A DNA stretch of 14,474 nt from Octopus sinensis (lineage: Eukaryota): positions 1 through 14,474 of the forward strand of contig NW_021825807.1 in the NCBI RefSeq assembly GCF_006345805.1, written 5' to 3'. This document shows positions 1 to 14,474 of the stretch, in pieces (position 1 is the stretch's first letter; every line of letters begins with the position of its first letter). The translations under genes and the position numbers were made by a program. The notes beneath the pieces are model-generated. The model saw only the letters and a list, made by a program, of their open reading frames with translations, did no database searches and had not been told where the DNA came from.

Positions 1-127
1 CCCAACCACATGGTCTCGGGTTCAGTCCCACTGCGTAGCAGATGGGACAATGCTTTCTACTAAAGACCCGAGCCGAATAATAAAGCCTTGTGAATGATTT
101 GGTTGGCTGAAACTGAAAAGAAACGCA

Positions 128-130
<3 letters not shown>
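1..130 (+). mobile_element. tRNA-derived SINE, 5' part (cut by window edge, ends in a CA/TA microsatellite)
   Basis: B-box-like GGTTCAGTCCC at 19-29, followed by a decayed CORE-like stretch and AAAGCCTTGTGAATGATTTGGT..GAAACTGAAAAGAA. Matches my recollection of an abundant Octopus SINE; family not assigned. Confidence 0.7.
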
Positions 131-163
<33 letters not shown>

Positions 164-166
164 CAC

Positions 167-206
<40 letters not shown>

Positions 207-242
207 AATATACTTACAATTATATTATATATATATATATAT
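130..242. repeat. (CA)n followed by (TA)n microsatellite
   Basis: Directly visible dinucleotide runs. Confidence 0.97.
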
Positions 243-321
243 AGCATAATCAGGTGGTGCTATTAAGTTAGACATGGCCTGGACCAATCTCTGGTCGAAA
301 CATATCTAAGTTTATCTAAGT

Positions 322-367
322 TTATATATACATATATATACATACATATATATATATATATATATAT
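322..367. repeat. (TA)n/(TACA)n microsatellite truncating the endonuclease fragment
   Basis: Directly visible; the minus-strand ORF turns into YIYIY after ...RFPEY. Confidence 0.95.
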
Positions 368-715
368 TCCGGGAAGCGGATTTGCTCTTTATGTAGAGTG
401 ATTCTCTTTCTCAAGGTCATACTCGTTTGTCCAATATAGTTGTATCCGCAACCCGAGCAGTTTATTACATAAATTAAGTTCTCAGAGGCACAAGTGAAAC
501 TAGTTTTAATTGTGAACCTCCGTCCGTGTAGGTTGGGGCAGGTTCCACAGTTTGGGCGTCCACATTTTTCAACCGTTGGTTTCGTGGTTGTTTTGTAAAA
601 GCCTCGCATTTGTTAGTAGTCTCTTTAGCGATTTGTCTTGCTTTTTGCATTTGATGAGTTTATGTATTTTCAGGATTTCGTTCATTTTTGGATCTCTAGT
701 TAGTAATTTCTCACC
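366..715 (-). mobile_element. Penelope-like retroelement (PLE) fragment: end of RT thumb/linker plus N-terminal GIY-YIG endonuclease, frameshifted, probably Neptune-type
   Basis: ORF 322..609(-) reads KCGRPNCGTC...FTCASENLIYVINCSGCGYNYIGQTSMTLRKRITLH: IY-x3-CxxC-x3-YIG, then R..H. This is the PLE GIY-YIG with two Cys between the motifs, preceded by a Cys-rich linker typical of Neptune-clade PLEs. ORF 569..787(-) supplies the upstream LIKCKKQDKSLKRLLTNAR, resembling the PLE 'YRRxxNLxxxL' linker motif. The frame changes at about 575-605. Confidence 0.9.
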
Positions 716-737
716 ATATATATATATATATATATAA
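716..737. repeat. (TA)n microsatellite
   Basis: Directly visible, abutting the 5' break of the PLE fragment. Confidence 0.95.
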
Positions 738-1100
738 TACGCCAGCCAAGATAAGTTAAAAATTGTCTGAAGTCGTAAGACACCCACTGTTTTGTCCTGT
801 TATTACTATTCTTGTTTTTTATTTCTATTTTTTGTTTCTTGTATTTATATTCGTGTGGCATCCTGTCCTTATTTCGTATACATTCGATCCTCTTTCCAAG
901 AAATCTAATGCCCGTAGCTTAGTTTTTCTTTGGGGCTGGCCGTATCGGAGCGATATCGAGGATTAATCAGCCGAAATTGCTAAGATGATCCGGTTCCCGA
1001 CTGAAGATTAGAGGATTCGAATGACCCGTCTGTTTTTTTGTGCCGTCCCTTTGTGTGCTTTTGCGTTCTTGTCCCATTTTGTAATTTATATTTAATTTCT
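738..1100. repeat. Unclassified dispersed repeat, possibly a PLE terminal (pseudo-LTR-like) region
   Basis: Non-coding, T-rich island between microsatellites. CCTGTCCTTATTTCGTATACATTCGAT...GAAATTGCTAAGATG resembles a repeat I recall from Octopus sequence; there is no in-window second copy, so support is weak. Confidence 0.35.
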
Positions 1101-1156
1101 ACACACACACACACACACCACCAACAACACACAACACACACACACACACACACACA

Positions 1157-1215
<59 letters not shown>
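1101..1215. repeat. (CA)n then (TA)n microsatellite
   Basis: Directly visible. Confidence 0.97.
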
Positions 1216-1217
<2 letters not shown>

Positions 1218-1323
1218 GGAGTAACCACGTAAATGTGAAACAAGGTGGAAAAAAGAGTACTCAAATACCAGTGGTTAGGAGAGTAATATGCTTTATTTTA
1301 AGCAGCAGAAAATTCAACAAAAT

Positions 1324-1361
1324 CTGTTACTCTGAGTTTCTCGTTGCCGTTCATCAGACAG
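1324..1361 (-). ncRNA. Minimal type I hammerhead ribozyme motif, mirror copy on the minus strand
   Basis: Exact reverse complement of 1378-1415. Confidence 0.82.
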
Positions 1362-1377
1362 TTTTTGTTAGCAAAAA

Positions 1378-1415
1378 CTGTCTGATGAACGGCAACGAGA
1401 AACTCAGAGTAACAG
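1378..1415 (+). ncRNA. Minimal type I hammerhead ribozyme motif (PLE-type)
   Basis: Stem I CTGT(1378-81)/ACAG(1412-15); core CTGATGA(1382-88); stem II A-CG-GCAA-CG-A with a GNRA loop; GAAA(1399-1402); near-palindromic stem III CTCAGAG; cleavage triplet GTA(1409-11). One deviation: A.A mismatch at positions 10.1/11.1. Confidence 0.82.
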
Positions 1416-1448
1416 ATTTTGTTGAATTTTCTGCTGCTTAAAATAAAG

Positions 1449-1479
<31 letters not shown>

Positions 1480-1606
1480 TGTAAGTATATGTCTTATATA
1501 TATACATACATATATATATATATATATATATTATATATCTATATATCATAATTATATATATATAATATCTATATATATATATATATATAGTATATATAAT
1601 ATATAT
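1449..1606. repeat. Degenerate (TA)n microsatellite
   Basis: Directly visible. Confidence 0.93.
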
Positions 1607-1710
1607 GGGAGAAATAATAACTTGAGATCCCAAAATGATCGACATCCTGAAAATACAAACTCATCAAATGCAAAAAGCGAGACAAATCGCTAAAGAGACT
1701 ACTAACTGCA
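1607..1710 (+). mobile_element. Second, shorter fragment of the same PLE (linker region), inverted relative to 366-715
   Basis: Aligns to the reverse complement of ~616-715 at roughly 90% by eye (GG-GAGAAAT...CTCATCAAATGCAAAAAGC.AGACAAATCGCTAAAGAGACTACTAAC), with small indels that break the frame. Confidence 0.88.
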
Positions 1711-1713
1711 AAA

Positions 1714-1740
1714 CTCATCGTCGTAACCGACGGAGTGCCA
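1714..1740 (+). mobile_element. Isolated 3'-tail fragment of the SINE family that hosts the satellite
   Basis: CTCATCGTCGTAACCGACGGAGTGCCA is homologous to 11080-11105 (CTCGGCATCGCAACCAACGGAGTACT) and to the monomer start (CTCATTGTGGTAACCAATAGGGAGCC). Confidence 0.7.
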
Positions 1741-1753
1741 GTCATCTTGCGAA

Positions 1754-2052
1754 GGATCATGGCTTAGTGGTTAGAGGTAATTCAGCTCATAATCGTAAGG
1801 TCGTGTGTTCGATTCCCGGCGACGCGTTCTGTCCTTGAGCAAGACACTTTATTTCACATTGCTCCTACCCACTCACCTGGCAGAAACGAGTAGTACCTGT
1901 AATTCACAAGGGGCCAGCCTGGTCACATTCAGTGTCACGCTGAATCTCCCCGAGAACTACGTTGAGAGTTCTCGTGTCTGCGGAGTACTCAGCCACTTGC
2001 ATATTAATTTCACGAGCAGGCTGTTCCGTGGATCGGATCAACTGGAACCCTC
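1754..2052 (+). mobile_element. tRNA-derived (CORE-like) SINE, head and body; interrupted by the satellite array
   Basis: A box TGGCTTAGTGG (1760-1770), B box TGTTCGATTCC (1806-1816), then TGTCCTTGAGCAAGACACTTTATTTCACATTGCTC (CORE-like). Its last 68 nt (1985-2052) are nearly identical to monomer positions 68-135. Confidence 0.88.
1760..1816 (+). promoter_or_regulatory. Internal RNA Pol III type-2 promoter (A and B boxes) of the SINE
   Basis: TGGCTTAGTGG fits TRGCNNAGYGG; GTTCGATTCC fits GTTCRANNCC; tRNA-like spacing. Confidence 0.75.
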
Positions 2053-5000
2053 ATTGTGGTAACCAATAGGGAGCCTGGCTAGACCCTTAGAACCACGTTA
2101 AGGTATGAGTGTCTATGGTGTACTCAGTCACTTGCATGTTAATTTCACGAGCAGGCTGTTCCGTGGATCGGATCAACTGGCCCCTCATTGTGGTAACCAA
2201 TAGGGAGCCGGGCTAGACCCTTAGAACCCGTTAAGGTATGAGTGTCTATGGTGTGTACTCAGCCACTTGCACGTTAATTTCACGAGCAGGCTGTTCCGTG
2301 GATCGGATCAACTGGAACCCTCATTGTGGTAACCAATAGGGAGCCGGGCTAGGACCCTTAGAACCACGTTAAGGTATGAGTGTCTATGGTGTACTCAGTC
2401 ACTTGCATGTTATTTCACGAGCAGGCTGTTCCGTGGATCGGATCAACTGGAACCCTCATTGTGGTAACCAATAGGGAGCCTGGCTAGACCCTTAGAACAC
2501 GTTAAGGTATGAGTGTCTATGGTGTACTCAGTCACTTGCATGTTAATTTCACGAGCAGGCTGTTCGTGGATCGGATCAACTGGAACCCTCATTGTGGTAA
2601 CCAATAGGGAGCCGGGCTACCCCTTAGAACCACGTTAAGGTATGAGTGTCTATGGTGTACTCAGTCACTTGCATGTTAATTTCACGAGCAGGCTGTTCCG
2701 TGGATCGGATCAACTGGAACCCTCATTGTGGTAACCAATAGGGAGCCTGGCTAGACCCTTAGAACCACGTTAAGGTATGAGTGTCTATGGTGTACTCAGT
2801 CACTTGCATGTTAATTTCACGAGCAGGCTGTTCCGTGGATCGGATCAACTGGAACCCTCATTGTGGTAACCAATAGGGAGCCGGGCTAGACCCTTAGAAC
2901 CACGTTAAGGTATGAGTGTCTATGGTGTACTCAGCCACTTGCACGTTAATTTCACGAGCAGGCTGTTCCGTGGATCGGATCAACTGGAACCTCATTGTGG
3001 TAACCAATATGGAGCCTGGCTAGACCTTAGAACCACGTTAGGTATGAGTGTCTATGGTGTACTCAGCCACTTGCACGTTAATTTCACGAGCAGGCTGTTC
3101 CGTGGATCGGATCAACTGGAACCCTCATTGTGGTAACCAATATGGAGCCTGGCTAGACCCTTAGAACCACGTTAAGGTATGAGTGTCTATGGTGTACTCA
3201 GCCACTTGCACGTTAATTTCACGAGCAGGCTGTTCCGTTGATCGGATCAACTGGAACCCTCATTGTGGTAACCAATAGGGAGCCGGGCTAGACCCTTAGA
3301 ACCACGTTAAGGTATGAGTGTCTATGGTGTACTCAGCCACTTGCACGTTAATTTCACGAGCAGGCTGTTCCGTGGATCGGATCAACTGGAACCCTCATTG
3401 TGGTAACCAATAGGGAGCCGGGCAAGACCCTTAGAACCACGTTAAGGTATGAGTGTCTATGGTGTACTCAGCCACTTGCATGTTAATTTCACGAGCAGGC
3501 TGTTCCGTGGATCGGATCAACTGGAACCCTCATTGTGGTAACCAATAGGGAGCCGGGCTAGACCCTTAGAACCACGTTAAGGTATGAGTGTCTATGGTGT
3601 ACTCAGCCACTTGCATGTTAATTTCACGAGCAGGCTGTTCCGTGGATCGGATCAACTGGAACCCTCATTGTGGTAACCAATAGGGAGCCGGGCTAGACCC
3701 TTAGAACCACGTTTAGGTATGAGTGTCTATGGTGTTCTCAGCACTTGCATGTTAATTTCACGAGCAGGCTGTTCCGTGGATCGGATCAACTGGAACCTCA
3801 TTGTGGTAACAATAGGGAGCCGGGCAAGACCCTTAGAACCACGTTAAGGTATGAGTGTCTATGGTGTACTCAGTCACTTGCATGTTAATTTCACGAGCAG
3901 GCTGTTCCGTGGATCGGATCAACTGGAACCCTCATTGTGGAACCAATAGGGAGCCGGGCTAGACCCTTAGAACACGTTAAGGTATGAGTGTCTATGGGTG
4001 TACTCAGTCACTTGCATGTTAATTTCACGAGCAGGCTGTTCCGTGGATCGGATCAACTGGAATCCTCATTGTGGTAACAATAGGGAGCCGGGCTAGACCC
4101 TTAGAACCACGTTAATTATGAGTGTCTATGGTGTACTCAGTCACTTGCATGTTAATTTCACGAGCAGGCTGTTCCGTGGATCGGATCAAATGGAACCCTC
4201 ATTGTGGTGCCAATAGGGAGCCGGGCAAGACCCTTAGAACCACGTTAAGGTATGGAGTGTCTATGGTGTACTCAGTCACTTGCATGTTAATTTCACGAGC
4301 AGGCTGTTCCGTGGATCGGATCAACTGGAACCTCATTGTGGTAACCAATAGGGAGCCGGGCTAGACCCTTAGAACCACGTTAAGGTATGAGTGTCTATGG
4401 TGTACTCAGTCACTGCATGTTAATTCACGAGCAGGCTGTTCCGTGGATCGGATCAACTGGAACCCTCATTGTGGTAACCAATAGGGAGCCGGGCAAGACC
4501 CTTAGAACCACGTTAAGGTATGAGTGTCTATGGTGTACTCAGTCACTTGCATGTTAATTTCACGAGCAGGCTCTGTTCCGTGGATCGGATCAACTGGAAC
4601 CCTCATTGTGGTAACCAATAGGGAGCCGGGAAGACCCTTAGAACCACTTTAAGGTATGAGTGTCTGGTGGTGTACTCAGTCACTTGCATGTTAATTTCAC
4701 GAGCAGGCTGTTCCGTGGATCGGATCAACTGGAACCCTCATTGTGGTAACCAATAGGGAGCCGGGCTAGACCTTAGAACCACGTTAAGGTATGAGTGTCT
4801 ATGGGTACTCAGTCACTTGCATGTTAATTTCACGAGCAGGCTGTTCCGTGGATCGGATCAACTGGAACCTCATTGTGGTAACCAATAGGGAGCCGGGCTA
4901 GACCCTTAGAACCACGTTAAGGTATGAGTGTCTATGGTTGTACTCAGTCACTTACATGTTATTTCACGAGCAGGCTGTTCCGTGGATCGGATCAACTGGA

Positions 5001-8000
5001 ACCCTCATTGTGGTAACCAATAGGGAGCCGGCTAGACCCTCAGAACCACGTTAAGGTATGAGGTCTATGGTGTACTCAGTCACTGCATGTTAATTTCACG
5101 AGCAGGCTGTTCCGTGGATCGGATCAACTGGAACCCTCATTGTGGTAACCAATAGGGAGCCGGGCTAGACCCTTAGAACCACGTTAAGGTATGAGTGTCT
5201 ATGGTGTACTCAGTCACTTGCATGTTAATTTCACGAGCAGGCTGTTCCGTGGATCGGATCAACTGGAACCCTCATTGTGGTAACCAATAGGGAGCCGGGC
5301 TAGACCCTTAGAACCACGTTAAGGTATGAGTGTCTATGGTGTACTCAGTCACTGCATGTTAATTCACGAGCAGGCTGTTCCGTGGATCGGATCAACTGGA
5401 ACCCTCATTGTGGTAACCAATAGGGAGCCGGGCTAGACCCTTAGAACCACGTTAAGGTATGAGTGTCTATGGTGTACTCAGTCACTTGCATGTTAATTTC
5501 ACGAGCAGGCTGTTCCGTGGATCGGATCAACTGGAACCCTCATTGTGGTAACCAATAGGGAGCCGGGCTAGACCCTTAGAACCACGTTAAGGTATGAGTG
5601 TCTATGGTGTACTCAGTCACTTGCATGTTAATTTCACGAGCAGGCTGTTCCGTGGATCGGATCGGATCACTGGAACCCTCATTGTGGTAACCAATAGGAG
5701 CCGGGCAAGACCTTAGAACCACGTTAAGGTATGAGTGTCTATGGTGTAACTCAGTCACTTGCATGTTAATTTCACGAGCAGGCTGTTCCGTGGATCGGAT
5801 CAACTTGGAACCCTCATTGTGGTAACCAATAGGGGCCGGGCAAGACCCTTAGAACCACGTTAAGGTATGAGTGTCTATGGTGTACTCAGTCACTTGCATG
5901 TTAATTTCACGAGCAGGCTGTTCCGTGGATCGGATCAACTGGAACCCTCATTGTGGTAACCAATAGGGAGCGGGCTTAGGACCCTTAGAACCACGTTAAG
6001 GTATGAGTGTCTATGGTGTACTCAGTCACTTGCATGTAATTTCACGAGCAGGCTGTTCCGTGGATCGGATCAACTGGAACCCTCATTTTGTGGTAACCAA
6101 TAGGGAGCCTGGCTAGACCTTAGAACCACGTTAAGGTATGAGTGTCTATGGTGTACTCAGTCACTTGCATGTTAATTTCACGAGCAGGCTGTTCCGTGGC
6201 TCGGATCAACTGGAACCCTCATTGTGGTGTAACCAATAGGGAGCGGGCTAGACCCTTAGAACCAGTTAAGGTATGAGTGTCTATGGTGTATCAGCCACTT
6301 GCCACGTTAATTTCACGAGCAGGCTGTTCCGTGGATCGGATCAACTGGAACCCTCATTGTGGTAACCAATATGGAGCCTGGCTAGACCCTTAGAACCACG
6401 TTAAGGTATGAGTGTCTATGGTGTACTCAGCCACTTGCACGTTAATTTCACGAGCAGGCTGTTCCGTGGATCGGATCAACTGGAACCCCATTGTGGTAAC
6501 CAATTGGAGCCTGGATAGACCCTTAGAAACCACGTTAAGGTATGAGGGTCTATGGTTTGGTTACTCAGCCACTTGCACGTTAATTTCACGAGCAGGCTGT
6601 TCGCGTGATCGGATCAACTGGAACCCTCATTGTGGTAACCAATAGGGAGCCGGGCTTTACCCTTAGAACCCGTTAAGGTATGAGTGTCTAGGTGTACTCA
6701 GCCACTGCACGTTAATTTCACGAGAGGCTGTTCCGTGGATCGGACCACTGGAACCCTCATTGTGGTAACCAATAGGGAGCCGGGCAAGACCCTTAGAAAC
6801 CACGTTAAGGTATGAGTGTCTATGGTGTGTACTCAGCCACTTGCATGTTAATTTCACGAGCAGGCTGTTCCGTGGATCGGATCAACTGGAACCCTCATTG
6901 TGGGTAACCAATAGGGAGCCGGGCTAGACCCTTAGAACCACGTTAAGGTATGAGTGTCTATGTGGTGTGTACTCAGCCACTGCATGTTAATTCACGAGCC
7001 AGGTGTTCCGTGGATCGGATCAACTGGAACCCTCATTGTGGTAACCAATAGGGAGCCGGGCTTACTAGACCCTTAGAAACCACGTTAAGGTATGAGTGTC
7101 TATGGTTTGTACTCAGCCACTTGCATGTTAATTCACGAGATTTCACGAGCGGCTGTTCGTGGATCGGATCAACTGGAACCCTCATTGTGGTAACCAATAG
7201 GGAGGCGGCAAGACCTTAGAACCACGTTAAGGTATGAGTGTCTATGGTGTCTGTCACTTGCATGTTAATTTCACGAGCAGGATGTTCCGTGGCTCGGATC
7301 AACTGGAACCCTCATTGTGGTAACCAATAGGAGCCGGCTAGACCCTTAGAACCACGTTAAGGTATGAGGGTCTATGGGGGTACTCAGTCACTTGCATGTT
7401 AATTTCACGAGCAGGCTGTTCCGTGGATCGGATCAACTGGAATCCTCATTGTGGTAACCAATAGGGAGCGGGCTAGACCCTTAGAACACCACGTTAATTT
7501 ATGAGTGTCTATGGTGTACTCAGTCACTTGCATGTTAATTTCACGAGCAGGCTGTTCCGTGGATCGGATCAACTGGAACCCTCATTGTTGGTAACCAATA
7601 GGGAGCCGGGCAAGGCAAGACCCTTAGAACCACGTTAAGGTATGAGTGTCTATGGTGTACTCAGTCACTTGCATGTTAATTTCACGAGCAGGCTGTTCCG
7701 TGGATCGGATCAACTGGAACCCTCATTGTGGTAACCAATAGGGAGCCGGGCTAGACCCTTAGAACACGTTAAGGTATGAGTGTCTATGGTGTACTCAGTC
7801 ACTTGCATGTTAATTTCACGAGCAGGCTGTCCGTGGATCGGATCAACTGGAAACCCTCATTGTGGTAAACCAATAGGAGCGCGGGCCACAGACCCTTAGA
7901 ACCACGTTAAGGTATGAGTGTCTATGGTGTACTCAGTCACTTGCATGTTAATTTCACGAGCAGGCTGTTCCGTGGATCGGATCAACTGGAACCCTCATTG

Positions 8001-11000
8001 TGGTAACCAATAGGGAGCCGGGCAAGACCCTTAGAACCACGTTAAGGTATGAGTGTCTATGGTGTACTCAGTCACTTGCATGTTAATTTCACGAGCAGGC
8101 TGTTCCGTGGATCGGATCAACTGGAACCCTCATTGTGGTAACCAATAGGGAGCCGGGCTAGACCCTTAGAACCACGTTAAGGTATGAGTGTCTATGGTGT
8201 ACTCAGTCACTTGCATGTTAATTTCACGAGCAGGCTGTTCCGTGGATCGGATCAACTGGAACCCTCATTGTGGTAACCAATAGGGAGCCGGGCTAGACCC
8301 TTAGAACCACGTTAAGGTATGAGTGTCTATGGTGTACTCAGTCACTTACATGTTAATTTCACGAGCAGGCTGTTCCGTGGATCGGATCAACTGGAACCCT
8401 CATTGTGGTAACCAATAGGGAGCCGGGCGACCCTCAGAACCACGTTAAGGTATGAGTGTATATGGTGCCTCAGTCACTTGCATGTTAATTTCACGAGCAG
8501 GCTGTTCCGTGGATGGATCAACTGGAAACCCTCATTGTGGTAACCAATAGGGAGCCGGGCTAGACCCTTAGAAACACGTTAAGGTATGAGTGTCTATGGT
8601 GTCTACTCAGTCACTTGCATGTTAATTCACGAGCAGGCTTTCCGTGGATCGGATCAACGGGAACCCTCATTGTGGTAACCATAGGGAGCCGGGCTAGACC
8701 TTAGAACCACGTTAAGGTATGAGTGTCTATGGTGTACTCAGTCACTTGCATGTTAATTTCACGAGCAGGCTGTTCCGTGGATCGGATCAACTGGAACCCT
8801 CATTGTGGGTAACCAATAGGGAGCGGGCTAGACCCTAGAACCACGTTAAGGTATGAGTGTCTATGGTGTACTCAGTCACTTCATGTTAATTTCACGAGCA
8901 GGCTGTTCCGTGGATCGGATCAACTGGAACCCTCATTGTGGTAACCATAGGGAGCCGGGCTAGACCCTAGAACCATTAAGGTATGAGTGTCTATGGTGTA
9001 CTCAGTCATTGCATTAATTTCACGAGCAGGCTGTTCCGTGGATCGGATCAACTGGAACCCTCATTGTGGAACCAATAGGGAGCGGGGCAAGACCCTTAGA
9101 ACCACGTTAAGGTATGAGTGTCTATGGTGTACTCAGTCACTTGCATGTTAATTTCACGAGCAGGCTGTTCCGTGATCGATCAACTGGAACCCTCATTGTG
9201 GTAACCAATAGGGAGCCGGGCAAGCCCTTAGATTAAACCACGTTAAGGTATGAGTGTCTATGGTGTACTCAGCCACTTGCATGTTATTTCACGAGCAGGC
9301 TGTTCCGTGGATCGGATCAACTGGAACCTCATTGTTGTGGTAACCAATAGGGAGCCGGGCAAGACCCTTAGAACCACGTTAAGGTATGAGTGTCTATGGT
9401 GTACTCAGTCACTTGCACGTTAATTTCACGAGCAGGCTGTTCCGTTGATCGGATCAACTGGAACCCTCATTGTGGTAACAATAGGGAGCCGGGCTAGACC
9501 CTTAGAATTAACGTGTAAGGTAGTGTCTATGGTGTACTCAGTCACTTGCATGTTAATTTCACGAGCAGGCTGTTCCGTGGATCGGATCAACTGGAACCCT
9601 CATTGTGGTAACCAATAGGGAGCCGGGCAAGACCCTTAGAACACACGTTAAGGTATGAGTGTCTATGGTGTACTCAGTCACTTGCATGTTAATTTCACGC
9701 AGGCGTTGTTCGTGGATCGGATCAACTGGACCCCTCATTGTGGTAACCAATAGGGAGCGGGCTAGACCCTTAGAACCACGTTAAGGTATGAGTGTCTATG
9801 GTGTACTCAGCCACTTGCATGTTAATTTCACGAGCAGGCTGTTCCGTGGATCGGATCAACTGGAACCCTCATTGTGGTAACCAATAGGGAGCCGGGCTAG
9901 ACCCTTAGAACCACGTTAAGGTATGAGTGTCTATGGTGTACTCAGCCACTTGCATGTTAATTTCACGAGCAGGCTGTTCCGTGGATCGGATCAACTGGAA
10001 CCCTCATTGTGGTAACCAATAGGGAGCCGGGCTAGACCCTTAGAACCACGTTAAGGTATGAGTGTCTATGGTGTACTCAGTCACTTGCATGTTAATTTCA
10101 CGAGCAGGCTGTTCCGTGGATCGGATCAACTGGAACCCTCATTGTGGTAACCAATAGGGAGCCGGGCTAGACCCTTAGAACCACGTTAAGGTATGAGTGT
10201 CTATGGTGTACTCAGTCACTTGCACGTTAATTTCACGAGCAGGCTGTTCCGTGGATCGGATCAACTGGAACCCTCATTGTGGTAACCAATAGGGAGCCTG
10301 GCTAGACCCTTAGAACCACGTTAAGGTATGAGTGTCTATGGTGTACTCAGTCACTTGCATGTTAATTTCACGAGCAGGCTGTTCCGTGGATCGGATCAAC
10401 TGGAACCCTCATTGTGGTAACCAATAGGGAGCGGGCAAGACCCTTAGAACCACGTTAAGGTATGAGTGTCTATGGTTTTGTACTCAGTCACTTGCATGTT
10501 AATTTCACGAGCAGGCTGTTCCGTGGATCGGATCAACTGGAACCCTCATTGTGGTAACAATAGGGAGCGGGCTAGACCCTTAGAACCACGTTAAGGTATG
10601 AGTGTCTATGGTGTACTCGCCACTGCACGTTAATTTCACGAGCAGGTGTTCCGTGGATCGGATCAACAGCAACCCTCATTGTGGTAACCAATAGGGAGCC
10701 GGGCTAGACCCTTAGAACCACGTTAAGGTATGAGTGTCTATGGTGTACTCAGCCACTTGCATGTTAATTTCACGAGCAGGCTGTTCCGTGGATCGGATCA
10801 ACTGGAACCCTCATTGTGGTAACCAATAGGGAGCCGGGCTAGACCCTTAGAACCACGTTAAGGTATGAGTGTCTATGGTGTACTCAGCCACTTGCACGTT
10901 AATTTCACGAGCAGGCTGTTCCGTTGATCGGATCAACAGCAACCCTCATTGTGGTAACCAATAGGGAGCCGGGCTAGACCCTTAGAACCACGTTAAGGTA

Positions 11001-11082
11001 TGAGTGTCTATGGTGTACTCAGCCACTTGCATGTTAATTTCACGAGCAGGCTGTTCCGTTGATCGGATCAACTGGAACCCTC
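2053..11082 (+). repeat. SINE-derived tandem satellite, 135-bp monomer, 67 copies
   Basis: Consensus ATTGTGGTAACCAATAGGGAGCCGGGCTAGACCCTTAGAACCACGTTAAGGTATGAGTGTCTATGGTGTACTCAGTCACTTGCATGTTAATTTCACGAGCAGGCTGTTCCGTGGATCGGATCAACTGGAACCCTC. Clean units start at 10006, 10141 and 10276. I counted 67 monomer starts from 2053 to 10948. Confidence 0.98.
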
Positions 11083-11105
11083 GGCATCGCAACCAACGGA
11101 GTACT
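11083..11105 (+). mobile_element. 3' tail of the host SINE resuming after the array
   Basis: After the last GGAACCCTC the sequence reads GGCATCGCAACCAACGGAGTACT, resembling the tail at 1714-1740 rather than the monomer. Confidence 0.75.
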
Positions 11106-11137
11106 GGTAAAAGGTCAACCGCGATCATACAAACTCA

Positions 11138-11700
11138 TGTAGTAGTAGTAGTAGTAGTAGCAGCAGCAATTTCAGTAGTTGAGGTTGTTGACGGAATGGT
11201 TGGAGCTGGTGATGGTGGTGGTGGTGGTTGTGGTGGTGGTTTTGGTGATGGTGGTGCGACTGTTTTGTGCCTGTTGTAGTTGAGGAAGTAGTGGTAGCCG
11301 GTGGTGGCGGAGGTGGTTTCGGTGGTAGTGGAAGAAGCGGTGGAAGTGGGGGAGGTGGCTCTTGTTGCAGTTGTTGTTGGTGGTGGTGGCTGTGGTTGTG
11401 GTGGCTGTGGTTGTGGTGGTGGTGGTGTTGGTGGTAGTAGTGGTGGTGGTGGTGGTGGTGGTGATGGTAATGGTGGTGCGACTATTTTGTGCGTGTTGTA
11501 GTTGAGGAAGTAGTGGTAACCGGTGGTGGCGGAGGTGGTATCGGTGGTAGTGGAAGAAGCGGTGGAAGTGGGGGAGGTGGCTCTTGTTGCTGGCTTTGCT
11601 GTTGGTGGTGGTGGCGGTGGTTGTGGTGGTGGTGGTGTTGGTGGTATTAGTGGTGGTGGTGGTGGTGGTGGCTGGTAGAAGGAGCGGGTGGTGGTGTTGG
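11138..11700. repeat. (TAG)n/(GGT)n/(GTT)n low-complexity region with a 222-bp direct duplication
   Basis: Trinucleotide runs; 11249-11368 recurs at 11471-11590 with few substitutions. Confidence 0.92.
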
Positions 11701-11799
11701 AAGTGGTGGCGTGTTACAGTTGTAGAGAAGAATTTTATTGCTTTTGGAAATCAAGCAGCGATTAAACGAAACAAAACAAAATAAGCAAAATATTAAACA

Positions 11800-12751
11800 T
11801 CCATTTATATAGTGTGTGTGTATATAATTGTGTATATATGTGTGAGCATATAGATACATATATATATATATACATGTATACACACATATATATACACGCT
11901 TAAGACTGTTAAGTAGGAAAATATATTTATATAAAAATATAACTACACACGTAAACATATTTTAATATCACATATATATATATATATATATGTGTGTACA
12001 CATATGTATACATATGTATATATTAATATGTATATATACATATATATATTATATATATATATACATTTCTTCATATATATGTTGTATATTCATGTATATA
12101 TATATGTATATTATATATGTACATATATATACATATATATGTATACATATATGAACATACATATATGTATGTGTGTTTGTATTGAATTTAAATGTACATA
12201 TTGTACGTATATGTGTATCTGTATATATATATATATATATATATCATATATATATATGTAAATATAAATATACATATATATAACATATATATTCATATAT
12301 GTATATATATATGTATATATATATAATTATATATAATATATATATATATATATTATATTCATATATGTATATATATATGATATCTATATATATATATATA
12401 TTCATATATGTATATATATATGTATATAATATATTATATATATATATATAATATATATATATAATATATATATATATATTAATATATATTATATATATAT
12501 ATATATATATTATATATGTATAATGTATATATGTATATATACGTGTATTTATCGCCCTGTATGCAAATCTGTTGAAACGTGTGAACACATGATATACTGC
12601 AACGATTATCTGTGAATTAAGCTCATCCATATTCATGCAAATATGCTTTATCTCCTAAAAAATAAGTATATTATTGTGTATATACACACGCGTATATATA
12701 CATTATAATATACATATGTATACACACATATATATACATATATATATATAC

Positions 12752-12801
<50 letters not shown>

Positions 12802-13065
12802 TAAATATATATATATGTACATGTAGATATGTAAAAAAATATAAAGAGTTGTATGTATATATATGTGTGTATACATATGTATATATATATGTAGGTATAT
12901 ACACATTTTCCATGTGTTCATAGTTGCATAATTATGCATATACGCATGTATAAGTTTATATACATACCTATTGGTTTTATAGATAGAAAAATTTCTATGA
13001 ATATCTATACATCTGAATGTATATCTATGAATCTCTCCATATCTCCATATATATACATGTATATA

Positions 13066-13135
<70 letters not shown>

Positions 13136-13210
13136 TATATCTGTATATATATATATATATATATGTATATTATATATGTAAATATATATATATATATATA
13201 ATATATATAT

Positions 13211-13246
<36 letters not shown>

Positions 13247-13790
13247 GTATATATACGTATATATGTAAATCATTTTATATATATCTTTGCAATGAAATCT
13301 AATGAAATGTATATATATAACTTTGTTTTTGCAGTGTATATGTGTATTTATGTATATATGTTATATATATATATATAGATATGTGCGTGGGTGCTTATAC
13401 ATACATACTTCTTACATGTATATATATATATATTCCAATATACGCATCATTATATATATATGCATATTGTTATAGGTGTCTATCTACACACACGCACACA
13501 CACACACATACACACACATATATATATGCGTACTCACACATCTAACCATAACTGCACGCACTCACGCACGCATATATACGCATACACACATATGTAGCGT
13601 TTTGTGTTTACATATGTATATGTATATTCATTTGTATTCATAATCACGTACAGACAAATACACACACACAGATATATAGCATACACGCACATGCATACAT
13701 ACATACATACGCACTTATCTATGTATTGATACAGCTATACAGTGACACACACACACACACTCACACATACAATCACAGACACATATAAGC
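11800..13790. repeat. Long degenerate (TA)n/(TG)n/(CA)n microsatellite field with short complex islands
   Basis: Directly visible; source of all the IY-repeat ORFs. Confidence 0.95.
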
Positions 13791-13797
13791 GTATATT

Positions 13798-13999
13798 CTC
13801 TTATTCGCTGCTGTTATTTGGACGGGGCCATGCTGGAGCACCGCCTTTCTAGTCGAGCAGACCGACTCCAGGACTTATTCTTTGTAAACTTGGTACTTAT
13901 TTTATCGGTCTATTTTGGCGAACTGCTAAGTTACTGGGAACGTAAACACACCATTATTGGTTGTCAAGTGATGGTGGAGGGATAAATGCAGACACACAA
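13798..13999 (-). mobile_element. 3' half of an Octopus-type SINE
   Basis: GGCCATGCTGGAGCACCGCCTT..AGTCGAGCA..CCAGGACTTATTCTTTGTAA..GTACTTATT..ATCGGTC..GCTAAGTTAC..GTAAACACACC matches my recollection of the 3' half of the SINE whose 5' half is at 1-130; no promoter boxes in this piece. Confidence 0.65.
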
Positions 14000-14114
14000 A
14001 TATATATAATATATATACATATATATATATAGATCATATATATATATAAATAAATAAATATATATATTTATATAGTCATACATATATATATACATATATT
14101 TACATATATATATA

Positions 14115-14328
14115 TCTTTACTGCCCACAAGGGGCTAAACATAGAGGGGACAAACAAGGACAAAGGAATCACAATGACCCCAGTTAAAAATGGTACTTTA
14201 TTTATCGACCCCGAAAGGATGAAAGGCAAACTCGACCTCGGCGGAATTTGAACTCAGAACGTAACGACAGACGAAATACCGCTAAACATTTCGCCCGGTG
14301 CGCTAACGTTTCTGCCAGCTCGCCACCT
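14115..14328 (-). mobile_element. Near full-length tRNA-derived SINE of a different family
   Basis: Minus strand: A-box-like TGGCAGAAACGTTAG (14303-14317), B box GAGTTCAAATTCC (14243-14255), then GCCTTTCATCCTTTCGGGGTCGATAAATAAAGTACC, a central-domain motif I recall from many metazoan SINEs. Flanked by (TA)n. Confidence 0.85.
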
Positions 14329-14474
14329 TTATATATTTATATTTATATATATAATATATATACATATATATATTTATGTATACATACATATATATACACA
14401 TATATATATTTTTATCTATAAGTTAGAAGTTCGTGTTGGTGTTATGCCTAGGGTGCCATTATTTGGTTTTGTAC

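What the first reader, a model, noticed from the sequence alone, without database searches (positions are those of the whole stretch)
1754..11105. A SINE inflated to 9.3 kb by a satellite made from its own 3' end
Seen: structure is head-body-X-(Y-X)67-tail. X (68 nt, 1985-2052) is shared with the host SINE. Y (67 nt) is a diverged SINE tail (cf. 1714-1740, 11083-11105) fused to a diverged body segment (cf. ~1946-1984). Established: satellites can arise from SINE/LINE parts. Inference: a satellite's birthplace or landing site is captured with both host ends intact. The layout fits local amplification of the 3' half or integration of a circular (Y-X)n multimer by recombination in X. I do not know of a description of this family, but cannot search.
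Basis: partly seen in the sequence, partly recalled or inferred. Interest (0 to 1): 0.78.

Follow-up and report, generated by a model that had tools for sequence, protein, structure and literature searches.

The report
SINE-derived 135-bp satellite array in octopus
A short mobile element (SINE) in what is almost certainly an octopus genome has had its last ~135 bases copied head-to-tail about 67 times into a 9-kb satellite-like array. This is a clean invertebrate example of a TE-to-satellite transition already described in lizards and snakes.

Summary
A 135-bp tandem array (67 full units plus a 67-nt partial unit, 1974/1986-11082) lies between a SINE-like 5' part (1754-1985, with Pol III A and B boxes) and a 25-nt SINE-like tail (11083-11107). 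The monomer aligns collinearly with the last ~125 nt of the SINE obtained by joining the two flanks, so it is SINE-derived.

There is a sharp step in similarity. Segment X matches the host at 66/68 positions. The two halves of Y match their host counterparts at only 26/38 and 12/21 (Fisher p = 3e-6). Inside the array, X and Y vary equally.

I think the array most likely grew in place by unequal exchange or gene conversion. That process homogenises everything except the outermost, non-exchangeable ends. The window alone cannot exclude import of a pre-formed array by recombination in X.

No other copy of this SINE or monomer could be reached in any collection, so the decisive genome-wide tests are still open. 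The other SINE-like repeats in the window match Octopus genomic loci.

The kind is already known. SINE-derived satellites of squamates (Vassetzky 2023) include a gecko unit of ~130 nt made of the central and 3'-terminal SINE parts, and rare loci with both SINE termini. Verdict: real, tidy, a new member of a known kind, moderately interesting.

The parts
1714..1741 (+). Tail-like fragment (CTCATCGTCGTAACCGACGGAGTGCCAG), 12 nt upstream of the SINE head. It is either the 3' end of a second, truncated SINE copy or the left copy of a long target duplication.
   Evidence: It is the best hit in all non-array sequence for both the right tail and the monomer tail. It matches 11075-11107 at 20/28 positions without gaps (read from the two sequences printed).
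1754..1826 (+). SINE head with Pol III A box (1760-1770, TGGCTTAGTGG) and B box (1807-1816, GTTCGATTCC).
   Evidence: These are the only A-box and relaxed B-box matches in the window. No tRNA was called by ARAGORN or Rfam.
1827..1947 (+). SINE body with no counterpart in the monomer.
   Evidence: No significant similarity to the B-X-T unit.
1948..1985 (+). Host segment B, the counterpart of the 3' part of Y (26/38 identical).
   Evidence: Collinear alignment.
1986..2053 (+). First X (X of monomer 1), 66/68 identical to the array consensus. The differences are at position 8 (C, polymorphic in the array) and position 18 (A, private).
1986..11015 (+). 67 full 135-bp monomers (X 68 nt + Y 67 nt).
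6289..7380 (+). Most diverged block of the array (m33-m40, 83-94% to consensus). It carries the C8/C17 variants and an AGA insertion in alternate units (m34, m36, m38).
11016..11082 (+). Last, partial unit (X only). It has T at position 45, which restores a GTTGATC-G-GATCAAC palindrome and hairpin that the array consensus has lost.
11083..11107 (+). SINE tail (GGCATCGCAACCAACGGAGTACTGG), the counterpart of the 5' part of Y (12/21 identical).

Best explanation
This is a SINE-derived satellite-like array. A ~324-nt element with a Pol III A/B-box head (a tRNA-type SINE of an octopus) has had its 3'-terminal ~135 bp (segment B, segment X and the tail) turned into a head-to-tail repeat. The repeat grew in place to 67.5 units (9.1 kb). 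The inferred steps are as follows. (1) A first tandem duplication of the 3' unit. It may have come from a 5'-truncated copy inserted directly behind a full copy, from reverse-transcriptase template switching, or from a slipped or unequal exchange. The unit's junction falls within a few bases of where the two tail copies in the window stop resembling each other, that is, at the likely 3' terminus. (2) Expansion by unequal sister-chromatid exchange or replication slippage, partly in blocks of several units. (3) Concerted evolution of the interior. An exchange needs homology on both sides. The left-most B has only unique SINE body to its left, and the right-most tail has only unique flank to its right. 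These two segments can therefore never be replaced and have drifted to 68% and 57% identity, while the first and last X are still overwritten by their neighbours. No cellular function is implied. The array behaves as neutral repetitive DNA.
For: Shown: the array and its phase. Shown: collinear homology of the monomer to the last ~125 nt of the joined SINE. Shown: A and B boxes only at 1760 and 1807. Shown: a step in divergence, X 2/68 mismatches against B+T 21/59, Fisher p = 3e-6. Inside the array X and Y are equally variable (1.49 and 1.46 substitutions per column), so X is not intrinsically slow-evolving. The first X differs from the array consensus only in its left third (positions 8 and 18). 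The last X shares the polymorphic C at position 8 and has its two non-polymorphic differences in its right part (positions 45 and 68). This is what fixed outer boundaries predict. Variants occur in runs (C8/C17 in m3, m8-13, m33-39, m59-60, m65-68; AGA insertion in m34/36/38), as block-wise exchange predicts. The last two units keep T45, which completes a 7+7 palindrome and an 11-bp hairpin (z = -2.0). The array consensus has lost this hairpin (z = 0), so an ancestral SINE-like state survives at the edge. There is no exact repeat longer than 289 bp, so no sign of a recent large copy-paste. Precedent: squamate sSats have the same architecture and are explained by duplication plus concerted evolution (PMC10702118).
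Against: The step in identity is abrupt (3 mismatches within the 6 nt just left of X) rather than graded. The most diverged, variant-rich block lies in the middle of the array (m33-m40), not only at the edges. The monomer tail is closer to the upstream fragment 1714-1741 (15/20) than to the host's own right tail (11/20) (my count on the sequences). No family consensus could be obtained, so no substitution in B or T can be polarised. No target-site duplication was identified. The tRNA origin of the head is not confirmed by ARAGORN or Rfam.
Confidence: 0.55

Rival explanations
1. Import. The 135-bp satellite evolved elsewhere, from another copy or subfamily of the same SINE. It entered this SINE copy by homologous recombination or gene conversion within X, for example by integration of a circular (Y-X)n multimer.
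For: One reciprocal crossover between positions 18 and 45 of X explains all edge states. The host-private A18 occurs only in the first X, and T45 and G68 occur in the last X. It also explains the abrupt step from 97% to 57-68% identity, and why the monomer tail is no closer to the host tail than to the unrelated fragment 1714-1741.
Against: It needs X to have stayed ~97% identical between satellite and SINE while B and T diverged by 32-43%, yet X shows no lower variability inside the array. T45 is also present in unit 67 and C8/C17 in units 65-67. That looks like a gradient of SINE-like states, not the edge of a homogeneous insert. No second locus of the satellite was found, although only about 24 kb of non-orthologous octopus DNA could be searched.
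Confidence: 0.2
2. The retrotransposed unit was already a SINE variant with an internal duplication (head-body-X-Y-X-tail). The internal repeat expanded after insertion, so many loci would show arrays inside complete SINEs.
For: Both SINE ends are present. Squamate sSat families number hundreds to thousands of loci with SINE-terminal units. There is no TTTT Pol III terminator in the SINE or in the consensus monomer; the first lies at 6086.
Against: No such dimeric subfamily is known to me or was found. No target-site duplication was recognised. The idea is untestable without other copies.
Confidence: 0.1
3. The array exists, but its length or its linkage to both flanks is an assembly artefact (mis-joined or over-expanded long-read consensus).
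For: Indels are frequent, enriched in homopolymers (61/90), and transversions outnumber transitions. Both are typical of uncorrected long reads.
Against: Variants form ordered runs, both junctions are in phase with one collinear SINE, and there are no long exact duplicates.
Confidence: 0.07
4. The direction is reversed. The satellite came first, and the SINE family acquired its 3' ~135 nt from one satellite unit.
For: The homologous SINE region is about one unit long and ends at the SINE terminus. This fact is symmetrical with respect to direction.
Against: The hairpin-forming palindrome is intact only in rare and edge units and is broken in the array consensus. The SINE body upstream shows no trace of a preceding unit. 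TE-to-satellite is the documented direction.
Confidence: 0.03

Closest known systems
SINE-derived satellites (sSat) of squamate reptiles, especially gecko sSat3Gja1 (Vassetzky, Kosushkin & Ryskov 2023, PMC10702118)
   Same: The unit is made from part of a tRNA-type SINE. sSat3Gja1 is ~130 nt and covers the central plus 3'-terminal part. Arrays carry a longer terminal unit reaching the SINE terminus, and minor variants have both termini. Long loci are the most homogeneous (up to 94%). Locus-specific subvariants often alternate.
   Different: The host phylum differs (cephalopod mollusc, not reptile) and the SINE is unrelated. Here the edge segments B and T are far more diverged from the monomer than X is. 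Number of loci, chromosomal position and species range are unknown.
Double-insertion model of satellite birth from transposable elements (McGurk & Barbash 2018, PMC5932611, cited)
   Same: A tandem pair of TE pieces gives the substrate for unequal exchange. Here a tail-like piece abuts the SINE head 12 nt upstream (1714-1753), and the monomer junction joins a SINE 3' end to an internal SINE position.
   Different: That model was shown in Drosophila, largely for LTR and non-LTR elements. I cited the paper but did not read it. Tandem insertion is inferred here, not shown.
Satellite arrays carried by Helitron/Helentron and MITE-like elements in bivalve molluscs (reviewed in PMC12692304)
   Same: A mollusc, with short-to-long arrays embedded in a non-autonomous mobile element.
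   Different: The carrier here has Pol III A/B boxes. It has no terminal inverted repeats around the array, and the monomer is the carrier's own 3' sequence rather than a cargo repeat.
tRNA-related tandem repeats of amphibians (Xenopus satellite 1/OAX, newt PolIII/TAN), as reviewed in PMC10702118
   Same: Tandem repeats linked to Pol III-type sequence.
   Different: In those repeats the unit contains the tRNA-like promoter, and no parent SINE is established. Here the unit lacks the head and the parent element is adjacent.
SVA (SINE-VNTR-Alu) composite elements of hominids (from my own knowledge)
   Same: A non-autonomous retroelement with an expandable internal tandem repeat between two element-derived ends.
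   Different: The SVA VNTR is 35-50 bp, the whole composite is the mobile unit, and it is Pol II/L1-driven. A 9-kb array is far beyond a mobile SINE.

Membership tests
SINE (tRNA-type) | Internal Pol III promoter: A box and B box at the 5' end with proper spacing | tested here: met
   TGGCTTAGTGG at 1760 matches TRGCNNAGTGG exactly. GTTCGATTCC at 1807 matches 10/11 of GGTTCGANNCC. The spacing is 47 nt, and these are the only such sites in the window.
SINE (tRNA-type) | Head recognisably derived from a tRNA (cloverleaf or covariance model) | tested here: not met
   ARAGORN finds no tRNA. Rfam gives no tRNA hit at E<=1 on the window or at E<=10 on 1745-1840. This copy may be too decayed.
SINE (tRNA-type) | Length 80-500 bp once the array is removed | tested here: met
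   The joined flanks 1754-2052 + 11083-11107 give 324 nt.
SINE (tRNA-type) | Many dispersed copies flanked by target-site duplications | tested here: inconclusive
   Only one extra tail-like fragment is in the window, and no clear target duplication. There is no copy in 3 orthologous 24-kb Octopus loci. All collection scans were empty.
SINE (tRNA-type) | 3' region with a stem-loop or LINE-derived module | tested here: inconclusive
   The last X folds into an 11-bp hairpin with z = -2.0, and 6 of 200 shuffles fold as well. No partner LINE was available for comparison.
SINE-derived satellite (sSat sensu Vassetzky 2023) | Tandem unit homologous to a portion of a SINE | tested here: met
   The monomer aligns collinearly with SINE positions 194-318.
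SINE-derived satellite (sSat sensu Vassetzky 2023) | Terminal unit extended to the SINE terminus | tested here: met
   On the left the array continues into the body and head (1754-1985). On the right it ends in the tail (11083-11107).
SINE-derived satellite (sSat sensu Vassetzky 2023) | Multiple loci in the genome, homogeneity rising with array length | not testable with these tools
   No eukaryotic genome collection can be searched by DNA.
Satellite DNA in the strict sense | Long head-to-tail arrays of a >100-bp unit | tested here: met
   67.6 copies of 135 bp, 9.1 kb.
Satellite DNA in the strict sense | High genomic abundance and heterochromatic (centromeric or subtelomeric) location | not testable with these tools
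   Needs the whole assembly, read depth or FISH.
Self-cleaving tandem repeats / retrozymes (hammerhead-bearing) | Hammerhead or other ribozyme motif in each unit | tested here: not met
   No ribozyme family among the 70 Rfam matches at E<=1. All hits are low-complexity miRNA-model noise outside the array.
MITE/Helentron-borne satellite | Terminal inverted repeats or Helitron ends bracketing the array | tested here: not met
   The best inverted match between 1600-1985 and 11083-11400 scores at the shuffle mean.

The most novel reading that the evidence does not exclude
The 135-bp repeat is a multi-locus satellite family that spreads through the octopus genome by using dispersed SINE copies as landing pads, recombining in the shared X segment (possibly from extrachromosomal circles). 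Alternatively, it rides on a retrotransposing SINE variant with an internal duplication. Either way the SINE family would seed satellite arrays at many sites, and this window would show one such event with both junctions preserved.
Probability: 0.15. Interest if true: 0.65.

Novelty: new member of a known kind. Interest (0 to 1): 0.4.

Why it matters
Direct links between interspersed and tandem repeats are still few. The 2023 squamate study states that earlier SINE-satellite cases were inconclusive, and that it was unknown whether such satellites exist outside squamates. A cephalopod case would show that the SINE-to-satellite route is general. This locus is unusually legible because both junctions, the parent element and edge variants are all present in one contig. 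It could therefore serve to measure how far homogenisation reaches at array edges. Octopus genomes are rich in SINEs, and their repeat dynamics are debated. It is one locus, with no sign of function.

Tried and rejected
1. External copies. I searched the SINE ORF and the GIY-YIG ORF against the protein collection. I scanned exact 22-26-mers of X and of the SINE body in viral, metagenome and genome contigs. I searched sequence words in papers and in one supplement set. All were empty.

2. Octopus DNA through rhodopsin. This fetched three orthologous 24-kb loci (O. vulgaris, O. bimaculoides, O. sinensis). They contain the window's other three SINE-like repeats, which supports an octopod origin. 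They contain no copy of the host SINE or monomer, so no family consensus could be built.

3. tRNA identity of the head: not detected.

4. Ribozyme or other structured RNA in the monomer: none. The monomer fold is no better than shuffles (z = -0.4).

5. Coding potential: every frame of the consensus has stops, and the longest array ORF is 80 aa.

6. Higher-order repeat: identity does not peak at any lag from 2 to 12. TRF's 402-bp period is just a multiple of the monomer.

7. Older internal duplication in the SINE body: not significant.

8. Terminal inverted repeats around the array: none.

9. Target-site duplication: only an unexplained 12-mer, ATACAAACTCAT, at 1653 and 11127.

10. Constraint on X as the cause of its conservation: rejected inside the array, where X and Y vary equally.
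Full report
**Observation.**
- Tandem Repeats Finder reports a single array at 1974-11082 with period 135, 67.6 copies, 94% matches and score 15950.
- Walking a monomer along the sequence and aligning the pieces gives 67 full units (1986-11015) and a last unit of 67 nt (11016-11082).
- The 135-nt consensus is TACTCAGTCACTTGCATGTTAATTTCACGAGCAGGCTGTTCCGTGGATCGGATCAACTGGAACCCTCA (X, 68 nt) followed by TTGTGGTAACCAATAGGGAGCCGGGCTAGACCCTTAGAACCACGTTAAGGTATGAGTGTCTATGGTG (Y, 67 nt).
- GC content is flat at 0.48-0.50 across the array and drops in both flanks.

**The carrier.**
- Upstream of the array, 1754-1985 carries the only exact Pol III A box of the window (TGGCTTAGTGG, 1760) and the only B-box-like site (GTTCGATTCC, 1807).
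- Joining 1754-2052 to 11083-11107 gives a 324-nt element.
- ARAGORN and Rfam do not recognise a tRNA in the head, even in a 96-nt search. 'tRNA-derived' therefore rests on the promoter boxes only.
- The consensus monomer aligns collinearly with positions 194-318 of the joined element. The 3' part of Y matches body segment B (1948-1985) at 26/38. X matches at 66/68. The 5' part of Y matches the tail (11083-11107) at 12/21.
- The monomer is thus the 3'-terminal ~135 nt of a SINE-like element, closed on itself.
- A third tail-like piece lies at 1714-1741, 12 nt before the head. It is the best match of both the right tail and the monomer tail in all non-array sequence (p = 0.007 and 0.057 against shuffled queries). 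BLAST does not report it.

**Organism.**
- From memory the flanking repeats looked like octopus SINEs. I tested this by fetching Octopus genomic DNA around the rhodopsin gene: O. vulgaris OX597836.1, O. bimaculoides CM046623.1 and O. sinensis CM016881.1.
- The window's three other SINE-like pieces (1-125, 13815-13990, 14120-14330) have 11 hits at 73-95% identity in the O. vulgaris locus alone. The window is very probably octopod.
- The host SINE and the monomer have no hit in these loci.
- They also have no hit in any collection I could scan or in sequence-word searches of the literature. No independent copy of this SINE family was obtained.

**Inside the array.**
- Mean pairwise identity is 92.7% with gaps and 95.9% for substitutions only.
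- Deletions are enriched in homopolymer context (61 of 90 against 47% expected), and transversions outnumber transitions (111:88). Part of the variation is likely long-read consensus error.
- Real variants occur in runs. C at position 8, often with C at 17, is found in m1, m3, m8-13, m33-39, m55, m59-60 and m65-68. T at 91 occurs mainly in m1-m9. An AGA insertion appears in alternate units m34, m36 and m38.
- The block m33-m40 is the most diverged, at 83-94% to the consensus.
- There is no higher-order period: identity by lag is flat at 0.92-0.93. There is no exact repeat longer than 289 bp.
- X and Y are equally variable among units (1.49 and 1.46 substitutions per column).

**The step at the edges.**
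- The host differs from the monomer at 2 of 68 positions in X but at 21 of 59 in B plus T (Fisher p = 3e-6).
- The first X differs from the array consensus only at positions 8 and 18, in its left third. The last X differs at 8, 45 and 68.
- T45 in the last two units completes the palindrome GTTGATC-G-GATCAAC and an 11-bp hairpin (z = -2.0). The G45 of the array consensus abolishes it (z = 0). By this internal argument T45 is the older, SINE-like state and survives at the right edge.

**Interpretation.**
- Two histories give exactly this layout.
- (a) In-situ growth. The 3' unit was duplicated, expanded by unequal exchange, and homogenised. An exchange needs homology on both sides, so the left-most B and the right-most tail can never be replaced and drift apart, while the edge X segments continue to be overwritten.
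- (b) Import. A satellite that evolved elsewhere from the same SINE family recombined with this copy inside X. One crossover between positions 18 and 45 accounts for every edge state.
- I favour (a) at about 0.55 for three reasons. X shows no constraint that would keep it 97% identical over the time needed for 32-43% divergence in B and T. SINE-like states form a short gradient at the right edge (m65-m68). It is also the mechanism supported for the closest known systems.
- Points against (a): the step is abrupt, the most variant-rich block is central, and the monomer tail is no closer to the host's own tail than to the fragment at 1714-1741.
- The unit's junction (…GGGAGCCGGG|CTAGACCC…) lies within a few bases of where the two tails stop resembling each other. 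A tail-like piece also abuts the SINE head. Both hint that the seed was a tandem insertion or a template switch at the SINE 3' end. This is inference.
- If 1714-1741 and 11083-11107 are instead the two copies of a long target duplication, the 'tail' is host DNA and the array must be local. Only genome-wide copies can tell.
- Other readings, with my confidence in each: a retrotransposed SINE variant with an internal duplication (0.1), an assembly artefact in length or linkage (0.07), and a reversed direction, satellite to SINE (0.03).

**Function.**
- Nothing suggests a function. All six frames of the consensus are closed. There is no Rfam family in the array. The monomer folds no better than shuffles.
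- One curiosity: there is no TTTT between the Pol III head at 1754 and 6086. A transcript started at the head would have no canonical terminator for 4.3 kb. This is untested.

**Comparison with known systems.**
- Vassetzky et al. 2023 (PMC10702118) describe SINE-derived satellites in 56 squamate genomes.
- The gecko sSat3Gja1 unit, ~130 nt, corresponds to the central and 3'-terminal part of Squam3. Most arrays have a longer terminal unit reaching a SINE terminus, and minor variants have both termini. Long loci reach 94% homogeneity, and alternating subvariants are common.
- The authors call earlier SINE-satellite claims inconclusive and say it is uncertain whether such satellites exist outside squamates.
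- The present locus meets the testable criteria of that class (unit from a SINE part, terminal units extended to both termini). The number of loci and the chromosomal position cannot be tested here.
- The octopus and cephalopod papers I searched and read did not mention a SINE-derived satellite.
- I therefore file it as a new member of a known kind.

**Verdict.** Interest 0.4.

Noticed in passing
window 1286-1453: Near-perfect palindrome with 82-nt arms (1286-1367 and 1372-1453), 99% complementary, 4-nt spacer. It attracts spurious miRNA-model hits (mir-3618, mir-980).
   Followed up: partly
window 612-721 and 1599-1706: Inverted repeat of about 110 nt (80-93% complementary) bracketing a 1.1-kb stretch made of microsatellites and the palindrome. 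It looks like a foldback or TIR-type element. Its right end lies 7 nt before the tail-like fragment.
   Followed up: partly
window 322-609, minus strand: 95-aa ORF with a Cys-rich motif followed by a GIY-YIG domain (Pfam PF01541, E = 7.6e-4, just below the cutoff). From my own knowledge this resembles the endonuclease end of a Penelope-like retroelement. It has no relatives in the protein collection.
   Followed up: partly
window 1-125, 13815-13990, 14120-14330: Three other SINE-like fragments. Each has several 73-95% matches in the 24 kb around the Octopus vulgaris rhodopsin gene, which places the window in an octopod genome. They share nothing with the host SINE.
   Followed up: yes
window 1653-1664 and 11127-11138: The 12-mer ATACAAACTCAT occurs inside the right arm of the inverted repeat and again 20 nt after the SINE tail. 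AAACTCAT also abuts the tail-like fragment at 1711. Chance expectation is about 1e-3. It could be a remnant of a target duplication or rearrangement.
   Followed up: partly
window 11140-11715: (TAG)7(CAG)3 followed by a G-rich (TGG)n region organised as 2.1 copies of a 222-bp unit at 87% identity. GC skew is +0.55. The minus strand would read as Pro/His/Thr runs. Whether it is an exon is unknown.
   Followed up: no
window 11972-13284: 1.3 kb of degenerate (AT)n / (TGTATATA)n with GC of 10-21%. Together with the (CA)n and (AT)n runs at 129-367, 1101-1215 and 1449-1619, the non-array sequence is largely microsatellite.
   Followed up: no
window 1754-6086: No TTTT on the plus strand from the Pol III-type head until 6086. 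The consensus monomer contains no terminator.
   Followed up: no
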